Positions 1 through 64,000 of a stretch of 64,000 nucleotides of DNA are shown here, one piece after another. Source of the DNA: a virus (lineage: Duplodnaviria > Caudoviricetes). Where the stretch lies: IMG/VR virus record IMGVR_UViG_2974556029_000001, positions 1 to 64,000 of that record; one strand, 5' to 3'. Each line of letters begins with the position of its first letter. Within the stretch, counting starts at the first letter, position 1. The notes under the pieces are model-generated. The model searched no databases and was not told the origin of the DNA. It was given only the letters and a program-made list of their open reading frames with translations. The position numbers and the translations under genes are program-made.

Positions 1-84
1 GCCCGCTCGCGATCGAAATTCCACGGCCGCCGGCTTGGCGGGGCGTGGGTTCGAGACGCGCGGGGGTGTCTCTCCTATGGCAGA

Positions 85-459
85 TCAGTCGCCCGGCGCG
101 ACACAGTCCCAGTTTCCGACGGTGTTGCCGTTCTGGTCGCGCACGTTGCCGGCGCGGTTGCCGCTCTCCACGCTTTCGGCGATTTGCCTAAGGATTTCGG
201 CGGCTTGCTGCTCGGGCTCCTGGGCGAAAGCGTCGTTCCCCATGCCGAACCAGAGCGAGAATTGCGGGCCTTCGGTGTTCATCCGGTCCACGGCCTCTAG
301 GGCCGCGTCCACGTCGCGGGCCTGCTGGTTGAAGTGGCTCGCGGCTTCGATCGCCTCGGCGATACTGGCGCGGCGATAGGCGGCTTGCGCGGCCTCACGG
401 TAGAACGCGGCCGAGGTATGCAGCGCTTGAATGATGGTCTTGAGGGTAGCTTGATCCAT
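85..459 (-). CDS. Small hypothetical phage protein
   Basis: 124 aa ORF with AGGAG RBS (CCCTGACAGGAGCCGCACCATG); C-terminal GNVRDQNGNTVGNW motif typical of small phage proteins. Confidence 0.7.
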   Translation of the reverse strand: MDQATLKTIIQALHTSAAFYREAAQAAYRRASIAEAIEAASHFNQQARDVDAALEAVDRMNTEGPQFSLWFGMGNDAFAQEPEQQAAEILRQIAESVESGNRAGNVRDQNGNTVGNWDCVAPGD

Positions 460-485
460 GGTGCGGCTCCTGTCAGGGGGCGGAA

Positions 486-505
486 TTGTCCCCGATCGGG
501 AACAA
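486..505. promoter_or_regulatory. Palindromic operator copy (TTGTCCCCGATCGGGAACAA)
   Basis: 20 bp palindrome with one mismatch, upstream of the 85-459 start; a related GTCCCCGAATTGGGGAC lies at 541-557. Confidence 0.65.
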
Positions 506-603
506 CCATAAGGCAGAAACGACTAGCGCGTGCCCCGATCGTCCCCGAATTGGGGACGGTTATTTCAGCGGGTCGCGGGTCGGATAGCGAAAAAGTTGCG
601 TGG

Positions 604-987
604 CTACTGCGAAACCGCCTTTGCGGCCGTGGTGAAGCGCCAGCCAGCAGCCCAGGCGCGCGCCTTCTCTTCGAAGCCGGGCGGGCGCGGATGGTCACGC
701 CCTGAGACGTCCCGTGTGGCGGTGAGGTAGGGGTTATGCGCCTCAGTGTAGCCCAGGCGCGCCGCGTCCATCCCGTCCGACATGATCGCAGCGAGGGGGA
801 AGTGGGCGTGATCCCAGGACCTGGGCGCCGGGGAACGCTCCCAGGACCAACGCGCGATCGGGGACAGCTCAGCCCAGGAAACGCGCGGCGTGCGCCTGCT
901 GTCTCCATTCAGGGGGCGAGCTGCAACGTCCGCCTCATAGGCGAGCTGAGCGAGGGAGGGGGCGCGGGCGATGGTGGCGGCTTGCAT
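604..987 (-). CDS. Hypothetical protein
   Basis: 127 aa ORF; ATG preceded by GGGAACACCTGAC, overlapping an operator copy. Confidence 0.6.
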   Translation of the reverse strand: MQAATIARAPSLAQLAYEADVAARPLNGDSRRTPRVSWAELSPIARWSWERSPAPRSWDHAHFPLAAIMSDGMDAARLGYTEAHNPYLTATRDVSGRDHPRPPGFEEKARAWAAGWRFTTAAKAVSQ

Positions 988-993
988 GTCAGG

Positions 994-1007
994 TGTTCCC
1001 GATCGGG
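994..1007. promoter_or_regulatory. Operator copy TGTTCCCGATCGGG
   Basis: Same core as 486-505, 6 bp upstream of the ATG at 987. Confidence 0.6.
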
Positions 1008-1021
1008 CTCAAATGAGGGGG

Positions 1022-1180
1022 TTACAGATAGGCGCGCTTAATGCGCTGGGCTTCAGCCAGCGAGGCGGCGCGGAACCCCTCGCTCTTGGTCTTGTCCTTC
1101 GCCTCGCGCATGCACCGGTCATAGCGGGCCTTGTAGCGGGCGCGTTGTTCACGTTCGGCGGGGGTGAGGGTAGAGCGCAT
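1022..1180 (-). CDS. Micro-protein (52 aa, MRSTLTPAEREQRARYKARY...)
   Basis: Read by hand: ATG at 1180, TAA at 1022-1024; same upstream context as the 987 gene; below the ORF-track cutoff. Confidence 0.55.
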   Translation of the reverse strand: MRSTLTPAEREQRARYKARYDRCMREAKDKTKSEGFRAASLAEAQRIKRAYL

Positions 1181-1185
1181 GTTGA

Positions 1186-1200
1186 TTGTTCCCGATCGGG
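1186..1200. promoter_or_regulatory. Operator copy TTGTTCCCGATCGGG
   Basis: Same core, 5 bp upstream of the ATG at 1180. Confidence 0.6.
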
Positions 1201-1363
1201 GCTCAAGCGGAGAGCAAGGCGAAGGAAAAGCCGCAAGCGGCGGATGACAGGACCAGGAGATAGGCGGCCCTCACGGGGCGGCGGCTACCCACGGCCATGG
1301 CGTAGAGCCCGACCATGCAACCGACCCCCATAGCGGCGACCCCGCCCAGGTGCAGGGCGGTTC

Positions 1364-1546
1364 TCACGCCGCACCCATGCGGCGCAGGTCAAACAGGGCC
1401 GATTGGCGCTTGACCTGGGCGACCATGACCCGCCGCTCATGACGGGCGCGGGCCGCCTCGCTAGTGGCAAGGGCCAGAGCGGCGAGGGCGTGCGACAGCT
1501 CGCGTTCAGCGCGGGCCAGCAGACGGGAGGCGCTACGGGCTTCCAT
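1364..1546 (-). CDS. Small helical hypothetical protein
   Basis: 60 aa ORF abutting the 1548-1676 gene. Confidence 0.5.
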   Translation of the reverse strand: MEARSASRLLARAERELSHALAALALATSEAARARHERRVMVAQVKRQSALFDLRRMGAA

Positions 1547-1547
1547 G

Positions 1548-1676
1548 TTAGATCACTCCGAAGAGGCGCAGCAGCAGCGCCCAGAGGAAGGCCGAGGCGA
1601 GGAACGCCCAGACCAGGGGAAGGCGACGGGAGGCGGGCCGCACGGGCGCGCCGGTGAAGGGGACGGGGAGGGACAT
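1548..1676 (-). CDS. Small membrane protein (MSLPVPF...LVWAFLASAFLWALLLRLFGVI)
   Basis: ATG overlaps the upstream gene's TGA; one hydrophobic helix. Confidence 0.5.
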   Translation of the reverse strand: MSLPVPFTGAPVRPASRRLPLVWAFLASAFLWALLLRLFGVI

Positions 1677-1969
1677 CAGGCGCGCGCCAACGTGGGGACC
1701 ATCGCGCCGCCATGCGACACATTCACGGGGATAAGCCCAAGGGTCCACTGCACCCGCACGCCATCGGCCTCAGTCCCATAGGTGACATGGGAGCCGGTGG
1801 CGCGGACCAGTTGCCCAGCCTCACCACGCCCGGCCAGCTCGAAGCGAGCGCCGCCGGTGTGAGGGTCAACGCTGTAGAGGACGCACGCCATGCGGTGGTG
1901 CTGAGGGCGCACGATGCGGGCGAGATGCGCCGGGGTGCGCTGGCGAAGGATGCGGGCGATAAGCGCCAT
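1676..1969 (-). CDS. Hypothetical protein (MALIARILRQ..., 97 aa)
   Basis: True start within track ORF 1676..2554: ATG at 1969 preceded by CCTGACAGGAG. Confidence 0.55.
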   Translation of the reverse strand: MALIARILRQRTPAHLARIVRPQHHRMACVLYSVDPHTGGARFELAGRGEAGQLVRATGSHVTYGTEADGVRVQWTLGLIPVNVSHGGAMVPTLARA

Positions 1970-2094
1970 GTCACTTGCTCCTGTCAGGTAGGGAAGGCTA
2001 CCCTTCCCCTTGTGGCCCCGGCTGCTCCCCGATGGAGCGGCCCCGAACCAAAGCGACAACCAACTATGGGACAGCAGACCCAAAACCACAAGAA

Positions 2095-2160
2095 AATAGA
2101 GGGGGGGGGTACCCTGGGAGATCGAGTCCCTACCTCGCAAAATTTTAATCCCCCCCTGCC
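2095..2160. other. Candidate DNA packaging (pac/cos-like) region
   Basis: G run, GGTACC, AAAATTTT and a C run just upstream of the probable terS, where gene orientation switches. Confidence 0.3.
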
Positions 2161-2191
2161 CGTTGTGTCCGAGATCTGGGGTGAGGAGGAG

Positions 2192-2848
2192 GTGGGGCAA
2201 GCGGCTGATGGGGCGCCCGGTGATGATGGATTGGCGCGGGACGCGGTCCAGGGTGCCGGCGAAGCCGAAGTCCCAACGGGCAGGGCGGTTGTGGCGGCGC
2301 GGCTCGAGGTGGGGCCGAACGGGCTGATCACGCGGGGCAAGGCGGAGCGGCTGGTGCAGTTGATGGCCGAAGGCATGTCCGATACTGAGGCGAGGGGGCC
2401 GGCCGGGTTCAAGTCGGACGGGGCGGACACCAAGCAGCGGCGCGGGATTGTCGCGTCGCCCGTGTTTCAGGCGAGGCTGGCCATGTTGAGCGAGGAGCGC
2501 GAGAAGCTGCAGGACCGCGGGCCGCTGGGCGACGCGCTGTGGGCCGCGAAGCAAACCTTCAGGGCCGCGCAGCTCAAGGACGACCTGACGACCCAGATGC
2601 GGGCCGCGCAGCTGATCGCCGACATCTCCAAGAACATGCAGGGCGGCGGCGATGGCGAGCCTGGCGCGGATGGCCCGGCTGCACCTGGCGCGCCGGCGGG
2701 CCGCGGACCTGGTCGGCCGGCGAGCGAGCTGAAGTCGACCAAGGTCAACATCGAGAAGATCACGCGCGACCTGAAGGAGATCGGTCTCCAGCCGCGCACA
2801 ATTCCGGCCGGCGCTACCTTGCCGGCCAAGGAGGAGGATCCGTTATGA
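2192..2848 (+). CDS. terS: Probable terminase small subunit
   Basis: HTH-like RLVQLMAEGMSDTEA, then VFQARLAMLSEE and RAAQLIADI segments typical of TerS; GAGGAG RBS before GTG 2192 (start uncertain); first gene of the late-strand block. Confidence 0.55.
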   Translation: MGQAADGAPGDDGLARDAVQGAGEAEVPTGRAVVAARLEVGPNGLITRGKAERLVQLMAEGMSDTEARGPAGFKSDGADTKQRRGIVASPVFQARLAMLSEEREKLQDRGPLGDALWAAKQTFRAAQLKDDLTTQMRAAQLIADISKNMQGGGDGEPGADGPAAPGAPAGRGPGRPASELKSTKVNIEKITRDLKEIGLQPRTIPAGATLPAKEEDPL

Positions 2849-3174
2849 CGCCGGTCCGCGCGATCAGGGTTTCCGATCTCGACGAGACGAGCCGCCCGGG
2901 CGAGTTCATGTGGCTCAGCCAGAGCGGCCATCCCGAGGCCGGCTGGGTCATGCTCAACTTCATGTGCCCGTGCGGCTGCGGGCGCGAGGGCGGCGTCACG
3001 ATCGACACGCCGTTCACCAGCAAGCAGGGCGAGACGCCGCGCTGGTGGTGGGACGGTAACGAGGAGCGGCCCACGCTGAAGCCCAGCATCGACTGGCGCT
3101 TGCCCGACGGCCAGGGCGGCACCGTGTCGCACTGGCACGGCTATCTGACCGAGGGCATCTTCGCCCCATGTTGA
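2845..3174 (+). CDS. DUF6527-like Zn-binding protein
   Basis: CPCGCG...WWWDG...PTLKPSI...HWHGYLTEG motif; GGAGGAGG RBS; overlaps the TerS stop. Confidence 0.6.
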   Translation: MTPVRAIRVSDLDETSRPGEFMWLSQSGHPEAGWVMLNFMCPCGCGREGGVTIDTPFTSKQGETPRWWWDGNEERPTLKPSIDWRLPDGQGGTVSHWHGYLTEGIFAPC

Positions 3175-3602
3175 AACAGGCCGCCAAGCCCTGCTCCGAT
3201 CGCGTCTTGAACCTGGTCGGAGCCGGGCTGAGGACGGCTGTGCTCCTGGACATGGCGCACCGGCTCCGCGCCGGTCACGACGTCATCCTGGCGAGCCAGA
3301 CCCTGCTGCAGGTCAAGACCATGATCGCCGACCTGGGCCGCCACCTGGGCCGCGGCGTGATCGAAGGCGAGGTGGCGCGCTGGGGCAACAGCGGCCACGC
3401 CCACTTCTTCGCGCTCGAGCCGGATCACCCTCGAGTCGCCGACCTGCTCTGCATCACGGCGGCCTGGTGCGACGAGCTCTACGGGTTCAGGGCGACCCGG
3501 AACCAGATCGGCGCGGCGAACCACCTGGTCAGAAACCTGCGCAAGGTGGTGCACGGCACCAATCCCAAGATCATGATCACGGGCGACCCAGCCTGGCCTT
3601 GA
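3168..3602 (+). CDS. Truncated TerL-ATPase paralog 1 (144 aa)
   Basis: RWGNSGHAHFFALE...AAWCDE...NLRKVVHGTNPKIMITGDP aligns with this window's TerL EWPNGAVAHVFSAE...AAWIDE...NLRFALRLGNNPQRIYTMTP. Confidence 0.75.
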   Translation: MLKQAAKPCSDRVLNLVGAGLRTAVLLDMAHRLRAGHDVILASQTLLQVKTMIADLGRHLGRGVIEGEVARWGNSGHAHFFALEPDHPRVADLLCITAAWCDELYGFRATRNQIGAANHLVRNLRKVVHGTNPKIMITGDPAWP

Positions 3603-3665
3603 TCTGCGCCGCGCGCCGTGCTCCGCTCCCGTGGTCTGAAACTGCTTTTTCCACGGGAGAGCACC

Positions 3666-3947
3666 ATGCGCCTCAACTACATCCTGCTGAGTATCGTCAC
3701 CGCCGTCGCCGGCCTGGCCGCGTCCTTCGCAAGTTTCGCCGTCTCCATGTTCGAGCGCGTCAGTCGCGCCGTCGCTGTCGCCTTCCCCTACGCGCCGCGC
3801 GAGCCGCAGGTCCTGCCGTCGCTGATCTCGACCAAGATCTCGTTCGCCGGCGCCGCGCTGGCCCGGGTCCGCTCCTTCGCCTCGCGCCGCATGGCTCGGG
3901 TCAAGCCGGGCGAGGTCTACTCGATCCCGGTCGGCGCGCCGGCCTGA
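3666..3947 (+). CDS. Small protein with hydrophobic N-terminus
   Basis: GGGAGAG RBS, ATG 3666; signal- or TM-like N-terminus. Confidence 0.6.
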   Translation: MRLNYILLSIVTAVAGLAASFASFAVSMFERVSRAVAVAFPYAPREPQVLPSLISTKISFAGAALARVRSFASRRMARVKPGEVYSIPVGAPA

Positions 3948-3974
3948 CCGACGTTCCATAACCGGTACGCATAA

Positions 3975-4004
3975 GCCCCGCCGGGTCGCCCTGGCGGGGT
4001 TTTC
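3975..4004 (+). terminator. Rho-independent terminator, possibly bidirectional
   Basis: GCCCCGCCGGG-TCG-CCCTGGCGGGGT stem then TTTT, between convergent genes. Confidence 0.75.
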
Positions 4005-4235
4005 CTATGCCGGCACACCTTCGCCAAGGTCGATCAGCATCTTCATGCCCAGGGCGGACACCGCCTTCATGACCAGACCGACGTGGGCCGTGGCCTTGCC
4101 GTTCTCGAGATCGACGATGAACCGGCGCCCCGAACCGATCTTCTGGGCCAGGTCGGCCTGGCTCCAGCCCTGCGCGACGCGGGCGTCCCGGATCAGCTGC
4201 CCGAACCTCGACGTGGTCTCGACGTGGATTTCCAT
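4005..4235 (-). CDS. XRE-family HTH regulator (HipB/Y4mF-like), orphan
   Basis: FGQLIRDARVAQGWSQADLAQKIGSGRRFIVDLENGKATAHVGLVMKAVSALG; no adjacent HipA kinase. Confidence 0.85.
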   Translation of the reverse strand: MEIHVETTSRFGQLIRDARVAQGWSQADLAQKIGSGRRFIVDLENGKATAHVGLVMKAVSALGMKMLIDLGEGVPA

Positions 4236-4248
4236 GGCGCACCTCATT

Positions 4249-4266
4249 TGTACCCGATCGGGAACA
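4249..4266. promoter_or_regulatory. Operator copy TGTACCCGATCGGGAACA (likely autoregulatory)
   Basis: Directly upstream of the HTH RBS and ATG. Confidence 0.7.
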
Positions 4267-4417
4267 TAAACACTTTGCCGGCGCGTGGGAATGGGTTACG
4301 AATTTGGCGCGGCCCCGGAACGTCTGGGCTAAAACCTAGGCGCGTTGATAGGCGTTACCCGCCTCCTTCCCCAACCCGTCAGCGCCGGGGCCGCAAACCC
4401 TGAACGGAGAACCCCAC

Positions 4418-4960
4418 ATGAAGCTTTTCAGCGAAGGAGTCCGGGTCGAGATCGGCAAGACCTCGAACCAGACCAAGATTACCGATCTGGCCACGGGCGA
4501 GTTGGTCGAGAACCTGATCGGCATGGCGATGGAGATCGACGGCAACAACCGGACCGATCGCCCTGTGTTGATCCTGGTCATCGGCGATGTCGACATGACG
4601 GTCGAGAACGATCGGGTCGACTACCAGGTCGACGCCGGCCTGCTCCAGCGCATCGCCGAGTTCAACGGCTTCGACCTCGTGCCCAAGCCTGAGCCGGTGG
4701 CCGACGTCGAGGACGACGAGCCCGAGCTTGTGGCCGCCTCCGTCTCGACCGAGGTGATAAAGCCCGACCTGGTTGAGGAGCTCGAAACCATCCCGTCGCT
4801 CCGGAACGACGCGGTGCAGGTCTCCGCCGCGACGGAACACCAGGCCGGCCAGCCGGTGGGGCGGGGCACCAACATCCTCAAGGGCGGCATCGGCGGCCTG
4901 AGCGAGGATCTCGGCACGGACGAGATCCCGCGCAGCCTCGACACGTCGGATCCGGTCTGA
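4418..4960 (+). CDS. Hypothetical protein, acidic C-terminal half
   Basis: 180 aa, GGAG RBS, phage codon usage. Confidence 0.7.
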   Translation: MKLFSEGVRVEIGKTSNQTKITDLATGELVENLIGMAMEIDGNNRTDRPVLILVIGDVDMTVENDRVDYQVDAGLLQRIAEFNGFDLVPKPEPVADVEDDEPELVAASVSTEVIKPDLVEELETIPSLRNDAVQVSAATEHQAGQPVGRGTNILKGGIGGLSEDLGTDEIPRSLDTSDPV

Positions 4961-5328
4961 TGACGAGCTTCAACGCCGTCCTCGAGGAGGTGTGGGCCAG
5001 CCTTCTGTCTGGCACCCTCACCCATGTCGTCGTGCTCCACGGCGGCGAGTCGAACGTTCTGATCGACGCGATCAAGGCCAAGATCAGCGCCGAGCAGGTC
5101 AACGTCACCCTGAACCTGAACGACAAGGTCGTGACCTTCGTCAACGGCGAGAAGCTGCGGATCATCGCCGGCGACGCCTCGGAGAAGCTGCGCGGTCTCA
5201 TGCTCGATGGCCTCTGGCTGCTGAACCTGGACGCGCTTCCGGTCGACGTCTGGCGCACGGCGCGGGACCGCGGCGTGATGGCTCTGCGTCTGGGCCGCAT
5301 GGCTCGCTTCGAGTCCTCGTTCGACTAG
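4960..5328 (+). CDS. Truncated TerL-ATPase paralog 2 (122 aa, Walker B lost)
   Basis: TFVNGEKLRIIAGDASEKLRGLMLDGLWLLN...MALRLG aligns with TerL EWPNGAVAHVFSAEDPESVRGHEFDAAWIDE...FALRLG. Confidence 0.7.
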   Translation: MTSFNAVLEEVWASLLSGTLTHVVVLHGGESNVLIDAIKAKISAEQVNVTLNLNDKVVTFVNGEKLRIIAGDASEKLRGLMLDGLWLLNLDALPVDVWRTARDRGVMALRLGRMARFESSFD

Positions 5329-5330
5329 AC

Positions 5331-5636
5331 ATGGACGATGCGACGCGGGCCCGGCTCCTTGAGCTGCAGCACGAACTGCTCTGGAGGAGCCCGGCCCGCG
5401 GCGCATCTGTCCTGATTTTCGAGCGCCCTGGCGTGGCCGAGATCAAGGCCTGGCTCTGGGCCCGCTACATCGGCGCGGACGAACTCACCTACCTGGCCCG
5501 CGCCGCTTTCGAGAAGCATGACGCGGTCGACATTGCGCTCTCGGGCGCCGGCGTGCTCCATGCCCATGTCAAAGGCGTCCTGGCCTGGCTGGTCGACCAG
5601 GGCGTCACCGTTCCGACCAGAGGAGAGACCACATGA
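5331..5636 (+). CDS. Hypothetical protein
   Basis: ATG 5331 follows the previous stop; phage codon usage. Confidence 0.65.
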   Translation: MDDATRARLLELQHELLWRSPARGASVLIFERPGVAEIKAWLWARYIGADELTYLARAAFEKHDAVDIALSGAGVLHAHVKGVLAWLVDQGVTVPTRGETT

Positions 5637-5830
5637 GCATCGTCACCCTGCAGACCGACAGCGGCGCGCACGTCCAGAACGTCCAGATCCCCGATCTCCG
5701 CCCGCCGGCCCGCGCCGTCGTCTGGGGCGAGCGCGTCTTCCTGCTGCACCAAGAGGCCGACTCGTCCGGGTCGCGGGCCGTGTATCGCGAAATCTTCGCC
5801 ATCGCGCCGATCGCGATCGGCAAGGACTAG
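5633..5830 (+). CDS. Small hypothetical protein
   Basis: AGGAGAG RBS, ATGA overlap with the upstream gene. Confidence 0.7.
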   Translation: MSIVTLQTDSGAHVQNVQIPDLRPPARAVVWGERVFLLHQEADSSGSRAVYREIFAIAPIAIGKD

Positions 5831-5853
5831 ATATCGGGCGCGAGAATGTGTTA

Positions 5854-6283
5854 ACGAGGCGGCCTGCAGCTGCCGAAAGTAAGCAAGCCCTTAGCGCTGG
5901 GGGCCCTGAGGATAGGCGGAGAACCTGGGCCAAGGGATGATGACTTCCCCCGGGACGTATCGATCGCTATTGGCCATCCACGCGCGGGAAGGACAGGCGG
6001 TCGGGACGGAGGTCGCTTGGGATTGGAGGCCCGCCAGGTTTACGCCCGGCGGGCCTTCGTGTATTTCGAGCCTGCTGCGGAGGTGGGGAGAAGACCCAGC
6101 CCCGACTGAAGGTAGGCGCCGACCGCGCCGTTGGAGCCAGGACGCCAGTCCTGGAAAGGCGGAGAACGCGAGACCCGGACCCCTGGAGTAACGCCCAGGG
6201 CTGCAGCGCGGAACGAGGTCGCACCGGGCGGCCGGGAGATCGACGAGGCTCAACCGAAACAGCTGCCGGGGACCGCCTCGTCG
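5854..6283 (+). ncRNA. Candidate ~430 nt structured non-coding RNA
   Basis: End-to-end pairing ACGAGGCGG(5854-62)/CCGCCTCGT(6273-81) plus GCAGCTG(5866-72)/CAGCTGC(6260-66); several internal hairpins; no credible ORF in an otherwise gene-dense operon. Strand assumed from the flanking operon. Confidence 0.55.
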
Positions 6284-6333
6284 TTTCGTCCGTTAAAAAT
6301 GGGATTTTTAATCCCGGAAAAGGAGACCCTGAC

Positions 6334-6612
6334 ATGTCCAAGATCAATCGGCGCGGCCTCTTCGGCCTGTTGTTCGGTGGCGCGGCCGCCGCCGCTCTCC
6401 CCAAGAGCGCCGTTGCGGCGGTAGCTCCGGCGCCGCTGAGCGCGAAATATGCTCTCAGCCTGGACACGGCCGGCCACATCACAGGTTTCAAGGCGGTCCA
6501 GCCGTTCCGCATGGAGCAAGGCTTTGTCGTCGTGGCCGAGAACTTCGGTTTCGTCGACCCATCGGCCCCCTTGAAGCAGCCGACGGCCAAGAACGTCCGG
6601 ATCGCCCGCTGA
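6334..6612 (+). CDS. Tat-signal protein carrying a copy of a tail-tip (DUF1983-like) segment
   Basis: INRRGLFGLL twin-arginine signal; ALSLDTAGHITGF...FVVVAENFGFVDP matches tail-tip VLSLNVDGHITGW...FVVVADEFGFVDP. Confidence 0.75.
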   Translation: MSKINRRGLFGLLFGGAAAAALPKSAVAAVAPAPLSAKYALSLDTAGHITGFKAVQPFRMEQGFVVVAENFGFVDPSAPLKQPTAKNVRIAR

Positions 6613-6887
6613 TGGTGGCCGCGATCCACTACGAGGCCGGCGAGACCGCGTTCTCTGTCCGCGGCACGGTGAAGCGCAAGGGCGATGGCCTGCCCAGCGT
6701 GATCATCGAGACCAAGACGGAAGGCGGCGACTGGGAGCATTGGTCCACGACCAAGTGCATCTTCCCCCAGGGCCAGGATGCCGGCTTCAGCAGCGTGATC
6801 CTCCCTCTGGGCGACGGCCAGGTCCGGGCCCGAGTCGAGCCGGTCGGATCGGGCAAGGTGGCGACCTTCGAACGGGCCCCAACCTAG
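6612..6887 (+). CDS. Small beta-rich hypothetical protein
   Basis: TGATG overlap with the upstream gene; 91 aa. Confidence 0.6.
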   Translation: MVAAIHYEAGETAFSVRGTVKRKGDGLPSVIIETKTEGGDWEHWSTTKCIFPQGQDAGFSSVILPLGDGQVRARVEPVGSGKVATFERAPT

Positions 6888-6960
6888 GCGAGACCGCTGT
6901 TTTTCGGTCCGGGGTGTGATAGATCGTCGCACGCGCATCCCGCGCCTGGAGCCTCCCCCC

Positions 6961-7206
6961 ATGGAAGACCAAATCATCCGCCAGGCCAAACTGGCCAAGC
7001 GCATCTTCACCACCCTGGAAGAGCGCTATCCCGACGACCAAGACCTGAAGAAGCTGCACGCCGTCGCCGCCGGTGGCCTGCAGATCCTGGGCATCGATCT
7101 CACCGCGATCGGCGAAGAAGCCAACCGCTCGGGCGGCGTCGACAAGAACGTCATCCTGGCCGACGAGAACGGCGAAGAGCCGGCGTCGGAAGGCGAAGAA
7201 GCCTGA
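6961..7206 (+). CDS. Small protein with RSGGVDK motif and acidic tail
   Basis: GGAG RBS before ATG 6961; coupled to the downstream membrane gene. Confidence 0.65.
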   Translation: MEDQIIRQAKLAKRIFTTLEERYPDDQDLKKLHAVAAGGLQILGIDLTAIGEEANRSGGVDKNVILADENGEEPASEGEEA

Positions 7207-8051
7207 TGGGTCCGCTGGCGCTGTTCTACGGCGCCATGACCGCCGCGGTCGCCATCCACGGGTGGCGATCGCGGTACTGGGACGTCTACATGGTGGGCGT
7301 GGTCCAGGTGGTCGGGTGGCTCATGTCGAACGCCTCCAATCTCCGCCTCCATGGCGTCGATATGATGGAGGGCTTTGCCTATACGGACTGCTTCATCCTG
7401 TCGGCCCTGCTGATCCTCTACGGAGCGCGGCCCACGTTCTGGAAGCTCCTGATCATGGGCCTGATCCTCCTGCAGAACGGGATGCACGTCGTTCAAGGCA
7501 CGTGGGGAGGCGAAGAGAGCCTGTCTCTCTACCGCTGGTTCTTGAACGGATCCTATGTCCTTCAGCTCGCGGTTCACCTGGTCGTGGTGCGCTATCCATC
7601 GTTCGACGTGGAGACCCGCCACGGGCCGGTAATGCGTCAAAAGCGCGCGGGCCTTCCGAAAGGCTCAGTTTCGCGGCATGGTCGGCCCAGACCCCACAGG
7701 AGCTGCACTCCGATGAAACGCATCTACCTGGCCGCCATGGTCGCCAGCATAGGCCTATCGGGCCTGATCATGTCCCCCGCCATGGCCTATCCCCCGCCCG
7801 GGCGCGAGCCCCCCGATTTCGTGCCGTTCGAAGTGGTCCAGGGCGGGCTCAGGATCCGCGCCCACCTCCGGGAGCTGCAGAACGGCGAGACGATCTCGCT
7901 CCCAGGCGCCTTCGTGCCGGCCGACACCTCGGAGGACCTGGCGATCTACTGGGACCGGCGATCCAAGGCCTATGTGGCGCGCCAGGGGACGGAATATCTG
8001 GTCAATCCCGTCCGATACGTCATGATCGGCAGAGCCAGAGCCCCCGACTGA
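7206..8051 (+). CDS. Multi-pass membrane protein with an in-frame downstream secreted ORF (internal ATG 7713)
   Basis: Four to five hydrophobic segments; AGGAG RBS before MKRIYLAAMVASIGLSGLIMSPAMA at 7713. Confidence 0.6.
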   Translation: MGPLALFYGAMTAAVAIHGWRSRYWDVYMVGVVQVVGWLMSNASNLRLHGVDMMEGFAYTDCFILSALLILYGARPTFWKLLIMGLILLQNGMHVVQGTWGGEESLSLYRWFLNGSYVLQLAVHLVVVRYPSFDVETRHGPVMRQKRAGLPKGSVSRHGRPRPHRSCTPMKRIYLAAMVASIGLSGLIMSPAMAYPPPGREPPDFVPFEVVQGGLRIRAHLRELQNGETISLPGAFVPADTSEDLAIYWDRRSKAYVARQGTEYLVNPVRYVMIGRARAPD

Positions 8052-8052
8052 C

Positions 8053-8068
8053 CATTGCACTTGCAATG
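8053..8068. promoter_or_regulatory. Palindrome CATTGCA-CT-TGCAATG upstream of terL
   Basis: Perfect 7 bp inverted repeat, followed by another TGCATTG half-site. Confidence 0.4.
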
Positions 8069-8082
8069 TTCTTGCATTGTCG

Positions 8083-8123
8083 GCGCCGCCGCCCTGGCCT
8101 GGGTCGGCGGCGCTTCTCGTTTC
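8083..8123 (+). terminator. Terminator/attenuator-like hairpin before the terL RBS
   Basis: GCGCCGCCG/CGGCGGCGC stem followed by TTCTCGTTTC. Confidence 0.45.
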
Positions 8124-8133
8124 AGGATGCCCC

Positions 8134-9564
8134 ATGGACCGAATGGAATCGCCCTTCTATCGCGCCGGGTTGACGCGAGAGTGGTGGACCTCGTTGCCTG
8201 AGGAGGAGCGCGCCAGGGTGCTGGCGTCGTGGACCCCTGTCGAAATCGAAGCCTTCGCCAAGGACTGGCGCGTCTGGGCCCGCGATCAGCAGCTTCCGCC
8301 GCCGGGCCAGTGGCGCTCCTGGATCCTGAAGTGCGGCCGCGGCTTCGGGAAGAACCGCAGCGCCGGCGAGCAGGTCAAGGACTGGGTCGAGAGCGGCCAG
8401 AAGGGGCGTATCTGCCTCCTGGGCCAGGGCGAGGCCGACGTGCGCGACATCATGGTCGAGGGCAAGTCGGGCCTGCTGGCCATCTCGAACAGCTGGTTCC
8501 GCCCTAAGTGGTCTCCGAGCCGCGGCGGCGGCCTGCTCGAATGGCCCAACGGCGCGGTGGCGCACGTCTTCTCGGCCGAGGATCCGGAGTCTGTCCGGGG
8601 GCACGAGTTCGACGCGGCCTGGATCGACGAGCCCATGTCCTACAAGGCCAAGAACCGGCAGGACATCATCTCCAACCTCCGCTTCGCCCTGCGCCTGGGC
8701 AACAACCCGCAGCGGATCTACACGATGACGCCGAAGCCGCACAAATGGCTTCGTGAGCTCCTGGCCACGGTCAATCCAGCCAAGGGCATCTACCTGACCG
8801 AGGGCTCCACCTACGACAACGTGGACAACCTGCCGCCGGCGTTCCTCGAGGACGTGACCGACGACTACGCCGGCACCAGGCTGGGCGAGCAGGAGCTGAG
8901 CGGCATCCTGCTGAACGACACCGAAGACGCCCTCTGGACCAGCATGCTTCTGGACCGGTGCCGGATCATGAAGGAGGCCTCGGAAGAGGAGATCATGAAT
9001 TTCGCCAAGTCGATGGAGCGCATCGTCGTGGCGGTCGACCCGAACATCTCGGCCACCGGCACGAGCCACGCCGCCGGCGTCACCGTCATTGGCCGCAAGG
9101 CGGGCAAGCGCTATCTCCTGGCCGACAAGACCAAGCGAGGCGGCCCAGACGTCTGGGGCAAGAACGCCGTGAACGCCTATGCGGACTGGAACGCCGACGA
9201 GATCGTGGCCGAGGTGAACCAGGGTGGCGACCTGGTCAAATCCGTGATCCAGCAGGTCGGTGTCTCGCTCGGGATTGACGTGCCGGTCCACAAGGTCCAT
9301 GCGACTCGAGGCAAGCAGAAACGCGCCGAGCCGGTGGCCGCGGCTTACGAGCAAGGTCGCTGCCTGCACGTCGGGCCGGCCTCGCGCTACACCAAGGTGG
9401 AGAGCCAGATGTGCGACCTGCACGAGGGTAACGACCAGACCGGCGAAGACTTCGACCGAAGCGACTCGGTGGTGTGGGGCATGACCCGTCTCGCCAAGGG
9501 CGAAGGGGGCGTGACCAGCGCCGGAGGTTCGGGCATCTTCACCTTCGACCAGATCGGAGCATAG
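8134..9564 (+). CDS. terL: Terminase large subunit
   Basis: Walker A-like CGRGFGKN, Walker B AAWIDE, coupling motif YTMTP, RNase H-like nuclease IVVAVDP...DRSDSVVW. Confidence 0.95.
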   Translation: MDRMESPFYRAGLTREWWTSLPEEERARVLASWTPVEIEAFAKDWRVWARDQQLPPPGQWRSWILKCGRGFGKNRSAGEQVKDWVESGQKGRICLLGQGEADVRDIMVEGKSGLLAISNSWFRPKWSPSRGGGLLEWPNGAVAHVFSAEDPESVRGHEFDAAWIDEPMSYKAKNRQDIISNLRFALRLGNNPQRIYTMTPKPHKWLRELLATVNPAKGIYLTEGSTYDNVDNLPPAFLEDVTDDYAGTRLGEQELSGILLNDTEDALWTSMLLDRCRIMKEASEEEIMNFAKSMERIVVAVDPNISATGTSHAAGVTVIGRKAGKRYLLADKTKRGGPDVWGKNAVNAYADWNADEIVAEVNQGGDLVKSVIQQVGVSLGIDVPVHKVHATRGKQKRAEPVAAAYEQGRCLHVGPASRYTKVESQMCDLHEGNDQTGEDFDRSDSVVWGMTRLAKGEGGVTSAGGSGIFTFDQIGA

Positions 9565-9566
9565 AC

Positions 9567-10955
9567 GTGGCAGGCCTGACCGACAAAACCCGCGAGTACG
9601 GTGAGCAGGTCACCGTCTACACCGACGCGATGGACAGCGCGGGCTATATCCCGGAGCTGCGCGGCCCGCTCGGGCTGAAGCGCCTGGCCAAGATGGCGGA
9701 GACCGACGATACCGTCGGCGCCATGATGTGGGCCGTGGAGACCACGATGGCCCAGGTGGTCTGGAGCCACGAGGCGGCCAAGGACGGCAAGCCGTCGAAC
9801 GATCCCAAGGCGGCCCAAGCGGCCGACTTCGCCAACACCCTCCTGGGCGACATGGAGCACAGCTTCCAGGAGCACGTGGACGAGGCCATGAGCATGCTCT
9901 GGGCCGGCTTCTCGATCTGCGAGATCCTGCCCAAGCAGCGTGACGGCCAGAACTCCAAGTTCCCGGATGGGAAATGGGGCATCGACGCCCTAGTGGCGCG
10001 CCCTCAAACCTCGGTCAGCGGATGGGGCGTTGAGAACGGCCGGGTCACCACCGTCAAGACGATGACGACCATGGGGGAGAAGGAAATCCCCCTGTTCAAG
10101 TGCCTGCACTACAAGATCAAGGGCAACAGCCGCACCAGGCCGCAGGGTCGGTCCCTGTTCACTAACGCCTATCGTAGCTGGTACCTCAAGAACGACATCC
10201 AGGACGCCGAAGCGATCGGGATCCGGCGCGAGCTCTGCGGTCTCCCTGTCGCCAGCGTGCCTATGGCCGACATCAACGCGGCGACGAAGAAGGGCTCTGA
10301 CGGCAAACTGTCGCCCGAGGGCGAGGCCGCCCTGGCCCGGATCACCGCCTTTAAGACCGCCGTGTCCAAGATGCGGCTCAACGAGACGTCTGGCCTGGTC
10401 AAGCCGTCGGATCCGTTCCTCGACGAGGACGGCAAGCCGAGCATGATCCCGCAGTACGACTTCAAGATCCTGAGCGGCGGCGGCCAGCGCTCCATGGATC
10501 CGCGCGCGCCGATCCGCGACTACGACCGCGCCATCGCCCGCGTCGCCATGATGCAATTCCTGCACCTGGGCGATCGCTCGACCGGCTCCTACGCCCTGTC
10601 CGACAACCAGAGCACCCTGGCCCTGCGCTCGATGCGAGCCCTGGTGGGCAAGATCATCGACGAGTGGAACCGCAAGGTCCTGCCGCTGCTGTGGGAGCTG
10701 AACGGCATGGACAAGGCCTACATGCCCGTCCTGACCTCCTCGCCCATCACCGAGGACAGCCTGGAAGAACTGGGCACCTTCCTTGAGCGCCTGAGCTCGG
10801 CCCAGCTGCTTCTGGACGAAGAGCCCGAGCTGAAGGAGAGCATGCTGAGCCGGATCGGCATCAGGCGCGATCGCGTGACGAAGCCGGCCGGCGCCCGCGC
10901 CCGCCTACGTCCGGCCCAGCCTCCGACGCCGGAGCCGGCGCGTGCCGCTGCGTGA
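9567..10955 (+). CDS. Portal protein (DUF935-like)
   Basis: Directly after TerL; PQGRSLFTNAYRSWYLK...EAIGIRRELCGLPVA motif; GTG start with GGAG RBS. Confidence 0.88.
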   Translation: MAGLTDKTREYGEQVTVYTDAMDSAGYIPELRGPLGLKRLAKMAETDDTVGAMMWAVETTMAQVVWSHEAAKDGKPSNDPKAAQAADFANTLLGDMEHSFQEHVDEAMSMLWAGFSICEILPKQRDGQNSKFPDGKWGIDALVARPQTSVSGWGVENGRVTTVKTMTTMGEKEIPLFKCLHYKIKGNSRTRPQGRSLFTNAYRSWYLKNDIQDAEAIGIRRELCGLPVASVPMADINAATKKGSDGKLSPEGEAALARITAFKTAVSKMRLNETSGLVKPSDPFLDEDGKPSMIPQYDFKILSGGGQRSMDPRAPIRDYDRAIARVAMMQFLHLGDRSTGSYALSDNQSTLALRSMRALVGKIIDEWNRKVLPLLWELNGMDKAYMPVLTSSPITEDSLEELGTFLERLSSAQLLLDEEPELKESMLSRIGIRRDRVTKPAGARARLRPAQPPTPEPARAAA

Positions 10956-11817
10956 CCGCGACGTCGCAGACCAGTTCATAGACTGGTCCTGGGAGGATCT
11001 GGACGACCTGGCCGATCATGGCCTCGAGTCCGGATCCTTGAGCGACGACCAGGTCGAGCAAACCATGACGGCGCACTATGCGCCGATCCTGATGGCCCTG
11101 CTGCTGGACCGCCTGGAGGCCGTGGCGCAGGACCTCGAGGTCTCCCCCACGGCGCCGCGCGCGGTCCAGGAGGCCGAGGACGCGGTGAAGGCCTTGGTCG
11201 GGCAGCTCGCACCGAGGGCCAAGGAGGCGCTTTCCGACGTTGTGGCGCGCGCCTATGCCGAGGGCTGGGGCGTCCGCCAGACAGCCCGGGCGATCCGCCG
11301 CTACATCACCCTGACGCCGCAGCAGGTTGCCTCGGTCCGTCTCTACGACCAGGAGCTCAGGAGCAATCCCCAGAAGGCGCTGCGGCGCACGGCGCGCGAC
11401 AGGCGATACGACAAGCCCTTGGCGCGTGGCGAGGTGCCGGCGAAAGCCAAGCGCGAGGCCATGGTCGAGAGGTACCGTGAGCGCCTAGAGATGCGCCGGG
11501 CCCTCACGATCGCGCGCGAGCAGCTATGGCAGGCCGACCAGCTGGCCGAGCATGCGCTCTGGAGCGAGGCGGTCGACACCGGCGTGTTCGCGGCCGGCAC
11601 GGTAAGGAAATTCTGGAACACCCGCGAGGATGCGCACGTGCGCCATAGCCATGCGGGAATTCCGGGCGACTATCCCGACGGAATTGCGCTAGACGATGCC
11701 TTCGTGACGACACTGGGCAAGTTGCGCTATCCATTGGACCCCAGAGGTGTGGCGGCGGACCGGATCGGTTGCCGCTGTTGGCTGACCTTCAAGGTCGTGA
11801 CAGAGGCAAGGACATGA
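10942..11817 (+). CDS. Minor head morphogenesis protein (Mu gpF-like)
   Basis: KFWNTREDAHVRHSH...LRYPLDP...RIGCRCWL C-terminal motif. Confidence 0.85.
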   Translation: MPLRDRDVADQFIDWSWEDLDDLADHGLESGSLSDDQVEQTMTAHYAPILMALLLDRLEAVAQDLEVSPTAPRAVQEAEDAVKALVGQLAPRAKEALSDVVARAYAEGWGVRQTARAIRRYITLTPQQVASVRLYDQELRSNPQKALRRTARDRRYDKPLARGEVPAKAKREAMVERYRERLEMRRALTIAREQLWQADQLAEHALWSEAVDTGVFAAGTVRKFWNTREDAHVRHSHAGIPGDYPDGIALDDAFVTTLGKLRYPLDPRGVAADRIGCRCWLTFKVVTEART

Positions 11818-13022
11818 GCACGAGGAAATTTATGAAGCGGATCGGCGGCGTGGTGACCTCCACGGTGCGATCGCTGACGAAGCGCGCAGGGCTGAGCATC
11901 TATCGCCCCGTGCTGAACGCCGACAAGTGGGCCGCCTGGATGAAAGAGGCCGGCGTCCCGAACGCCAAGGCCGCGGCGGACCTGAAGGTCAACGTGCTCC
12001 AGGCCATCGGCGGCGCGATCGCCGTCGTTCCGGACCGGGACATCCTGAACATCCGCGCCGTCTCGGGTGTCTTCATGAGCCACGGCGTCAACGGCTTGGC
12101 CTTCGCCTGGTACGACTACTACTATAACGATCGCCACTGGGCCCTGCGCGAGCTCGCCGGCTGCGAAGTTTCCTGCGTCCACCGCAACCTGCTAGTCCTG
12201 TCCGACGATATCGGCGATTTCGAGCTGACCGACGACATGCTGCTCAAGGCGCCGGTCTCCATCGTGCTCGACGGCGAGCAGACCGCCACGATCACCGACA
12301 CCGACATCGACCTGATCAAGAGCGCGGCCTCGGGCGAGGACCTGGTCAAGGCCAAGGACGTCGAGAGCGCGGTCGGCCTGCTGGTGTCGTCCTACGAGGA
12401 TCCGGACTTCAATCCGGTCCTGCAGAGCGCGCTCTACGACCTGTCCAAGGGTCGCTCGGTCGCCAGGGATGACCTGGACGGCCTCGACGACGAGGACATG
12501 AAGGTCCTGGGCCTGGAAAAGAATGTTCCCGATCGGGAACGTCAGGTCGAGAAGGCGAAGGAGCCCGCGCCCGCCCCGGCGCCGGCCAAGGTCGAGAAGG
12601 CCAAGGATCTATCCCCGAATGAGGGGCGGATGATCCGCAAGGACAAGAGCCTGCAGACCGTCTACGGCTTCGCGAGCGTCGCCGTCACGGCCGACGGAGA
12701 CACGGTCACCGACTGGCACGGCCACGAGATCACGACCGACGCCCAGCGAGACCTGCTCTGGGGCTTGGTCAAGGGCCAGCGCCAGGGCAACATCGATCAC
12801 GACGAAGACGACATGTCGGGCGAACTGGTGGAAGGCATCGTCTTCACCAAGGAACTCTGGCAGGCGCTCGAGCCGTACACGGGTCAAGAGGGACTCTTCA
12901 TCGGGATGCACTTCCCCAAAGCCGAAGATTACGACAAGACTGCGGATAAGGGGATGTTCTCGATCGGCTGCAGGGGCACCGTCGAGGAAATCGAGGTCCC
13001 CGATGAACTCGAGGAGACCTAA
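11814..13022 (+). CDS. XkdF-like prohead protease with a degenerate N-terminal 2H-phosphoesterase-like domain
   Basis: C-terminal TVYGFASV...DWHGHEI...GNIDHD...FSIGCRG (XkdF); N-terminal SIYRPVLNADKWAAW...DLKVNV...NDRHWAL. Confidence 0.7.
   Translation: MSTRKFMKRIGGVVTSTVRSLTKRAGLSIYRPVLNADKWAAWMKEAGVPNAKAAADLKVNVLQAIGGAIAVVPDRDILNIRAVSGVFMSHGVNGLAFAWYDYYYNDRHWALRELAGCEVSCVHRNLLVLSDDIGDFELTDDMLLKAPVSIVLDGEQTATITDTDIDLIKSAASGEDLVKAKDVESAVGLLVSSYEDPDFNPVLQSALYDLSKGRSVARDDLDGLDDEDMKVLGLEKNVPDRERQVEKAKEPAPAPAPAKVEKAKDLSPNEGRMIRKDKSLQTVYGFASVAVTADGDTVTDWHGHEITTDAQRDLLWGLVKGQRQGNIDHDEDDMSGELVEGIVFTKELWQALEPYTGQEGLFIGMHFPKAEDYDKTADKGMFSIGCRGTVEEIEVPDELEET
12525..12540. repeat. Perfect operator-like palindrome GTTCCCGATCGGGAAC inside a CDS
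   Basis: Best match to the consensus; lies in a low-complexity linker of the protease gene. Confidence 0.5.
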
Positions 13023-13025
13023 CCC

Positions 13026-13802
13026 ATGGCAAAGCGCCAGGTCATCACGAAGATCCATCCGACCGACAAGATGCACATCGCGGTCGTGAAGGAAGGTGCT
13101 AACCAGCACGCCGACATCATCCTTCGCAAAACGAAGGAGGATAAAAACCCCACCCCCACCAACCAGCCGGAGGAGTCCGTCATGGACCCGAAGATCATCA
13201 AGGCCCTTAACGGACTGTCCGCCGAGGGTCGCACCTACCTGGACACCCTGCCCGACGATCAGGTCGAGGCCTGGCTGGCCAAGTCCGCCGAGGAACGCGA
13301 GGTCGATCTGACCAAGGCTCGCGAGGCGGCCAAGGCCAAGGAAGAAGAAATCGAGAAGGCCAAGGGCGGCTCGCCCGAGATCCAGGAGCTGCGCAAGCAG
13401 CTGGCGCAGGTCACCGAGACCCAGCAGACCCTGGTCAAGGAAAACGCCGACCTGAAGAAGGAGCGCCGTGAAAACGAGCTCCTGACCAAGGCCAAGACCG
13501 AATTCAGCCTGGTCCCGGACGCCCTGGACATCCTGAAGTCGATCGACGGCCTGCCGGACGCCGACAAGGAAGTCCACCTGAAGTCGCTGGCCTCGCGCCA
13601 GGACCTGGCCAAGAAGGTCACCCGTGAATACGGCGCGCCGGCGGTCGATCCCGAGACTTCGGCGGCGACCCTGGTCAAGACCAAGGTCCAGGAGCTCGCC
13701 AAGTCGCGGAACATCTCCGAGGCCGAAGCGACCATCGCGTTCAACGACGACCCGGCCAACGCCGAGCTGATCGACCGCGCCCTGCAAGAAGAAGCCGCCT
13801 AA
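13026..13802 (+). CDS. Capsid scaffolding protein
   Basis: Coiled-coil, charged protein between protease and capsid genes; VVKEGANQHADIILRK. Confidence 0.7.
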   Translation: MAKRQVITKIHPTDKMHIAVVKEGANQHADIILRKTKEDKNPTPTNQPEESVMDPKIIKALNGLSAEGRTYLDTLPDDQVEAWLAKSAEEREVDLTKAREAAKAKEEEIEKAKGGSPEIQELRKQLAQVTETQQTLVKENADLKKERRENELLTKAKTEFSLVPDALDILKSIDGLPDADKEVHLKSLASRQDLAKKVTREYGAPAVDPETSAATLVKTKVQELAKSRNISEAEATIAFNDDPANAELIDRALQEEAA

Positions 13803-13866
13803 CCGGGCGGCTTCACTCGTCTCAACCACCTGTGGTCGGCACGCCGGCCCATAAGGGAAACATCCG

Positions 13867-14244
13867 ATGTCCACCGTCACCCCGGAATCGGTCAACAGCT
13901 ATCCGGCGGCCGCCGACTTCAGCGCCCTGAAGTGGCCGCGCCTTGCCGTCATCAACAGCAGCCGCAACGTCGCCCTGTGCGGCGCCGGCGCTCGTCCCGA
14001 CGGCATGCTGGAAAACAACCCGGAGCAGGGCGATCAGGCCCGCATCCGGTCCTTCGCCGGCCAAGGCCAGTGGAAGGCCGAAGCGGGCGGCACCTTCGCC
14101 GCCGGCGTCGACCTCGCCTCGGACGCCAGCGGCCGCCTGGTCGCCGCCGCCACGGGCAACCAGATCGTCGGCACCTCGAACGAGGCCGGCGTCCTGGGCC
14201 GTGTCGTCGGCTTCAAGCCGGACCTGAAGGGCGCCAAGCCGTAA
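13867..14244 (+). CDS. Capsid decoration/cement protein (DUF2190-like)
   Basis: AEAGGTFAAGVDLASDASGRLV motif; position before the major capsid gene. Confidence 0.75.
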   Translation: MSTVTPESVNSYPAAADFSALKWPRLAVINSSRNVALCGAGARPDGMLENNPEQGDQARIRSFAGQGQWKAEAGGTFAAGVDLASDASGRLVAAATGNQIVGTSNEAGVLGRVVGFKPDLKGAKP

Positions 14245-14305
14245 GGGTCTCACCCGTCGTCGCAACTTAGGATCCCCCTCGGGGGCCTAAAAATAGGAGG
14301 GCAAG

Positions 14306-15364
14306 ATGCCCACGTATTTCGAGGGTAAGATCCTCACGATCTCCACCTACTTCACCAACCTGGCCATCAGCATGGTGCCGGGCAACCAGGACATGAAGGC
14401 GTCGCGCATCTTCTCGACGATCCCGATGGGGTCGAGGAAGATGAAATACTTCACCTGGGACAGTGCGGACTGGAACCGCCCGGAGGGTAAAGAGCTCTCC
14501 AACCGCGAGCCGCCGCCCGTCGCCGACTTCGGCGCGCCGACGGAACAAGAGGTCAAGGCCCGCAAGTGGGGCGTCGCGACCAACTGGACCGACGAAGAAC
14601 TGGCGGAAGCCGAAGACGGACCCGGCGGCGCCGCGGGCTACCTGCGTCGCAAGGTCGGCTTCGTCACCCGCCAGGCGCTGCTGCGTCGCGAACTGGACGT
14701 GATCAACCTGATCCGCCAGACGGCCTGGACCACGGTCCTGGTCTCGGATCCGGCTGGTCCGCCCGCCGGCGGCTCGGGCCAATTCCTGGTCTGGGACGAC
14801 GACGACGCCGAGCCGATCAAGCTGATGCGCTACATCATCCGGGACATGGAGTTCCGGACCGGCAAGAAGCCGAACATCGCCGTCATCCCGGGCGTCGTCC
14901 TGGACGTCCTGTTCGAGCACCCGGCGTTCCTGGACCGGATCATCGGCGGCGCGACCACCGACCGTCCGGCCTCGGTCTCCCTGGCCCTGCTGACCAACAT
15001 GCTGGGCCTGGACGAGATCATCGAAGTCTCCTCGGTGATCAACACCGCCAAGGAAGGCGAGCCGGCGAACAACGTCTGGGCCTGGGACCGCGACGTCTGG
15101 ATCGGCTATCGTCCGTCGGGCGACGCCATCGATCCGGAAGCCCCGGCGCCGGCCTACCTGTTCAACTGGACCGGCAAGAACGGGGCCAAGCCCACGCCCT
15201 TCCAAGGCGCGGCGAACAACGAAGGGATTTTCATCAATCGCTTCACGTCGCAGCGTCCGGCGGTGTACTGGGCTGAGTCCTACCTGTACTCCATCCCCAA
15301 GGTCGTCGCGAAGGACCTCGGCGTTCTGCTGAAGAACGTCGTCGCCACGCGGGCCCCGCTCTAA
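14306..15364 (+). CDS. Major capsid protein
   Basis: 352 aa; strong AGGAGG RBS; KKPNIAVIP...VLFEHPAFLDRI...MLGLDEI, as in major capsid E-like proteins. Confidence 0.88.
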   Translation: MPTYFEGKILTISTYFTNLAISMVPGNQDMKASRIFSTIPMGSRKMKYFTWDSADWNRPEGKELSNREPPPVADFGAPTEQEVKARKWGVATNWTDEELAEAEDGPGGAAGYLRRKVGFVTRQALLRRELDVINLIRQTAWTTVLVSDPAGPPAGGSGQFLVWDDDDAEPIKLMRYIIRDMEFRTGKKPNIAVIPGVVLDVLFEHPAFLDRIIGGATTDRPASVSLALLTNMLGLDEIIEVSSVINTAKEGEPANNVWAWDRDVWIGYRPSGDAIDPEAPAPAYLFNWTGKNGAKPTPFQGAANNEGIFINRFTSQRPAVYWAESYLYSIPKVVAKDLGVLLKNVVATRAPL

Positions 15365-15377
15365 GGAACCCCACACC

Positions 15378-16244
15378 ATGGACGCGATCTCTCGTTCCGC
15401 CACCCTCATCGCCAACAAGGCCTTCACCTTCGCCGGCCGCTCCTACGAGCCTGGCGATCGCTTCAACTGGAGGCGCCTGTCGTTCTCCAGCCGGCGAAAG
15501 GTCAACGTCATGCTCGGTCCGGTTCGCAAGCTCGTCGAGCTGAGCCCGGACACCATGGCATCGGCGCTGAAGCGTCGGGACAAGGGGTCGCGTCCGCCTC
15601 GCGGGTTCACCCTGGCCGGGCTGCTTGCCCTGAACCTCGTCACCGAGGAGCAGGTCAAGCGGTTCGGCTGGGTCCAAGACCAGGAGACCGGCGATGATGA
15701 CGAAACCGGCTCCGACTCGACCTGGCAGGCCCCCGAGGGGTCTGTCCAGGAAGGGGCGCTCTGGGTCATCCCGGTCAAGACGCGCGGCGGCCCGGCCCGC
15801 TTCGACATTGTCGACGGTGAGGGCGAGCGCGTCCTCACGGGCGGCACCATCGCCGGCAAAGACAAGGCCATCGCCAAGGCCCAGGAGCTGAACCAGCAAG
15901 CTGCCCAGCACCAGGGAATCGATCAGCACGCCAGCGCGGTCGACACCCAGGTCACCTTCGCCGACTACCCGATCGACGAAGAGCTGTGGACGCCGGAGCA
16001 GATGCAGGCGTTCAACGACTGGTTCGACGCCCTGGATGACAGCCAGGAAGTCGCGATCGCCAACCCGGCCGCCGTGATGCTGTTCAACAAGCGCAAGCGC
16101 GAGGCCGCCCGGGCTGCTCAGGAGGCGGCTCAGACGCCTCCCGCCGGCGAGGGCTCCCAAGATCAGCAAAACCCGCCTATTGTGCCGCCTGAACAGCAGG
16201 AGAGCGGCGATGGCGGCGAACTACGATCCCAGCCTGACCAGTGA
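15378..16244 (+). CDS. Head-associated hypothetical protein
   Basis: Follows the capsid gene; N-terminal AFTFAGRSYEPGDRFNW motif. Confidence 0.65.
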   Translation: MDAISRSATLIANKAFTFAGRSYEPGDRFNWRRLSFSSRRKVNVMLGPVRKLVELSPDTMASALKRRDKGSRPPRGFTLAGLLALNLVTEEQVKRFGWVQDQETGDDDETGSDSTWQAPEGSVQEGALWVIPVKTRGGPARFDIVDGEGERVLTGGTIAGKDKAIAKAQELNQQAAQHQGIDQHASAVDTQVTFADYPIDEELWTPEQMQAFNDWFDALDDSQEVAIANPAAVMLFNKRKREAARAAQEAAQTPPAGEGSQDQQNPPIVPPEQQESGDGGELRSQPDQ

Positions 16245-16650
16245 CCTAGACAAGGTCCGTTTCCGCGTCGGTGACGTGGATGTCGCCAACGCCCTCGTCC
16301 CTGACGAGACTATCGAGGCCCTGCTCCAAGCGAGCGGGGCCTCTGTGCTGTCCGTCGCCGCGGATCTCGCCAGCATGTTGGCGGCCAAGTACGCCAATTC
16401 GGTCGACACCGATCTGGACAACCAGGGTTTCAAGTATTCCCAGCGCGCCAAGCAGTTCTCGGAACTGGCGGCGCGCCTGCGGGCCGAGGATGCGGCCGCT
16501 CGAGTCGTGATCCCCCCGAACGAAGATCCGACCGACCGGGTCGCCATGGGCGGCGGGGTCATCGCGCTGGGCACGTCAACCTCGGAGGTGATCGACGCCC
16601 TGAACGATCCGGAGAACCTCGACAACTTCCATCGCTGGATGTGCCGCTGA
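16210..16650 (+). CDS. Head-tail adaptor
   Basis: LDKVRFRVGD...VPDETIEALL...KYSQRAKQF; position. Confidence 0.75.
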   Translation: MAANYDPSLTSDLDKVRFRVGDVDVANALVPDETIEALLQASGASVLSVAADLASMLAAKYANSVDTDLDNQGFKYSQRAKQFSELAARLRAEDAAARVVIPPNEDPTDRVAMGGGVIALGTSTSEVIDALNDPENLDNFHRWMCR

Positions 16651-16988
16651 TGGACGACCCGATCGACACGATGATCCGCGGCGCGCCGACGCCGGCCGAA
16701 CTGCAGACGCCCGCAGATCCGAACAAGAAGTACGACCCGGACGAGCGCTTCGTGCCTGGCCAGATGCAGAAGACGCCCGTGATCTGCTTCTTCAGCAGCA
16801 CGGCGATCGACAGCGGCGCGAACTATGACGCCACGGTGATCGTCCGTGCGGCGGACATGCCGGCCCACGTGAAGGCCAAGCAGAGCCGGGTCGACGTCGC
16901 CGGCGGGAACTACTCCATCGACCGTATCAAGGTCCGCCGCTGGCTTGGCCAGGTGAACGGCTACCAGCTGAACCTGGTGACATCATGA
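16650..16988 (+). CDS. Head closure protein (putative)
   Basis: Position and size. Confidence 0.55.
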   Translation: MDDPIDTMIRGAPTPAELQTPADPNKKYDPDERFVPGQMQKTPVICFFSSTAIDSGANYDATVIVRAADMPAHVKAKQSRVDVAGGNYSIDRIKVRRWLGQVNGYQLNLVTS

Positions 16989-17461
16989 GCGATCGGCCCG
17001 CCGACTACATCCGCAAGGTCAACGCGATGTTCGACCGGGCCGACCGCTTCATCTACACGGTGGCGCGGGAATGGATCATCGAGTGCGTCCAGGACCTGGC
17101 CTACAACACCCCTGGGCCAGGCCTGCAGTACGACCAGACCCAGTACATCGCGACCGGGCGCCTGCGCGGCGGCTGGAACTACGCCACTTTCCCGCCACCC
17201 GCCACGGCCAGCCGGTTCGATGGCGGCCCCTATGACGAGACGGGCGACGAGACCGTGGCGCGGGTGCGTGCGGCGGTCTATGCCCTGGACCTTCCTGCCA
17301 GCCCTAGCCTATGGAACGATGTGGCCTACGGGTTCGACGTCCACTTCGGCCTGGGGAACCACGAACATATCGGCCCGCGCCCCTGGGTCGACGAGGTCGC
17401 CAAGCGCGCCCAGTCGAACTTCAACCGGGCGCGCAGCAGGGTGATGGCGAGCTATGTCTGA
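16985..17461 (+). CDS. Tail completion / HK97 gp10-like protein
   Basis: ATGRLRGGWN...LWNDVAYG...PRPWV motif. Confidence 0.7.
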   Translation: MSDRPADYIRKVNAMFDRADRFIYTVAREWIIECVQDLAYNTPGPGLQYDQTQYIATGRLRGGWNYATFPPPATASRFDGGPYDETGDETVARVRAAVYALDLPASPSLWNDVAYGFDVHFGLGNHEHIGPRPWVDEVAKRAQSNFNRARSRVMASYV

Positions 17462-17933
17462 CGACGACCTGGTCAGGAAGGCCCTGGAGAAGCGCCTCAA
17501 GGCGCAGCACGCCGCTCTCCTGGCGGTAATCCCGGACGACTGGAAGGATGAACTGGTCGGCGCTGGCTGGCCGGTCGACGAGTTCCCGATCAAGTGGCCG
17601 AACATCGCGTTCAACGCCAGCAAGGCCATCACCTACCTGCAATTCACCTTCCACCCGAGCTCTGTGAAGTACCCGGAATTGGGGCGTCGGAGCCGCAAGG
17701 AGAGCGAAGGTTTCGCCCTGATCGGGGTTCGAACGCCAGAGGGTGCTGGCGACGATATCTCCGGCGATCTCGTCAAGGTCATTGAAACGGCATATCCATA
17801 CGCCGACGACCTTGAAGAAGGCGGCCTGACGGTTCGGATTGAGGGTGTCGAAGGACGCCCTGGGTACGGGTCGGACGGCAAGTGGTATCGTCCCGTCAAC
17901 GTCAATTGGCTCATCTCGAGGAGGCCCTCATGA
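17454..17933 (+). CDS. Tail terminator (DUF4128-like)
   Basis: IKWPNIAF...GFALIGVRTPEGAG...WYRPVNVNW. Confidence 0.75.
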   Translation: MSDDDLVRKALEKRLKAQHAALLAVIPDDWKDELVGAGWPVDEFPIKWPNIAFNASKAITYLQFTFHPSSVKYPELGRRSRKESEGFALIGVRTPEGAGDDISGDLVKVIETAYPYADDLEEGGLTVRIEGVEGRPGYGSDGKWYRPVNVNWLISRRPS

Positions 17934-18529
17934 AGAAGACCACCGCCGCGGGCGACACGCCCGCCACCGAAGAAGTTCAGGTTTCGGCCGAAGAGGCCGC
18001 GCGCCTGGCCGACGAGCAAGACCGCGAGGGCGCGGTTCTGGTGCCGGCCGACAATCTGGCCAGCCCGATCGTCGCCGAAACCCTGGTCGACGACGAGGCC
18101 GTGAAAAACGAATGGGCCAAGGCCCTCGTCCTGGCCGGCGGCGGCGAACGCATGCCGAACCGTGACGGCCGCAAGGTCATCGTGGTGCAGGTCACCGGCG
18201 TCGACGCCGACAAGGCCACCTATCCCAAGTCCGGCGATGCCTACCTGGGCTACGCGGGCGGCGAGGAGCCCTTCTCGTCCGAGATCACGGCTCCCGTCTT
18301 CCTGCTGGGCGGCAACGTCCGTCAGAAGGGCTTCCGCGGCCTTTCCAAGATCTCGGGCTATCTCTGCGTCGGCCCGTCTCACCCGGCTTTCGCCGCGGTG
18401 AACCTGGCCTGGCAGAAGGGCGCCCGCGACGTGAAGGTGGTCGGACTGACCGATGCCGAGGCGGCCCACCTCCGCCCCTGGTTCGAAGAGATCCGCCCGT
18501 TCTTCGACGTGCTCGAGTACGGCGGCTAA
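17930..18529 (+). CDS. Hypothetical protein, possible glycosyltransferase-like fold
   Basis: C-terminal AFAAVNLAWQKGARDVKVVGL resembles the AINLA..LGA..I.L.G motif of Maf/sialyltransferase-like proteins. Confidence 0.5.
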   Translation: MKKTTAAGDTPATEEVQVSAEEAARLADEQDREGAVLVPADNLASPIVAETLVDDEAVKNEWAKALVLAGGGERMPNRDGRKVIVVQVTGVDADKATYPKSGDAYLGYAGGEEPFSSEITAPVFLLGGNVRQKGFRGLSKISGYLCVGPSHPAFAAVNLAWQKGARDVKVVGLTDAEAAHLRPWFEEIRPFFDVLEYGG

Positions 18530-18583
18530 CCCCGCGTTCCCCCAACCAACGCCCGCGCGACGGGCCTGATCAAGAGGTATGAC

Positions 18584-19507
18584 ATGCCCGTCAAACGCGG
18601 CTCCCAACACCGCCTTCTGGCCATCAAGGAGACGGTCTACGGCACCACCCCGGCCACGCCGACCATGCTGGAGATCCTGCTGACCCGCCTGCGGGTCAAC
18701 AAGCAGATGGGCGTGACCCGCTCCGGCACGATCCGCCAGCATCCCTTCGTCGACCGCATGCTCCCGGGTCGCAAGACCCAGGACCTGGAAATCGGCATGG
18801 AGCTGCAGACCAACAACATGGATCTGCTGTTCGAGATGCTCGCGGCCAAGACCTTCTCGACCGACGTCCTGAAGATGGGCGACGGCCTGACCAGCATGAC
18901 CCTCGAGTCCCAGGCTCAGGTCGGCGCGGGCCTGTTCGACCACTTCCTGGGCGCCTTCGTGAACCGGATGGAGATCTCCTTCTCGGCCAACGAAGACGCC
19001 GCGATCGCCGTGACCATTGGCTTCGGGGCGCTGAGCTCCGAGCTCGACGCCACCGCGACCCTGGCCACCGCCGTCACCGAAGCCGTGGACGTCGATCCGC
19101 TCGTCTTCTTCGACTCGGTGGTCAACATCGCCGGCGTTGCGCGCCCGGTGACCGCCCTGACGATCCGGGCCGAACGCACCGTCGAGCCCCTGTGGGTCGG
19201 CGGCTCGTACCTGCCCCGCGAGAACGTCCCGGGCGACTTCACCCTGAGCGGCTCCCTGACCATCCCCTACGAGGACGCTGTCGAGTCGGCTCGTCTCGAG
19301 GGCTTCGTCGATGCCGACCTCGAGGTCGTCTGCCTGTCGGCCTCGGGCGACACCGGCATCACGTTCGCCGTGCCGAAGCTCAAGTACATGAGCATGGGCA
19401 AGGAAGTGGCGGGCCGCGGCGCGCGCTACCAGGAAATCGACTACGAAGCGTACTATGACCGGACCGAGCAGACGGTTCTGGTCATCACGCGCGACAACAC
19501 CGTCTAA
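18584..19507 (+). CDS. Major tail tube protein
   Basis: IKETVYGTTPATP...GAFVNRMEISF...TLSGSLTIPYED; position. Confidence 0.85.
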   Translation: MPVKRGSQHRLLAIKETVYGTTPATPTMLEILLTRLRVNKQMGVTRSGTIRQHPFVDRMLPGRKTQDLEIGMELQTNNMDLLFEMLAAKTFSTDVLKMGDGLTSMTLESQAQVGAGLFDHFLGAFVNRMEISFSANEDAAIAVTIGFGALSSELDATATLATAVTEAVDVDPLVFFDSVVNIAGVARPVTALTIRAERTVEPLWVGGSYLPRENVPGDFTLSGSLTIPYEDAVESARLEGFVDADLEVVCLSASGDTGITFAVPKLKYMSMGKEVAGRGARYQEIDYEAYYDRTEQTVLVITRDNTV

Positions 19508-19654
19508 GAGGTTCGCCCCGGCGCAGCGGATGATCTCCGCTGGACTGCTGGGGCGTTCTGCCCGAAAGGGTAGAGACGGGCGGCCGGTCTACTGTGGGGT
19601 GCCGGTCGCCCGTCGTTCTTAACCCCGCAGAAAGCCCCACACGAGGATCCCCAC

Positions 19655-20140
19655 ATGCTGGAATTTGACGCCCTGAAGGTGTTCGACACCGACAAGATCA
19701 ACAACGGCGCCTGGATGCAGTTCATCAACCCGGTCACGGAAGAGCCCATCTTCCTGGACCCGGAAACCCAGAAGCTGCCGTCGGAAGTCCGGGTCCGCTC
19801 GGTCAAGTCCAAGGCCTTCGACGAGCACCTCGACACCGTGCAGCGCCGGGCCGTCGACCGCGCCCGCGCCGGCAAGGGCAAGAAGGCCCGCGAGGAAATG
19901 CTGGTCCAGCTGAAGAAGGAAGGGCCCGAGTCCTTCGCCGCCCTGGTCGCCGGCTTCCGCAACGTCTCCAAGGCCCAGCCGGGCGAGATCACCCCGCCCA
20001 AGGCCGACCTGGTCCATTTCGCCAAGCAGCTCGAGAACAAAGAGTTCGTCGACCAGGTCCTCGAGTACGCCGCCGACGACCGCAACTACGGTCCGGACGG
20101 TGAAGAGCCGGGAAAAGCCTCGGCCGACGGCGAAGACTGA
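19655..20140 (+). CDS. Tail assembly chaperone (gpG-like)
   Basis: Between tail tube and tape measure; ends with an in-frame slippery heptamer. Confidence 0.8.
   Translation: MLEFDALKVFDTDKINNGAWMQFINPVTEEPIFLDPETQKLPSEVRVRSVKSKAFDEHLDTVQRRAVDRARAGKGKKAREEMLVQLKKEGPESFAALVAGFRNVSKAQPGEITPPKADLVHFAKQLENKEFVDQVLEYAADDRNYGPDGEEPGKASADGED
20110..20116 (+). other. Programmed -1 frameshift site G GGA AAA, giving a gpGT-like fusion ending at 20586
   Basis: X XXY YYZ in the gpG frame; -1 frame open through track ORF 20248..20586; 11 bp hairpin at 20157-20188. Confidence 0.8.
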
Positions 20141-20610
20141 GCCTTGAAGAACAGCGAGCGGCCCTCCTCAAGGAAGCGGAGGGCCGCTTCAAGGACCAGA
20201 TCGTCGTCGCCGGCTCCCCGCTGAAGGAGCACGACAAGAAGAAGCTCTTGTTCGCCGAGCGTCAGAAGGCGAAAGCTGAAGGCCGGCCCTGGCCACCTCC
20301 GCCGGCGGTCATGAAGGCCATCCTGCAGACGGCCAAGCGGCGCACCAGTCGACAGAAAGCCCCCGATCTGGAGCTCCTCTATCTGCTGGTCTACTACGAG
20401 GAGCTGAGGCAGGCGAACCCGATCGGGTTCTCGGTTCAGCCCGTCGCGTTCAGCGAAATCCTCGCCTACATGACGCTCTACAAGATCCCCTACGACGCTT
20501 TCGACATCGAGACTATTCGCCGTCTCGACGTTGTGTGGCTAAACTGTCTGCCGAAGCCCGATCCTCCGGACAAGTCGCGGAAGTGATCAGGCCCATTTCC
20601 CAACAGGCGG

Positions 20611-23600
20611 ATGGTCATGGCCGACTTCCCTACCCTTGGTCTTAACTTCGACCTGAACGAGATCGTGGGCGCCACGCGCGGGCTTGAGAAGGCCAAATCG
20701 GCCTATCTCGAGCTCGGGGAGGCGTCGGAGGAGGCGGCCAAGGAAGCCGAGGCCGCGGCGAACCGGGTAGTCACGGCGGCCAAGAAGCTGGCGCGCGCCG
20801 CCGGCGACGCTCGCTCCGAGGCGCGCGGCAAGGGCGGCAAGCCGGCCAAGACGGCCGAAGAACTCCAGATGGAGGCGATCCAGAAGGCGATCGGGGAGAA
20901 GTCCCGCTTCTGGAAGCAGAAGAGCGCCGAGCAGATGGCGGCGGCCCGCGCCGCGGCCGCTGAGGAGGCCGCTCAGCTGGAGAAGACCAACCGCCTGGCC
21001 CAGGACATGCTGAACTTCCGGATCCGCCTTACGCGCCAGCGGGCGGCGGAGGCGTCGGCGGCTGAGCGCGCCGTGGCGGAGGCGGCCGACAAGGCGGAGA
21101 ACGAGATCCGGCAGAACGCTCGCACGACTCTGGAATTCCGCATGCGCATGGCGCGCCAGCGGGCCGCCGAGGAAGAGCAGATCGAACGCCGAGTGGTCGC
21201 CTCCATGCAGGCCGCTCACGCCGCCGCCGCGGCCGAAGCCAAGATCGACGCCGACGTGCAGAAGGCCCTGGCCGAGCGAAACTCCCAGTTCCGCGTCGAC
21301 CAGATCAAGCGCGAGTACGCCGAAGAAGAAGCCGCTCGAGCCAGGCGCCTGGCCGATATCCGTTCCGACGCGGAGATCGAACGCCGCCTGGCCGAGCGCA
21401 ACATGGACTTCCGGGCCCAGCAGATCATCACGGCGTCGGCCGGCGGCGGCGGTCGTGGTGGCGGCCTCTTCTCTAACCTCTTCGGCGGCGCGGGTGGCGC
21501 CGGCGGCTTCAACGGCATCCTCGGCAACCTGAACGACACCGTGGGCCGCGTCCGCACCTCCTTCCTGAACGCGCGTTTCGCTGTCGCCGCCTTCCTTGGC
21601 GCGCTGACCGTTCAGCCGATCGTCCACGTCATCGACAGCATGACCGCCCTCCAGGCGCGCGTCTCGCTGTATGCGGCCAAGGCCAGCGACGTGCCATACA
21701 CGTTCGAGGCCCTCTACAAATCCGCCCAGGACGCCCGCCAGCCCCTGGAAGGCATCGCGACCCTCTACACCCGCCTCGCCCCGCTTGCCGACCAACTTGG
21801 CAAGTCCCAGCGCCAGCTGCTCGGGATCACCAAGACGGTGGCCCAGTCCTTCGCTATCGGCGGTGCGTCGGCGGCCGAGTCCGCCTCCTCCAGCCAGCAG
21901 CTGGCCCAAGCCCTTGCCGCGAACCGACTGGGCGGTGACGAACTGCGCTCGCTGGCCGAGAACGCGCCGGTCCTGCTGCAGATGATCGCCAAGTCGCTGA
22001 ACATGAACAGCGCCCAGTTCATCAAGTGGGCCCATGACGGCAAGGCCAGCGCCTCGGTCGTGGTCAACGCGATCGAACAGGCGTCCGGCAAGATCGACGA
22101 GATGTTCAAGCGTTTCCCTGTCACGATCGGGCAGTCAATCACCCTGGTCTCGAACGCCTTCGCCCACCTGGTCGATCGCGTGAACGTGGCTACAGGCGCC
22201 AGCACCAAGATCGCGACCGAGATCTCCAAGCTCGCCGAGTTCCTTGATCGGCAGTCGACGATCGACGCCTTCTCTGCCGGGGTGACCAACTTCGGCAAGG
22301 CCCTGTCCCTGGTCGGCTCGGTGATCAAGGGAGTCGTCGATTACCTTCCGGCGCTGGGCGCTGGCCTGCTGACCATCGCCGCGGCGTCGGCCGCCCCGAC
22401 TGTCATGTCAGCTCTGGCCACCGCCATCACGGCGGTGGGGATCGCCTCCACCGGCGCGGCCGGCAGGGCTCTGGTGTTCAACCAGGCCGTAATGGCCAGT
22501 TCCAGGGGTGTCGCCGCGCTGGTAGCGTCTCTGGGCGGCATGTCCGCGATCATCACGGGCGGCGTGGCGGTCGCCATCGCGCTTCTCGTCGCCGGCCTGG
22601 TGCGCATCAGGAAGGCCCAGGAAGATGCGCAGAACGCGGTCTCCAACTTCGGCGACACGCAGCAAGGCGCCATCTCCGCCCTTCAGCGCGCCGCGTCCTT
22701 CGCCGAGACCTACTCGATCAATACGTCTGGCCTCAGCAAGGCGCTGCTCGACGTCACCGGAGCCAGCAACTCGGCCGCGGGTGCGTCTGACACGGCGACG
22801 AACGCGAACAAGGCGGCTCTCGAGATGGCAAATGCCCGCGCCGAGGCCGAGCGAGCGCTGACGGTGTCGATCCTGCGCCGCGCCGCCGCCGATGCTGGCC
22901 AGAACGCCCAGAAGGCCGACAATTCGATCAACGGCTTCATGGGTATCCGAGACCAGCTGCAGATCGGCCGGCGCCTTGCATCGCCAGAAGCGATCGCCAA
23001 GGCGGAGAAGCAAATCAAGGATGTTGAGGGCGTGGTCCAGAGGGAGCGCGACCTGCAGCAGAAGCTCGAGGCCCAGGCCAACGCGCTAGAAAAGGCCAAT
23101 CTCACTGTCACCGTACCGGAAGGAAGCGGGAAGCCGAGCGGCGGAAACACAGAGGATCCTAACAAGGGCCTGACTGGAGCGATCAACCGCATCGCTCGCA
23201 TGCGCGCCGAGGTGCTTGGCCTGCAGAACCAGATCCGGGCCCTGAGCGCAGATCCGCTGTCGGACTTCTCGGCCCGCATCATTGCGGCTGGTGAAGAAGC
23301 GGCGGCGCAGTACACCGCCGGCAAGGCCACCAAGTTCGGTGATCAGGCCCGAACCGTGGCTCAGCAAAAGGAAGAAGCCTCGATCCGACTCCAGTTGACG
23401 CAGACCATGGTCGAGCAGGCGCGGGCCCAGGCGGACGAGAACGCCCAACTGGCCGTGTCCACGGCGGCGCGCCAACGGGCCAACGCGGTCCTGACGGCCT
23501 ACTGGACCAGCGGCAACCGAACGGCCCAAGGCTATGCCGAGGCTCTCAGGCAAGCCTCGCAAGCCGAGGTCACCGGCGCGGTGCGCGCAGAAGAGCTGCG

Positions 23601-26016
23601 GATCGCCCAGCAGTATGGCGTCCGCACCATCGGCGAGATCTCGGCCGCCTATCAAAAGGCGACCGGCGCGACCAAGGAGAACGCCGACGCCCTGCAGCTG
23701 CAGGCCCAGAAGACGCTTGCCGCGACCGAGGCGACGATCAAGAACACCCAGGCCGAACGGGAGGCTGCTCAGGCCGCCAACGCGGCTCTGGATCGCACCC
23801 AGGCCATTCAGGACCTGCAGGACTACGTTCAGGCTCTGAACAGCGGCACGGAGGCCCTCGCGGCCTACAATCGCCAGCTTCGGCTCCGCGCCGCCCTGGC
23901 CTCCGCTGGCCCAGCGGCCAACGTTGCTGGCGTGACCCGCGACATCAACGACCAGATCTCGGCTGAGGACGCTCAAGCGCGCGCCGAACGGAAAAAGTCG
24001 TTCGAGGAGCAGCTGCGCCTCGCCTCGCTCACGGCGCAGCAGCGTGAGGTGGAAGCCGAGGCCATGCGTCGGGTCGAGGAGGCGCAGAAGCGCGGGTCTC
24101 AGAACGCTCAGGAGCTCAGCATCTCCTGGCAGCGGATCCAGGTGGCCACGGAGCAGTCGCGACTGAACGTCGCCGGCCTGGCCGGACAGACGAAGGACGC
24201 GGTCAGGAACGCCTTCATCGACACGGGGCGCCTGAACTTCAAGCCGCTGAAGGACAGCCTGACGCAGATGCTGCGCCAGTCTCTGTATGACGCCTGGCTT
24301 GCAAAGCCGATCGAAATCGTGGTCGACGCCATCGTGCGCCGGACCAAGAGCGGCCAGGAGCGCCTGAAGCAGCAGGGCGACCAACTGTGGGACCAGTTCA
24401 AGAACTCCGACTTCGCGAACGGCATCTCGAACACCTTCAAGAACGCCCTCTCCAAGCTTCCGGAGGGGATCAAGAAGCTGTTCGGCAACGGCGGCGCGAA
24501 CCTGGGCGAGTTCGCCGGCAACACCATGGCCGGCTATGGCACGGGCGCGGCCGTCGCCGACGCTCTGGGCATCAAGGGGTCCACGTCGCACAAGGGTTGG
24601 CAGCAGGCCATGGACATCGGGGCGGCCGCCATCGGAACCGCGATCGGCGGCCCGATCGGCGGCGCTATCGCCACCTTCCTGTCGCGCTCTCTGGGCAAAG
24701 CCATCCTGGGCAAGGAGTCGAACCACGCGGCGATCGCGAGCTTCGACCAGTTCGGCAACTTCACCGGCTCCCTGACCGGCGACAAGCGAACCGACGAGAC
24801 GATCGGCCTGGCCACCGCCGCGGCGACCGGGATCACCAACGGCATGAAGGCCCTGCGCGAGCTCGGCGCGACGCTGACGACGACGGTCAGCAAGCTGGAT
24901 ATCGGGACGCGGGACAAGACCCACATCAACTTCAGCGGCGGCCAGCAGATCGACACGGCCGTCGGTGACGCCGACGCGGCTGTGCAGGGTAGCCTGCTGC
25001 TGATCGCCAGATCGGCCCGGTTCGCCGACGAAGGCCTTCAGCGCTTCGTCGACAGCGTCGAGAACTCGGTCACGACGATCGACGAGCTGATCAACAAGAT
25101 CCAGGCCTATCAGCAGGCGTCGGATTTCCGGACCAGCGTCGAGCGCAGCATCCTGCAGTACACCGACCCTCGCGAGTACGCGCTGTCGAACCTGCGTGAC
25201 ACCCAGGTCGCGCGGCGCAAGCAGGCGGCCGATTACTATTCGCAGGGGCTCTACACCATGGATCAGTACAGCCAGCTGCAGAGCAATCTTGGTAAGCTGG
25301 AGGGCATGGAGATCAAGGACCTCCTGACCCAACTGGCCACCGGCGTCGATGGCGCTGTCGCATCGCTCGACAAACTGAAAAAGGCGCAGGCGGACCTGGC
25401 CGACTATTTGACCGGCCTGCTGACCAGCAGCCTGTCGCCGCTGTCGCCCCAGGAGCAACTCCAGCTGTCTGGCGACAAGTTCAATTCGCTCCTGGCCAAG
25501 GCCATGGGCGGTGATCTGGACGCCTTCAACAAGATCACCGGCGCCTCTGACGAATATCTCAACGCGGCCCAGAAGTTCTTCGGCTCGACCGAGGCCTACG
25601 CCGCCATCTTCGATCGCGTCTATGGCCAGTTGGAGCAGCTCAGCAGCAAGGAGTTCGAAGACCCGCTGGTCACGGCGATCGACGAGCAGACCCAGAAGCT
25701 GATCGACGCGATCAACCAGGCGACCGGCACCCTCGTGTCGTCGCTCGGAGCGAGCGCGGCTGCGGCCACGACGCCCACGGCCAACGACGTGGCCGCGGCC
25801 GTGTCTGGTGGCGCGCTGTCGAACACTCAGGTCGATCAGATCGTCACGGCGATCAAGGAGAGCAGCAACGTGATCAGCGACACGATCGCCGGCGCGGCCG
25901 AGGCGCAGGTTTCGGCCACCACCGACGGCTTCGGCGGCCTGACCGACGCCACGGTCGATAGCATGGGCACGGACGTCGCCTTGAACGGCGGCCAGGTGAG
26001 GACGAAAGCCGCATGA
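20611..26016 (+). CDS. Tape measure protein (1801 aa)
   Basis: Ala-rich helical protein; SSSQQLAQALAANRLGGDELRSLAENAP tape-measure motif. Confidence 0.93.
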   Translation: MVMADFPTLGLNFDLNEIVGATRGLEKAKSAYLELGEASEEAAKEAEAAANRVVTAAKKLARAAGDARSEARGKGGKPAKTAEELQMEAIQKAIGEKSRFWKQKSAEQMAAARAAAAEEAAQLEKTNRLAQDMLNFRIRLTRQRAAEASAAERAVAEAADKAENEIRQNARTTLEFRMRMARQRAAEEEQIERRVVASMQAAHAAAAAEAKIDADVQKALAERNSQFRVDQIKREYAEEEAARARRLADIRSDAEIERRLAERNMDFRAQQIITASAGGGGRGGGLFSNLFGGAGGAGGFNGILGNLNDTVGRVRTSFLNARFAVAAFLGALTVQPIVHVIDSMTALQARVSLYAAKASDVPYTFEALYKSAQDARQPLEGIATLYTRLAPLADQLGKSQRQLLGITKTVAQSFAIGGASAAESASSSQQLAQALAANRLGGDELRSLAENAPVLLQMIAKSLNMNSAQFIKWAHDGKASASVVVNAIEQASGKIDEMFKRFPVTIGQSITLVSNAFAHLVDRVNVATGASTKIATEISKLAEFLDRQSTIDAFSAGVTNFGKALSLVGSVIKGVVDYLPALGAGLLTIAAASAAPTVMSALATAITAVGIASTGAAGRALVFNQAVMASSRGVAALVASLGGMSAIITGGVAVAIALLVAGLVRIRKAQEDAQNAVSNFGDTQQGAISALQRAASFAETYSINTSGLSKALLDVTGASNSAAGASDTATNANKAALEMANARAEAERALTVSILRRAAADAGQNAQKADNSINGFMGIRDQLQIGRRLASPEAIAKAEKQIKDVEGVVQRERDLQQKLEAQANALEKANLTVTVPEGSGKPSGGNTEDPNKGLTGAINRIARMRAEVLGLQNQIRALSADPLSDFSARIIAAGEEAAAQYTAGKATKFGDQARTVAQQKEEASIRLQLTQTMVEQARAQADENAQLAVSTAARQRANAVLTAYWTSGNRTAQGYAEALRQASQAEVTGAVRAEELRIAQQYGVRTIGEISAAYQKATGATKENADALQLQAQKTLAATEATIKNTQAEREAAQAANAALDRTQAIQDLQDYVQALNSGTEALAAYNRQLRLRAALASAGPAANVAGVTRDINDQISAEDAQARAERKKSFEEQLRLASLTAQQREVEAEAMRRVEEAQKRGSQNAQELSISWQRIQVATEQSRLNVAGLAGQTKDAVRNAFIDTGRLNFKPLKDSLTQMLRQSLYDAWLAKPIEIVVDAIVRRTKSGQERLKQQGDQLWDQFKNSDFANGISNTFKNALSKLPEGIKKLFGNGGANLGEFAGNTMAGYGTGAAVADALGIKGSTSHKGWQQAMDIGAAAIGTAIGGPIGGAIATFLSRSLGKAILGKESNHAAIASFDQFGNFTGSLTGDKRTDETIGLATAAATGITNGMKALRELGATLTTTVSKLDIGTRDKTHINFSGGQQIDTAVGDADAAVQGSLLLIARSARFADEGLQRFVDSVENSVTTIDELINKIQAYQQASDFRTSVERSILQYTDPREYALSNLRDTQVARRKQAADYYSQGLYTMDQYSQLQSNLGKLEGMEIKDLLTQLATGVDGAVASLDKLKKAQADLADYLTGLLTSSLSPLSPQEQLQLSGDKFNSLLAKAMGGDLDAFNKITGASDEYLNAAQKFFGSTEAYAAIFDRVYGQLEQLSSKEFEDPLVTAIDEQTQKLIDAINQATGTLVSSLGASAAAATTPTANDVAAAVSGGALSNTQVDQIVTAIKESSNVISDTIAGAAEAQVSATTDGFGGLTDATVDSMGTDVALNGGQVRTKAA

Positions 26017-27644
26017 CGTGGGTTCTTGAGATGACCGGGACCAGGATCTCGGACGGCGTCGCAGAGCGATTCCTGTTCGCTCTCGGCGCCGGCCTGGCCC
26101 TGAAGGACGACGACTACGTCGAGCCCGGCCTTATTGGCTGGGCCAGCCCGTCGCAGAACATCGACGTGGCCAAGACGGGGGGCGTCAGCACCAAGACCGA
26201 CGCCGGCGAGTTCACGATCTCCAACGCGCCGCCGGCGATCGACCAGCCCGGCCCGTGGGATCGCCTCCTGGACGTCGTCTGGAACGGCAAGACCGCCACG
26301 CTTTTCTGGGTTCCTGGCCAACTCTGGTCCCAGCGCGTCAAGATGGCCTGGGGCACCATGGAGCAGCCGATCGGCAGCATCCTGGGCTCTGGCTCCCAGC
26401 CGAACATCAAGTTTCCGCTGCGAGATCCGCGCGCCGCCCTGGAGGCCCCGCTCCAGCCGAAGAAGTTCCTGGGCGACAACGCCGGCCCCGTCGGCGTGGA
26501 AGGTGGGTCGGACCTTAAGGGGACGCCCAAGCCGATCCTCTACGGGACCGCGTCAAATTGCCCGGTGCCAAAGGTCAACGACGCCCTGCTGATCTACCAG
26601 GTGGCCGACAAGCCCGTGAGCGTGCTCTGCGTCCGGGACGGCGCGTCCGCCCTCACCGCCGGCGTAGTGCGTGCGAACCTGGCAAGCATGCAGGCCACGC
26701 CTCCGGGCGGCGGGAAATACGACGTCTACGCCGGCGCGGAAGGCACGTTCGTCCGGGTTGGTACGACCCCGACCTATGGGCTGGCCGTCGATGCGGCCGA
26801 GGGGGCGAACGCCGCGGCGCGCACGCACGCCAAGATCTGGAGCCGCATCCGGACCGAGCGCTGCGGCACGGCAGGCGGCGACATCAACACCTCGAGCATC
26901 ACGGCCGCCGATCTTCTCGACGCCGGCGAAGTTGGCTTCTGGTGGTCTGGCGAGACGACCCAGAGAGAGGCCGTGGACCAGGTCCTCGCCTCATTCAATG
27001 GGTTCGAGATCAACGAGGTCTCGGGTCAGTGGAAGGTCCAGAAGCTGGTGCTTCCCTCGGGCACGCCAGTGATCGAATTGGCCGTGCTCAGGCCCAACTC
27101 GGTCAAGACCGCCAAGGCGAGGTCCATGACCGCTCTTCAGCGCCTCCGCCCGGGCTACGCGCCCAACGGCGTGCCACCCTACCGTGTCACGGTCTACTGG
27201 GGCCGGAACTACAAGGTCATGAACGACGGCGAGTTCGCCGGGTACGCCAACACGCGGCTCAAGGAGAAATTCTCGACCGAGTGGAGACTCGAGCCCGCCA
27301 CGAACGCCACGGTCTGGAACCCGGACACCGGCGCCGGTCTGTGGCCAAACGCCCCGGAGCTGACGGTCGAGTCCAGCTATATCCCTGGTCCTGACGGCCT
27401 GACGTGCCCGGCCGCGACCGCTGAGGCCGCCCGACTTCTGGCCATGTACTCGACCCTCCGCGGGCAATATCAGGTCTCCTTCAACCCGCGTGTCGAGGAT
27501 AGGGTGCAGCCGGGCGACGTCGTGAAGCTCACGCACGCCAGCATGGGCCTATCGGGCGGCAAGCTCTTCGTCGTCCTGCAGGCGGGTCTTCTGGTAGGGT
27601 CGAAGGGGTCGGAGATGGATCTGGTCGTGGGGCTCGAGGCATGA
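26013..27644 (+). CDS. Tail/baseplate hub-like protein
   Basis: Directly after the tape measure; GGSDLKGTPKPILYG...P.VN...LIYQV. Confidence 0.7.
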   Translation: MTWVLEMTGTRISDGVAERFLFALGAGLALKDDDYVEPGLIGWASPSQNIDVAKTGGVSTKTDAGEFTISNAPPAIDQPGPWDRLLDVVWNGKTATLFWVPGQLWSQRVKMAWGTMEQPIGSILGSGSQPNIKFPLRDPRAALEAPLQPKKFLGDNAGPVGVEGGSDLKGTPKPILYGTASNCPVPKVNDALLIYQVADKPVSVLCVRDGASALTAGVVRANLASMQATPPGGGKYDVYAGAEGTFVRVGTTPTYGLAVDAAEGANAAARTHAKIWSRIRTERCGTAGGDINTSSITAADLLDAGEVGFWWSGETTQREAVDQVLASFNGFEINEVSGQWKVQKLVLPSGTPVIELAVLRPNSVKTAKARSMTALQRLRPGYAPNGVPPYRVTVYWGRNYKVMNDGEFAGYANTRLKEKFSTEWRLEPATNATVWNPDTGAGLWPNAPELTVESSYIPGPDGLTCPAATAEAARLLAMYSTLRGQYQVSFNPRVEDRVQPGDVVKLTHASMGLSGGKLFVVLQAGLLVGSKGSEMDLVVGLEA

Positions 27645-28435
27645 TCGGTGGCGTCGGCTTTCCCTCATACAGGTCGTTGTTCACGACCTCGTCCAACGGC
27701 GTGGCTACCCATGTCGATTTTCCGGCCGCCAACATGGCTGATCTGGCCGAGCCGAACCGTCCGGCAGTCGCTGCTGCTCCGGGGTCCTTCACGGCCCGCA
27801 TCGACCTCTCCGCCCCGCGCGCGATCGCGTTCCTCGCCCTGGTCAACCACAACGTCCTGGACGGCACGATCCGGGTTCGCGCATGGGCGGGAACGAACAT
27901 CGCCGGTGCGCCGGACTACGACTCAACCGCCATCCCGTTCTGGCCGGCCGGCAGCGGTCCGATCGCGCCATACATCTGGACCAGGCCGATCCTGCTCTCC
28001 GAGCCGGTGACTGCGCAGACCGTGCTGATCGATATCGAACCTGTCACGTCCACCACGGTGTCGATCGGCGCGGTCGAGGCGTCGGCCTGGTGGGAGTGGC
28101 CAGACATCATGGTCGAGGAGGAGCGCGGCTTTGCCCCGACCTCCATCATGTCGCAGCTCCCAGGCGGCATTGACGAAGTGACGCGCCAGTGGGCGCCGAG
28201 GATCCAGTCCGGCACCAGGACCGCCCTGACGGCCGACGAGCTCCAAACGACCGCCCTGGACTTCCAGAGGATCATGGGCCGGTCCAAGCCTTTCGTGTTC
28301 GTCCGCGACCTCGAGGACGCCTCCCGCTGGGCGCGCGAGGTATTTTTGGCTACGAACGCTGATCTGCCCCTGGTCACGATCGACGACACGGAAACCGGGG
28401 CCTTCCCCTATCGCCTGCGCGAGCACATCGGATGA
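27641..28435 (+). CDS. Distal tail-like protein, paralog A
   Basis: Aligns along its length with 28432-29223. Confidence 0.65.
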   Translation: MIGGVGFPSYRSLFTTSSNGVATHVDFPAANMADLAEPNRPAVAAAPGSFTARIDLSAPRAIAFLALVNHNVLDGTIRVRAWAGTNIAGAPDYDSTAIPFWPAGSGPIAPYIWTRPILLSEPVTAQTVLIDIEPVTSTTVSIGAVEASAWWEWPDIMVEEERGFAPTSIMSQLPGGIDEVTRQWAPRIQSGTRTALTADELQTTALDFQRIMGRSKPFVFVRDLEDASRWAREVFLATNADLPLVTIDDTETGAFPYRLREHIG

Positions 28436-29223
28436 AGACGGGCCTCGCCTTTCCCTCCTACATGCCGGACGCCTCCAGCGTTACGAGCAACGGCGTCTCG
28501 ACGGCCGCCAGCTACCCGGCAGCGAACATGGCCAGCCTGAAGTCGCCAACCAAGGTTGCGCGCGCGGCGGCGGCCGGCTCCTTCCAGGCCAGGGTAAACC
28601 TGATCGGCCCCAGGCCAGTGCAGTTCATGGCGGCCGTGAACCACAACCTGATCGACGGCACCATTCGCTTTCAGGGATGGGCCGGCGCGAGTGTTGCCGG
28701 CGCTCCTGACTACGACAGCGGGATCTTGCCCGTCTGGCCTTCCGCTGGTCCGGTCGAAACCTATCCGGCGATCCGCCCCTTGGTCCTGGACGCCCCCGTC
28801 TCCCTTCAAACCGTGATAATCACCCTCACGCCGTCTTCGGCTACGGTGGTTGAGGTCGGCGCGGTGGAAGTCGCGGCCTGGTGGGAATGGATCGGGATCT
28901 CGAGCCGTGACGCTGGGGTGAACCCGCGCCAGGAGGACATCAATCTGGTCGGCGGCGCGGTCTCGACGGCCGATGCGTGGTCACCTCGAGTCCTCAATGG
29001 TCGCCTGGACTTCATGAAGGTGGGCCCAAGGACCGAACAGGTCCATGACTTCCAGATCGCCAGCGATCTTAACGTGCCCTTCGTGTTCTGCCTGGACGCT
29101 GACGATCCTGCCTCCTGGACCAGGACCTCTTACGTGGCCCGCAACCAGGAGCTTCCGCCGCTGGTCGGGGCGCTGTATCGCCACGACGCCTTCAATTTCC
29201 GCTTCGTCGAGCACTGGAGATAG
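28432..29223 (+). CDS. Distal tail-like protein, paralog B
   Basis: Shares FPSY...SNGV...PAANMA...VNHN..DGTIR...AGAPDYDS...VEAxAWWEW with the upstream gene. Confidence 0.65.
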   Translation: MKTGLAFPSYMPDASSVTSNGVSTAASYPAANMASLKSPTKVARAAAAGSFQARVNLIGPRPVQFMAAVNHNLIDGTIRFQGWAGASVAGAPDYDSGILPVWPSAGPVETYPAIRPLVLDAPVSLQTVIITLTPSSATVVEVGAVEVAAWWEWIGISSRDAGVNPRQEDINLVGGAVSTADAWSPRVLNGRLDFMKVGPRTEQVHDFQIASDLNVPFVFCLDADDPASWTRTSYVARNQELPPLVGALYRHDAFNFRFVEHWR

Positions 29224-29225
29224 GC

Positions 29226-30740
29226 GTGCTTGCTGACTGCCTTGCCCCAGAAATCTTCGAACCGTCGGAAGCGAGCCTGACGGTTCCGAACGTCACGGTC
29301 ACGGGGAAGACCCTGACCAAGGATGGCGTGAAGGTGCCGGCGCTGCAGGCGGCATGGTCTCCCGTCACCAACCCGTATGTGACCGACGTCGAGTTCCAGT
29401 TCACGCCGTCCGACGGTAGCTCCGGCGCCCTCTCTTCGAAGTCGCGGGCCGACGCCCTGTCGTGGAGCGACCTGCGGGTCGTGGCCGGCCAGGAATACAG
29501 CATCAGGTGGCGCGCGGTCGGCGCGAACAAGGTCGGCCTCTGGTCGGCGCCTGTCCTGCGCACGCCGCCGGCGACCCTTGTCTCGACCGACACGATTACG
29601 GTCGGCGGCCGCGACGCCAAGCAGATCCTCAAGGACATGGACATCAATGCCGCGGCGATCATCCGCGAGGCGATGACCCAGGTCGACACGAGGGCCTATC
29701 TCGACGCCCTGGCCTATATCGACGGCGCGCCGGTCGGCTCGGTCGTGGTGCACGAGATCACGCGGACCGACGACCTGGTCGAGACGATCGACATCATCGG
29801 CGTCAAGACGCCGGACCGCACCGCCTTCATCCTCAACACGGACCTGGTCTACACCAGCGGCACCAAGACGCTGGCGCAGACCTTCACCGATATCCGCGTC
29901 GAGGCGCAGACCAACCTCGCGGCCGCCGTCACGACCATCAACCAGGCGATTATCGACGGCGACTATCTGCTGGCCCAGCAGATCAACACTGTGGCTGTGC
30001 AGGCGAACAACAACCTTTCAGCCGCGGTCAGCACGCTGAACCAGGCTATCATCAACGGCGACAACGCCGTGGCCAGCCAGGTGACGAGCGTCCAGACGAC
30101 GGTGAACGGCCACACGTCTCAGATCTCGTCCTTGTTCTCGTCGATCAACGGGATCCGGGCCGAGGCCGTGCTCTCGCTGAACGTGGACGGCCACATCACT
30201 GGCTGGTCCCTGATCAACGACGGGAATTCCGGTTCGTTCGTCGTGGTGGCGGACGAGTTCGGCTTCGTTGACCCGGGCGGCGGGTCGCCTACCTTCCCGA
30301 TCAGCTATTCCGGCGGCCTGCTCCGGATGCTGAACGTCGCGATCGATACCTTGGTGGTGGGCTCGGTCACGACGTCGGCTATCGGCTACAACGCCGTCAC
30401 CGTGCCATCGATCGCCTCGGCCAGTTGGACGATGAGCGGAAGCGGGTTCTTCCAGAGCATCCTGTCCACGACGGTGTCTCTGACCCAGGCCGGCTGGGTG
30501 CGCGCCACCGCGGCTATCGCCCAGCACTTCCCGTCCGGGGACAGGAACTGGGAGTTCCGCCTCTACATCAACTATTCCATGGCGTTTGATTGCTACGGCG
30601 CGAACGGCCAGGACAGCATCGCGCTGAGCGGCGCAGTCTATTGCGGCGCCGGAGCTATTCCGGTCGAGATCCAATGGAGCGCCCACAGCTCGGTCACGAT
30701 CGACTATCGAACCTGCGAAGCCCTTGGAGTGATGCGATGA
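29226..30740 (+). CDS. Tail tip / central fibre (gpJ C-terminal-like, FN3 plus DUF1983-like)
   Basis: FN3-like EYSIRWRAVGANKVGLWS, coiled-coil repeats, LSLNVDGHITGW...FVVVADEFGFVDP. Confidence 0.8.
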   Translation: MLADCLAPEIFEPSEASLTVPNVTVTGKTLTKDGVKVPALQAAWSPVTNPYVTDVEFQFTPSDGSSGALSSKSRADALSWSDLRVVAGQEYSIRWRAVGANKVGLWSAPVLRTPPATLVSTDTITVGGRDAKQILKDMDINAAAIIREAMTQVDTRAYLDALAYIDGAPVGSVVVHEITRTDDLVETIDIIGVKTPDRTAFILNTDLVYTSGTKTLAQTFTDIRVEAQTNLAAAVTTINQAIIDGDYLLAQQINTVAVQANNNLSAAVSTLNQAIINGDNAVASQVTSVQTTVNGHTSQISSLFSSINGIRAEAVLSLNVDGHITGWSLINDGNSGSFVVVADEFGFVDPGGGSPTFPISYSGGLLRMLNVAIDTLVVGSVTTSAIGYNAVTVPSIASASWTMSGSGFFQSILSTTVSLTQAGWVRATAAIAQHFPSGDRNWEFRLYINYSMAFDCYGANGQDSIALSGAVYCGAGAIPVEIQWSAHSSVTIDYRTCEALGVMR

Positions 30741-30928
30741 TCACCGCCCTGATTTATGAACCCAAGCCTGACGATCCGAAATCTGGCAGGATCATCCAGA
30801 CGGTGCAGGCCTACGACATGTCGGCCGAACCGCGGCCGTGGGTTCCGGCTCCTGACAACGAGTACCGGATCGACTGGGATCGGACCCACAAGATCGTCAA
30901 CGAAGAAGTCCTACCTATCGAGGAATAA
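30737..30928 (+). CDS. Small tail-associated protein
   Basis: ATGA overlap; 63 aa. Confidence 0.55.
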   Translation: MITALIYEPKPDDPKSGRIIQTVQAYDMSAEPRPWVPAPDNEYRIDWDRTHKIVNEEVLPIEE

Positions 30929-30934
30929 CCCCAC

Positions 30935-31225
30935 ATGGCACGAGACGCTAACCAGGTCATCAGCGAGCTGCAGCAGGAAGAGATCGCTCTTCGCGCCCAG
31001 ATCCATTTCCAGCAAGAGAACATCACCGCCTGCGAAAAAAGGATCCTCGAGATCCGCAACCAGGTGGCTGGGATCAAGGTCGGCTTGCAACATGAGGCCG
31101 CCGTGGAGCAAGGTCCTGGATCTAAGCCGCCAACGGATGCAGAAACCCCTCCTCCGCCCCCGGCCACCGCGCCGGCCACGAAACCCAAGCCAGCCCCCGC
31201 TGCTGAGCCGCCCAAGGACGCCTAG
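30935..31225 (+). CDS. Small coiled-coil protein with Pro-rich tail
   Basis: 96 aa, phage codon usage. Confidence 0.6.
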   Translation: MARDANQVISELQQEEIALRAQIHFQQENITACEKRILEIRNQVAGIKVGLQHEAAVEQGPGSKPPTDAETPPPPPATAPATKPKPAPAAEPPKDA

Positions 31226-31227
31226 CG

Positions 31228-32211
31228 ATGAGCATCTCGAACGAGGCCTTCTTCACTGGAATGGCTGACGTCGTTGTTCGGATTGCCGGCGGCACTACTA
31301 CCCCATCCGACGGCATTATCGAATTGACCGACCTGGCCACTGAATGGACTGGCCTCGTTCCAGAGGACGGTATCGGACCTGCGGTCGCCGCCAAGGTCAC
31401 ACGCTTCACCGATCTGGCCGCTACTCGAGATGGAGATATCTCGGCCTGGGCTCAGGGGACGGCAGATGCTGTCATCACCTCGCCAGCCGGCCAGCCAGCA
31501 CCTGGCTATTACCCCATCCGAATCCAAGGTGGTGCAACGGTATGGATCCCATCCCCCCTTCACATCATCGGGGCTACGCTTCGAGGGTACAAGGGATGGA
31601 GCCCGGTTCTAATCTCTATTCAAGACGGAACAAGGCGAGTCCTTCGGGTCATCGACTGGGTCGGAGGAGAAGGGACGAAGCCCGCCACAGGCTATGTCGG
31701 TTCCGGCGGCCTTGTGGCGAATGTCGCTGACGGTGTCGACTTCTTCTCGTCTATCACAACCCAGATTACAGCTATCAATGCGGCTGCTGCCGCCGCCGCC
31801 GCGAGCGAGGCCGCCGCAGCAGCTTCGGCGGCATCCGCTCTCACATCGAAAAACGCGGCGGCGACGAGTGAAACAGCCGCGTCAGGATCGGCGGCTGCGG
31901 CGGCAGCATCCCAAGCCGACGCATCAGCAAGCAAGACAGCCGCCGCCGCGAGCGCTACGGCGGCGGCTGGGTCGGCGTCGGCGGCGGCGGCGGATAGAAC
32001 GGCCGTGGCGGCGGACAAAGCCACTGTCGCAGCGGACAAGACAGCCGCCGCCGCGAGCGCTACGGCCGCCGCCGAGAGCGAAGCCGCCGCCGCCGCGTCC
32101 GCTACCGATGCGGCTGAAACCGTAGCCGAGACACAGTCGGCCTTGGTCCAGTTGGCGACCTCGCTTATTCAGACTCAAACGATCGTCGTCGAGCACCACG
32201 CTTTCGCATAG
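31228..32211 (+). CDS. Tail fibre / adaptor with Ala-rich repeats
   Basis: Stf-like AAASA repeats; C-terminal LATSLIQTQTIVVEHHAFA. Confidence 0.7.
   Translation: MSISNEAFFTGMADVVVRIAGGTTTPSDGIIELTDLATEWTGLVPEDGIGPAVAAKVTRFTDLAATRDGDISAWAQGTADAVITSPAGQPAPGYYPIRIQGGATVWIPSPLHIIGATLRGYKGWSPVLISIQDGTRRVLRVIDWVGGEGTKPATGYVGSGGLVANVADGVDFFSSITTQITAINAAAAAAAASEAAAAASAASALTSKNAAATSETAASGSAAAAAASQADASASKTAAAASATAAAGSASAAAADRTAVAADKATVAADKTAAAASATAAAESEAAAAASATDAAETVAETQSALVQLATSLIQTQTIVVEHHAFA
31931..32066 (+). repeat. Direct repeat CAAGACAGCCGCCGCCGCGAGCGCTACGGC (two copies) in the fibre gene
   Basis: Copies near 31931 and 32037, encoding KTAAAASATA. Confidence 0.7.
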
Positions 32212-32226
32212 GAAGGATTTCCCGCG

Positions 32227-34392
32227 ATGTCTCTCGAATCCGAAGTCGCCGCCCTGACTACCGCGACAACCGCTCTCCTGGGCGCGGTAAACGTGGCGAA
32301 AGAGACGCTAGACGGATCTGTTGACGAAGCCGCCGCAAGCGCCATGGCGGCGGCCAGTAGCGAAACCATCGCTGGAAATCAGCGCGCGCTCGCAGAGACG
32401 GCAAGGGCCGGCGCCGAGCTCGCCCAGGACGCGGCCGAGGGATTGGTCGCGACGGCGCTCGCCGGGGCCCAGGATTTGGGCCATCGTAACGCCTGGGCCG
32501 CTACGAATATCCCGTCGATATACAACGCCGTTCGGACGACAGGATTCTATGCTCACGGCGACGGCGGCGGGGCGCTCTACAAGAAGGTTGTCGCCGAACC
32601 ATCTCATCCGCTTAAATTCCAAAGTGCTGACGGGGCATGGTGGGAACATGCGGAGTTCATCGTCAACGTCCGCGCCGCTGGCGCGAAGATCGACGATCTA
32701 ACGGACGACACGCAAGCTTGGAAAGACGCCCTTTCTGTTGGCCGTCCCGTCTACCATCCGGGCGGGGTTTCGCGGGTTTCGGCGCAACTCGTCTATGGCC
32801 CGTTCTCTATCTTTGGCCCCCCTTCCAATGGCCGCGACACGTCGAGCGATCGCGCTATCATTAAGATGATGAAGGGAGGCGTTACTCCCTTTGCAAGCAA
32901 CTATCAAATTAATGTGCTCGACGTCGGGATTTCATTCGGCGACACCGGGACGACGCCGATCGACAATCTCGTCTATGGTAAGGCCTATAAAGTAACCGGA
33001 TCTATAGCCGTGTCTGGGGCTGATATCGTCCTGACAGTTCCGGCTGGCGGCCTAATAGCAAATACGAGCGTAGGATCTACGGTTGTTGTTCCGGCCGACG
33101 TCTCCACTAAGGACTTTGACTATTATGCGAATAACTACACAGACATAAACAGCATTTGCATTATAAAAGAAATTGTGTCTGACACCCAGGCTAAGTTGTT
33201 CGCGCCTGCCGGAATGGCTGTTTCATCGCAATCGATCTACATTCGAGGAAACGGCTATGCGTCTGTTTGGACGGGAAGTTATCAGCCGAGCCGCGTGACT
33301 ATCCGTCGCCCTTTCTTCAGCAAGGTTCCTGGGTTCGGGATCGTTCTCACGGGAGCGCAACAGGTCGACATTGATCAGGTTTGGGGCGGCGGACACTTGT
33401 TCGCCGTCGGCGCGTTCCCGGAGAGTACGCAAGACCGCCTTAATGTTGGCGGCACGTATCACCATGTACGAATTAATTCGGTTATGAACTTCGAATACTC
33501 CGGAGGGGTTATTCTCTCTTCTGGTCTTACGGACTCATACATCAAACAATGTCAGGCCGATCTAAACGGGCCTGAGGCGAGCGGGGCAAAGAACACATAT
33601 TTCGCTTCTCCGAAAGCTCAATATGTGACTTACGCGGCGAAGGATTTGGAGTTTAAAGGCAATACCGCCGAAGACATGAACTCACCGTTCGGGTTCTTTT
33701 TCTATTCGTGCGGATATCTCGACGTTGATGATCTTCACGGTCACGACGTCGTTAACACGCTCGTCATGTACCAAGCGTGTTACAACACCAAAGAGGGCTT
33801 CATTCGTGCGACGGGGACTAGCGCAGGACTCCGCACGTTCACAGGTGCAAACAACACCTCGTCGTTCGAGCTTCTGAGCCTCGCAGGCGGTCGAGATCTC
33901 GCGGGCCAATACCTATATCGCAACGGGACGCACGGGAACTTCTCCAGGTTCCTCAACACGCGGGATTTCGAGATCATCAAGAAAACGCTTCCAGCGGCGA
34001 CTCTGAAAGCTCACACCGGGAGCCAGTACGACTGGAACCTAAACCTCGCAGATTACGGCGGATATGCCGACACGACGGTCAATATAATCGAGAACATTCT
34101 CTTCGATCATACGTCGCCCTGGTCTTCGTCTGGTGGAACGCCTGTCCTGAGGATCGGCAATTCGACAGACACGACTGCGGTAAGCGGCGACCTAAATCTT
34201 ACGCAAGCCGCTGGCTATTATATGAACGGGAAGAACACTGCGATAAGACCGATCGCCATGGTCGCGGGCGCCGGTGGTACGGGATCTCTACTAATTAGGA
34301 TCTTCTCCGGCGGCGGGATCGCCATGAATAATGCTGGGTTCGTCCCGCAAGATCTGAACGTCTATTATTTTGTTCGTAGAGCGCGTGTCTAG
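32227..34392 (+). CDS. Tailspike / polysaccharide depolymerase (beta-helix)
   Basis: N-terminal adaptor MSLESEVAALT..., GDGGGALY and VNVRAAGAKIDDLTDDTQAW motifs; body visibly AT-richer than the rest of the window. Confidence 0.8.
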   Translation: MSLESEVAALTTATTALLGAVNVAKETLDGSVDEAAASAMAAASSETIAGNQRALAETARAGAELAQDAAEGLVATALAGAQDLGHRNAWAATNIPSIYNAVRTTGFYAHGDGGGALYKKVVAEPSHPLKFQSADGAWWEHAEFIVNVRAAGAKIDDLTDDTQAWKDALSVGRPVYHPGGVSRVSAQLVYGPFSIFGPPSNGRDTSSDRAIIKMMKGGVTPFASNYQINVLDVGISFGDTGTTPIDNLVYGKAYKVTGSIAVSGADIVLTVPAGGLIANTSVGSTVVVPADVSTKDFDYYANNYTDINSICIIKEIVSDTQAKLFAPAGMAVSSQSIYIRGNGYASVWTGSYQPSRVTIRRPFFSKVPGFGIVLTGAQQVDIDQVWGGGHLFAVGAFPESTQDRLNVGGTYHHVRINSVMNFEYSGGVILSSGLTDSYIKQCQADLNGPEASGAKNTYFASPKAQYVTYAAKDLEFKGNTAEDMNSPFGFFFYSCGYLDVDDLHGHDVVNTLVMYQACYNTKEGFIRATGTSAGLRTFTGANNTSSFELLSLAGGRDLAGQYLYRNGTHGNFSRFLNTRDFEIIKKTLPAATLKAHTGSQYDWNLNLADYGGYADTTVNIIENILFDHTSPWSSSGGTPVLRIGNSTDTTAVSGDLNLTQAAGYYMNGKNTAIRPIAMVAGAGGTGSLLIRIFSGGGIAMNNAGFVPQDLNVYYFVRRARV

Positions 34393-34739
34393 CGCGGCCA
34401 TTCGGTATCGGGCGGGAGCCAAATATAGGGCCCCGCCTGATCGGCCCTATAGGTCCATGGCGTGAGGTTGTCGAAGGCAAGACCGTTCGCCTCGGCGATG
34501 CGGTGAGGCTGGCCTGATCTCTTAATGATCACCACTCGCGTGCGGACCGAATAGCCATAGGAAGCCAGGCGCGATGCCTTGCGCTCGGCGTAGCAATCGC
34601 AATCGGCAGTAGGATTTTCCGGGACTTCCGGACAAGGAAGACCGGCGATCCTCAGTTTGTCTATTTCCCGGTTTATGGAGACGTTGAGGGCGTCTAGACA
34701 GCGAACTTCGGCGGCTGGTGCTAGGTCGAAACAAGTCAT
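34389..34739 (-). CDS. BTLCP/LapG-like transglutaminase-like cysteine protease (antisense moron)
   Basis: ADCDCYAERKASRL...PHRIAE...AFDNLTPW resembles GDCEDYA..K...H...LDNL; start uncertain. Confidence 0.55.
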   Translation of the reverse strand: MTCFDLAPAAEVRCLDALNVSINREIDKLRIAGLPCPEVPENPTADCDCYAERKASRLASYGYSVRTRVVIIKRSGQPHRIAEANGLAFDNLTPWTYRADQAGPYIWLPPDTEWPR

Positions 34740-34863
34740 GGGTGGGTTCCTTGGCGAAGGTTTCTTATTTGCCCAGCTATGTAAGCAGCCGTCAAAGCTG
34801 ATAGGTTTCTTATGGCGAGCCGCCAATATCAGGTAGCCGCCCTTCTTTTTAGGGGATGCGCCG

Positions 34864-35190
34864 ATGCTTTGGATGTGGGGGATAGCCGGCGCCTTCGTGT
34901 ATGCCGTCAACGCCCTGATCCTGGCGTTGTGGAATGATGGGAGCAGCTCTCTAGCCAGGCATAGGGCGATCGCCGAATTCGCCGCAGCGCTGATCACCGG
35001 CGCCATCTTCGCCGAGGGTTTCGCGTCGGGATTGCAGGCGTGGGTCGTAAAATTGGTCGCCGTCGACCATAGGGCAGTTGCTTTGACCATCGGATGGGCG
35101 TCGAACTACATCTGGCCCAAGTTGCTGCGCAAGCTAGGTGAAGGCGTGGACAAGATCCCGGCCGACAAGATGAAGGGTCCATTCCAATGA
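34864..35190 (+). CDS. Holin-like membrane protein
   Basis: About three TM segments, first gene of the lysis block. Confidence 0.55.
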   Translation: MLWMWGIAGAFVYAVNALILALWNDGSSSLARHRAIAEFAAALITGAIFAEGFASGLQAWVVKLVAVDHRAVALTIGWASNYIWPKLLRKLGEGVDKIPADKMKGPFQ

Positions 35191-35645
35191 TCGTCTCGGT
35201 TCTCGCCGGCGTCCTGATCCTGCTGTCCGCTACATTCCTAGGCGTCGCCGAGAAGGCGTTGGGGCCGGACATCAGTCGATTCCCCTGCATCAACGAGCCG
35301 ATGCGCTGGGTGCTTCGGGTCTACACCCTGGCGCTATTCATCAGGTCGGTCGTGATCCTGACCAGCCTGACCGGGCCAAATCCGCGCCTGGTGCCCTGGG
35401 ACCTGGTCTTCTGCGCAGCGATGATGTGCGCGGCCCACGGCGTCCTCCTGAAGGCAATCTTGGAGCAGCGCCTACCGTCTGGCCTCTGGATGCGCCTCCA
35501 GGCCCGCCAGGACCGCGTGAGGCGTCTGGCGCAGGGGTATGGTTCCCAAGGGCAGGCTTTGGCCGCTCTGGCCGCTGAGGGTGTGCGTGTAATAGCGCCC
35601 GGCGAGGGCCCCGAGGCCGTCCAAGAGGCGGTCGTCTTGCACTAG
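35187..35645 (+). CDS. Membrane protein (lysis block)
   Basis: About three TM segments; ATGA overlap. Confidence 0.55.
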   Translation: MIVSVLAGVLILLSATFLGVAEKALGPDISRFPCINEPMRWVLRVYTLALFIRSVVILTSLTGPNPRLVPWDLVFCAAMMCAAHGVLLKAILEQRLPSGLWMRLQARQDRVRRLAQGYGSQGQALAALAAEGVRVIAPGEGPEAVQEAVVLH

Positions 35646-35657
35646 AGCTCCTTTGAG

Positions 35658-36011
35658 ATGACTATCGCCCCAGCAACAAAGGGGGCGATCATGGCTTCAG
35701 CCGCAAAATTCATGATGTCGATGCTGACCGGGCCGGACGGCGAGAGCGTTGCGCCTGGTCGCGTCATGGCCTGCATCCTGTTCATCGTCGGCCAGTTCGT
35801 CACGATCTACGTCGTCTTCAAGCTCGGTCCGAAGGCGATCGTCTCCGACTGGGCCCTGGCGCTGCAGTCGCTCGCTCTCTGGGAGGGCGCTATCTGCGGC
35901 GGCGCGACGGGACTGATCCTGGGCACCGCGCCCACCGACGCCGGCGGCAAGTGGTGGGGCAAGGACGCCAGCCCTCCTCCGCCGCCCGTACCCCCGGTGA
36001 AGGAGGTCTGA
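35658..36011 (+). CDS. Holin-like membrane protein
   Basis: Two TM segments, directly before the endolysin. Confidence 0.55.
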   Translation: MTIAPATKGAIMASAAKFMMSMLTGPDGESVAPGRVMACILFIVGQFVTIYVVFKLGPKAIVSDWALALQSLALWEGAICGGATGLILGTAPTDAGGKWWGKDASPPPPPVPPVKEV

Positions 36012-36037
36012 TCCTTCACCTCTTCTAGGAGCCCCAC

Positions 36038-36754
36038 ATGAGCGAAAGACAGATGCAGCAGAACCTCAAGGACAGGGGTCTGTATACCGGCGTGATCGAC
36101 GGCGACGTCGGACCCGCATCCCTCCAGGGCCTGGCCGAGTACGTGACCGACGGCGCTGCGCCAGACGACATTGGCCGTCAGTTGGCCAAGTGGTTACCGA
36201 TCGGGAACATCGAAGGCCGAACCCTGGTCACCGCCTTCCTGGCGCACGCCGCCACCGAGAGCAAGCTCAGACCTATCGCCGAGAACCTGAACTACTCGGT
36301 CGACGGCCTGATCGAAAGCTTCGGCCGGCACCGGATCTCCATCGCCGAGGCCCAGAAGTATGGCCGCGCCCCCGGCCGCCCGGCGAACCAGGAGATGATC
36401 GCCAACATCGTCTACGGCGGCGAGTGGGGCCGGAAGAACCTGGGGAACACGCAGCCGGGCGACGGCTGGGAGCGCCGCGGCATGGGCATCATCCAGAACA
36501 CTGGTCGCGCCGCCCAGCGCGAGGCCGGCAAGCGGGTCGGGATGGACTTCGAAGCCAGGCCCGAGTTGCTGCTCACCTTGGAAGGCGCTGTCGCCGGCGC
36601 GGTGGGCTTCTGGATCTGGAAGGGCCTGAACGCCATCTGCATGCAGCCCGGCGACACGACAGAGGCCGAGACGCGCGCCATCAACGGCGGCTTCAATGGG
36701 CTGGAGGAGCGGCGTCGCAACAAGACCCGTCTCCGCCAGATCTGGCCGTACTGA
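36038..36754 (+). CDS. Endolysin (peptidoglycan-binding domain plus GH19)
   Basis: LYTGVIDGDVGP binding motif; ENLNYS...GNTQPGDGWERRGMGIIQNTGR GH19 motifs. Confidence 0.92.
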   Translation: MSERQMQQNLKDRGLYTGVIDGDVGPASLQGLAEYVTDGAAPDDIGRQLAKWLPIGNIEGRTLVTAFLAHAATESKLRPIAENLNYSVDGLIESFGRHRISIAEAQKYGRAPGRPANQEMIANIVYGGEWGRKNLGNTQPGDGWERRGMGIIQNTGRAAQREAGKRVGMDFEARPELLLTLEGAVAGAVGFWIWKGLNAICMQPGDTTEAETRAINGGFNGLEERRRNKTRLRQIWPY

Positions 36755-37233
36755 TGTTCGGGATCAAGACCATCGCCACCGGCCTGGCCGTTGGCGCTCT
36801 GCTGGGGGGCGGCGGGACGCTGGCCCTGGGCGGAGGAGCTCTCGCGATCTGGAACAAGACGCCTTTCTCGGCGACCCAGAAGCTCAAGAGCACCCGTGAG
36901 GACCTGGTGAAGGTCAAGGCAGATCTGGAGATCGCCCTGCAGGTTGCGGAGGATCGTCGGATCGCTATCGAGGCCAGAGACAAGCAGGCCCTCGAGGTTG
37001 CCAAGGCAGACGCCGGCGACGCATCAACAACCGCGGCTGCATGGGGCGCTCAGTGCTCCGCCGCTTTCAACGCCGGCGTCTCTGCCGGCCGGAGGATCTG
37101 CAATGCCTCGAGTCCTAATTCTGGCTCTGGCCAGCCTGCTGCTGGTGGGGTGCTCCCATCTTTCCGTTCCGAGTTTGAGGCTGAGCGCTACACCCCCGCC
37201 GCCAGTCGTGTGCCCGGCGCTGGTCAACGCTGA
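36754..37233 (+). CDS. i-spanin (Rz-like)
   Basis: N-terminal TM segment then coiled coil, after the endolysin. Confidence 0.75.
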   Translation: MFGIKTIATGLAVGALLGGGGTLALGGGALAIWNKTPFSATQKLKSTREDLVKVKADLEIALQVAEDRRIAIEARDKQALEVAKADAGDASTTAAAWGAQCSAAFNAGVSAGRRICNASSPNSGSGQPAAGGVLPSFRSEFEAERYTPAASRVPGAGQR

Positions 37234-37450
37234 GCCCCAGGCCGAGCCTCCTCCTCCGGACGGCTTCAACCAGGATCAGCTCGCTAAGGCGTTCTTCGAC
37301 GCCTTCGGTCAGGACCTGGGCCTGGCCGTCTGGAAGTGGTTCCGCGCCGACTGGCCTGCCTGGGCTCGCATGGAGGCGCGCGCCCACGAGTCGGCCTATG
37401 AGTTCTGCAAGGATCCGACGCGGGTTGGAAAGACGGCCAAGAAGCAGTAG
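37103..37450 (+). CDS. o-spanin (Rz1-like lipoprotein)
   Basis: MPRVLILALASLLLVGC lipobox, Pro-rich, overlaps the i-spanin in another frame. Confidence 0.8.
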   Translation: MPRVLILALASLLLVGCSHLSVPSLRLSATPPPPVVCPALVNAEPQAEPPPPDGFNQDQLAKAFFDAFGQDLGLAVWKWFRADWPAWARMEARAHESAYEFCKDPTRVGKTAKKQ

Positions 37451-37500
37451 TATCGCTTCAACGCCACGTTCCCCACCAGGTGATGCGGCAAACTGCGCAG

Positions 37501-37539
37501 CCCTCGGACCTTAGCTGGTCCGGGGGCGTTTCTTTTTTC
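37501..37539 (+). terminator. Rho-independent terminator after the lysis block
   Basis: CCCTCGGACC/GGTCCGGGGG stem followed by a T-rich tract. Confidence 0.7.
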
Positions 37540-37602
37540 AGCGCAACAGGGCAATCTGCGCACGCCGCGGCCAGCAGGCCGTTACATCAAGAGGAGGCCA
37601 AG

Positions 37603-37977
37603 ATGGCCAAGGTGCAACTCTCCCTGGCGGCCGCCGCGCTGGCCAGCCTGAAATGCTTCGCCTACGACAAGGCTTCCGGCCGCGAAGAGGAAGACGTCCT
37701 CACGATCGATCCCGGCGCCACCGAAGGCTTCGATCTCGAAAGCGACAAGTTCAACTATTCGGCCGCGCCGATCGGCGACGAGAACCCCAAGAAGGAAGGC
37801 AACGAGGCGGTCGTGACCGTCGAGGCCGACGAAGACAACGAGAAGGCCGTCGTCCTGAAGATCCGCGGCCCGGCCGGCGTGGCCCAGGAGTTCACCCTGA
37901 AGGGCGGCGACAAGCGCATCTTCAGCCTGTACGAGGGCCAGGTCCTCGACATGTCGGAAGGCGCGAGCATCGTCTGA
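37603..37977 (+). CDS. Acidic hypothetical protein (moron-like)
   Basis: GAGGAGG RBS; flanked by terminators. Confidence 0.75.
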   Translation: MAKVQLSLAAAALASLKCFAYDKASGREEEDVLTIDPGATEGFDLESDKFNYSAAPIGDENPKKEGNEAVVTVEADEDNEKAVVLKIRGPAGVAQEFTLKGGDKRIFSLYEGQVLDMSEGASIV

Positions 37978-38001
37978 TCTGGCCTAGGTCGCAGAAACAG
38001 G

Positions 38002-38037
38002 AAGGCCCCGGGGATTTCTCCTCGGGGCCTTTTTTTT
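38002..38037 (+). terminator. Strong Rho-independent terminator between convergent blocks
   Basis: AAGGCCCCGGGG/CCTCGGGGCCTT stem followed by a T run. Confidence 0.9.
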
Positions 38038-38090
38038 GTGATCCCGCTCGGCGCGGGCAGTTGCCTGCGTGAGGCGGGGGCCGGCGGCCC

Positions 38091-38243
38091 CTAGAGTTTT
38101 ATGAGGTTCCGGCGACTGGGCGGCCTGTTGGCCAGGTCGATCGGCGGACGTTTCTTCCGCAAGCGCTCGGACAAGGCCAGCCCGCCGGCGACGAAGAGCG
38201 CCAAGCCTATGAGCCAAAGCAATGCCGTGGTCGGGACGTCCAT
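38091..38243 (-). CDS. Small single-pass membrane protein
   Basis: [24 protein letters not shown]; AGGAG RBS. Confidence 0.55.
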   Translation of the reverse strand: MDVPTTALLWLIGLALFVAGGLALSERLRKKRPPIDLANRPPSRRNLIKL

Positions 38244-38274
38244 GGTTCGTCTCCTTCTGGTACCTGGTCGAAGT

Positions 38275-38877
38275 CTAGTCCGGATAGGCGACGTCGCCCA
38301 GCCGTCTGATCCGCGGGTCGAAATGCAGGAAGGGCGCGTCGTCGGGGATGCGGTGGACGCCGCGCGCCATCGGATGCTTCGGGGTGCCGCCGGACGTGAC
38401 GCCCAGGACATAGAAGGGCCGCGCGCCGCCGCGGAGGGCGTCCAGCATCCAATTCACGTGGATCCCGAACGTCAGGGCCACCTCGCCATAGGCCAGGACC
38501 CAGGCGTCGACCTTGGGCGCCAGGGCGATCATCATGTCGACGTTCGCCTTCAGCATCTCCTTGGCGCTCGAGTCCTTTATCAGGCCGACGTTCTTGCACC
38601 ATTCTCGGCACTCGGCGGCGTCGGCGGCGACGTAGGGCACCGAGTTGACGATGACGAAGCCGCCCCAGCGTCCGCTGCGCGCCGTGAACCACCAGACCCG
38701 GTTGAAGGTCATGTCGTTGCTGTCCTCGCCGGCCCAGGACGGATTGGCCATGGCCCAGCCCAAGATCGGCTTGTTCACGTCCCAGATGACGCTGAGGGTC
38801 AGGCGCCCCTTGCGGTCGTTGGTGAAGACCGCCTTGCGGACCGCGTCGCGCTTCGACGCTTCGAAAGCCGCGGTCAA
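38275..38877 (-). CDS. DUF1643-family protein
   Basis: WAMANPSWA...D.TFNRV...WGG...TSGGTPKHP. Confidence 0.8.
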   Translation of the reverse strand: MTAAFEASKRDAVRKAVFTNDRKGRLTLSVIWDVNKPILGWAMANPSWAGEDSNDMTFNRVWWFTARSGRWGGFVIVNSVPYVAADAAECREWCKNVGLIKDSSAKEMLKANVDMMIALAPKVDAWVLAYGEVALTFGIHVNWMLDALRGGARPFYVLGVTSGGTPKHPMARGVHRIPDDAPFLHFDPRIRRLGDVAYPD

Positions 38878-39386
38878 TCCTCGTCCTCCTCACCGTCGGC
38901 CGCTTCGGAGGTCCACGCCTTCTGCAGGGCTTCCGCCTCGGTCAAGACGCGCAGGATCTCCTCAGGCGGCATGAGGTCGGTGGCCTCGCTGACGATCAGC
39001 GCGGGCCCGCCCTCGGGCATTTCTTCGCCTTCCTCGAGGGTGACGGCCTCTGGGTCGACTGGGATGCGACCGCCGGGTTTCAGGTGTTCCGGGTTGTCCG
39101 TCACGCAGGCGGCATGAACCTCGCCCACGTCTTCGTATCGGACCACCAGCTGGCCGACTTTCACATGCTGGCCGCAAGGTTCGCAGCGGCCCAGGAAGAC
39201 GTCGCCGTCGATGGCGTCGCGCAGGCTACCCACCAGCGGGTTGAGGCGGGCGACCATAAGCGCGGCGATATCGTCCGGCGTCTTGGAGTTGCCGATCTCG
39301 CGCATGACGCCCTGGATCATCAGCGCGGCCGTGCTGCGCCAGTAGTGGATCTCGGCCTCAAGGGCCTCGTGGTCTCTGTCATCCAT
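38874..39386 (-). CDS. Hypothetical protein
   Basis: Overlapping operon gene; CEPC...HAAC possible Zn site. Confidence 0.6.
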   Translation of the reverse strand: MDDRDHEALEAEIHYWRSTAALMIQGVMREIGNSKTPDDIAALMVARLNPLVGSLRDAIDGDVFLGRCEPCGQHVKVGQLVVRYEDVGEVHAACVTDNPEHLKPGGRIPVDPEAVTLEEGEEMPEGGPALIVSEATDLMPPEEILRVLTEAEALQKAWTSEAADGEEDED

Positions 39387-39729
39387 GGGCTTCTCCTTTC
39401 GGGTTTGCGAGGCGCAGGAGCACCTCGACGTGGCAGTCTGGGTCGTCTTCGCGGCAGAAGCATCCCAGGTCCTTGCCTGGCAACTCCTCGCAGATCCGAC
39501 GGTACAGGGTGGGGTTGTCGCGCAGCACGTGCGTCTCGAACGAGCGCACGACGTCGGCCTTGACCTGAGGGCGGCTGGACCACTTGCCGGCGACCAGGTT
39601 GGTCACCGTGATGCCGGCCTTGGGGTCGTAGACGAAGGGGTTTCCGAACGGTCCTGGTCGGGTGCAGCGAACAGAGTTGGGCGGCATGCGCCAGCCCTTC
39701 ACCCGCTTTATCTGAAATCGTTTCGGCAT
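39379..39729 (-). CDS. DUF4326-family protein
   Basis: GWRMPPNSVRCTRPGPFGNPF...LPGKDLGCFC...CHVEVLL. Confidence 0.85.
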   Translation of the reverse strand: MPKRFQIKRVKGWRMPPNSVRCTRPGPFGNPFVYDPKAGITVTNLVAGKWSSRPQVKADVVRSFETHVLRDNPTLYRRICEELPGKDLGCFCREDDPDCHVEVLLRLANPKGEAHG

Positions 39730-39965
39730 AGGTCACCTGTGAAAATCAGAGGGCGGCCGTTCACCAGGGCGACGTCCATGTGCTGGAAGTCCAGGACCCG
39801 GTGCACGTGGTTGAAGGCCTGCTCGTCGGTGCGCAGGATGACGGCCCACCAGATCTCCTGGACGACCTGGCGCGGCAGGCGGGCGAAATAGCTGCGGATC
39901 CTGGTGAAGGAGAAGCCCTGTTCCTTCATGCGGCGCACGGTGCGGATGTTGTCCATCGTGATCAT
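39708..39965 (-). CDS. Hypothetical protein
   Basis: MITMDNIRTVRRMKEQG..., operon context. Confidence 0.5.
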   Translation of the reverse strand: MITMDNIRTVRRMKEQGFSFTRIRSYFARLPRQVVQEIWWAVILRTDEQAFNHVHRVLDFQHMDVALVNGRPLIFTGDLCRNDFR

Positions 39966-39967
39966 GG

Positions 39968-40234
39968 CTAGATCCCTGCGGCTCGATGCGTGGCCTGCTC
40001 GACGATCATGCGCCAAAGCAGATCTTCGAAGATCCAGCGCGATGGCGATTGCCCGGCGCCGGACTTGATGAAGGCGCGCCGGATCTCGCGACGTAGCCGC
40101 TTGAGAGACTTGTCGACCAGGCGGTAGTGCTTCGGGCAGATGATCTCGACGCCCGGCGGATAGCAGGTCGCGCCGCACTTGCAGCCGAACACGACGCAGG
40201 GGATGCGCGGATAGCGCCCGCTGACCCGGGTCAC
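39968..40234 (-). CDS. Small Cys-rich hypothetical protein
   Basis: CVVFGC...ICPKHY. Confidence 0.6.
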   Translation of the reverse strand: MTRVSGRYPRIPCVVFGCKCGATCYPPGVEIICPKHYRLVDKSLKRLRREIRRAFIKSGAGQSPSRWIFEDLLWRMIVEQATHRAAGI

Positions 40235-41034
40235 GCCGCTTCTCCGGCGCGCATCTCCTTCATGCGTTCGCGCGCCGCCGCGTCGCAGATCCTGTTGACG
40301 TAGCTGCGCGGGTCGCTCTTGCCCGTGTGGGCCTTCACGTGGCGCAGCAGGAGGACCAGGTTCATCTCGAGCACCAGGCTGCAGACTGAGTCCAGGACGC
40401 CCTTGTACTGCTCGACGACGGGCTGTTGTCGCCGGCGCGCGGCCGCGTTGGACTTGTGCGGAAAGCTGGAATAGCCGACCGGGAGACCGCCGGGCGCGGG
40501 GCTGCTCTTCGACCCCGGGACATGCGTCCGGATCTTGGCCAAGGCATTGATGCAGTCGCTCTGCACCATGACCTTCGCGCCCTTCTTGATGATGCCCTTG
40601 CGCCGGGCCTGAAACAGGGCATTGGCGATCGCCATGGCCTCGGCGATCTCAGCGCTGAGCGGACCGCTCTTGATCTGCCCCGAGATCAGCTCGCCCGCGC
40701 CGCCGCCAGTCTTGCACCATGCCGCATATCCAGCGGACCGATCCCGGTGGTCGTAGGAGGCGTCAGTGAAGATCGTCACCATGTCGGCCGTCTCTTCGGC
40801 GTGCTCCTCGCGCAGGGCCTTGAGCAGGCCCTCCATGCCCGTGCCGCCGATACGCGAGCCTTGGCGCATCCAGCGCCCCGTGGTGGGCCAGACATCGACC
40901 ACCAAGCCATGGACGCCCACCATGCGATAGTGAACGCCATTCGGGTTCAGCTTCTGCGCCCCGATATTCTCGTTGCGCCATGCGGCCAGGCTCGCCTCGA
41001 ACTCGGCCAGACGTCTGATCTGCGCCGGCCTCAC
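40231..41034 (-). CDS. RNase H-like protein with an N-terminal extension
   Basis: TIFTDAS...AEIAEAMAI...VQSDC...HVKAHT...NRICDAAA. Confidence 0.85.
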   Translation of the reverse strand: MRPAQIRRLAEFEASLAAWRNENIGAQKLNPNGVHYRMVGVHGLVVDVWPTTGRWMRQGSRIGGTGMEGLLKALREEHAEETADMVTIFTDASYDHRDRSAGYAAWCKTGGGAGELISGQIKSGPLSAEIAEAMAIANALFQARRKGIIKKGAKVMVQSDCINALAKIRTHVPGSKSSPAPGGLPVGYSSFPHKSNAAARRRQQPVVEQYKGVLDSVCSLVLEMNLVLLLRHVKAHTGKSDPRSYVNRICDAAARERMKEMRAGEAA

Positions 41035-41303
41035 GCTTCACCCTCCCAGAGAGCCTGAGTCCAGCGCTGGCTGTAACGGTCTAGAGCCACGACCTGGCTC
41101 TTTGGACCCTTGACCACCAGGATGCCCTTGTGGGCCCGCCCGGCGCCAGAAAGCTTCGGATCGAAGACGACGATCCCCTCAGCCGCCCATGCGTCCCAGG
41201 CCGCCAGATCGTCTTCATCGAGCTCGATGGTGCTCGTTTGCAGGCCGGTCTTCAGAGCCAGGGCACGGGCCGCCAGATCTATGGCGCGTTCTATATCGCT
41301 CAT
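41031..41303 (-). CDS. Hypothetical protein
   Basis: Overlapping operon gene. Confidence 0.6.
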   Translation of the reverse strand: MSDIERAIDLAARALALKTGLQTSTIELDEDDLAAWDAWAAEGIVVFDPKLSGAGRAHKGILVVKGPKSQVVALDRYSQRWTQALWEGEA

Positions 41304-41644
41304 GAGCGTATGCTCCTGTGAAGCACCAGGCCGGCATCGGCGACCATCGACATCGCGCCGATAGTTCGCCTGTGGATCGGCGTCACCGCGACGGTGATCC
41401 CCAAGAGCCAGACGCCGGCGATCGTGCGAACCAGGTCGATGATGCCCATCTTGGGCAGGCGGCTCGTGTCGGCGCGCTGACCGGCCTCCAGGGCGAGAAG
41501 GCGCTCGAGCATCTCCAACTCGGCGATCAGGCCGGTGGCCTCGAGTCGGAGCTCGCGTTCGTCGTCGGCGTCCAGGGCGGCCGCCAGCGACTTGCGCATG
41601 CCCGGAACCAGGTTCAGGGCGGAGGTGAGATAGGGCGTGTTCAT
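41300..41644 (-). CDS. Hypothetical protein
   Basis: MNTPYLTSALNL..., ATG overlapping the exonuclease stop. Confidence 0.55.
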   Translation of the reverse strand: MNTPYLTSALNLVPGMRKSLAAALDADDERELRLEATGLIAELEMLERLLALEAGQRADTSRLPKMGIIDLVRTIAGVWLLGITVAVTPIHRRTIGAMSMVADAGLVLHRSIRS

Positions 41645-42372
41645 CTGCGACCGGCTCCTCTGCGATCCATCTCCTGGCGACAGTTCCATTTCGTGTCGTC
41701 GTCCAGGTCCGACTTGAAGACGATCCAGGATAGGTAGTCGTAGGGGACCTCGGCCAGCTTCTGGCCCTTGTGCTTGCCGAAGTTGAAGACGGACAGCAGC
41801 GGAGGCTCGGTGGTCCACTGGAGCATCTCGGCGACCGTGGCGTGTTGCAGAAGCGCCGACAGGATGTGGGCGGTCACGTAGGCGTCCGGCGCCGCGCGGT
41901 GCGGTGGCATGCCCTCCTCGCCGAGCGGATCGAAGAAGCCGTCAGCCTCGAACAGGTAGCGCAGGAAGCTGTTGTTGTGCTTCCGCAGCGTCGGGTGCGT
42001 CCGGCGCGCCACCTTGAAGGTGCAGATCCATGGGATCTCGCGACAGATATCGGGCGTGAGCCATTGCTGCTCGAACTGCGCGTGGTGCGCCACCAGGTAG
42101 TTCGGCGGCCGCCCGTCGATCATCAAGAAGTCGCGGATATGGTGAGTATCGCACACCGGCTTGCCGGAGAGTTCGGCGTCCGTGATGTGGTGGACGGCGC
42201 GCGCTTCGATCTTGTTGCCGCGCGGCGGGGAGAAAAGGGCGGAGCGCTTGGGCGTGATGAAGACGTCTCCGTCGTCGGCCAGCTGCAGGTCGCACCAGCC
42301 GATCTCGATGATGTCGCCGTCCGCCGGCGTCTCGTCGGTCGTTTCAAGATCGACGACGCGGAAAACTCTCAT
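41641..42372 (-). CDS. DEDDh 3'-5' exonuclease (ExoX-like) with DUF3820-like C-terminus
   Basis: VVDLETT...VAHHAQFE...HRAAPDAYVT; FNFGKHKGQKLAEVPYDYLSW. Confidence 0.9.
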   Translation of the reverse strand: MRVFRVVDLETTDETPADGDIIEIGWCDLQLADDGDVFITPKRSALFSPPRGNKIEARAVHHITDAELSGKPVCDTHHIRDFLMIDGRPPNYLVAHHAQFEQQWLTPDICREIPWICTFKVARRTHPTLRKHNNSFLRYLFEADGFFDPLGEEGMPPHRAAPDAYVTAHILSALLQHATVAEMLQWTTEPPLLSVFNFGKHKGQKLAEVPYDYLSWIVFKSDLDDDTKWNCRQEMDRRGAGRR

Positions 42373-42767
42373 GAGCAGATCCTCTTCCTGACGGCCTCGG
42401 CGGAGATCTTCATGATCACCGGGAGGCCAGATTGTCCCGCCAGGTAGGCGGCGTTCAGCTCGCGACACAGGCGGGCCGGGTTGATGGTCAGGGCGCCCCA
42501 GAACTCCCACTCGCCGACCTTGTGCTGCGAGGTCTTGGAGTAGAGGTGGTGGTCCGGGCAGAGCGGCGTGGTGCGCCAGTCGTGCGGCTTCTCGGACTTC
42601 CCCGTGATCGACAGGCCCTCCTCGGCCCAGGCCATGCGTAGGTGGGCGACGTGGACGCGCCGGTTGATCACGCCGTTTATCGCGCAGGCGATGCACGGAA
42701 GGCCGGCGATCCAGCCCTTGTAATCGCCGTCGACCTCGCGCGGCTGGCGCTGTCGCAGATCAGCCAT
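42369..42767 (-). CDS. DUF968-like HNH/Zn protein
   Basis: WIAGLPCIAC...VAHLR...TPLCPDHH. Confidence 0.75.
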   Translation of the reverse strand: MADLRQRQPREVDGDYKGWIAGLPCIACAINGVINRRVHVAHLRMAWAEEGLSITGKSEKPHDWRTTPLCPDHHLYSKTSQHKVGEWEFWGALTINPARLCRELNAAYLAGQSGLPVIMKISAEAVRKRICS

Positions 42768-44148
42768 CGCTCGGCCTGAAGTCGGCGAGCATGGAAGTCG
42801 CGCCGCGGAGCTGAAGGTTGTGGGCCGCGTTCAGAACCGCCTGGACTCCGGGAAGGCGCATCTGGACGGCCTGCTCCACCATGGGCAGGTTCTCCTTCCA
42901 GAAGTTCAGGACGTCGACCCGCTTGGGGTTGTCGAGGTGGTTCAGCATGATGCTCGACCACTGGTCAGGCGCGCAGCTGTCCTCCTTGCGCTTGACCATG
43001 ATCGTCATGGTCCTGGACTTCCAGCCGGCGGACAGATCTTCGTAGAGCATCTCCATGCGCGCCTTGTCCTCCGGCGCCAGATCCGACCAGCCGTAATCGA
43101 CCCCGCGCAGGACCTGGTAGGCGGCGTCGAGCTCTTGCTGGTTGGGAGCGCTGCGCATCAGGCGCTCCATGGCTTCGGTCGGGTGAGGATCTTCATGGGC
43201 CTCGACGTCGACAGCCGTGCCCACGATGTGGTCGACCAGATGGTCGTCCTGGTGGTGCTCCAAGGCCTGCGCCGGCGTGTAGTCGTCGTCGCCGAACAGG
43301 GCGCTGTCCGGAATGGCTTTCGCGCCGCTCTCCTCCTCAGGGTGAGGAAGGTAGGACTTGTCGTCGATCTCCAGGAGCGTTTCCAGTTCGACCGACTGGG
43401 GCAAGAACTTGATCAGGCGGCGCAGGGGGGCCTTGCGCGCCATTTCCCCGGGCCAGTCCTTCCCCGGCCCGTTGGTGGCCTTGTTGACCGCCGCGACCTT
43501 CTTCAGCTCCTTCGCGCCCATCATCTCGACCCAGGGCGTACCGCCGCCTGTCGGGTGGGCGTGGGCGAAGGCGCCGACGATCTTTCGGCCATCGTCACGG
43601 TCGAGCGGCGGGCGGAAACGAACGAAGGGGTTCGAACCCAGGTCGTAGTCCAGATATTCGATCGTGTCCTCGCCCTCGTAGATCACCTGCGAGTGGACGT
43701 TTTCGACCTGGCCGGCTCGATAGATCACGTCCAGGAAGCCCTGGTACATGATGATCAGGGTGGCGACCTTCGTGTTGTTGTTGCGGTCCTTGAACGGCAC
43801 GATCGCGGCACGCTTTCCGTCGGGGAGCAGGCCGACCCTGGCGCAGTCCATCACCGCTTCCAGGAACGATGCGCCGGTGCAGTTCACCAGGTCCGGACAG
43901 CGGATGAAGGCGCGCCTGCAGCCGGCCAGGAACAGGTCCTCGGGGACGCGCGACTGCTGGAGGAACGGGCGGATGTCGGCCATGCGGGCCTCGATCGCCT
44001 GCAGCATGGCGTCGATACGATCGCGCTGCTGCTGCGCTGGGCTCTTCCTCTCCAGGCCCGTGTTGGGAATGTTCGCCGGCAACTGGGCGGCCGACGGGTC
44101 TTTCATGGGGGCGGGCCGCGCCTTGGTCTTCGTCTTAGTCGTGGTCAT
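42760..44148 (-). CDS. recT: RecT-like single-strand annealing protein
   Basis: SFLEAVMDCARVGLLPD...AAIVPF...LIIMYQGF...EMARKAPLRRLIKFLP. Confidence 0.9.
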   Translation of the reverse strand: MTTTKTKTKARPAPMKDPSAAQLPANIPNTGLERKSPAQQQRDRIDAMLQAIEARMADIRPFLQQSRVPEDLFLAGCRRAFIRCPDLVNCTGASFLEAVMDCARVGLLPDGKRAAIVPFKDRNNNTKVATLIIMYQGFLDVIYRAGQVENVHSQVIYEGEDTIEYLDYDLGSNPFVRFRPPLDRDDGRKIVGAFAHAHPTGGGTPWVEMMGAKELKKVAAVNKATNGPGKDWPGEMARKAPLRRLIKFLPQSVELETLLEIDDKSYLPHPEEESGAKAIPDSALFGDDDYTPAQALEHHQDDHLVDHIVGTAVDVEAHEDPHPTEAMERLMRSAPNQQELDAAYQVLRGVDYGWSDLAPEDKARMEMLYEDLSAGWKSRTMTIMVKRKEDSCAPDQWSSIMLNHLDNPKRVDVLNFWKENLPMVEQAVQMRLPGVQAVLNAAHNLQLRGATSMLADFRPSDG

Positions 44149-44193
44149 GGTGGTCTCTCGATTGAAGGAAGGGAAAGGCGCGGCCGCGGCGTC

Positions 44194-45537
44194 TTAGGCG
44201 TCGTCGGGGCCCATGAAGAACGGCCAGTCAGACTCGTCCGGCGTGAACATCGGGTCCATCCGGATCCACATCTGCTCCAGGCCGAAGATCTCCCGGTAGT
44301 GCAGGTAGTGGCCCAGAGCGGTCTCGCGCCGCTCCACGCCGCGCGCGAACGCCTTCGAGTCTCGGGTCAGGCGCACCGGCTGCGCGGTGGGCGCGCCGTC
44401 GGTCTTGTAGAAGATCCAGACCCATTCCCAGGACTCGGGGCTGAAGACCTTCGAGACCAGTTCCATCTCGGCTTCGGTCGGCGGGCGGATGGACGTGATC
44501 GACGCCTGGGCCTCGTTGGCCAGATGGCGGCCGCGCCCATGGATCTCGCCCTTCTCGTCGGCCTCGAAGGTGAACCAGGCGCGCTGCGTGCCGGCCGGGC
44601 GCTGATCGTTGAGAAGCAGCTGGCCGCCGCTCACCGGAGCATCCGGATCCCAGGCATATTGGCCGTCCTCGCCGATGCCGACGAGCTGCTCCGAGCAGAC
44701 GTAGACCTTACCCTCGCTGACCAGGCGACGCGCCTGGCGCCTGCCCTCGTCATAGTGGGCGGCCTGGACGTCGTAGAAGCGAAGGGCGGCCTCGCGCAGC
44801 AGCGCCTTCTTGAAGTCGCGGCCTTGCCAATTGGAGAAGGACTTCAGGTCGATCGACGCCACCGGCTTCAGACGGTCGAACCTGGCCCGCTGACGCACGC
44901 CGTTCTCGTCGGTCCAGAAGACCGAGACTTCGGACAGGCCGACGCCGGTGAAGGCCTTGACCAGATCCGGGTGCTTGGTGGCCAGAGCGACCATCAGCTT
45001 GATCTTGTCGAAGTCTCCGGCGGAGAGCTCGACCTTCCCCTGCGATCGCCACTTGGCCAGGATGTCGTCGAAGATCTGGACATCCGGATCCAGTTCGCGA
45101 AGGCGCGCCATCAGCTCAGGCTTCAGACCCGAGGTCTTGCCGCCGATCTCGCGCAGCCTGGCCTTGGCCTGATCGGCCGTGCGGACCGCGTTCGGATAGT
45201 CGTCGATCACCGGCGCGACGCCGAAGCGCTTCTCCAAGGTGCCGGGCGGCTCCAGCAGGGCGCAGTGCAGGGCCGAGCCGAACCGGAGGGCGGGCGTGTC
45301 CTTCTCGTCCTTCACGCTGATCAGGTTGAAGGGCGAGTCCCAGTGCCAATCCGGCGGCGAGCTGTTGATCAGCTTGAAGGCCGAATAGCTGAGGGCCCAG
45401 TCGGTCAGGTAGTCGATTTCGGGCAGGCCGATATAGACCCCGTCCGGGTGCTCCATGACCGGCAGGGAGGCGCCGGCGATCGTGTAGACGCGGTGCCGAG
45501 CAAACTCGTCGGCCTGGCGGATGGCTTCAAGGTTCAT
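44194..45537 (-). CDS. RecE/exonuclease VIII-like PD-(D/E)XK nuclease
   Basis: FGSALHCALLEP...SEVSVFWTD...RARFDRL...IDLKS...YDVQAAHY; upstream of recT. Confidence 0.85.
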   Translation of the reverse strand: MNLEAIRQADEFARHRVYTIAGASLPVMEHPDGVYIGLPEIDYLTDWALSYSAFKLINSSPPDWHWDSPFNLISVKDEKDTPALRFGSALHCALLEPPGTLEKRFGVAPVIDDYPNAVRTADQAKARLREIGGKTSGLKPELMARLRELDPDVQIFDDILAKWRSQGKVELSAGDFDKIKLMVALATKHPDLVKAFTGVGLSEVSVFWTDENGVRQRARFDRLKPVASIDLKSFSNWQGRDFKKALLREAALRFYDVQAAHYDEGRRQARRLVSEGKVYVCSEQLVGIGEDGQYAWDPDAPVSGGQLLLNDQRPAGTQRAWFTFEADEKGEIHGRGRHLANEAQASITSIRPPTEAEMELVSKVFSPESWEWVWIFYKTDGAPTAQPVRLTRDSKAFARGVERRETALGHYLHYREIFGLEQMWIRMDPMFTPDESDWPFFMGPDDA

Positions 45538-45548
45538 GTCAGGGTCTC

Positions 45549-45782
45549 CTAGCGCTTCTTCTTCACGGCGACGGCCGCCGCGAGGTTCTTCTTGCCGCGG
45601 TGCACGGCGATGGCGACGGCGGCCTTGCCGAACTGCCGCTCAGACAGGGCGATCAGCAGGGCGATGCTGCTCCCCAGGATCGTCAGCTGATCGGGGGCCG
45701 CGTCGATCTTCAGAGCCGTGCTCAGGATCTTGTCGCAGGCGTCGCCGATGTCCCGGCTGACGATGGGGTCGTTCATGTTCAT
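45549..45782 (-). CDS. Hypothetical protein
   Basis: 77 aa, operon context. Confidence 0.55.
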   Translation of the reverse strand: MNMNDPIVSRDIGDACDKILSTALKIDAAPDQLTILGSSIALLIALSERQFGKAAVAIAVHRGKKNLAAAVAVKKKR

Positions 45783-45875
45783 CGGATTGTCCTATCCGGG
45801 GGGCGCGTCAGGTTCGGTCGTGGGGGCCGCCGCGTGGTGGGGGCGCGCGGCGGCCGGCGTTCTCCGCCCAGGCGC

Positions 45876-47246
45876 CTACTCGGCCGCCTGCCCGTCCTTG
45901 TCCGCCTTGCCCTTCTTCTCGGGCTTCAGCAGGGTCTCGAACGGCTCCTGGCCTTTGACTTCGCCGTCTTCCATGACGAAGCCCACCTTGCCGCTGTTGT
46001 CGACGCGCTCCATCCAGATCTGGAGATTGATCTCCTCGGCCGTCTTGGCCAGCAGGCGGAGCGCGTCTTCGTCCAACTTCTCGCCGCCGCGCACGGTGGC
46101 GACGCGCAGCTTCGGGTTCATGGCGGCCGCGATCTTCAGGGAGGCGACCAGCTGCTGGGCATCGCTGGCCTGCTTGAGCGGCAAGCCGTCCAGAAGGACG
46201 CGGTCTTCGTCCAGGCTCAGGCCGGCGACCGGCAACTTCGCCTCCAGGATCGCCTTCTTGATCTGCTCCTTGCGGCCGTCGATCGCCTTGGTCAGGGCGG
46301 CCGCCTTCTCCTCCTCGGCCTGCGCCTGCTTCTGCAGGTCCTGCTTGCGCTGGGCGGCTTGGTAGGCGGCGTTGGCGGTCTTGGCTTTCAGGATCTCGGC
46401 CTGGACCTCGCCGATGTCGGTCAGCTCGGGCAGGGGCGGAGCTTCGTCCAGGCGCTTCTGCTCTTCGGCCGCCGCAGCATCCAGCTTTTCCGCTTCGGCG
46501 TCGGCCGCCGCGGCTTTCTCGCGCAGATCAGTGGCGAGCTGACGCATCTCCTCGGCCTCGGCCTTCATGCTGGCCACGTCCTCAGCGACCTTGGCCCGCC
46601 GCGCCCGACGTTGCTCGATCTCGGTGTTGTGGCTGCTGGCGTTGGTCAGCTTGGAGATCAGCGCCTCTTCGTCCACAGGCGCGTCCGGCGCGTCCGGCGG
46701 CACCACGATGCCGTTGGCCTGAGCTGCCAGATCCTTGGCGCGCCGGTTGACGTCGGTGCGCTCGTTGAAGTCCACCTTGTTGAGGCGGTCGATCTCGTCA
46801 AAGTCGACGTCCTTGACCAGGGCCCGGACCATCTTCAGCTGCGTCGCGGCATCAGCCTCGGCGAACTCCAGCGGGTCCAGGGTGAGCGTGCCCAGCAGGT
46901 CTTTCATCATGGTCTGCGGGTTGCTGTACCGGGCGCCGTCGCCGTTCTCGACGGTCAGGGTGTGCGTATAGCGGCCCTCATCCTGCATCGTGATGCGCAG
47001 GGTGGCGCGATACTTCACGCCGCTGTCGTCGCCGATGTCGAGCTGACCGACGGCGCGCGTCTCGCCCAGGCGCACGGGCACCTCGGCGAACTCGTCCTTG
47101 CCGCCCAGGATGCACCAGATGGTGCGCAGGACGCTGGTCTTGCCGTTGGCGTTCTTGCCGGTGATCTCGACCAGCTTGCCGTTCGGCTCGATGCGGACGG
47201 CTTTGATCTTGGCCATGTTCTCGGCCTGGAGAGCGAGGATGTGCAT
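45876..47246 (-). CDS. SbcC/Rad50-like AAA ATPase with coiled coil
   Basis: ITGKNANGKTS Walker A; long coiled coil; QASDAQQ signature-like segment. Confidence 0.85.
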   Translation of the reverse strand: MHILALQAENMAKIKAVRIEPNGKLVEITGKNANGKTSVLRTIWCILGGKDEFAEVPVRLGETRAVGQLDIGDDSGVKYRATLRITMQDEGRYTHTLTVENGDGARYSNPQTMMKDLLGTLTLDPLEFAEADAATQLKMVRALVKDVDFDEIDRLNKVDFNERTDVNRRAKDLAAQANGIVVPPDAPDAPVDEEALISKLTNASSHNTEIEQRRARRAKVAEDVASMKAEAEEMRQLATDLREKAAAADAEAEKLDAAAAEEQKRLDEAPPLPELTDIGEVQAEILKAKTANAAYQAAQRKQDLQKQAQAEEEKAAALTKAIDGRKEQIKKAILEAKLPVAGLSLDEDRVLLDGLPLKQASDAQQLVASLKIAAAMNPKLRVATVRGGEKLDEDALRLLAKTAEEINLQIWMERVDNSGKVGFVMEDGEVKGQEPFETLLKPEKKGKADKDGQAAE

Positions 47247-47259
47247 GCGTGTGCTCCTG

Positions 47260-47451
47260 TCAGGGATGCTGGGTTTGGTGGAGGTCCTGCTGGATCTGAG
47301 CCAGCCGGATCATTGCGGTGTCGGTCAGCGCCGCGGTGCCGAGTTCGGCGAACAGGCGATCGGTGCTGAGGAGCCCAAGCGGGCTGTCGGGCGGGAAGCC
47401 GTAAAGGGCCTGCGTAACGATGCGCTCGGCCTCCGTCCTAGTCATGGTCAT
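47260..47451 (-). CDS. Small hypothetical protein
   Basis: TGATG coupling. Confidence 0.5.
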   Translation of the reverse strand: MTMTRTEAERIVTQALYGFPPDSPLGLLSTDRLFAELGTAALTDTAMIRLAQIQQDLHQTQHP

Positions 47452-47777
47452 CAGCGGCCCTCGAGTCGCATTTCTTCGCGGCGCGCGTCAGCGGCCTGGT
47501 CTTCGGCGTAGGCGGCATCGTCGAACACGGACGTCAGCATCTCGGCCTTGAACTCGTCCGACTTTTCCAGGAGCGCGAAGATCCAGCCGTCGGCCTCGCG
47601 CGCCTGGCCATCGTGGACCAGCTGCAGGGTGAGAAGGTCGCAGCTCGGGTCTTCGCCGGGCGACGTGTGCGTCTGCCTGCAACCGGGATAGAAATCGAAG
47701 GTGGCGACGACATCGAACTCGAAGTAGGCGTCCCCCAGACTGATCGACCCGGTCGTCTTGATGGTATGCTTGGACAT
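47451..47777 (-). CDS. Hypothetical protein
   Basis: GGAGGG RBS, 108 aa. Confidence 0.65.
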   Translation of the reverse strand: MSKHTIKTTGSISLGDAYFEFDVVATFDFYPGCRQTHTSPGEDPSCDLLTLQLVHDGQAREADGWIFALLEKSDEFKAEMLTSVFDDAAYAEDQAADARREEMRLEGR

Positions 47778-48284
47778 TCAGCCCTCCTCGGAGCGTGCCT
47801 GGCGCACGGCCTGGACCAGGTCATACTGGGCATCGGCCATGGCGGTGATGTCTTTCCCGAGCTGAGCGGCCAGGGCCTCGATACGGTCGATCTCGTTGGC
47901 GAAGGATCGCCGCTGAGCGCTCTGAGCGGCCTGGGCGCGCAGCAGGGCCTCGGATGCAACCTGCGTCAAGACGTGCAGGGCGCGGCCGGCCTGGCCGACC
48001 GGCTGGCGCAGATGCTCGTCCCGGCGGCGCTTCACGGCCACCGCCTCGGCCCACAGGTCATCGTCCGTCTTGTCGACGTAGATCCCGCGCGGCGGCGGCT
48101 TGGCGATAGCCGACCACAGCGACCCGCTCTCGTAGGTGACGATCTCGTGGATCTGGGCGGCGCGCTGAGCGAGGAGGCCTTCGTAGATCGTGAAGGTCTC
48201 GGGATCCTGATCCTGCCGGCGCGGCGCAATGTCCGCGATCAGCGCTATGTCGGCCGCCCCAGGCGGCGGGGGATTGTCGGTCAC
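47778..48284 (-). CDS. First gene of the leftward early operon, helical, no HTH
   Basis: GTG 48284 with CCCTGACAGGAG RBS. Confidence 0.6.
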   Translation of the reverse strand: MTDNPPPPGAADIALIADIAPRRQDQDPETFTIYEGLLAQRAAQIHEIVTYESGSLWSAIAKPPPRGIYVDKTDDDLWAEAVAVKRRRDEHLRQPVGQAGRALHVLTQVASEALLRAQAAQSAQRRSFANEIDRIEALAAQLGKDITAMADAQYDLVQAVRQARSEEG

Positions 48285-48320
48285 ATCTCGGCTCCTGTCA
48301 GGGAAAGTCGTCTCGTGCTG

Positions 48321-48398
48321 AAAACGATACATACACGACAGTTCTGGCCGATCAACACCAAAAATGGCGTTGACCGAACAAAAATGGCGTCATAGGGT
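48321..48398. promoter_or_regulatory. Divergent early promoter region with tandem direct repeats
   Basis: TTGACC(48370)-N17-TAGGGT(48393) rightward promoter; CAAAAATGGCGT at 48359 and 48379; TTGATC -35-like hexamer on the minus strand. Confidence 0.7.
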
Positions 48399-48428
48399 CT
48401 GCGTCGTTCCATCCCCACGAGGTGCTGT

Positions 48429-48623
48429 ATGTCGCATATCGAGAAGGCGCGCGCCGCCATTAAGGCCGCCGCGTTCGATCTCGGCGTTCCGGAGCTCGCA
48501 AGACGAGCCGGCGTGCCCGAGAATACGGCGCGGCGGCTGATCAAGAAGCCGCCGGCCGCCGTCACCAACCTGATCAGCTTGGAGCGTGAAGCTCTGAAGC
48601 ATGAGGCGGAAACGAAGAAGTGA
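48429..48623 (+). CDS. Cro-like HTH protein
   Basis: GVPELARRAGVPENTARRL HTH; first gene after the promoter. Confidence 0.7.
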   Translation: MSHIEKARAAIKAAAFDLGVPELARRAGVPENTARRLIKKPPAAVTNLISLEREALKHEAETKK

Positions 48624-48955
48624 CCCGCCTGCAAGAAGCCCTGACGCAGCTCCGCGAACACCAAGATCAGCTCGATGCTGATGGGTGCCGGGTGGGCGTC
48701 TCCCGTGAGGCCTTGGACATTGTCCTGTCCTCGTTCAACGAAAACCCGGCGCCCCAGATCACCGAAGAAGGTGTAGCGCGCCGTGTTGCCGGCATGATCG
48801 GCGATGCGGTCGGCTACTTCTGGAACGCTGCCCTGATCCCGACCCATGAGCACGGTGACGCGACGGCCAACGCTGTTATGTCCGGCATGGTGAGCGGCAT
48901 GGCGGCGATCGCGTCGAACCTGGAGCGCCACTCCAAGGAGCAGCCCCATGTCTGA
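48620..48955 (+). CDS. Hypothetical protein
   Basis: GTGA overlap, operon context. Confidence 0.55.
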   Translation: MTRLQEALTQLREHQDQLDADGCRVGVSREALDIVLSSFNENPAPQITEEGVARRVAGMIGDAVGYFWNAALIPTHEHGDATANAVMSGMVSGMAAIASNLERHSKEQPHV

Positions 48956-49568
48956 AGCCCCGCAGCGTTTTCCGCTGGCCTGGCCGACGCACAAGCCGCG
49001 CACCAAGAACCGCCAGGCCGGCAAGTTCCGCTACAAGGACGGCCGTGGCTGGATGGTCGATCTGACCACGGCCATGGCGATGGAGCGCCTCGATAGGGAG
49101 ATCAACCTGCTCGGCGCCCAGCTGCCCATCCTCTCGTCGAACATCGAGCTGAAGATGGACGGACGTCCCCGATCGGGAACAGATCCTGCTGACCCCGGCG
49201 TGGCGCTGTACTTCCAGCTGAAGGGCAAGCCCCACACCATGGCGTGCGACACCTACAACAACGTGGCGCAGAACATCGCCGCGCTGGCGGCGCACATCGA
49301 AAGCACTCGAGCCATCGAACGCTACGGTGTTGCGACGGCGGCGGAAGTGCTGCAGGCCTTCACCGCCTTGCCGCCGCCGATCAACATGCCCGCGCCGTCC
49401 CGCCCATGGTGGGAGGTGTTCGGCGTGATCCGGACCCAGGTCGGCCCGGACGACATCCAGGCCCTCTACCGAGCCAAGGCCAAGCAGGCCGCCGGCGACG
49501 AAGAGCGCCTGAAAGAACTCAACCTGGCCAAGGACGATGCCCTGGCCCAACTCAAGACGGAGGCCTGA
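48948..49568 (+). CDS. Phage J-domain-like protein lacking HPD
   Basis: FPLAWP...DPGVALYF...MACDTY...IERYG N-domain; WWEVFGV...[11 protein letters not shown]...LNLA J-like C-terminus. Confidence 0.75.
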
Positions 49569-50065
49569 TGGCCGGCTCCCTGAACAAAGTCATGCTGATC
49601 GGCAACCTCGGCGCCGATCCCGAGATCCGCTCCCTCAACAGCGGCGACCGTGTCGCGAACTTGCGCATCGCCACCTCGGAAAGCTGGCGAGACCGCCAGT
49701 CTGGCGAGCGCAAGGAAAAGACCGAGTGGCACCGCGTCGTCATCTTCAACGAGCACCTGGTCAAGGTGGCCGACGAGTACCTGCGCAAGGGGGCGACGGT
49801 CTATGTCGAAGGCCAGCTGCAGACCCGCAAGTGGCAGGACAACCAGGGCCGCGACTGCTACTCGACCGAGATCGTCCTACAGAAGTTCGGCGGCGTCCTG
49901 ACGATGCTGGGCGGCAAGCGCGACGGCGATGACCGTGGCGGCGGCGGGCGCGATAGCTACGACCGCGGCTACGGCGGCGGTGGCGGCGACTTCCGCCAGG
50001 ACTCGAGAGGCAACCAGCAGCGCGAAAGCTTCTCGGCGGACCTCGACGACGAGATACCGTTCTGA
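49568..50065 (+). CDS. ssb: Single-stranded DNA-binding protein
   Basis: [19 protein letters not shown]...EKTEWHRV; C-terminal DLDDEIPF. Confidence 0.97.
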
Positions 50066-50156
50066 TCTTCTCCGCGTCCCCCGAACCAGTTCCCTATCCA
50101 GGGTAGCCGACCGCGCCGACCGGCCCCACAGCGGCGCAACATGAAAGGAGAGGCTT

Positions 50157-51146
50157 ATGAGCCTGCCCAATAGCCAGTCGCCCGATGGCGACTCTTACCT
50201 GAAGCATCTGGCGATCGCCCTGCGCGACAACGCCGAACTCGATCGCGTGAAGGCCAAGCGAAAGGCCAATCGTGAGCGGGCCAAGAAGGCCGGCGTCGAC
50301 CTGAAGGACATGGATCAGGACATCAAGATGTCCAGCTGGTCGCCGTCCGAGGTCGCCCAATACTTCGCCCGCAAGATCACCTACCTGGCCTACCGAGGCG
50401 TCCAGATCGGCAAGCAGTTCGACCTGTTCTCGGGCATCAATCCGACGGTCAACTCGAGCACCGACTTCTACCCGTCGGGCATGTTCGCCGCCATGAACAA
50501 CCTGCCCCCGCGCCCGCCGTCCAACCTGTCTCAGAACGACAGCCAGCGCTGGATGGAAGGCTGGAACGCCGGCAACGTCTTCGCGTCTCAGGCCGCTGAA
50601 GAAGAAGAGCTCGCTGCGGCGGCCGTGCGCGCCATGCAGAATGACGGCGAGGGCGGCGACGACGATGAAGATCGCGACGACACCGATGGCGGCAATGAAG
50701 GCGCCGGCGGCCAACTCGCGGCTGACGAAGAAGCCGAGACCCTGTTCCTGGTCCTGGGCGATTTCGCCAACGCCGAGTCGCTGGACGACTGCACGATCGA
50801 AAACTACTCGGGCCCGCCGGCGGATCTCGACGCGGCCGACAAGATCATCGTCGAGCACGATGGCGAGTCGAAGGTCCTGAAGGGCGGCGACGAAGCCCCG
50901 GCCCCGGTCGCCGAAGCCGAGCCGCCGCAAGAAGCCTCGCCTGAGAACCCGGCCGTGCTGTCGAAGGGCGGCGCCGAAGAGTTCGTCGAGACGCCGGTCG
51001 AGGAACTGCGCCAGCAGGCCGGTCGCAAGACCAGCACGGCCCTGAGCCAGTCGGCCAAGGCGGAGAGCATCCGCGCCGAGGTGGAGAAGTCCATCAAGCC
51101 GAAGAAGCCCAGGACGGCCAAGTCGAAGGACACCGGCCCCCTGTAG
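50157..51146 (+). CDS. Hypothetical protein: GapR-like N-terminus, RMF-like motif, acidic tail
   Basis: AKKAGVDLKDMDQDIKM; GMFAAMNN...WMEGWNAG. Confidence 0.6.
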   Translation: MSLPNSQSPDGDSYLKHLAIALRDNAELDRVKAKRKANRERAKKAGVDLKDMDQDIKMSSWSPSEVAQYFARKITYLAYRGVQIGKQFDLFSGINPTVNSSTDFYPSGMFAAMNNLPPRPPSNLSQNDSQRWMEGWNAGNVFASQAAEEEELAAAAVRAMQNDGEGGDDDEDRDDTDGGNEGAGGQLAADEEAETLFLVLGDFANAESLDDCTIENYSGPPADLDAADKIIVEHDGESKVLKGGDEAPAPVAEAEPPQEASPENPAVLSKGGAEEFVETPVEELRQQAGRKTSTALSQSAKAESIRAEVEKSIKPKKPRTAKSKDTGPL

Positions 51147-51203
51147 TGACCTGGTGCGCCGTGGCGGTGTCGCGGCGCACCACATTCCCCTGACGAGGAA
51201 ACC

Positions 51204-51755
51204 ATGACCAAGCTGATCACCCTGGACCTGGGCGGAAACCTGGGCGTCACGATCGGGCCGCTGTCAGCCGAGGCGCGCGCGGCCCAAGTCAAGTGCTTCA
51301 CCATCAAGCTGAAGGAGACCACGCGCGTCGGGGTCTGGCTGAACTCGGCGACCGAAGAGCTTCATCGGCTGGTCCGGGAGAACCCTGGCGCGACCTGGGC
51401 CTGCGAGAAGCCCGACACGCGCGGCCTCATGTACTTCGGGATCCGCAAGAACATGTGCCTGCTGGGCCACGTCTACAGCGTCCTGGCCGTCTACGGGATC
51501 TACGAGATGCAGGAGGTGACCGTGCCTCAGGCGAAGTTGCGTCTGGCCGGCCACGGCCGCGCTGACAAGGACCAGATGATCGCCGCTGCCCAGGCCAAGG
51601 GCTACTCGGCCAAGAACGAGCACGAGGCGGACGCCTGCGGGATCCGCGAGGTGGTCATCTTCGGTCCGGAGGAGACCAAGGCGCAGAAGGCCAAGCGCGC
51701 CGCTGCGGCTAAGCGGAAGGTCAAGGAACAGGCGAAGGGCCCCAAGCTGCTGTGA
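51204..51755 (+). CDS. RuvC-like Holliday junction resolvase
   Basis: LITLDLG...ACEKP...AKLRLAGHGRADKDQM...NEHEADAC. Confidence 0.85.
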   Translation: MTKLITLDLGGNLGVTIGPLSAEARAAQVKCFTIKLKETTRVGVWLNSATEELHRLVRENPGATWACEKPDTRGLMYFGIRKNMCLLGHVYSVLAVYGIYEMQEVTVPQAKLRLAGHGRADKDQMIAAAQAKGYSAKNEHEADACGIREVVIFGPEETKAQKAKRAAAAKRKVKEQAKGPKLL

Positions 51756-52384
51756 GCAAGACCAACAACCGGCGCGGCGCGGCCGCCGTCACCTATCCGA
51801 TCGATCGTCTCCACTGGTACGTCGAGAGCGGCGACAACACCCGCGGCCTTCTCGACGTCGAGAAATTCGAAGGCGGGATCTGGGATCCATGCTGCGGCAT
51901 GGGGAACATCGTCAGGGCGGCGATCGGCGAGGGCTACACCACGTCAATCGGCACCGACCTGAAGCGCCGAGTTCCGCGCCGCACCCCATGGTTCGGCGGC
52001 ACCCACGATTTTCTTCGCACTAGGTGGGGCCGAGCCCCGCGCAAGAACATCGTGATGAACCCGCCGTTCTTCGGGGCCAAGGGGACCGAGGAGTTCATCC
52101 GCGCCGCCCTGGCCCTGGAGGGGGTCGAGAAGGTCTGCGTCTTCGCGAACCTCGGCTTCCTGGCCAGCAACGGTCGGTGGGAGGGTCTCTACATGGACCA
52201 TCTCCCGAACCGGGCCTACGTCATTGCCCCGCGCCCGTCGTGCCCGCCTGGCTACCACATCTGGGCCGGCGGCGACGTAGGCGGCGGCACCGCCGACTGG
52301 ATCTGGCTGGTCTACGATCTGACCGCGCCGCGTCCGACACACATCGACATGGGCCGCGTCAAGCCGCGCGCCCGCCAACCCTGA
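51752..52384 (+). CDS. Amino-(N6A/N4C) DNA methyltransferase-like protein
   Basis: IWDPCCGMGNI SAM motif; IVMNPPF catalytic motif. Confidence 0.8.
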   Translation: MSKTNNRRGAAAVTYPIDRLHWYVESGDNTRGLLDVEKFEGGIWDPCCGMGNIVRAAIGEGYTTSIGTDLKRRVPRRTPWFGGTHDFLRTRWGRAPRKNIVMNPPFFGAKGTEEFIRAALALEGVEKVCVFANLGFLASNGRWEGLYMDHLPNRAYVIAPRPSCPPGYHIWAGGDVGGGTADWIWLVYDLTAPRPTHIDMGRVKPRARQP

Positions 52385-52396
52385 CAGGAGAACCGC

Positions 52397-54574
52397 ATGA
52401 AGCTTCGTCCCACCAAGGTCGCATCGACGCCCGTCCGCGATCCCAAGATCATCGTCCACCCGACGCGGCGCATCGCTGTCGACCTGTTCGCCGGCGGGGG
52501 CGGCGCGTCCGAAGGCTTCAAGATGGCGACCGGGCGAGACCCGGACGTGGCCGTGAACCACAATCCGATCGCGATCGGGATGCACAAGGCCAACCACCCG
52601 AATTGCCGCCACTTCATTGAGGACGTGCGCAAGGTCGACCCCATCGACGCCTGCAGCTTCGACGCCATGCTGTGCGCTGTCGACAGCTTGTGGCTCAGCC
52701 CCGACTGCACCCACTTCAGCAAGGCGCGCGGCGGCAAGCCTGTCGAGAAGGGCATCCGCTCTCTGGCCGAGGTGCTGATCGACTGGCTCGACGCCCTGGC
52801 GCCCTACGACTGCCACCCGCGCCTGATCCTTCTGGAGAACGTGGAAGAGTTCAAGGACTGGGGCCCGGTCCTGGAGAACGGCAAGCCCTGCCCTGAGAAC
52901 AAGGGCATCGACTTCCGCCGCTTCGTGAAGAACATCGAGCGCCACGGCTACAAGGTCGAATGGCGCGAGCTGATCGCCGCCCAAGCCGGCGCTCCAACGA
53001 CCCGCAAGCGCCTCTACCTGATGGCGCGCCGCGATGGTCAGCGCATCCGCTGGCCGGCCGCTCGCTTCCACTCGGCCAAGGACCTGCGCGAAATGCCGCT
53101 GCTGGACCTGACTCTGTGGCGCTCTGCCGCCAGCATCATCGACTGGGGCGTCGAGATCCCGTCGATCTTCAGCCGCAAGCGGCCGTTGAAGCCCAAGACG
53201 CTGCGCCGCATCGCCCGGGGCGTGGATCGGTTCGTGGTCAACTCCGGCAATCCCTTCATCGTCCCGGTCACCCACACCAGCGACAAGTCCGGAAACGCGG
53301 CCATGCCGTCCACCGAGCCGCTGCGCACGGCGACCGCTGCCAAGGGCGGAGAGTTCGCCCTGGCCGCGCCGACGATCGTCCCGCTGACCCACGATGGCGG
53401 CGAGAGCAGGGTCTACGATCCGCTCGACCCGATGCGGTCCGTGACCGGCGCGAACCGCGGCGAGATGGGCCTGGCCGTTCCGACCCTCATCCCGCGCTAC
53501 GGCGAGCGTGAAGGGCAGGAGCCTCGAGTCCTTTCCGCCGATGGGCCGTACCCGACCCCCGTTCCGGGCGGCAACGGCGGCGACCTGGCCGCGACCTTCC
53601 TGCAGAAGATGGCTGAGAACGGTATCGGCACGCCGATCACTGGGCCGCTGGACACGGCGATGGCCGGCGCGACGAAGCACTACCAGGTCGCCGCGCACCT
53701 GGCGCGCGAGTTCGGCACCGGCGTTGGAAGCGATCCATCTAACCCGGCGCCGACGGTCATGCCCGATGGCGGCGGCAAGACCAAGGTCGTCGCCAGCCAC
53801 CTGACGCGCATGGCGAAGGGCCAGGTCGGAAGCGATGCGACCGAACCGGTGAAGACCGGCACGAGCCATGCCAAGGACGGCATCGTCGCGGCGTCCATGC
53901 TCCAGCACAACGGCGACCGCGTCGGGCGTCCGGCTGACGAACCGGTCACCGCGCTGACAGAGCGCAGCACCCAGCAGCAGCTGATGGCCGTGAGCCTGGA
54001 CAGCTACTATCGCACCAGCGCTCCGGCGAGCCCTACCGACCCGACCAAGACGATCACCGAACGCGATCGGATCTGCGTCCAGGCCGCCTACATGGAGCAG
54101 GCCAACACGGGCATGGTCGGCCACGACATGCGTTCGCCGGTCAGCACCATCATGGGCAAGGGCTGCACCCAGCGCCTGGTCGAGATGGGCCTCATGCCTG
54201 TCGATAGCCCGGAAACCTCGACCCGCGCCCACGTCCTGGACCTGCTCTGGAACGAGTTCGGCGCGCCGACGGAAGAGGAATGGGCTGACCCGACGGCCAC
54301 GTCTCAGAGCCGCCTGCGCTTCGGGCTGGTGATCTTGGACGGCGCGGTCTGGATGATCGTCGACATCGGCATGCGTATGCTTACGCCGCGCGAACTGTTC
54401 TCGGCCCAGGGCTTCCGCCGCGACTACATCATCGACCGCACCGACGAGGGCAAACCCATCACTAAGACCGCCCAGACCGCCGCCGCGGGCAACAGCGTCT
54501 GCCCGCCTATGGCGGAGGACCTGTACCGCGAGAACCTGACCTGGCTGGAACTGCCGGCACGGATGGCCGCGTAG
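52397..54574 (+). CDS. dcm: C5-cytosine DNA methyltransferase with a repeat-expanded variable region
   Basis: DLFAGGGG, SPDCTHFS, ENVEEF, RKRL, RMLTPREL, GNSVCP motifs. Confidence 0.93.
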   Translation: MKLRPTKVASTPVRDPKIIVHPTRRIAVDLFAGGGGASEGFKMATGRDPDVAVNHNPIAIGMHKANHPNCRHFIEDVRKVDPIDACSFDAMLCAVDSLWLSPDCTHFSKARGGKPVEKGIRSLAEVLIDWLDALAPYDCHPRLILLENVEEFKDWGPVLENGKPCPENKGIDFRRFVKNIERHGYKVEWRELIAAQAGAPTTRKRLYLMARRDGQRIRWPAARFHSAKDLREMPLLDLTLWRSAASIIDWGVEIPSIFSRKRPLKPKTLRRIARGVDRFVVNSGNPFIVPVTHTSDKSGNAAMPSTEPLRTATAAKGGEFALAAPTIVPLTHDGGESRVYDPLDPMRSVTGANRGEMGLAVPTLIPRYGEREGQEPRVLSADGPYPTPVPGGNGGDLAATFLQKMAENGIGTPITGPLDTAMAGATKHYQVAAHLAREFGTGVGSDPSNPAPTVMPDGGGKTKVVASHLTRMAKGQVGSDATEPVKTGTSHAKDGIVAASMLQHNGDRVGRPADEPVTALTERSTQQQLMAVSLDSYYRTSAPASPTDPTKTITERDRICVQAAYMEQANTGMVGHDMRSPVSTIMGKGCTQRLVEMGLMPVDSPETSTRAHVLDLLWNEFGAPTEEEWADPTATSQSRLRFGLVILDGAVWMIVDIGMRMLTPRELFSAQGFRRDYIIDRTDEGKPITKTAQTAAAGNSVCPPMAEDLYRENLTWLELPARMAA

Positions 54575-54587
54575 AACGGAGGAGACG

Positions 54588-55391
54588 ATGGTCGCCAAGA
54601 ACAAGGAGGGCCGGAGCACGGTCCTCGACCAGTACCGCCCGGCGCACGCCCTGCTCACCGTCCAGACGGCCAAGACCGTCAAGGGCGAGGATCTGGGCTA
54701 CGCCTCGGCGATCATGTACCTGCAGCCGCACACCTTGGTCTCGGAGAAGAGCCTGTGCCCTCATAGCAGTCCGGCCTGCCGGGCGGCCTGTCTCGCCGGC
54801 GCGGGGATGAACGATCTTCCCCGCCAGGTAAACGCCAGGACGGAGCGGACCCGGCTCTTCGTCGAGGACCGCGACGCCTTCATGGGCAAGCTGACGACGC
54901 AGATCCTGGACCTGATGGCGGTCTCTACCCAGGCCGGAAAGAGCCTGGCCGTCCGCCTCAACGGCACGTCCGACATCCTGTGGGAGCGGATCCAGACGCC
55001 GATGGGCCTGAACATCTTCGACCTGTTCGGGAACGTCCGCTTCTACGACTACACCAAGATCCCGATCCACAAGCGCGATGTGCCGGCGAACGTGCACCTA
55101 ACCTTCTCGCTTGACGAGGAGAACTTCGATCAGGCCGTGGCCTACCTTCGCGCCGGCCAGAGCGTCGCCGCCGTCGTGCCGGCCGAAGAGAAGCTGGAAG
55201 ACGGCGCGTGGTTCGCGCTGGGCGACCAGCAGGTCAACGTGGTCGACGGCGACCTTCACGATCTGCGCTTCCTGGATCCGCCGGGTAGCCTGGTGATGCT
55301 GAAGCCCAAGGGCAACCACATCGCCGGCACCGAACTGATCCAGCGCGGCCTGGTTCGCCGTCTGATCATGGCGGGGAGGAGCGCGGCATGA
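54588..55391 (+). CDS. GP88-like protein, putative Fe-S
   Basis: LCPHSSPACRAACL Cys triad; AVRLNGTSDI; FYDYTK; HLTFS. Confidence 0.7.
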   Translation: MVAKNKEGRSTVLDQYRPAHALLTVQTAKTVKGEDLGYASAIMYLQPHTLVSEKSLCPHSSPACRAACLAGAGMNDLPRQVNARTERTRLFVEDRDAFMGKLTTQILDLMAVSTQAGKSLAVRLNGTSDILWERIQTPMGLNIFDLFGNVRFYDYTKIPIHKRDVPANVHLTFSLDEENFDQAVAYLRAGQSVAAVVPAEEKLEDGAWFALGDQQVNVVDGDLHDLRFLDPPGSLVMLKPKGNHIAGTELIQRGLVRRLIMAGRSAA

Positions 55392-55918
55392 CGCCCTTCC
55401 ACCAGTTCCGCCTCGAGGTCGCCCGCATCGTTGATGACCTCGGGCCCAAGAGCAGGTCTATGGTCTACGACGTGGCCACCGACACCCTGCGCGACATCTG
55501 GCGCGCCAGGTCCGCCGCCGCCTACGACTACAGCCTGTGGGGTGCCTTCTGGTACGAGGCGACGCGAGAGGATTTCGATCAGGCGATCGGGAAGCTTCGG
55601 TCAATGACCCCGCCCCAGATCACGCGCGAGATCGGACGAGCTCAGTTCGACGAGGCGTCGATCATCCTGGTGCCGGGCGAGTGCTGGATCGTGGGGAAGT
55701 CCTACGCTTTTCTGATCGCCATGGTCAGCAGCAGCATGGAGTGGGACTATCGGGCCCACGCCAACGTCGAGAAGTGGAAGGCTTTCATCACGTCCACGGG
55801 GAAAAAGATGAAGGCCTTCCAGTCCGGAAACGACTCGACCACGGCTTCGAGCCATGATGCCGCCATGCGCTCGCTCCGGCGCATGATCGAAACCAAGATG
55901 GGCGTGTCCTTCGAATGA
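55388..55918 (+). CDS. Hypothetical protein
   Basis: ATGA overlap; GGGGAGG RBS. Confidence 0.6.
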   Translation: MTPFHQFRLEVARIVDDLGPKSRSMVYDVATDTLRDIWRARSAAAYDYSLWGAFWYEATREDFDQAIGKLRSMTPPQITREIGRAQFDEASIILVPGECWIVGKSYAFLIAMVSSSMEWDYRAHANVEKWKAFITSTGKKMKAFQSGNDSTTASSHDAAMRSLRRMIETKMGVSFE

Positions 55919-56190
55919 ACGACCTCTTCGGAGATCTGCCCGCCTCGAAGCGGCCGCAGAAGCCCCAGGAGCGTCCGAAGACCGCCGCCGCGCCACAACG
56001 GCCCGCTGAACGATCTTCCCCCGCTCCTGCGCCCGCTCCAGTGGCCGCGCCGACGCCTTGCGGGCGGGACTTTCTCGGCGCGCACAAATGCCGCGTCGGC
56101 GGCGGCCACGCCTACTACAGCGACGACTTCGGCAGGACCTGGTTCTGCGACCAGCACATGCCGCCCAACTTCTTGCCCAAGAGGCCATGA
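55915..56190 (+). CDS. Small Zn-finger-like protein
   Basis: Pro-rich linker, then C...HKC...WFCDQH. Confidence 0.6.
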   Translation: MNDLFGDLPASKRPQKPQERPKTAAAPQRPAERSSPAPAPAPVAAPTPCGRDFLGAHKCRVGGGHAYYSDDFGRTWFCDQHMPPNFLPKRP

Positions 56191-57713
56191 CAATGCGTTC
56201 TGACCCCAACGACGAGGCCCTGCCCTTCAACCTCCAGGCCGAGACCGGCATCCTGGGCGCCCTGATGTTCGATCGCCAGGCCTATTCCGCGATTGAAGAC
56301 ATGCTCCAGGGCCAGCATTTCTATCTGCCCGGCCACGCGCTGATCTTCGACGCCATCGTCGGGATCTACAAGAAGGATGGCGAGGTCGATCCCGTCCTGA
56401 TCGACCGCGCCCTCAAGGGCCAAGAGGACTACGAGGTCCTGGCCAATGACCGCGGTGCGATCGGCTATCTGACCGACCTGCTGCGAAATGCGCCGCCCTG
56501 GCGCAGCACGCCCCAGTACGCCGAGATCATCGTCGACAACGCCGTGCGCCGAGAGATCATCCGCCTGGCGCGCTATACGATCGACGAGGCTAGGAGCAAT
56601 CGCGAGGAGAACGCGCTGGACGTGATCAGCGCGGCCCAGAAGAACATGGACGAGGTGGCGGCGTTCGGCCCCACCAAGGTCGCGTGGGTCGACTTGGGCG
56701 CGGTCTATCTGCGCCAACTCCACAAGGCGCGCGATCGCGGCGGCGACGAGCCCGGCATCCCCACCGGGATCCACGATCTCGACAAGGTCCTGGGCGGCCT
56801 GCGCCCGTCGACCACCAACGTCCTGGGCGCGCGTCCCGGCATGGGCAAGTCGGCCGTGGCGGTGCAGATCGCCCTGAACATGGCCAAGGCCGGCTATGGC
56901 GTGGCCTTCTTCAGCCTGGAGATGCCCGAGGAGCAGCTGGCCACCCGCTTCGGCTGCGCGCTGGCCTATGACCGCATGGCCCCGGTCTACAGCGGAAAGT
57001 CGACCAACCCGACCTATGAGGACTTCGAGCGCGGCAACCTGACGGAGGCGCAGTGGGCGCGCCTGGAGGACGCCGCCGGAGAACTGGCCGAGTTGCCGAT
57101 CTACATGGACTTCCGCTCGAAGATGAAGGTCAGCCAGATGTCGGGCGCGGTCCGGCGCCTGCAACGCGAGTGGAAGAGGCGCGGCCTCAAGGGCGGAGTG
57201 TCGATCGTCGACCACATCCTCCACGTCGCCGGCTCGGATCCCAAGGTGACCGACCCGACCCAGAAGTTCACCGAGATCTCCGGCTCGCTCCTGGATATGC
57301 ACAAGACTCTGGAGATGCCTGGCCTGGTCCTCTGTCAGCTGAACCGGAGCGTGGAGTCGCGCGACGACAAGCGCCCGACCATGTCGGACCTGAAGTTTAC
57401 CGGCGCGCTGGAGGAGGACGCCTACAGCGTTTCGTTCCTCTACCGGCCGGAATACTACAACCGGCCGCCCGTGGGCGACGAGGAGAGCCCCAAGGCGGCC
57501 AAGGCCTGGGAGCAGTACCACGCCGACAAGAGGCGCTGGGCCAACCGCCTTCTGTGGCTCCAGGAGAAGAACCGCGGCGGCCGTGGCCAGCAGCAGGTCG
57601 AGATGTTCTGCGACATCGGCTGCAACGCGGTTCAGAACCTGGACATGATGGCGGCCGACAACGGGAGCCTCGTCTTCCCGACGGGCGGCGCCGTCTTCGG
57701 GGATGACGTCTGA
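56187..57713 (+). CDS. dnaB: Replicative DNA helicase
   Basis: GARPGMGKS, FFSLEM, IVDHI, LCQLNRSVESRDDKRPTMSDL, LEEDA. Confidence 0.95.
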   Translation: MTMRSDPNDEALPFNLQAETGILGALMFDRQAYSAIEDMLQGQHFYLPGHALIFDAIVGIYKKDGEVDPVLIDRALKGQEDYEVLANDRGAIGYLTDLLRNAPPWRSTPQYAEIIVDNAVRREIIRLARYTIDEARSNREENALDVISAAQKNMDEVAAFGPTKVAWVDLGAVYLRQLHKARDRGGDEPGIPTGIHDLDKVLGGLRPSTTNVLGARPGMGKSAVAVQIALNMAKAGYGVAFFSLEMPEEQLATRFGCALAYDRMAPVYSGKSTNPTYEDFERGNLTEAQWARLEDAAGELAELPIYMDFRSKMKVSQMSGAVRRLQREWKRRGLKGGVSIVDHILHVAGSDPKVTDPTQKFTEISGSLLDMHKTLEMPGLVLCQLNRSVESRDDKRPTMSDLKFTGALEEDAYSVSFLYRPEYYNRPPVGDEESPKAAKAWEQYHADKRRWANRLLWLQEKNRGGRGQQQVEMFCDIGCNAVQNLDMMAADNGSLVFPTGGAVFGDDV

Positions 57714-57855
57714 CGATCTCAGGTCTATGAGAGAAGGGCGGGCGGCGGAGTTACCAGCTCACGCCGCCCAGACATAGGCTTCAACTAGGAGGGAGCAAGC
57801 CAATGCCAAGCGGCAATCTACGTACTTTCGCGCGCGTCCACAAGGACCGCACCCA

Positions 57856-58743
57856 ATGAGCGCGCTTGCTTTCGGCCTGGCCTGCAAGGTCCAGTGCCCG
57901 ACGCCGCCGTCGAAGCTGCTGCTTCTGCTGCTGGCCAACCGCGCCGGCCTTGATGGCCTCATTTTCCCAAGCCAGACAACGCTTGCCGAGGAAAGCGGCC
58001 TGAGCGAGCGCGCTGTCCGGGAACATCTGGCGCGCCTCGAAGACGCGCAGCTGATCAAGAGGACGCGAAGGACTCGAGGGGATGGATCTCGCACGTCCGA
58101 CAGTTTCGAGCTGCTTTACCTACCGGCAGATTTCGTCTGGCCCGAGGCCGTCCAACCGGCAAAATCCAGCAAGGCCAACCGGCAGGATAAGGCGTTTCAA
58201 CCGGCGAGATCTGCCGGGCTGAACTACGAAGATAATCTCCAAGAGGAATCATCCTCGCTACGCTCGGATATACTCGAGGCGGAATTTGAGGATGTCCCGC
58301 TCACCGACGAAGAGCGGGCGGCGAAGGAAGAGGCTGACCGACTGGCCGCCGAAGCCGCTAAGGAGGCTGCGCGCCTGGAGGCGATCGCCATGTCGTCGGC
58401 CTTCGACAAGTTCTGGCACTTCTACCATCGCAAGGTCGCCAAGCCGAAAGCCATCGCGGCCTACAAGAAGGCCGTGGAGCGCATCCGTAAGGAGCGTCCC
58501 GACGCCGATCCGCACGAGGTCATCCTGGAAGGTCTACGGGCCCACTGGAAGGGCTTCGAGCTGCTGCACAAGACCAAGCAGGACTTCGCCATCCCGCACC
58601 CCACCACCTGGTTGAACCAGGACCGCTACAACGACCGCCCTGAGAACGGAGGCGCAAATGTCCAAATCCCTCGTGACCACCAACGCCAGCAGCGAATTGA
58701 CAACGCTCTCGACGGCGCTCGCCAGTTCCTTGAGGAGGAATAG
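57856..58743 (+). CDS. Replication initiator (N-terminal wHTH, lambda O-like)
   Basis: KLLLLLLAN...FPSQTTLAEESGLSERAVREHLARLE; FDKFWHFYHRKVAK...PHPTTWLNQDRYND. Confidence 0.9.
   Translation: MSALAFGLACKVQCPTPPSKLLLLLLANRAGLDGLIFPSQTTLAEESGLSERAVREHLARLEDAQLIKRTRRTRGDGSRTSDSFELLYLPADFVWPEAVQPAKSSKANRQDKAFQPARSAGLNYEDNLQEESSSLRSDILEAEFEDVPLTDEERAAKEEADRLAAEAAKEAARLEAIAMSSAFDKFWHFYHRKVAKPKAIAAYKKAVERIRKERPDADPHEVILEGLRAHWKGFELLHKTKQDFAIPHPTTWLNQDRYNDRPENGGANVQIPRDHQRQQRIDNALDGARQFLEEE
58122..58217 (+). repeat. Iteron-like repeats, probable origin of replication
   Basis: ACCGGCAGAT(58122), CAACCGGCAAAAT(58153), CAACCGGCAGGAT(58176), CAACCGGCGAGAT(58198); 22-23 bp spacing for the last three; in the initiator linker. 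Confidence 0.75.
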
Positions 58744-59179
58744 CAGCGCCAAGGAGGCGATCCGGGACCTGGTGCGAGATCCTCAGGCCAGGGCGGCCGC
58801 GGCGGCATCTGTCCCTGACCTGCAGGCCATGAACCAGCCCATGACGAGGAAGGACATGGTGGACATCTTGGAGCCCCTGATCGCCGTCTATGGCGACACG
58901 AAGACCACAGACGAGTGGCGAGTGGCCTGGCGCGAGTTCTATGAGACCATCGGCCACCTTCCGGCGCTCGCCCTGCTGGCCGCAAAGCAGGCCTACAAGG
59001 CTCAGCCGAACGCCTTCACGTTCCCCAAGCCGGGGCCGCTCCTGGCCCTGGCCGAGGAGAAGAGGGCCGAGTTGGCCCGAAACCTCCGATGGGCCAAGAT
59101 CATCGCCACGATCGATCCGATGGCCACCCTCGACGAAATCCAGGCCGCCTACGCCGCGTCCTTCGACCAAGGAGACTGA
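58658..59179 (+). CDS. Putative helicase loader (lambda P-like position)
   Basis: Overlaps the initiator end; FPKPGPLL motif. Confidence 0.5.
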   Translation: MSKSLVTTNASSELTTLSTALASSLRRNSSAKEAIRDLVRDPQARAAAAASVPDLQAMNQPMTRKDMVDILEPLIAVYGDTKTTDEWRVAWREFYETIGHLPALALLAAKQAYKAQPNAFTFPKPGPLLALAEEKRAELARNLRWAKIIATIDPMATLDEIQAAYAASFDQGD

Positions 59180-59180
59180 A

Positions 59181-59594
59181 ATGGAAATGCCCCGCCCCGA
59201 GAACACCAAGCGCCTGCGCTTCATGCGCACCATCGAGACCGGCCTCACCGGACGCGAGGCGCTGATCCGCGCCGAAGTGATCATGCTGGTGTCGGCCGAC
59301 TACGACGGATCGGCCGCGGCGATCGCGATCGACATTGGCGACATGAAGGCGCCGAAGATCGATCTCGTGCCCATGCCCGACTGGTTCGAGCTTCTCGGTC
59401 ACGGCCTGGCGCTCGTCGGCGACGAAGAACTGGCGGCCGAGACCGCCACGCTCTGCGATGACATGGACGAGGTCGAGCGCGGACTGAACGCGCCCAAGCT
59501 GCCCGACGTCATCCAGAACGTCCTCGACGGAAAGGTGAGCCTCAAGCCGAAGGATCGCCTCCTGGGCTCGTCCGGGATGTCGGTTAAGCAATGA
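59181..59594 (+). CDS. Hypothetical protein
   Basis: AAGGAG RBS, ATG 59181. Confidence 0.6.
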   Translation: MEMPRPENTKRLRFMRTIETGLTGREALIRAEVIMLVSADYDGSAAAIAIDIGDMKAPKIDLVPMPDWFELLGHGLALVGDEELAAETATLCDDMDEVERGLNAPKLPDVIQNVLDGKVSLKPKDRLLGSSGMSVKQ

Positions 59595-60004
59595 CGCCTC
59601 AGAAGCAGATCTTCCGGCACCGGCCCGAGAACGGCGTCTACGGCGATTGCTATCGCACCGCCCTGGCCTGCATCCTCGACATGAAGCCGGAAGATCTCCC
59701 CCATGAGCACCGGGTGTTCGGCGACAATGAACAGCGGCAATTCTACGACGCGGCCCTTAAGCCTTTCGGCTTCAAGATCGCCCTGTTCGCCTGGACCTGC
59801 AGCCTGGAGGAGGTTTTCGAGGTCATGAAGATCTCGAACCCCGGCATCCACTACATCCTCTCTGGATGGAGCCGATCCAACTGCAACCATTCTGTCGTCG
59901 CACTCGAGGGCGAGATCGTTCACGACCCCTCGCTGACAAACGCCGGAATCGTCGGCCCTTGCGACAACGGTGCCTACTATGTCGAGTTGCTGGTGAGGGC
60001 CTGA
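59591..60004 (+). CDS. Papain/C39-like fold small protein
   Basis: YGDCYRTALACIL...NHSVVALEGEIVHDPS (Cys-His-Asp pattern). Confidence 0.6.
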   Translation: MTPQKQIFRHRPENGVYGDCYRTALACILDMKPEDLPHEHRVFGDNEQRQFYDAALKPFGFKIALFAWTCSLEEVFEVMKISNPGIHYILSGWSRSNCNHSVVALEGEIVHDPSLTNAGIVGPCDNGAYYVELLVRA

Positions 60005-60720
60005 TGGCGGGCTCGGAGGCAGAAGAGCGCATCCGGGCCCTAGTCGTGGCGGCCATGCGCCGCCGGTGGCCGGACGCCAGGATCATCCACGAGCTCGTCC
60101 TGGACCAGGGCGTGGTGCGGATCGACCTGGCGGCCGTCACCGAGGACCATATCGCCTTGGCCGAGATCAAGAGCGAGCGCGACGTCCTCACCCGCTTGCC
60201 AAAGCAGCTCTCGCTGGCCACGAAGATCGCTGGCGAGACCTGGCTCTGCACCACGCTGAAGCACGCCGGCGAACTGGATCACATGCGATGGGACCGAAAG
60301 GCGCCGGAGCTCAGCGCGGCTCTGCGACACACGGTTCTGATGTTCGAACAGGACGGGTTGCTGAAGCCGAGACATGCGGGCGGCATGGACGCGCCAGTCC
60401 CGGACGTCCGCTCGGTCCTGATGATGTTGTGGGCCGCCGAGCTGCAGCTGATCGCCAAGCCCTTCGGCGGGTGGTCCAAGCCGCGCTTCTGGTGCATGCG
60501 CGCGATCGTGGAGAACATGAGCGGCCGCGAGATCCGGCGCGCCGTTTGTCAGGCCCTGCGCCGGCGAACCTTCGCCCGGGCCGATGATCCGATCGGCGTC
60601 TTGCCGCCGGAGGAGAAGGTCAAGGCTCAGAACCTATTCCGAGATCCTGCGCCGGCGCCGGACTTCGATTGGCAGGCCTGGCGAGAACAGGTCGCCCTCC
60701 TGGGCCAGGCTCAATCCTGA
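60004..60720 (+). CDS. PD-(D/E)XK nuclease (MmcB/sce7726-like)
   Basis: IHEL...RIDLAAV...AEIKSERDVLTRLPKQ. Confidence 0.75.
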   Translation: MAGSEAEERIRALVVAAMRRRWPDARIIHELVLDQGVVRIDLAAVTEDHIALAEIKSERDVLTRLPKQLSLATKIAGETWLCTTLKHAGELDHMRWDRKAPELSAALRHTVLMFEQDGLLKPRHAGGMDAPVPDVRSVLMMLWAAELQLIAKPFGGWSKPRFWCMRAIVENMSGREIRRAVCQALRRRTFARADDPIGVLPPEEKVKAQNLFRDPAPAPDFDWQAWREQVALLGQAQS

Positions 60721-62567
60721 TCCCAGAAGGCCAGGTCGCTGATCTGGCCGCGGACCACCTCGAGTCGCCCGCGCAGGACGCGAATAGCGCTCATGGTCGC
60801 CGAGGTGACGGCGTCCTGGTGCAGGGCCTCAAGCGCCCGTTCAGCGTCCGTCACTTCGATCACCGCCTCGTAGCACCGCGACCAGATCTCGCGCGCCTTA
60901 TCCGGATCGTAATTCGGATCCAGGAACGGCGGATTGATTGCGCCGGCCGCGCGCTCGGCCGCCTTGACGATGTCGCCGAGCCCGTTCATCCGCGCCAGGT
61001 CCAGGAACGGCGTCTGGTCGTGCATCCCGTCGACCAGCGCCAAGAACAGGGCCATGGCCATGGACTTCAGGTCCGGATCTCCGAAGCCGACGCGCTCGAG
61101 CGCCTCGTCATAGCGGCTCGCCCAGGACGGATTGGCCGCCGCGCCGAGTGCCACGGCCGCATAGAAGGGGTTGAAGGGCCTCATGCCCCTCTGCTGCGCC
61201 GGAGGAAGCTTCGGGGCTTCCTGGCGTCTCCACGGGGCGTCGCCGGCCTTTGTCGGTGAGGACCTGGCGGGAGCTGTCGGTCGCGGGAAGAGCTTCTCCA
61301 GGCGCCCCAGGAGATCATCTCGATAGGCGCGGCCCAGATCCGCGTCCGAAATCTGGTCGGCCGCCGCACGTAGGCGCTTCTTCAAGTCGACCTTCTGCTC
61401 CGGCGTCTGCAAGGGCATGGCGTCGCGCTCTCGCACGAACAGCGCCTCGACGAACGGGACGGTGCGCTGCAGCTGAGCGCGCAGGATCTCCGGCCCCTTG
61501 TCCTTCAGGATGTCATCCGGATCCTTGCCGCCCACCAGGTGGGTGAAGCGGAACGATCGGCCAGACCTGAGCATGGGGAGACTCTTGTCGATCGCACGGC
61601 TGGCGGCGCGCTGGCCGGCCTTGTCTCCGTCGAAGCATAGGGTCGGCTCTGGATGCAGCCGCCACAGCGTCTCCATCTGCTCCTCGGTCAGGGACGTGCC
61701 CATGGCGGCGACGGCCGGCACGTTGGCGCGCTGACAGGCGATGACGTCCATGTACCCTTCGACCACCACCATCGGCGTCTTGGTCGCGCCGGCGGCCTGG
61801 CCGGCATGCAGAAGCCTCCGGGCGTCGGGAAGGCCGTAGAGCACGCGGCTCTTCTGGAAGATGTCCGTCTCGGGGCCGTTCAGATACTTCGCCTTCGCGC
61901 CCTTCTCCATCGCGCGGCCACCGAACGAGACCAGACGCCCACGGCCGTCGGCAATCGGGAACATGATGCGATCGCGGAATCGATCGTATGGCGGTGAGCC
62001 ATCCTCAGGGCGGATCAGCAGGCCGGCGTCGACCAGGGCGTCCGGATGCGCGCCCTTGGCCACGAGGTAGTCCTTCAGGGCCGTGCGGCCGCCTGGCGCG
62101 TACCCGATCCCGAACCGTTTCCATTCCGCCTCAGGAAGGCCGCGCTTCTCCAGGTAGGCGCGCGCCGCCTCGCCGGCCGGGCGTCTTAGCTCCGCCTCGT
62201 ACCAGGCGGCCGCGAGGTCGATCCAATCCGAGAGAGTGGCGCGCCGCCGCTCAGTCTCCACGGTCTTCTGGTCCGGCTCAGGCATGGCCATCCCGGCCTC
62301 GCCCGCCAGCCGCTCGACCGCCTCGTGGAAGGTCAGGCGCTCGGTCTCCTGGAGGAAAGAGATCAAGTCCCCGTGCTTCCCGCTGCTGAAGCAGTGATAG
62401 AAGCCCTTGTCGTCGTTCACGAAGAACGAGGGGCTCTTCTCCTTGGTGAACGGCGACAGGCCGGCGTACTCGCGGCCTTGGCGCCGGAGCTTCACGCTCT
62501 TGCCGATCACGTCGGACGGGCGGAGGCGGCTCTTGAGCTCCTCCAGGAAACTGTCAGGGATGCGCAT
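60711..62567 (-). CDS. dnaG: DNA primase, host-like
   Basis: Zn-binding LSPFTKEKSPSF...YHCFSSGKHGD; DRFRDRIMFPI; KYLNGPET; Toprim VVEGYMDV...CFDGDKAG. Confidence 0.96.
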   Translation of the reverse strand: MRIPDSFLEELKSRLRPSDVIGKSVKLRRQGREYAGLSPFTKEKSPSFFVNDDKGFYHCFSSGKHGDLISFLQETERLTFHEAVERLAGEAGMAMPEPDQKTVETERRRATLSDWIDLAAAWYEAELRRPAGEAARAYLEKRGLPEAEWKRFGIGYAPGGRTALKDYLVAKGAHPDALVDAGLLIRPEDGSPPYDRFRDRIMFPIADGRGRLVSFGGRAMEKGAKAKYLNGPETDIFQKSRVLYGLPDARRLLHAGQAAGATKTPMVVVEGYMDVIACQRANVPAVAAMGTSLTEEQMETLWRLHPEPTLCFDGDKAGQRAASRAIDKSLPMLRSGRSFRFTHLVGGKDPDDILKDKGPEILRAQLQRTVPFVEALFVRERDAMPLQTPEQKVDLKKRLRAAADQISDADLGRAYRDDLLGRLEKLFPRPTAPARSSPTKAGDAPWRRQEAPKLPPAQQRGMRPFNPFYAAVALGAAANPSWASRYDEALERVGFGDPDLKSMAMALFLALVDGMHDQTPFLDLARMNGLGDIVKAAERAAGAINPPFLDPNYDPDKAREIWSRCYEAVIEVTDAERALEALHQDAVTSATMSAIRVLRGRLEVVRGQISDLAFWDQD

Positions 62568-62578
62568 GTCAGGGGTAC

Positions 62579-63427
62579 TCAGGTGTGGGTGAACAGGTCC
62601 TTCTGCGGCATGTTGGCCACAGCGGACGGATTGATCCATAGTACCTCGGTCCGCGGGCGCGCACCGTCGGCCAGGGCCTGGCGCTCGATACGCCGCCATC
62701 CAGACAGACGCTCGTCATAGAGCGCATGCGGATAGCCCGAGAGCACGACCATGCCCTTCAGAGACAAGAGAAGATCCAGGAGGGCCTGGTGTTGCCCATC
62801 CGTCAGCTCGTGCTTGTACGAACCGCCGCCGGGGCGCCTGGCGACGCGCGTGCGCGTGGCGTGCAGATAGGGCGGGTCGACGTAGTGCAGGGTCTCCGGA
62901 GTGTCATGCTGGCGCATGACCTCGAGTCCATCCTTGCACTCAATCGTGATGCCCTGCAGGCGCGCCACGGCCTGGCCCAGGGCCGCGCCATAATTGACCC
63001 AGTCGTGCGCCGGCGTCGTGCCGTTCCGATTGCTGTTGGACCGAAAGCCCGTCCGATAGGGGCTGGTCGGTCCGTCGGACCCGTGGCCCATGAAGGATCG
63101 CACCACAAGGCGGCGCGCCCGTTCGACGCGACAGTCGCATGGGTCATAGGCCTCGTTGAACTCCTCACGCGCGAACGGTGTCAGCTGCAGCATCCGCTTC
63201 AGCTGGCCGGCCGTGCGGCGGTTTCGCAGAACGCGGAACAGGTTGACGACGTCCTTGTCGAGGTCGTTGTAGACCTCGGAGTAGCAGCGGTCCTTGCGCA
63301 TCAGCACCGAGGCCGCGCCGCCGAAGGGCTCGACGTAGATCCGATGGGGCGGGAAGTTCTCGATGATCCAGGGCGCCAGCATCCACTTTCCGCCGTGCCA
63401 ACGAAGGACGGGTCGATCAACGCTCAT
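62579..63427 (-). CDS. Dam-like (D12 class) adenine methyltransferase
   Basis: LRWHGGKW, YVEPFGGAASV, YNDLD, HYVDPPY. Confidence 0.92.
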   Translation of the reverse strand: MSVDRPVLRWHGGKWMLAPWIIENFPPHRIYVEPFGGAASVLMRKDRCYSEVYNDLDKDVVNLFRVLRNRRTAGQLKRMLQLTPFAREEFNEAYDPCDCRVERARRLVVRSFMGHGSDGPTSPYRTGFRSNSNRNGTTPAHDWVNYGAALGQAVARLQGITIECKDGLEVMRQHDTPETLHYVDPPYLHATRTRVARRPGGGSYKHELTDGQHQALLDLLLSLKGMVVLSGYPHALYDERLSGWRRIERQALADGARPRTEVLWINPSAVANMPQKDLFTHT

Positions 63428-63708
63428 TCCGGCGGATCTCCTCGCCAACCACAAACCCGGCAGGCCGGAACCTCGGACATGCACGAAGAGCAAGGCGCGG
63501 ACCTGAAGCAGCTGCATCCCCCAAGACCAGGGTCTCTTTCCAGCCACAGCATGCCTACGCATCCTGGACGGCCGCAGATGTCACCTTCTTCATCCCCGAA
63601 GGCTTTAGCGGTGTGGCGACCGAGCAGGATGTTGAGCATCCAACTAGCTGAGCGATATTTGCGCGCGGCTCTCTTTCTGCGCCGATTTGTGGATCTCAGG
63701 TTTCGCAT
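63424..63708 (-). CDS. Small Cys-rich protein
   Basis: CGRPGC...CSCFRSAPCSSC...CRVC. Confidence 0.6.
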   Translation of the reverse strand: MRNLRSTNRRRKRAARKYRSASWMLNILLGRHTAKAFGDEEGDICGRPGCVGMLWLERDPGLGGCSCFRSAPCSSCMSEVPACRVCGWRGDPPE

Positions 63709-64000
63709 CGAAACTTCTCCTGCTTGCGCGCCATGATGCCGGCTCGGCGCATGGGCGCGTCATAGGTGTTGTGGCACCGCTGGCACCAGGACTTCAGGTT
63801 CGGCCTGTCGCCGGGGACGCCGTTGTCCTCCGGCTGGTGGTTGAGGTGCGCTGTGGTCAGGACCACGATCGACCCCGTCACCGGGTGGGGCTTGCCGTTC
63901 TCCGCCCGGCAGTCGGGATAGGCCGGCGATCCCTCGCACCGGTTTCCGGCGCGCTCCCGGACCTCGAGAACGATCACCTGCCACTCGGCGCGTGGCGGGT
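63696..64000 (-). CDS. HNH-like protein, start lies beyond the window edge
   Basis: RERAGNRCE...VLTTAHLNH...NLKSWCQRCH; frame open to position 64000. Confidence 0.75.
   Translation of the reverse strand, partial: PPRAEWQVIVLEVRERAGNRCEGSPAYPDCRAENGKPHPVTGSIVVLTTAHLNHQPEDNGVPGDRPNLKSWCQRCHNTYDAPMRRAGIMARKQEKFRCET

Follow-up and report, generated by a model that had tools for sequence, protein, structure and literature searches.

In the phage considered here, 5.3 kb of DNA lies between the genes for the small and large subunits of the terminase (terS and terL), and some of the genes in that gap resemble terminase and tail proteins. A sequence-only reading of the window (the whole 64,000-nucleotide stretch that was analysed, from an 80,297-bp phage record) had proposed that the gap is a candidate cassette of late-expressed ‘self-decoys’, which titrate Avs- and Bil-type sensors or interfere with competing phages. 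The locus raises the question of whether such a cassette exists, and of what its terminase-like residents might do.

Of the triggers of bacterial pattern receptors, the terminase is the best studied. Avs1-3 and Upx are directed against it, and the authors of that work suggested that terminase look-alikes might act as anti-defence proteins (PMC13601566). The isolated ATPase domain, T4 vs.8, Ksap1 (at 74 aa) and Ksap2 activate Avs2 (PMC11564622, PMC13601566), and Upx is still activated by catalytically dead terminases in most cases (PMC13601566). In the 2026 paper on Avs2 and Upx, the role of the look-alikes was posed as an open question.

Terminase domains between terS and terL

The genome carries a direct terminal repeat of 2127 bp (1..2127; an exact repeat in the record, which is classed as having direct terminal repeats), and the gene that comes first, at the right edge of this repeat, is probably terS (2066..2848, +, with a start at either 2066 or about 2285). 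The open reading frame (ORF) ending at 2848 is conserved in 10 of 10 relatives whose locus reaches that far, and one member of its family matches the PHROG terminase small subunit (E 2e-4); the window’s own copy has no family match. The large terminase gene, with its motifs intact (Terminase_6N and 6C), is found at 8134..9564 (+); the 5.3-kb gap is confirmed. Neither a tyrosine integrase nor a large serine recombinase was found in this phage, a tRNA and tmRNA search found none, PADLOC returned zero matches for ten island proteins, and alignments of terL, capsid, BubE and the paralogs, used as patterns to scan contigs of viruses and metagenomes, gave no matches.

Two gap genes encode truncated paralogs of the TerL ATPase (‘mini-TerLs’), as had been claimed; their frames are intact, and their fold is confirmed by hhalign and Atlas comparisons. 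The first (3168..3602, +; 144 aa, or 120 aa from a GTG at 3240) scores against the phage’s own TerL with a Smith-Waterman z of 9.8; hhalign recognises it at 91.8% (E 7e-7 across 141 columns), and its fold reaches Atlas TM values of 0.66-0.74 to TerL ATPases. It retains Walker B (WCDE), and in place of the Walker A pattern G-x-GK[ST/N] it has a remnant (GAGLRT) without the Lys, or nothing; in its homolog in the closest relative (L004, 4038-4538) the corresponding GQGKS is intact. The second (4960..5328, +; 122 aa) does not rise above chance in plain BLAST (22/300 shuffles), and is recognised by hhalign (E 2e-4) and by fold (Atlas TM 0.77-0.80). In this copy Walker A is absent, the DE of Walker B has become LN, and the conserved arginine of LRG is retained. 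Both ORFs stop after the ATPase core, and the C-terminal RNase H nuclease is missing from each. Relative to the large terminase (Terminase_6N/6C), the mini-TerLs share the order of the strands and, within the ATPase core, the region with NG, RG and Walker B (its DE kept in 3168 only), but at 120-144 aa they have no functional P-loop, nuclease or lid. One further fragment, a TerL nuclease domain on its own, is located outside the gap (genome positions 64881-65426).

The suggestion that these are copies of the phage’s ‘own’ terminase fared less well. Against foreign Terminase_6N proteins the two paralogs reach scores equal to or higher than those against the clade’s own, and a quick version of the tree does not nest them within the clade’s TerL proteins but places them on very long branches (6-8 changes per site). 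A recent copy of the phage’s own terL was rejected on these two grounds, while the tree shows only the absence of a visible recent duplication. Homolog searches for 3168 and 4960 through billions of proteins matched only themselves; AlphaFold2 single-sequence models were of poor quality (pLDDT 45 and 41), and a fold search with one of these models returned only noise (best Z 3.7).

Stand-alone look-alikes of the terminase ATPase are of a kind already described. Like T4 vs.8, Ksap1 and Ksap2 (PMC13601566, PMC11564622), small phage proteins that stand alone, are restricted to particular lineages and have the core fold of the terminase ATPase, the mini-TerLs are small stand-alone genes with the TerL core fold in a genome that also contains an intact terL, and 4960 gives a Smith-Waterman z of 4.1 against vs.8. 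In contrast to vs.8, in which both Walker motifs are retained and whose gene is remote from those for packaging, the copies here are degraded and sit between terS and terL; and in contrast to vs.8 and the Ksap proteins together, there are two differently degraded copies in the gap and a nuclease-only copy elsewhere. Those proteins activate Avs2. Across the clade, a single genomic slot offers a natural series of copies: with Walker A retained, with Walker B retained, with neither, and with the nuclease alone. This makes it directly testable which of these forms would trigger a sensor and which would act as a block.

A predicted peptidase, a putatively export-tagged fragment and their neighbors

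The DUF6527-like protein noticed earlier was confirmed as a homolog of the BubE zinc peptidase (2845..3174, +; Pfam PF20137, E 5e-15, 55.5 bits against a cut-off of 23.6). The BubE family removes ubiquitin-like tags (bioRxiv 10.1101/2024.11.21.623953); no anti-phage activity has been demonstrated for Bub operons. By motif alignment only, 2845 resembles BubE of those operons in its CxCxC (CPCGC), Ser (LKPS) and His (HWHG), but differs in being a phage orphan, in a longer Ser-His loop (17 versus 10 residues) and in a zinc finger with three Cys, where the fourth position has no Cys and a neighboring His could substitute. Its neighbors are terS and a mini-TerL, and, unlike in a Bub operon, no Ubl, E1 or E2 genes were seen adjoining it. 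Similar orphans occur in many phages, and in one case adjoin terS. The putative enzyme, with its dyad present, is a concrete candidate for acting against ubiquitin-like systems and, as predicted from its sequence, ties the gap to ubiquitin-like defence a second time and independently, a connection that the sequence-only reading had not made.

The gene at 6334..6612 (+) had been read as a Tat-signal copy of a tail-tip segment. The tail-tip part of this claim stands: 42 aa match residues 310-350 of the tail-tip protein (encoded at 30153..30275, +, within the tail-tip gene 29226-30740) with 20 of 42 identical (48%), a score equaled by 0 of 300 shuffles, and the matched domain is Phage_Tail_Tip / PDB 9ZE4. 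The signal is identified by motif only (NRRGLF...AVA) and is best described as ‘Tat-like’, with no match to signal HMMs in Pfam or NCBIfam. The product resembles the central straight fibre of protein J (PF09327, PDB 9ZE4), but only as a fragment behind a Tat-like signal. In an unrelated phage (L018) the same signal peptide is fused onto scraps of that phage’s own tailspike, and in L017 a twin-arginine signal may be fused to a TerL scrap; a Tat-like gene of L007 (6967) had no structural-gene match in the DNA examined. Export-tagged virion fragments are now seen in unrelated phages, of which the L018 case is the newest piece, and they appear undescribed, no paper on them having been found in the literature open to search.

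The remaining residents are a 93-aa protein with an N-terminal hydrophobic helix (3666..3947, +), which has a weak homolog in the L010 gap (E 0.008); an orphan HTH of the Y4mF/HipB type (4005..4247, -); a 180-aa protein with a conserved N-terminal half and an acidic tail (4418..4960, +), which recurs directly before terL in several relatives (L004, L011, L012, L013); a 101-aa protein (5331..5636, +), coupled to the mini-TerL slot in L004 as well and 66% identical there; a 65-aa protein (5633..5830, +), syntenic in L004; a 91-aa protein without a family match (6612..6887, +); an 81-aa protein (6961..7206, +), syntenic in L004 at 57%; and an ORF at 7206..8051 (+). In the last, as comparison with L004 shows, two genes that are separate there have been fused, one for a membrane protein with four helices and one for a 112-aa protein that bears a signal (internal ATG at 7713), which corrects the earlier description. 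The HTH was correctly recognised as HipB-like (TIGR03070, E 7e-20), is conserved in L004 and is an orphan in that no HipA toxin was seen within the gap; directly upstream of its gene (4253) is the palindrome CCCGATCGGG, with 8 copies in the genome. A non-coding stretch (5831..6333, +), previously called a structured region of about 430 nt, is indeed without codon signal, but its structure was not established: its ends can pair and a 43-nt hairpin (6028-6070) is 91% conserved in L004, while its folding z of -1.7 was equaled in 8 of 100 shuffles and Rfam gave no match.

A clade-wide hotspot and the possible role of its mini-TerLs

A gap of 2.3-9 kb between terS and terL is present in 9 of 10 relatives, and six of these phages carry a stand-alone TerL domain within it (ATPase in L004, L011, L012, L013 and L016; nuclease in L010). 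The gaps of L006, L007 and L014 yielded no TerL paralog, and the mini-TerL genes are therefore dispensable. Rather than a fixed cassette, the gap is an accessory hotspot found across the clade, and its content shifts. Our tentative reading, held at somewhat less than even confidence, is that it is a hotspot of the late operon and that its dead mini-ATPases work as binders in the conflict between host and phage. To judge from their position at the start of that operon, the residents would be made along with the packaging and tail proteins, and they are gained and lost one by one. Because the mini-TerLs have kept the ATPase core fold and, by their motifs, have lost ATP binding or hydrolysis, they would most likely act by binding, with host factors that recognise terminase as the most likely partners; they might be non-activating competitors, or sinks for stoichiometric inhibitors or modifiers, rather than simple Avs2 or Upx ‘sponges’. 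BubE would act separately, stripping ubiquitin-like tags off phage proteins (to judge from family biochemistry and the kept Ser and His), and the Tat-tagged fragment would most likely work in the envelope, where its opponent would be either a periplasmic sensor or incoming tails, the weakest step of the scheme. Both the mini-TerLs and the export-tagged tail-tip scrap probably serve conflict with hosts or rival phages. The general principle that phages build counter-defence or anti-competitor proteins from pieces of the core proteins that they themselves encode (dead terminase cores as non-activating antagonists of terminase sensors, a mobile twin-arginine signal that puts any available virion fragment to work in the envelope, and a hotspot that gathers both together with a tag-removing peptidase) is an extension that we consider unlikely.

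Conflict genes tied to the terminase have precedents. Rip1 is known from inside a terS-terL gap (PMC13434031) and TerI inhibits packaging from a phage-encoded gene (bioRxiv 10.1101/2025.02.27.640495); the two differ from the mini-TerLs in being prophage defences that act via TerS (Rip1 also via portal), and neither is reported as a TerL copy.

Fast change counts in favor of the conflict reading. Where phages are nearly identical, the rate of change of 3168 and 4960 is several times that of terL, and in soil or unlabelled runs the two genes diverge by about 15-16% and 9.5%, respectively, where terS, BubE and terL differ by 2-4%. Among the differences listed, 4960 has 9 amino-acid and 3 silent codon changes, a ratio that is the neutral expectation and that relaxed selection fits as well; six of the amino-acid changes fall inside ten codons (terL, 0/7).

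It is unlikely, but worth weighing first among the alternatives, that the mini-TerLs act on packaging motors, as dead subunits in the TerL ring or as binders of TerS or portal, and so time the phage’s own packaging or poison that of a co-infecting phage. The 4960 protein has lost its own ATP site and retains the invariant LRG Arg, which in P74-26 TerL is the trans-acting arginine finger; both genes sit in the packaging operon, and their scores against foreign terminases also speak for such a role. However, the lid and linker form much of the TerL ring interface and the mini-TerLs have neither, a protein that partners a TerL with 96% conservation would not be expected to change fast in a surface patch, and a poison made late would endanger the phage’s own motor. 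TerI provides the precedent for packaging inhibition of this kind (bioRxiv 10.1101/2025.02.27.640495).

Also unlikely is the view that the phage tolerates the copies as debris: fragments that were duplicated or captured long ago, do nothing at present and drift in a permissive region where selection on them is weak. The long branches, the lack of a detectable relative of either protein, the 9:3 ratio in 4960 and a 1-nt gap close to the 3' end of 3168 in two runs would all suit such debris. Intact frames, a kept fold at such divergence and codon usage that is native (CAI of 0.55-0.76 for the gap protein genes tested, against 0.25-0.35 off-frame) are unlike pseudogene decay, which was rejected for the gap genes on their codon usage. 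Moreover, the related paralog family is under purifying selection (dN/dS of about 0.48 for the L013/L016 pair, near the 0.37 of terL and 0.45 of portal), and six relatives as well as unrelated phages (vs.8, Ksap2) show the same design.

The sequence-only interpretation is borne out in part, but its full model of one co-selected self-decoy cassette is improbable. Three copies of sensed proteins and BubE do lie inside 3.8 kb, a protein J peptide is a known trigger (HepS), and the central tail fibre is the target of Bil; the mini-TerLs proved to be real, intact, catalytically degenerate and fast-evolving, and stand-alone TerL domains recur in the gap across the clade. However, copies account for only 3 of the 13 gap genes (the other ten are not copies), the terminase paralogs do not group with the phage’s own TerL, and synteny across relatives reveals no shared set whose members travel together: L004 has a paralog without BubE or the Tat gene, and the L017 gap holds BubE alone, with its Ser and His lost. 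Simple titration of Avs2 or Upx is unlikely because known look-alikes and the isolated ATPase domain activate Avs2 and dead terminases mostly still activate Upx, and Tat export would part 6334 from cytoplasmic Bil or Avs.

Most improbable is the reuse of a terminase core for an unrelated job such as nucleic-acid or nucleotide binding, in which case the TerL likeness would say nothing of the partner: in the paralogs of relatives Walker A is retained (GKT or GKS) and Walker B altered, in keeping with nucleotide binding, and the Atlas feature matches are small viral families without annotation, but both window copies have lost the P-loop, and reuse leaves the recurrent siting beside terL unexplained.

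Terminase copies beside terL

The phage contig extends for 80,297 bp with a direct terminal repeat of 2127 bp, and the window is its first 64 kb. A TerL search recovered no close cultured relative (the best matches are approximately 41% identical), and neither a tyrosine integrase nor a large serine recombinase was found when looked for. The terL gene lies at 8134-9564. The ORF that stops at 2848 matches no family itself; its conservation in ten relatives, and the match of one of their copies to a PHROG small terminase, make it the probable terS. The separation of approximately 5.3 kb reported in the sequence-only reading therefore holds, with the identity of terS probable, and this gap contains thirteen ORFs as well as 500 nt of non-coding sequence. 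An inverted repeat directly 5' of terL (8063-8097), with similar short elements in four relatives (L004, L012, L015 and L016), may serve in regulation or packaging.

Sequence, profile and structure comparisons bear out two truncated paralogs of the TerL ATPase, both with its fold. The first, the gene starting at 3168, aligns to TerL with a Smith-Waterman (SW) z of 9.8 and, when paired with the homolog of the closest relative, matches TerL over 141 profile columns (91.8% probability); its Atlas model superimposes on TerL ATPases with TM 0.66-0.74. Walker B is present and the P-loop lysine is absent, and from the database start (GTG at 3240) the P-loop region is missing altogether. The second, starting at 4960, is not significant against TerL by BLAST, and is identified by profile comparison (E 2e-4) and structure (TM 0.77-0.80 over approximately 117 residues), which agree; it has no Walker A and carries LN instead of DE, with NG and the LRG arginine present. 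Just past the window end (genome 64881-65426, minus strand; L003 2882-3427) lies a stand-alone TerL nuclease domain of 181 aa (Terminase_6C, E 4e-7), in which the first and last catalytic Asp positions are present and the middle Glu region is altered.

Recent duplication of the phage's own terL was rejected on SW scores and a TerL tree: 4960 scores higher against foreign Terminase_6N proteins than against those of the clade, 3168 ties (74 own, 75 foreign), and no copy nests within the clade's TerL tree, the copies having branches of 6-8 changes per site and unsure placement. The proposal that these are copies of the phage's own protein is thus not supported.

The gap in related phages

A further TerL search defined a clade of mostly 70-82-kb contigs, of which ten with a located terS (44-77% TerL identity) were surveyed. 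In nine of the ten the gap measures 2.3-9 kb and its small genes vary, while L017 has BubE alone between terS and terL. Stand-alone ATPase paralogs occur in L011, L012, L013 and L016 (TerL-N profile, E 1e-13 to 5e-11) and, with a weaker match, in L004; L010 has a nuclease-only TerL gene, and among the ten no stand-alone TerL paralog was detected in the gaps of L006, L007 and L014. These ATPase paralogs retain Walker A and have an altered Walker B. In L004, the slot of 4960 is occupied by a 3168-like gene with GQGKS intact. This recurrence, the differing paralogs and the swapped slot indicate that the TerL domains are different, exchangeable genes rather than a fixed cassette. The parts of the island are real. 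Throughout the clade it is a ‘hotspot’ in the late operon, where accessory genes were acquired separately and dead packaging-domain copies are enriched; its genes are presumably expressed late.

Other genes recur in these gaps: SspB-family genes (L006, L007, L012, L015) and DUF1153 genes (L006, L007, L013, L016), with a DnaG-like primase in L010 and a dUTPase in L012. Elsewhere, prohead protease genes of L014 (12971-14092) and L017 (12901-14094) carry an Acb1-family domain (Pfam); their window homolog is 11814-13022.

Two studies supplied runs with contigs of near-identical phages that include the island genes. In run X1, terS, BubE and terL are 2-4% different, 4960 is 9.5% different, and 3168 is 15-16% different with an additional 129-nt diverged patch. 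Among the differences listed, 4960 has nine amino-acid and three silent codon changes, six of the former within residues 24-33, versus none and seven in terL. The 4960 gene thus changes fast; positive selection is not proven, because only listed differences were counted and 9:3 is also the neutral expectation. The gene at 7206-8051, whose two parts are fused here but stand as individual genes in L004 (where a 718-aa gene sits between them), is 16% divergent in its 3' part in run X3.

Possible roles of the terminase copies

Stand-alone terminase look-alikes are already known (T4 vs.8, Ksap1 and Ksap2), so the mini-terminases are no new class. All three activate Avs2, for which the terminase ATPase domain by itself suffices (PMC13601566, PMC11564622), and Upx was still activated by dead terminases in most cases (PMC13601566); these observations argue against the suggestion that decoys simply titrate sensors. 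The authors leave the look-alikes' role open and propose anti-defence (PMC13601566). Room for antagonism exists since both Avs3 and Avs2 read terminase-bound ATP, which the window copies, in contrast to the terminase targeted by these sensors, are predicted to be unable to hold; Rip1 illustrates that a terS-terL gap can house conflict genes.

The mini-terminases may be binding proteins, and the leading, still tentative, choice of partner is a terminase-recognising host factor, which would make them agents of conflict. That they are instead regulators or poisons of the packaging motor appears unlikely. Debris is a doubtful explanation: pseudogene decay is not seen, with intact frames and core-like codon usage in the tested island ORFs (CAI 0.55-0.81 in frame versus 0.21-0.38 off frame), and the L013/L016 paralog pair is under purifying selection comparable to terL and portal. 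A unified self-decoy cassette, as originally proposed from the concentration of such genes, is improbable, as the synteny survey shows no co-inheritance of the set. Unrelated reuse of the terminase core is the least credible explanation.

Other components of the island

The fragment starting at 6334 had been described as a Tat-signal copy of a tail-tip segment, and the copy is confirmed: residues 35-76 match tail-tip residues 310-350 at 20 of 42 positions (0 of 300 shuffles as good), at the start of a Phage_Tail_Tip domain that resembles the central straight fibre of protein J, a peptide of which HepS senses. A scan found one relative, at 6001-6249 of L018, an unrelated 62-kb phage in IMG/VR, with its first nine residues identical. 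Its body matches that phage's own 1258-aa tail protein (tailspike) in two parts. One is a repeat (E 2e-4, with 1 of 500 shuffles scoring equally well), the other a GDS motif, the sole other one of that kind in the L018 genome. The gene lies on the strand opposite to the lysis genes. In L017, 274-558 encodes a Tat-like signal followed by a 22-residue TerL-like scrap (ADPERLRG; SW z 5.9), and a GYARGG motif that we take to be reminiscent of tape-measure C-termini. These three cases, in all of which the Tat-like signal is called by motif only, suggest one design, a signal joined to a scrap of a core protein.

Two further assignments were upheld. The gene starting at 2845 is DUF6527 (BubE), a Ser-His peptidase family that cleaves off ubiquitin-like BubA conjugates (bioRxiv 10.1101/2024.11.21.623953); the Ser-His pair is present together with three Cys, as in BubE of L012 and not of L017, and orphan copies occur in unrelated phages. 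Since Bub operons have not been demonstrated to stop phages, its role in anti-defence is conjectural. The HipB-like HTH is a Y4mF/HipB-type protein, whose best cellular matches in Rhizobiales point to a likely alphaproteobacterial host. One of eight genome copies of the palindrome CCCGATCGGG (window 491, 998, 1191, 4253, 12528, 20418 and 49168, and genome 64413) lies directly 5' of it; the eight form a candidate regulon, and the HTH is probably a phage regulator and no decoy.

Of the claimed structured non-coding region, the non-coding part stands (there is no codon-usage signal), and the structure is not established (folding z -1.7; no match in Rfam). A 43-nt hairpin at 6028-6070 is 91% kept in L004 (5107-5149), the TerL proteins of the two phages being 77% identical.

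Follow-up and report, generated by a model that had tools for sequence, protein, structure and literature searches.

Gene content and coding capacity of the locus

The window examined here, i.e. the whole 64,000-nt stretch of DNA that was analyzed, covers the first 64 kb of a virus record of 80,297 bp that carries direct terminal repeats and is rated complete. The GC content of the phage DNA is ~66%, and at 66% GC reading frames remain open easily. The large terminase (TerL) of this phage has thousands of homologs, and the occurrence of the nearest of them (61-77% identical) on contigs of 75-82 kb points to a group of related phages. The gene studied here, termed mini-1, is the third in a tightly packed string of co-directional genes upstream of the working terL. 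The relevant features are as follows:

2066..2848, plus strand: probable terS, the first gene of the string (conserved in the relatives L003, L005 and L006; ESM Atlas features)
2845..3174, plus strand: gene of the DUF6527 family, BubE-like Ser/His peptidases (PF20137, E 2.5e-14; phrog_15183, E 2e-40)
3168..3602, plus strand: mini-1, a predicted 144-aa stand-alone derivative of the TerL ATPase core (N-subdomain I), based on its coding GC3 pattern, TerL homology and TerL-ATPase fold; a singleton
3666..3947, plus strand: gene of a 93-aa protein that carries a hydrophobic helix at its N-terminus; it closes the string
8077..9564, plus strand: the functional large terminase TerL (Terminase_6N and Terminase_6C), the paralog that mini-1 resembles (Pfam and PHROG matches, homologs)

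No internal terminator was found in the string that contains mini-1; a terminator-like hairpin lies at 3988-4000, after the gene of the 93-aa protein, and it is followed by a Y4mF/HipB-like HTH gene on the opposite strand. The product of the first gene, 2066-2848, has no match in Pfam or PHROG, and it reaches an ESM Atlas feature score of 0.95 to clusters containing Terminase_2; the gene is probably terS. Downstream of TerL there is a Mu-type portal gene (by homology with L003), followed by head and tail genes.

Comparison of the locus with its relatives was based on a tblastx synteny map restricted to matches of at least 48 bits, the unfiltered map being swamped by high-GC noise. In L003, the closest relative, terS and the HTH gene are conserved and the DUF6527, mini-1 and membrane protein genes are absent, thus this trio occupies a variable slot. 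Two Mu-like phages, Thiobacimonas phage vB_ThpS-P1 and Rhodovulum phage vB_RhkS_P1, have their genes in the order terS, DUF6527, small ORFs, terL, with the DUF6527 homolog separated from terL by only one or two tiny ORFs; the TerL proteins of these two phages belong to a different TerL family from that of the phage studied here. By a purely positional argument, mini-1 stands where terL would begin in such an arrangement, 4.5 kb upstream of the actual terL.

Judged by its codon-position GC content (0.73/0.49/0.83), mini-1 is a genuine coding gene: the pattern is that of the long genes of this phage and fits the plus-strand frame, not the overlapping minus-strand ORF, in agreement with an initial annotation that had described the ORF at 3168-3602 as intact and with phage codon usage. 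The position of its start is ambiguous from the sequence. The ATG at 3168 overlaps the stop codon of the upstream DUF6527 gene (ATGTTGA), and the 24 codons that precede V25 have a GC3 of 83%. The sole database record of the protein begins at the GTG at 3240 (V25), which yields a 120-aa form, and this GTG sits five bases behind a GAGGA box. The choice matters because the putative remnant of the P-loop discussed below precedes V25.

Homology to the large terminase

BLASTP aligns residues 67-141 of mini-1 with residues 151-219 of the TerL from the same phage (nt 8527-8733) at 31% identity and an E-value of 6e-6, which bears out the initial proposal of an alignment with TerL at about 8545-8740. 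The equivalent segment of about 70 out of 120 TerL homologs aligns to residues 72-141 or 98-141 of mini-1. The best match among these homologs (36.6% identity) is a distant TerL and not the phage's own; mini-1 therefore looks like the consensus of the family, not like a copy made recently from the resident terL.

Profile comparisons give a concordant picture. Hhalign of mini-1 against a profile of 48 TerL sequences returned an E-value of 3.9e-4, with a probability of only 36%. A TerL-family HMM built from the same profile assigns mini-1 12.4 bits, and the maximum among 20,000 shuffled versions is 8.9; in this comparison with shuffled controls, which had been proposed together with the initial annotation, it is the C-terminal half of mini-1 that is significant. 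As a null model made of real DNA we scored all 745 stop-to-stop ORFs of at least 60 aa in six frames of the whole genome. TerL obtained 766 bits, a stand-alone nuclease-like gene 72.8, mini-1 11.4, and the ORF at 4960-5328 6.8, with all the rest at or below 3.8, so that mini-1 ranks third among the 745, behind TerL and the nuclease-like gene. The maximum of the background was 2.9 bits in 733 ORFs from three related loci. The BLASTP, profile, shuffle and real-ORF scores, taken together, make the homology between the C-terminal half of mini-1 and TerL well supported.

This relationship lies below the threshold of every curated HMM. No Pfam family, including PF03237 (Terminase_6N), matches mini-1 at an E-value of 1 or less, the gathering score of PF03237 is not reached, and there is no match to a terminase family in PHROG or NCBIfam. 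A sequence search of the PDB returned only chance matches (E > 0.2).

Motifs retained and lost

The motifs of TerL and their putative counterparts in mini-1 are located as follows:

8335-8355, plus strand: Walker A of TerL
8614-8631, plus strand: Walker B of TerL
8719-8733, plus strand: C-motif of TerL
3219..3236, plus strand: GAGLRT, residues 18-23 of mini-1, putative degenerate P-loop remnant without GK[ST] or the cis-arginine (MAFFT alignment)
3381..3395, plus strand: WGNSG, residues 72-76, matching the invariant WPNG strand of TerL, with W, N and G kept (alignments)
3432..3434, plus strand: R89, aligned to the invariant R174 of the TerL LRG motif, before Walker B (alignments)
3459..3476, plus strand: Walker B AAWCDE, residues 98-103, with the catalytic Asp-Glu pair kept (alignments)
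3540..3542, plus strand: R125, aligned to the invariant R206 of the TerL LRLG motif, between helix alpha3 and strand beta4 (alignments, AF2 model)
3555..3590, plus strand: GTNP...ITGDP, residues 130-141, corresponding to the loop and strand of the TerL C (coupling) motif, GNNP...YTMTP (alignments)

The Walker B motif is intact, as had been claimed: ITAAWCDE (residues 96-103) is aligned to FDAAWIDE of TerL. The G-NP loop and the T and P of the C-motif strand are retained as well. Of the 20 columns with at least 90% conservation in the TerL family, 16 carry the consensus residue in mini-1 (residues 69-144), as compared with 7 of the 49 other columns, an enrichment that hints at selection, short of proof. 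Some enrichment at invariant columns is built into a profile alignment.

In the terminases of two other phages, mutagenesis has shown arginine residues to act in trans as arginine fingers, R139 in P74-26 and R158 in D6E (PMC5727402). From the alignment and the predicted secondary structure we infer that R89 of mini-1 is functionally equivalent to the P74-26 R139-type position and R125 to the D6E R158-type position. The basis of this assignment is alignment and secondary-structure position, not a superposed ring model.

Mini-1 covers only positions ~60-200 of the 513 in the HMM: it starts at the P-loop strand and ends three residues past the position of the C-motif. It is devoid of the N-terminal Q/adenine-binding segment, the lid subdomain, and the C-terminal RNase H-like nuclease, the absence of the latter having been recognized initially. 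Likewise, the Walker A lysine was correctly reported as missing, GK[ST] being absent throughout the 144 residues, and Ala19 is found where TerL carries the invariant cis P-loop arginine. An ASCE ATPase that lacks the GK of the P-loop, the cis-arginine, the adenine segment and the lid cannot bind or hydrolyze ATP by itself. As all four are gone from the sequence of mini-1, it follows that mini-1 alone would be incapable of both.

The N-terminal half is a different matter. The initial annotation paired LNLVGAGLRT with ILKCGRGFGKN of TerL, and the sequence statistics give this pairing no support: residues 1-71 obtain 0.1 bits against the part of the TerL profile from Walker A to WPNG, a score reached by 5122 of 20,000 shuffles, i.e. 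about a quarter. MAFFT places G18 and G20 of mini-1 on the two invariant glycines of the TerL P-loop, with a gap at GK, and from the P-loop strand on, both fold models (see below) run collinear with TerL, so that correspondence of this segment with the TerL P-loop is plausible. The GAGLRT segment is modeled by AF2 with a pLDDT of ~51, and translation from V25 would exclude LNLVGAGLRT from the protein. Thus, of the initial description of mini-1 as a catalytically dead mimic of TerL, the TerL-derived ATPase core without normal ATPase function stands, with homology that is significant for the C-terminal half only, and the Walker A pairing does not hold statistically.

Predicted fold

AF2 run on the single sequence of mini-1 gave an unusable model (pLDDT 40.7). 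The ESM Atlas single-sequence model of residues 25-144 has a pTM of 0.80, and its ten listed structural neighbors (selected among the 30 nearest models, one row per Pfam family set) all belong to TerL-type clusters; the TM scores are 0.66-0.74 over 106-115 residues. The ESM Atlas feature neighbors of mini-1 are short clusters, some of which carry Terminase_6N. As a prediction, this fold is independent of the alignments made here. When mini-1 was aligned to TerL homologs, AF2 reached a pLDDT of 72.5, with a helix at residues 110-122 and a strand at 134-138; as TerL sequences make up its alignment, this model is not independent of them. Foldseek placed Sf6 gp2, D6E TerL, T4 gp17 and HK97 TerL at the top of the ranking for the mini-1 model, and in structure comparison TerL chains scored 2-4 Z units above helicases. 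Taken together, the models equate the product with N-subdomain I of the terminase ATPase; the part covered opens shortly before Walker A and closes shortly after the C-motif. A fold unlike that of ASCE proteins or terminases, which had been named at the outset as an observation that would speak against the assignment, was thus not what we found.

Phylogenetic distribution

At the protein level mini-1 is a singleton: a search of 5.8 billion clustered proteins recovered only mini-1 itself, and an exhaustive reading of 1.8 billion cluster representatives yielded no relatives. There were no homologs in 15 billion proteins or in the related phages, and tblastn gave no match at an E-value of 1 or less against 50,697 deposited phage genomes. 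A counterpart is also missing from the terS-terL regions of three related phages, and a search of viral contigs for the locus, both with TerL and with the DUF6527 protein, returned nothing. Such an ORF, known from a single genome, may be young or dispensable.

Several candidate relatives were considered and rejected. Two of them (P0002 and P0003) are long repeat proteins (RTX/HCBP and similar) with spurious scores that sum over 5-6 repeats. The 144-aa gene upstream of terL in L006 is a counterpart by length only; it is a homolog of terS and is unrelated to mini-1. A tblastn match in Rhodovulum phage DNA (L010:4043-4177) is out of frame with the terL of that phage and vanishes in protein comparison.

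Other small TerL-derived genes

The genome scan revealed two further genes related to parts of TerL:

4960..5328, plus strand: mini-2, a second, more degenerate putative derivative of the TerL ATPase core (TerL HMM)
64884-65426 of the genome, minus strand: 181-aa stand-alone Terminase_6C-like gene (25% identical to the TerL nuclease domain, E 3e-14)

Mini-2, located 1.4 kb from mini-1, ranks fourth among the 745 ORFs of the genome. It obtains 8.4 bits with the TerL HMM in an ungapped alignment of 60 residues (HMM positions 134-193), a score that none of 5000 shuffles reached. In mini-2 the DE of Walker B is changed to LN, and the LRG and LRLG motifs are kept. A probable ortholog of the 181-aa gene is found in L006 directly after terS. 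Together, mini-1, mini-2 and the nuclease-like gene appear to make three separate small TerL-derived genes in this phage.

Origin and function of mini-1

To the reading that we prefer, the identity of the protein included, we give about an even chance: mini-1 would be a non-catalytic derivative of TerL that acts as a pseudo-subunit at the interface of the terminase ring. Its product would be a truncated, fast-diverged version of the RecA-like core (N-subdomain I) of a large terminase of the Terminase_6 type, delimited by the P-loop strand and the strand of the C-motif. Its position suggests as the most likely origin a partial duplication of terL, or a mosaic recombination, at an old terS-DUF6527-terL junction; it may be what remained of a terL copy at the old junction when ~5 kb split terS from the working terL. 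Mini-1 would act by binding only: as a pseudo-subunit it would dock on that face of TerL, monomeric or assembled in a ring, which bears the ATP site, and in the docked state it could modulate or cap the assembly and firing of a terminase motor, either the phage's own or that of a competitor.

The alternative that survives best, which we consider possible at a clearly lower level of confidence, is that mini-1 is an evolutionary relic, i.e. the leftover 5' piece of a displaced terL copy, open and perhaps translated, and devoid of a function of its own. In favor of a relic, mini-1 lies precisely at the point where terL would start after terS and DUF6527, and it is a singleton without a counterpart in the closest relatives (TerL identity 61-77%), whose gap between terS and terL carries other genes. 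A more degraded second copy lies 1.4 kb away, and open frames are cheap at 66% GC, as the 745 ORFs of at least 60 aa in 80 kb illustrate. However, a neutral fragment that has diverged to ~31% identity should have lost both the frame and the codon-position GC pattern, and mini-1 keeps both. Moreover, its three indels with respect to TerL are all in frame, its identities are concentrated on residues invariant in the family, a language model folds the single sequence with confidence (pTM 0.80), and its start is tightly coupled to the upstream gene.

Improbable in our view is a role of the product as an immune decoy, which would mimic the ATPase surface of TerL and occupy or mislead terminase sensors (Avs1-3, Upx) without activating them. 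The setting of mini-1 is suggestive in this respect, being a variable accessory region in which it adjoins a DUF6527/BubE-type peptidase gene, of a family tied to bacterial ubiquitin-like conjugation (DUF6527/BubE is the Ser-His peptidase of such operons; bioRxiv 10.1101/2024.11.21.623953), and Evans et al. raise anti-defence as one possibility for small TerL-like proteins (PMC13601566). Nevertheless, the small TerL-ATPase-like proteins that have been characterized, Ksap2 and T4 vs.8, activate Avs2; Avs sensors fire on binding, hence a binder is expected to trigger them; and EcAvs2 reads the ATP bound in the active site of the terminase (PMC11564622, PMC13601566), which mini-1, predicted to be unable to bind ATP, could not present. 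PADLOC returned no match for mini-1, mini-2, the DUF6527 gene or the membrane protein, and NCBIfam likewise none. Because the known small TerL-like proteins trigger Avs2 and EcAvs2 contacts bound ATP, we regard the decoy as the least likely of the three roles put forward initially, the others being a packaging regulator and a poison.

Very unlikely, finally, is an origin outside TerL, with mini-1 as a generic RecA-like/ASCE mini-domain that came to resemble TerL by convergence or by chance. The lack of Pfam, PHROG and NCBIfam matches and the hhalign probability of only 36% would be in line with such an origin; against it, the matches comprise motifs specific to the TerL family (W-N-G, AAW-DE, LR-G-NP, T-P) beyond the general hhhhDE pattern, neither 20,000 shuffles nor ~1,470 real ORFs attain the score, the ten listed structural neighbors of the independent ESM model are all TerL-type, and TerL chains stand 2-4 Z units above helicases. 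Walker A Lys-to-Arg changes in P-loop NTPases abolish hydrolysis, and we hardly credit an active minimal ATPase with GAGLRT as an unorthodox P-loop: the DE of Walker B is intact and an ungapped reading brings an Arg-Thr pair to where GK[ST] would fall, but the lysine, the cis P-loop arginine, the adenine-binding N-terminal segment and the lid are all missing, and GAGLRT is modeled at low confidence and is perhaps untranslated if the start is V25.

Comparison with known systems

Relative to N-subdomain I of complete large terminases (the phage's own TerL and the solved structures of D6E TerL, 5OE8, Sf6 gp2, 4IDH, and T4 gp17, 2O0H), mini-1 has in common the homologous region from Walker B to the C-motif, the DE pair and both arginines. 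It differs in size (144 aa versus ~480 in TerL) and in its divergence, ~31% identity to TerL, while TerL orthologs are far more alike.

Paralogs described as "truncated large terminase" are encoded beside terL in Rak2-like jumbo phages (e.g. CBB_274 of vB_PcaM_CBB) and in the Sinorhizobium phages phiM12 and phiN3 (PMC5259590). Like these, mini-1 is a second, incomplete terminase-domain gene in a genome with a complete terL; however, paralogs of the CBB_274 type are conserved across a group of phages and adjoin terL, whereas mini-1 is a singleton situated 4.5 kb upstream, after terS and DUF6527. T4 vs.8 and Ksap2 (Bas60_220) are small phage proteins that resemble the ATPase domain of terminases and activate Avs2 (PMC13601566, PMC11564622), and the function of small TerL-ATPase-like proteins is an acknowledged open question (PMC13601566). 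Mini-1 shares with them its small size, its restriction to a lineage, the TerL-ATPase-like core and the presence of a full terL in the same phage; T4 vs.8 retains both Walker A and Walker B, while mini-1 has lost Walker A. No sequence relatedness of mini-1 to the families of CBB_274, T4 vs.8 and Ksap2 was detected in the 50,697 phage genomes (E-value of 1 or less) or the 1.8 billion representatives.

The databases also contain short TerL-like proteins (P0127-P0135) that we considered as a possible mini-terminase family, and these turned out to be frameshifted or truncated fragments of terL. They are short, like mini-1, and carry part of Terminase_6N, but their identity to TerL is ~50%, those that include the N-terminus retain GRGAGKT, and they have frameshift tails; mini-1 is far more diverged, cleanly bounded at the domain edges, and without a frameshift tail.

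Implications

Incomplete copies of the terminase core are already known in other phages, and mini-1 joins these cases. Look-alikes of the terminase ATPase recur in unrelated phages, among them the Rak2-like jumbo phages and those encoding T4 vs.8 and Ksap2. As a singleton with no measurable selection, mini-1 alone is modest evidence. Its position would record how the terS-terL module was pulled apart.

A more speculative reading, which we consider doubtful, takes the three mini-proteins as a kit for regulation or warfare, composed of two putatively ATP-blind cores with trans-arginine positions (3168-3602 and 4960-5328) and a stand-alone nuclease-like domain, in which pseudo-subunits that donate arginine fingers would switch terminase motors on or off in trans. 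To our knowledge, no regulatory kit of separate TerL-derived mini-proteins has been described. If it exists, such a kit would, for example, time the phage's own packaging or sabotage the motor of a co-infecting phage.

What makes mini-1 informative is that it has lost everything needed to hold ATP, yet has kept Walker B and both candidate trans-arginine positions. Mini-2 shows the same retention of the arginines, which leads to a testable idea, namely that small TerL-derived proteins of this kind may serve as pseudo-subunits at the interface of the terminase ring.

TerL-derived genes outside terL

Analysis with the TerL HMM revealed another small gene related to the large terminase of this phage:

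4960-5328 (+), second small TerL-derived gene, 122 aa, TerL HMM match

Judged from its sequence, the product of this gene is a derivative of the same TerL ATPase segment as mini-1, the 144-aa ATPase-core derivative. The match to the TerL HMM comprises 60 residues aligned without gaps and scores 8.4 bits, a value reached by none of 5000 shuffles. The Walker B motif is altered, with LN in place of DE, the arginines of LRG and LRLG are retained, and the protein is closer to TerL than to mini-1.

TerL similarity also identified a nuclease-like gene in a stretch of the same genome outside the window (L008):

Genome 64884-65426 (L008:884-1426) (-), stand-alone Terminase_6C-like (RNase H-like nuclease) gene, 181 aa

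This protein and the nuclease domain of TerL share 25% identity (E 3e-14), and its score with the TerL HMM is 72.8 bits. Its probable ortholog is the N-terminus of a 319-aa protein encoded immediately 3' of the small terminase gene (terS) in a related phage (L006:4600-5559; 26% identity, common MF.Y..F start).

Among the retrieved TerL homologs, several of 820-860 aa (P0023, P0024, P0051, P0053, P0057, P0070, P0072) contain a LAGLIDADG_3 domain (PF14528), which suggests that their terL genes are intein-bearing.

Gene content of the packaging module

2066-2848 (+), probable terS; counterparts in related phages: L003:1667-2551, L005:2898-3515, L006:4110-4544
2845-3174 (+), phage-borne DUF6527/BubE-like gene; counterparts L009:3498-3794, L010:3483-3797
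4005-4247 (-), HTH protein gene, Y4mF/HipB antitoxin-type, near-threshold match to TIGR03070

The probable small terminase yielded no matches in Pfam, PHROG and NCBIfam searches, and only its ESM Atlas features, which score 0.95 against Terminase_2-containing clusters, made it identifiable. The HTH protein scores 70.7 bits with the Y4mF/HipB antitoxin-type model, slightly below the 71.65 cut-off; its gene, kept in the closest related locus (L003), is convergent with the mini-1 gene string, and no adjoining toxin partner was seen.

The DUF6527/BubE family comprises Zn-finger Ser-His peptidases from bacterial ubiquitin-like conjugation operons. In this genome, as in those of two Mu-like Rhodobacterales phages (L009, L010), the phage-borne member lies between terS and terL, a conserved placement inside the packaging module. 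The distance from terS to terL in this phage group is 5.5-7.5 kb, filled with variable genes. How heterogeneous the contents of this gap are is illustrated by L006, where it includes a DnaG-type primase gene (L006:6469-8205).

Follow-up and report, generated by a model that had tools for sequence, protein, structure and literature searches.

[quoted passage not shown] Alone, this domain activates EcAvs2 and Upx; EcAvs2 touches the terminase-bound ATP via a bridging ATP, and AlphaFold 3 modelling predicts that Upx binds core strands that are unfolded (PMC13601566; PMC11564622). Phage proteins that copy the TerL ATPase fold have been reported recently, Ksap1 and Ksap2 in 2024 and T4 vs.8 in 2026, and their purpose is called open by the authors. 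The vs.8 protein is a homologue of the TerL ATPase with a gene of its own (Evans et al., 2026; PMC13601566), and Ksap1 and the Ksap2 of phage Bas60, both small, are triggers of KpAvs2 (Bechon et al., 2024; PMC11564622). All three act as triggers of Avs2, not as blockers, and their predicted place is its pocket; according to the authors, they could be anti-defence proteins that Avs2 has come to recognise (PMC13601566; PMC11564622).

The 122-aa phage ORF described here, mini2, resembles vs.8 in that it is a small separate gene that appears to copy the TerL ATPase fold beside a full TerL. However, vs.8 retains both Walker A and Walker B, whereas mini2 has neither, and each arose separately, from its own clade of TerL. 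For Ksap1 and Ksap2, triggering has been demonstrated and their sequences do not resemble that of TerL, whereas mini2 keeps TerL motif residues and is known from its sequence alone. Going by its predicted fold, mini2 would belong with the look-alikes that are encoded by a small separate gene, have a TerL-ATPase-like fold and occur in a genome with a full TerL.

The window, meaning the whole stretch of DNA that was analysed, covers positions 1 to 64,000 of a virus record of 80,297 bp, and the first 2,127 bp of this record recur exactly at its end. The published Caulobacter crescentus siphophage Sansa has a unit genome of 78,170 bp, a packaged length of 80,297 bp and a terminal repeat of 2,127 bp that was detected in raw reads (PMC4599082). 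In BFVD, the 122-aa mini2 protein is letter-for-letter identical to A0A0K1LMK7, “uncharacterized protein [Caulobacter phage Sansa]”. Because the published repeat, unit and packaged lengths agree and the BFVD entry is identical, the genome is that of Caulobacter phage Sansa. The Sansa TerL has been listed among the phage TerLs near the RcGTA TerLs, and the Caulobacter host carries a gene transfer agent (GTA) with a closely related TerL (PMC7947584). The features of the Sansa genome that are relevant here are as follows.

3168-3602, plus strand: mini1, another TerL-ATPase fragment, of 144 aa; Walker A is degenerate (GAGLRT), AAWCDE intact
4005-4247, minus strand: divergent HTH_3 regulator gene (Pfam HTH_3, E 2e-10)
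4249-4266: palindrome TGTACCCGATCGGGAACA, just upstream of the HTH_3 gene start, between the HTH_3 gene and the g4418 operon
4418-4960, plus strand: g4418, first gene of a four-gene block, translationally coupled to mini2
4960-5328, plus strand: mini2, 122-aa ORF, by sequence and model a putative truncated, catalytically dead look-alike of the TerL ATPase core
5331-5636, plus strand: g5331, 101 aa, 66% identical to its orthologue in the metagenome contig L002
5633-5830, plus strand: g5633, 65 aa, last gene of the block
8134-9564, plus strand: TerL, 476 aa, open from 8077, GTA-type, with Pfam Terminase_6N and Terminase_6C
8362-8724, plus strand: part of TerL paralleled by mini2 (TerL residues 77-197 counted from Met 8134; hhalign with low mact)
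64884-65702 of the genome, minus strand: stand-alone nuclease-domain ORF (E 2e-23)

The second gene in a tight block of four (g4418, mini2, g5331, g5633), mini2 lies downstream of the divergently transcribed HTH_3 regulator, and the block is followed by about 430 nt without genes. Its GC content at codon positions 1/2/3 is 0.65/0.37/0.92, compared with 0.63/0.47/0.89 in TerL, and the overlapping frames do not have a coding-type GC pattern. The mini2 ATG overlaps the TGA of g4418 as TGATG, and g5331 starts 2 nt past the mini2 stop. Based on the codon-position GC, the TGATG overlap and the close spacing of the next gene, mini2 is a real gene, and the ORF, its coordinates and the peptide stretches quoted in an earlier note on this DNA are correct. 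The N-terminal 90 aa of g4418 are conserved among relatives, whose homologue of the gene is found just upstream of TerL; no family (Pfam, PHROGs) and no fold (ESM Atlas) was found for g4418.

Direct comparison of mini2 with the TerL of the same genome was not significant, either by BLASTP (26 residues aligned, E 0.03) or by Smith-Waterman alignment (z 1.8-2.7). There was no Pfam family at E ≤ 1 and no PHROG match, and mini2 fell below the gathering score of Pfam PF03237 (Terminase_6N). Against a TerL profile, a 55-sequence alignment built from database relatives, hhalign placed mini2 residues 54-116 on TerL residues 131-193 without a gap (P 2.6e-4, score 32.9), at a probability of 42-46%, where the usual standard is 90%. 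In this C-terminal stretch, FVNGEKLRIIAGDASEKLRGLMLDGLWLLN ... ALRLG of mini2 matches WPNGA...VRGHEFDAAWIDE...ALRLG of TerL. Shuffled versions of mini2 (n = 60) had a mean hhalign score of 14.5 (sd 2.6) and a maximum of 20.8. Among the 62 coding-type ORFs of the window, the best scores outside TerL were those of mini1 (34.2) and then mini2, both on the same TerL segment, and the third best was 25.2, from a 725-aa protein. Across about 220 ORFs from seven related loci, scores of at least 31 were reached only by true terminase paralogues and by one short match, that of an unrelated 108-aa ORF (L005:9350-9676; 31.0 over 23 columns). An HMM of the TerL ATPase segment from the 55 TerLs was also run with hmmsearch, filters off, over 2563 six-frame ORFs. 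It gave E 0.0034 for mini1 and 0.006-0.02 for mini2; the best unrelated ORF after them had 0.27. As judged from these sequence comparisons, the likeness of the C-terminal half of mini2 to TerL is real but weak, and beyond chance; it favours descent from the ATPase core at a strength below the usual profile standard.

The earlier note had extended the parallel to the N-terminal half, pairing LLSG and VVVLHGGESNV of mini2 with VESG and ICLLGQGEADV of TerL. The C-terminal part of this parallel holds, in the same register, and the N-terminal part has no sequence support. MAFFT independently gives the register of the note, N-terminal pairing included, and hhalign with low mact aligns mini2 7-120 with TerL 77-197. 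However, residues 1-52 alone had an hhalign score of 9.9, under the shuffle mean of 12.1. In identity, mini2 stands at 25% to its own TerL and at 19-27% to the TerLs of other phages. Foreign TerLs are thus as near to it as its own, and mini2 is not a recent copy.

The ESM Atlas carries an ESMFold model of mini2 (pTM 0.62), all of whose listed structural neighbours are large terminases or fragments of them (TM 0.77-0.80 over residues 1-120). This result is independent of the alignments built in our analysis. For the N-terminal half, it is solely the predicted structure that points to a terminase. A single-sequence AF2 model was poor (pLDDT 45), and a PDB search with it was meaningless. With an MSA to guide it, AF2 reached pLDDT 88.8 and its top matches were the TerLs of D6E, P74-26, Sf6 and T4; this model is circular, because the alignment assumes homology, and was used for mapping and not as evidence of homology. 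Both AF2 runs gave the identical order of helices and strands, with helices predicted at residues 4-17 and 31-45. A BFVD search with mini2 also returned many small uncharacterised phage proteins with a similar fold. The predicted models are consistent with a TerL-type ASCE fold for mini2.

We compared mini2 with N-subdomain I (the ASCE core) of its own GTA-type TerL and of D6E (5OE8), P74-26 (4ZNK) and T4 gp17 (2O0H). The secondary structure is collinear with these, and in TerL terms mini2 begins with the helix that follows the P-loop, continues with the WPNG strand, LRG loop and Walker-B strand and finishes with the C-motif strand. The NG turn, the LRG, the Trp before Walker B and the LRLG are all kept. 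The motif positions are as follows, with TerL residues counted from Met 8134.

5143-5148, plus strand: N62-G63, at N139-G140 of TerL (WPNG motif); kept
5191-5196, plus strand: R78-G79, at the invariant R155-G156 of TerL (LRG), which lies 10-11 residues ahead of the catalytic Glu; kept
5221-5226, plus strand: L88-N89, at the Walker B position D165-E166; catalytic pair lost
5284-5295, plus strand: L109-R110-L111-G112, identical to TerL LRLG (L186-G189); kept

The invariant or near-invariant TerL positions kept by mini2 are N139, G140, L154, R155, G156, W163, L186, R187 and G189, and those lost are R92, D102, R104, G110, P138, D165, E166, L182 and P192. TerL R155, and with it mini2 R78, may be the arginine-finger position, which in P74-26 is R139. 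The TerL DE aligns with D255/E256 of T4 gp17, which places L88-N89 at the catalytic pair, as the earlier note had read it; TTTP of TerL aligns with the gp17 C-motif. The C-motif itself (TTT/TMT) is absent from mini2, which ends in RFESSFD opposite RIYTMTP, with only S120 facing T197. The alignment to TerL begins past the P-loop, so that beta1 is missing, and no Walker A (G-R-G-x-G-K-[TN] in this clade) was found, either within mini2, upstream of it in its own frame or in the frame of g4418. There is no Terminase_6C match and no RNase H-like nuclease domain in mini2, which ends at the C-motif strand, and it is also without the lid subdomain, at 122 aa compared with the 476 aa of TerL. The absence of Walker A and the nuclease had likewise been claimed, rightly. 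Because Walker A, the catalytic DE and the nuclease are all absent, a TerL-type ATPase or nuclease activity of mini2 seems very unlikely.

The retained residues also bear on the proposal of the earlier note that two differently degraded copies imply selection for the surface rather than catalysis. A second, differently degraded copy does exist: mini1 matches TerL with a BLASTP E value of 6e-6 and a Smith-Waterman z of 9.2, and it keeps AAWCDE. The proposal itself fails, because the residues that mini2 shares with TerL are motif and fold positions that are invariant in the family, not general surface, and are not specific to its own TerL, to which its identity is no higher than to foreign TerLs.

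Searches for homologues of mini2 in phage genomes (tblastn), 5.8 billion clusters and viral contigs found only mini2 itself. A phmmer search of 1.84 billion representatives returned mini2 and two giant repeat proteins, and the pairwise BLASTP E value with one repeat unit of a giant protein was 2e-6. We rejected kinship with Ig, cadherin or LapA repeats. The phmmer scores were summed over 7-14 repeats, and the matches run across the boundary of an Ig domain and fall on a region of mini2 that is predicted to be helix-strand-helix. In addition, mini2 had no Pfam match to Big_9, Cadherin_4/5 or LapA-type domains, and AF2 predicts helices, not an all-beta fold.

In total, Sansa has two TerL-ATPase fragments and one nuclease-domain gene, and related genomes carry others. 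The nearest relative found is the metagenome contig L002, whose TerL is 77% identical to that of Sansa. The stand-alone genes in the relatives are as follows.

L002:4038-4538: 166 aa, in the same slot as mini2, between the counterparts of g4418 and g5331
L009:6853-7419: stand-alone TerL-ATPase gene, ED in place of DE
L010:5525-6166: stand-alone TerL-ATPase gene, ED in place of DE
L011:7395-8027: stand-alone TerL-ATPase gene, DN in place of DE

The L002 slot gene is collinear with TerL (RRGQGKS, IDLVGPT, KVVIWHPGD, GGAWFDD, KIVLTGEVP); it keeps Walker A and has FDD in place of the canonical DE. It matches the TerL profile on the Walker-A half (hhalign P 0.004) and is itself an orphan for which no homologues were found. 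BLAST cannot align it with mini2, and by sequence it is closer to mini1 (P 0.008) than to mini2, so the orthology of mini2 and the L002 gene is one of position only. The genes of L009, L010 and L011, which are more remote relatives than L002, encode 188-213 aa, lie 2-4.5 kb upstream of TerL, have an intact Walker A and match with hhalign probabilities of 97.8-97.9%; the L010 and L011 copies share 47% identity over 200 aa. A further relative, L008, has a separate 319-aa Terminase_6C gene, and in L004-L007 no such gene was found within 10 kb upstream of TerL.

Like mini2, mini1 and the genes of L002 and L009-L011 are stand-alone, correspond to the TerL ATPase core and lie 2-5 kb upstream of TerL. 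All of the set except mini1 are without the canonical DE. The others keep the Walker A region (GK[ST], or GAGLRT in mini1), whereas mini2 is the shortest and alone lacks this strand. Matches of mini2 to mini1, to the L002 slot gene and to a profile of the approximately 200-aa paralogues were not significant or were weaker than that to TerL. TerL-derived accessory genes are thus a recurring, non-universal feature of Sansa-like phages, and each version is lineage-specific. Flanking the slot, g4418, g5331 and g5633 are 41%, 66% and about 33% identical between Sansa and L002. The slot genes cannot be aligned, while flanking genes share 41-66% and TerL 77% identity, and mini2 appears from these comparisons to evolve far faster than its neighbours and TerL. 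A search for further genomes via the conserved neighbour g5331 found none.

The best reading of mini2 is that of a degenerate TerL-ATPase fragment, as the earlier note had proposed: it is probably a truncated, non-enzymatic derivative of the ASCE core of the large-terminase ATPase. On this reading mini2 could neither bind and hydrolyse ATP in the manner of TerL nor cut DNA, and it would act as a binding protein that imitates part of the TerL ATPase fold. The explanation as a whole, in which such a derivative acts by binding to a variable external partner, is tentative, and we place it somewhat short of an even chance.

It is unlikely that mini2 is a relic, left beside g4418 by a partial duplication of TerL or by the replacement of a terminase and now slowly decaying, still open and translated but functionless. 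The position of the gene would fit: in L008-L011 the g4418 homologue is one small gene upstream of TerL, and the slot of mini2 and the L002 gene is therefore near the expected 5′ end of TerL. There is also an apparent progression of decay, as the L002 gene has Walker A and FDD and Sansa has lost the N-terminus and the DE. The lack of homologues, the extreme divergence and the ease with which long ORFs arise at 66% GC are consistent with this as well. However, GC2 of 0.37 and GC3 of 0.92 are a normal coding signature, which neutral drift over such a time should have eroded. The tight gene packing and coupling around mini2 and its predicted ability to fold also argue against a relic, as do the intact TerL-derived ORFs held by several lineages (among them the L010/L011 pair) and the retention of three fragments in one genome.

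A role in packaging is similarly improbable. Dead subunits that regulate ASCE rings are common, and mini2 could bind its own terminase, that of a competitor or that of the host GTA. For example, with the retained LRG arginine and the surface next to it, mini2 could dock on the TerL ring and thereby adjust or poison the firing of the ATPase or the assembly of the motor. Consistent with this, the equivalents of R155-G156, W163 and R187 are kept while the active site of mini2 is lost, and mini2 precedes TerL and the head genes on their strand. That the Sansa TerL is of the GTA type and that the host carries a GTA (PMC7947584) also fits. Against it, L004-L007 manage without such a gene in the 10 kb upstream of TerL, and mini2 is no nearer to its own TerL than to foreign TerLs. 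Further, a binder of the conserved TerL should be held to a similar rate of change, whereas mini2 has diverged beyond recognition from its positional counterpart. This favours an external, variable partner over the packaging motor.

That mini2 does not derive from a terminase, and owes its likeness to chance or convergence on a common alpha/beta fold, to being an unrelated orphan or to kinship with Ig/cadherin-like repeats, is quite improbable: an hhalign probability below 50%, the lack of Pfam, PHROG and significant BLASTP matches, the two giant repeat proteins with their pairwise E value, the many small phage proteins of similar fold in BFVD and the score of the unrelated L005 ORF would all allow it, but three methods place the match in a single collinear register, on invariant residues specific to TerL, mini1 matches the same TerL segment significantly, the listed Atlas neighbours are exclusively terminases, and the repeat-protein scores are repeat-summed and cross an Ig-domain boundary.

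If mini2 is a binding look-alike of the TerL ATPase fold, its most plausible partner would be a host protein that recognises this fold, for example an Avs, Upx or NLR-type sensor. This functional reading is possible but on balance doubtful. Binding by mini2 could either blunt or trigger the sensor, and the rapid divergence of the gene fits relaxed constraint as well as an arms race. A decoy role for mini2 would be possible but is unsupported, because inhibitors that mimic a terminase are not known and the anti-Avs proteins in the catalogue (the ORF55 ligase and ORF83) are different in kind. It is decidedly unlikely that mini2, acting together with mini1 and the dead stand-alone nuclease domain, is a mimic of the immune-sensed protein of its own phage and occupies host sensors without activating them. 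The sensors could be Avs1-3, Upx or an NLR-like Caulobacter system such as LypABC, the NLR-like lysis system of C. crescentus (PMC13236601), and one possible reason for the lack of activation would be that mini2 cannot present the bound ATP contacted by EcAvs2. If true, mini2 would be the first case of a phage decoy modelled on a target of pattern recognition.

The class of TerL-ATPase look-alikes was already known, and mini2 adds an extreme variant, of 122 aa with no P-loop strand and no DE. Taken alone, it is the weakest and most degenerate example of these look-alikes. What is new is that one cultured Caulobacter phage has three differently crippled terminase pieces and that its relatives carry others. 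Sansa infects the model organism Caulobacter crescentus CB15, which makes it tractable to test whether such pieces are immune decoys, triggers, motor regulators or debris.

In L002, the closest relative of Sansa, the slot occupied by mini2 (the 122-aa look-alike of the TerL ATPase core) holds a 166-aa TerL-ATPase-like orphan gene (L002:4038-4538, + strand), flanked by orthologues of g4418 and g5331, the genes on either side of mini2. This gene has an intact Walker A (RRGQGKS) and an AWFDD motif, and its sequence is closer to mini1, the second TerL-ATPase fragment of Sansa (hhalign P 0.008), than to mini2. Three further related phage loci encode stand-alone TerL ATPase-domain paralogues, with hhalign probabilities of 97.8-97.9% across the three:

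L009:6853-7419, + strand, stand-alone TerL ATPase-domain paralogue
L010:5525-6166, + strand, stand-alone TerL ATPase-domain paralogue
L011:7395-8027, + strand, stand-alone TerL ATPase-domain paralogue

These proteins are 188-213 aa long, and Walker A is intact, with the catalytic DE replaced by ED or DN. Downstream of each are a DUF1153-like gene (recognised by Pfam in L011 and by BLAST homology in L009 and L010) and a gene of ~93 aa with weak similarity to g3618, the gene that follows mini1 in Sansa. Just upstream of mini1 is a DUF6527 gene (window 2845-3174, + strand; Pfam E 5e-15), a weak relative of which occurs at L010:8415-8723.

The terminase nuclease domain was also found on its own, in two genes:

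L008:4600-5559, + strand, nuclease domain only (Terminase_6C, E 3e-10), immediately preceded by a TerS-like gene
Genome G000:64884-65702 (Sansa, past the window end), - strand, nuclease domain only (TerL HMM positions 282-451, E 2e-23)

Immediately upstream of TerL in two other relatives is a gene of ~105 aa (L005:9350-9676 and L004:9362-9676, both + strand), whose C-terminal ~20 residues align with TerL 139-161 (hhalign P 4e-4 for L005). The match may be spurious, or it may mark what is left of a small duplication. In Sansa, the gene that just precedes TerL is a single 281-aa ORF (window 7206-8051), which corresponds to two genes in L002: L002:6266-6709 matches residues 1-147 and L002:9582-9920 matches residues 170-281, with ~2.9 kb, including a 718-aa gene, between them.

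The palindrome CCCGATCGGG occurs seven times in the window (491, 998, 1191, 4253, 12528, 20418 and 49168), whereas shuffled sequences predict 0.34 copies. The one at 4253 is part of TGTACCCGATCGGGAACA, in the region that separates the divergent HTH_3 regulator gene from the g4418-mini2 operon, a short distance upstream of the HTH_3 start. Window 1-2127 is an exact direct terminal repeat of 2,127 bp, identical to genome 78171-80297 and the same as the published Sansa repeat (PMC4599082); mini1 and mini2 are located 1-3 kb inside the left genome end.

Searching BFVD with the mini2 model revealed several uncharacterised actinophage proteins of 108-155 aa, from Gordonia phages Hedwig and NancyRae, Arthrobacter phages Yavru and MargaretKali, and Mycobacterium phages DirkDirk and Ryadel, whose predicted folds match the whole model with TM of 0.6-0.77. 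The actinophage proteins may be additional mini terminase-core look-alikes.

Follow-up and report, generated by a model that had tools for sequence, protein, structure and literature searches.

The locus described here belongs to an IMG/VR virus record with a total length of 80,297 bp, of which the window, the whole stretch of DNA that was analysed, comprises the first 64 kb. The record possesses direct terminal repeats (2,127 bp as measured) and a G+C content of 65.8%. As its head genes encode a Mu-type portal, a MuF-like protein, a scaffold and the major head protein, and its tail genes the tail tube, a frameshift chaperone pair, a 1,801-aa tape measure, several tail-tip proteins and, in last position, a 504-aa fibre, the phage is by its gene complement a siphophage. 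The endolysin and the spanins are encoded at 36.0-37.5 kb, and the spanin pair points to a Gram-negative host. Searches with TerL, a 543-aa tail protein and the product of gene D identified no close relatives of the phage, no tRNA genes were found and Rfam reported nothing credible at positions 5500-7000. Between terS and terL, far from the tail genes, is located a small gene, gene A, which with genes B, C and D forms a four-gene run that ends just before terL. The features on which the following discussion is based are:

6321..6326, plus strand: Shine-Dalgarno sequence AAGGAG, read from the sequence, 8 nt before the ATG of gene A
6334..6612, plus strand: gene A, coding for a 92-aa precursor that combines a predicted export signal with a shortened copy of the first part of the central straight fibre
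6334..6417, plus strand: predicted signal peptide of gene A, residues 1-28, with the n-region MSKINRR, a 16-residue uncharged Gly/Ala-rich h-region, P-K and AVA
6436..6609, plus strand: predicted mature part of gene A, residues 35-92, colinear with residues 310-~375 of the fibre and ~863-936 of lambda J
6612..6887, plus strand: gene B, 91 aa, no signal peptide; its start overlaps the stop of gene A by one base (TGATG)
6916..7206, plus strand: gene C, 96 aa, acidic (20 acidic versus 13 basic residues), in the same operon
7206..8051, plus strand: gene D, 281 aa, a polytopic membrane protein as predicted from the hydrophobic segments of its translation; its start overlaps the end of gene C
8077-9564: T4-type large terminase (TerL)
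29226..30740, plus strand: central tail fibre, 504 aa, with an N-terminal domain, a coiled-coil shaft (~220-310), the start of a prism (310-~375) and a C-terminal domain taken as receptor-binding
30153..30281, plus strand: fibre segment matched by gene A in BLASTP and a six-frame search
34.9-37.5 kb: lysis cassette of three small membrane proteins, an endolysin-like protein and an i-/o-spanin pair, as read from the translations

Gene A uses the first start codon that its open frame offers, behind a strong Shine-Dalgarno sequence, shows a GC3 of 0.83-0.84 compared with 0.88 in the fibre gene and has the codon usage and G+C content of the genome, features by which it is judged to be a real gene. 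The approximately 500 bp upstream (5831-6333) contain no credible ORF in an otherwise dense genome and end in an AT-rich patch, and a perfect palindrome of 15 nt, GGGATTTTTAATCCC, unique in the window, is located at 6301-6315, 18 nt before the start of gene A. No sigma-70-like promoter was detected in this gap by a simple scan, and structure in the 5' leader is at the level expected by chance (z -0.03); the gap could be the private promoter or operator of the A to D operon.

The N-terminus of the gene A product reads MSKINRRGLFGLLFGGAAAAALPKSAVAAVAPAP, with K3, R6 and R7 followed by 16 uncharged residues, P-K and an AVA-A site, the cleavage after AVA having been placed by eye. Thresholds of the TatFind type for twin-arginine signals call for a weakly hydrophobic, Gly/Ala-rich h-region that runs for ~13 residues or more free of charge, and for a c-region containing a basic residue. 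Gene A and the two relatives introduced below (P0002 and the member on L003) all have h- and c-regions of this composition. In each of these three proteins 16 uncharged residues with a mean Kyte-Doolittle value of 1.3-1.8 follow the RR and end in P-K; for gene A itself the mean is 1.66, compared with 2.93 for the signal of the o-spanin of the same phage. The Tat consensus Z-R-R-x-hydrophobic-hydrophobic is represented by N-R-R-G-L-F in gene A and by N-R-R-G-L-L in P0002 and the L003 member, and in alignment A4 the start MSK[IL]NRRGL and the PK end are invariant across the three members while the h-region varies. The models TIGR01409 and PF10518 gave no match to gene A or P0002, and genome-wide scans with both models were empty; on the L003 member only, TIGR01409 scored 14.3 bits, below its cut-off of 16.7. 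Both models are short, and the HMMER filters are harsh on Ala-rich stretches. Of the Tat export claimed in an earlier note on this DNA the fit of the N-terminus to the twin-arginine pattern has held, although the curated Tat HMMs stay below threshold; on the reading of these residues, export of the gene A product is probable, with Tat as the likely route.

The second half of the precursor leads to the tail. By BLASTP, residues 35-76 of gene A align with residues 310-350 of the central tail fibre with 20 identical and 26 similar positions out of 42 (E 3e-8), and when all six frames of the 80,297-bp record are searched, the second copy falls at 30153-30281 (E 2.9e-7), close to the ~30160-30280 of the earlier note. 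In an all-against-all BLASTP comparison of 110 codon-usage-filtered ORFs (E<=1e-3), gene A and the fibre constitute the sole cross-module pair, the others being duplicates in the terminal repeats and one tandem pair of tail paralogues. The pairwise E value, the six-frame search and the uniqueness in the all-against-all comparison together show that the match is real and not due to chance. The fusion of a twin-arginine-type signal to a tail-fibre-matching segment, as described in the earlier note, is thereby confirmed. The tandem pair (27641-28435 and 28432-29223; 264 and 263 aa) is 42% identical over 263 residues (E 2e-61) and is situated directly upstream of the fibre gene; its second member matches phrog_8610.

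Assignment of the fibre to the gpJ type is based on several matches. Fibre residues 220-361 match PDB 9ze4_N, 'Tip attachment protein J central straight fiber domain', with E 8e-7, residues 331-383 align with lambda J 888-940 with E 0.001, and the protein matches the tail fibre family phrog_496, while the score with PF09327 (Phage_Tail_Tip), 17.2-20.7 bits, stays below the cut-off of 22. PF09327 gives no match to gene A. In lambda gpJ, the order of elements is a hub, two FNIII domains, an alpha-helical shaft, a beta-sheet prism (the central straight fibre, CSF) and the receptor-binding domain (PMC11101478; see also PMC13455828), and upon receptor binding residues 841-861 of the shaft refold into strands atop the prism and the FNIII strings come alongside the prism (PMC11101478). 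Alignment A5 sets gene A and P0002 beside the phage's own fibre, lambda J (from residue 863) and three further J-type proteins, two of them giant J-like proteins of metagenomic origin. Over its full length the mature small protein runs colinear with the prism's initial 60-70 residues, to a C-terminus where NVRIAR corresponds to LNVAID of the fibre, and it lacks ~10-15 internal residues that the fibre has. As aligned, the copied piece is the shaft-prism junction, the start of the central-straight-fibre beta-prism, and not the receptor-binding domain, which at fibre residues ~380-504 is absent from gene A. The description of the copy as a tail-tip segment consequently needs to be narrowed: homology to the tail fibre exists, but it is the start of the prism that was taken and not the tip proper. 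In contrast to the PF09327/gpJ fibre family, gene A stands alone with 92 aa and a signal and is flanked by neither a shaft nor a receptor-binding domain; gene A is, from this alignment, a derivative of the gpJ central straight fibre family and not a fibre.

The age of the copy can be estimated from the relatives of gene A. At the DNA level, gene A and the fibre motif segment share 72 of 126 positions (57%), which rules out a recent self-duplication of the fibre as the source of gene A. Furthermore, P0002 is closer to the fibre of this phage (22/40, E 1e-11) than is gene A itself (20/42). As P0002 is nearer to the fibre and the DNA of gene A and the fibre has diverged to this extent, the copy is old, is not a recent self-duplication and has moved between phages. 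The attribution of the segment to the phage's own tail, made in the earlier note, is thus correct as to the type of fibre but not as to a recent origin from it.

In an AF2 monomer model of gene A, built on a four-row alignment, confidence is confined to a hairpin at residues 38-55, and the Atlas model is likewise poor (pLDDT 0.33). A poor monomer model is what is expected of strands that interlock with two other chains, which suggests self-association or a partner. That the copy spans exactly the switch of three chains from coiled coil to interlocked strands has led us to consider that the protein, with its N-terminus as an uncleaved anchor or unused, acts as a cytoplasmic or membrane-tethered helper of fibre assembly, which pairs with nascent fibres at the shaft-prism junction and either seeds their trimerisation or poisons the fibres of co-infecting competitors. 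Cleavage sites that are by reading not obvious in P0002 or the third member and the sub-threshold Tat HMMs agree with such a role, but the invariant N-R-R-G-L, the 16-residue uncharged stretch and the PK boundary fit an export signal and not a soluble chaperone, a stable membrane span would require a longer and more hydrophobic h-region, and the gene, which is distant from the tail genes, moves between phages independently of them. Assistance in fibre assembly is therefore considered quite unlikely.

The family to which gene A belongs is small. P0002 (90 aa, E 1.6e-12) is the one true homologue among 1.84 billion representative proteins and shares with gene A 41 of 83 residues by BLASTP, an identity of ~51%, together with the same signal, the motif and the C-terminal RIAR. 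It is encoded on a 14.5-kb Logan contig (L004), a single contig on record, among small genes after a primase-helicase; the contig encodes in addition DNA polymerase A, thymidylate synthase and dCMP deaminase, stops short of any tail gene, and has the gene A homologue as its sole gene in common with the phage discussed here. Two genes past P0002, at 10648-10905 of this contig, an 85-aa protein is encoded whose start, MRTLHLLALATC, resembles that of a signal-bearing protein or lipoprotein and whose tail of Asp, Glu and Gly is extremely acidic; by its start it is another exported small protein of the P0002 gene run. A third, diverged member is located at 6001-6249 of IMG/VR UViG 3300046530_000117 (L003) and keeps the MSKINRRGL signal and the LD-x-x-G-H hairpin. 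This 82-aa protein carries between signal and hairpin the insert LVCWGDSLTE, resembling block I of GDSL/SGNH hydrolases. In this third phage (G001), the phage's own J-type motif is only faintly like its own small protein, and no evidence of co-variation was seen between the two.

Searches of five collections brought up no further small version. A word-index search of 5.8 billion proteins with gene A as the query retrieved only gene A at near lengths and nothing at longer lengths, and the same search with fibre residues 280-420 yielded one distant fibre only, P0005, which carries PF09327 and to which the small proteins are similar at E 1e-4 and 4e-6. Scans of IMG/VR with gene A and with the alignment of gene A and P0002 recovered only the diverged L003/L005 member. 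No small version was found in a scan of GTDB genomes, nor by tblastn in GenBank phages, where tail fibre or J matches only were obtained; in JGI metagenomes a first scan gave none and a second, with P0002 as query, only giant J-like fibres. P0002 itself matches GenBank phage proteins annotated as tail tip, J or DUF1983 as well as giant metagenomic J-like proteins. A match in the Chlorobiaceae phage CV-1-33, considered as a small exported gene, sits in a tail-region fragment and was dismissed. In two of the giant J-like metagenomic tail proteins, L011 526-8553 (2,675 aa) and L012 2279-8410 (>2,044 aa), repeat arrays (GVTAAWSSDI…NSISGTGGI…LETADPEMVVF…WYD.NDN.KPY.WDG..W) precede the prism start DLDVNGHVSG.

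The preservation of the architecture in an unrelated phage argues, at the level of sequence comparison, for a function of gene A. This has to be weighed against the gene being expressed debris without a selected function, a fibre fragment that illegitimate recombination placed after a stray signal, in an island where gene fragments accumulate. The terS-terL island indeed contains an ORF at 3168-3602 (144 aa), residues 67-141 of which match the Walker-B region of TerL (residues 151-219) with 24 of 77 identities and E 6e-6, and a second one at 4960-5328 that is weakly like TerL (E 0.03). Owing to the matches of the ORF at 3168 and of gene A, the island holds at least two miniature paralogues, one a piece of the TerL ATPase and the other a piece of the fibre. 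The presence of this fragment-like TerL ATPase paralogue (3168-3599) and the extreme rarity of the family are in line with debris. However, the architecture has been kept in an unrelated phage at 51% identity with conservation of the RR motif and the core strand residues, all copies are intact, the homologues are preceded by Shine-Dalgarno-like sequences (GAAAGGA on L004 and AGGAGG on L003), and each copy has the G+C content of its own genome and thus an ameliorated composition. The dN/dS ratio between gene A and P0002 is ~0.24, with dS saturated and the statistics thin with only two or three members. Debris is on this account highly improbable. Taken together, the anatomy of gene A as a real, exported and fibre-derived gene is regarded as probable.

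The neighbouring genes provide a second line of information. No PADLOC, PHROG, Pfam or NCBIfam family matched any of the genes A to D, and no relative of gene D was found. Gene B does not resemble the fibre's N-terminal domain and is predicted to form a seven-strand beta-sandwich (AF2 pLDDT 65). Its Atlas model (pTM 0.79) has as nearest structural neighbour the gpJ FNIII-A cluster with a TM of 0.74, which makes a gpJ FNIII-like domain a lead only, as PF24801 matches nowhere in the genome and comparison of the AF2 model with PDB (Foldseek, VIA-align) returned generic beta-sandwiches only, with a best Z of 6.2 and no FNIII/gpJ match. P0002 is likewise followed by an overlapping gene (ATGA), coding for a 93-aa protein, but its similarity to gene B is not significant (z 1.35; 208 of 2000 shuffles reach the score), and downstream of the third member lies an unrelated, longer gene.

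These findings bear on a different use of the signal, in which gene A would escort a signal-less partner, gene B or another phage protein that pairs with fibre-type strands, through the Tat system, the strands being the docking surface and the passenger the effector. Gene B is signal-less and translationally coupled to gene A, an arrangement repeated by P0002 and its overlapping neighbour, and it is gene B which is predicted to fold as a beta-sandwich, whereas no fold is predicted for gene A by itself. The FNIII domains of lambda gpJ, moreover, rest against the prism in the open state (PMC11101478), which fits the Atlas neighbour of gene B, and hitchhiking is an established mode of Tat transport (PMC4273604, PMC10924467). 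The lack of significant similarity between gene B and the downstream gene on L004, the missing FNIII support from PF24801 and PDB, and the unrelated, longer gene behind the third member speak against such an escort, which is rated as rather unlikely. A role of gene B as partner is unsupported, given the z of 1.35 for its positional counterpart on L004.

Gene D encodes a predicted five-span membrane part, which is followed in frame by an apparently complete Sec-type signal MKRIYLAAMVASIGLSGLIMSPAMA, an internal signal-like segment at ~170-194, and a C-terminal domain of ~87 aa. Read from its translation, gene D would either be one polytopic protein with a C-terminal domain on the outside or contain a nested second start that gives rise to a separate secreted protein. 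As a multi-pass membrane protein, gene D could be holin-like, and gene A, a small and presumably unstable periplasmic protein, might act in lysis timing or as a sensor of superinfection, reporting the arrival of phage or the state of the envelope to the lysis machinery in the manner of the T4 antiholin RI. In size and layout gene A resembles RI, which is small and periplasmic and whose signal peptide can be cleaved off (PMC8385771), and the gene A-like gene of the third phage lies ~1 kb from a spanin/holin-like cluster. The lysis cassette of the present phage, though, lies 28 kb from gene A at 34.9-37.5 kb, neither RI nor any holin family is related to gene A in sequence, and nothing links fibre-type strands to a holin, so that coupling of gene A to lysis timing is viewed as very unlikely. 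Membership of gene A in the lysis cassette proper was discarded, as the holin-like genes, the endolysin and the spanins are all found in the distant cassette. In UViG 3300046530_000117, ORFs for an o-spanin-like lipoprotein, an i-spanin-like protein and holin-like multi-span proteins are found ~1 kb downstream of the small gene on the opposite strand.

The conserved export signal, the fibre-core residues conserved across unrelated phages and the membrane protein in the operon point to a selected, envelope-directed accessory function of gene A. Known small periplasmic phage proteins mostly serve superinfection exclusion (PMC7677548, PMC9586334) or lysis control (PMC8385771). In the favoured scenario, the twin-arginine-type signal would send a mature protein of ~60 residues across the inner membrane, and this protein would be a shortened copy of the first CSF beta-prism strands after the coiled-coil shaft. 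Gene A would assemble already in the cytoplasm, its strand-pairing surface joining it to further copies of itself or to another protein, for instance gene B, an assumption derived from the fact that the fibre strands make sense only within a three-chain prism; assembly in the cytoplasm would in turn explain the use of Tat, the route for folded proteins, rather than Sec. Once in the periplasm, gene A and the membrane protein D of the same operon would together interfere at the envelope stage with infection by phages with the same fibre or tip type, by an action like that of T4 Spackle. Cleavage, Tat use, oligomerisation, the partner and the function in exclusion are those elements of the scenario that we infer. 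The complete statement, that gene A is a working accessory gene for a Tat-exported and pre-assembled miniature of ~60 prism residues which blocks entry in superinfection exclusion, is put forward as a tentative proposal, more likely than not to be wrong in at least one of its parts. Against it counts that in lambda the prism remains outside the outer membrane during infection, so that the counterpart of a periplasmic copy is not obvious.

The same topology bears on the mechanisms that the earlier note had suggested. Occupation of the envelope partner of the tail tip has lost ground and is now unlikely since the receptor-binding domain is not copied. While lambda infects, its central straight fibre remains extracellular, bound to the outer-membrane receptor (PMC11101478), and a Tat substrate goes to the periplasm, which makes the jamming of incoming tips topologically awkward if infection proceeds as in lambda. 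A decoy for a cytoplasmic defence sensor does not fit a protein with an export signal.

If entry is blocked by imitation of the fibre, this would represent a new principle of phage-against-phage exclusion, by self-mimicry and not by receptor masking or enzyme inhibition. No Tat substrate encoded by a phage and having a defined role is described in a recent Tat review or in the literature searched, so that gene A would then be the first one found, and it would point to a periplasmic step involving the shaft-prism junction of siphophage central fibres. If gene A is instead a Tat escort, phages would use hitchhiking to place signal-less proteins in the periplasm. In a wider generalization, phages would repeatedly make exported miniatures of their tail tips, with the prism strands pre-assembled alone or with gene B and passed through Tat, which would add an undescribed class of envelope-stage exclusion or decoy factors that act by structural self-mimicry of the infection apparatus; we offer this extension as a doubtful one.

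Compared with known systems, the mature gene A product is a colinear homologue of the initial ~60 residues of the gpJ-type CSF beta-prism (PF09327 Phage_Tail_Tip, formerly DUF1983; PDB 9ze4 chain N; lambda J ~863-936), of which it keeps the core L-x-L-D-x-x-G-H-x-T-G ... F-V-V-V-A-x-x-F-G-F-x-x-P ... R-I-A-R. While gpJ CSF proteins comprise 500-2,700 aa, gene A codes for 92 aa, is devoid of hub, shaft and receptor-binding domain, possesses a signal and is located outside the tail module. With T4 Spackle gene A has in common that it is a small phage protein with an N-terminal signal, destined, in the case of gene A by prediction, for the periplasm of Gram-negative hosts. The two proteins are unrelated in sequence. 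Spackle, a helical protein that uses the Sec route, is not known to copy any virion protein. Exclusion by gene A is only proposed, by a mechanism of the kind that Spackle employs, a small periplasmic exclusion protein that binds the tail-tip lysozyme gp5 of incoming phages (PMC7677548). T5 Llp and phi80 Cor are likewise phage-encoded envelope proteins, which act on the periplasmic side to prevent infection by phages of the same type (bioRxiv 10.1101/2022.06.28.497910; PMC9586334), Llp by blocking FhuA from there (PMC9586334); but Llp and Cor are lipoproteins that bind FhuA, and gene A has neither a lipobox cysteine nor the receptor-binding part of the fibre.

On the side of the export route, the Tat hitchhikers of E. 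coli, HybO/HybC, DmsA/DmsB and PaoABC (PMC4273604, PMC10924467), present the same order as genes A and B, a signal-bearing protein followed by the gene for a signal-less partner, although the known hitchhikers are cofactor-containing redox enzymes, and genes A and B code for proteins of ~90 aa with no cofactor motifs and a putative pairing. WceF of Pantoea stewartii (PMC7949094) is a 736-aa bacterial glycan-modifying enzyme with a beta-helix, whereas gene A is phage-encoded and covers a ~60-residue fragment of a different fibre element; nevertheless, WceF sends a phage-fibre-type trimeric fold through the Tat system, as is proposed here for gene A.
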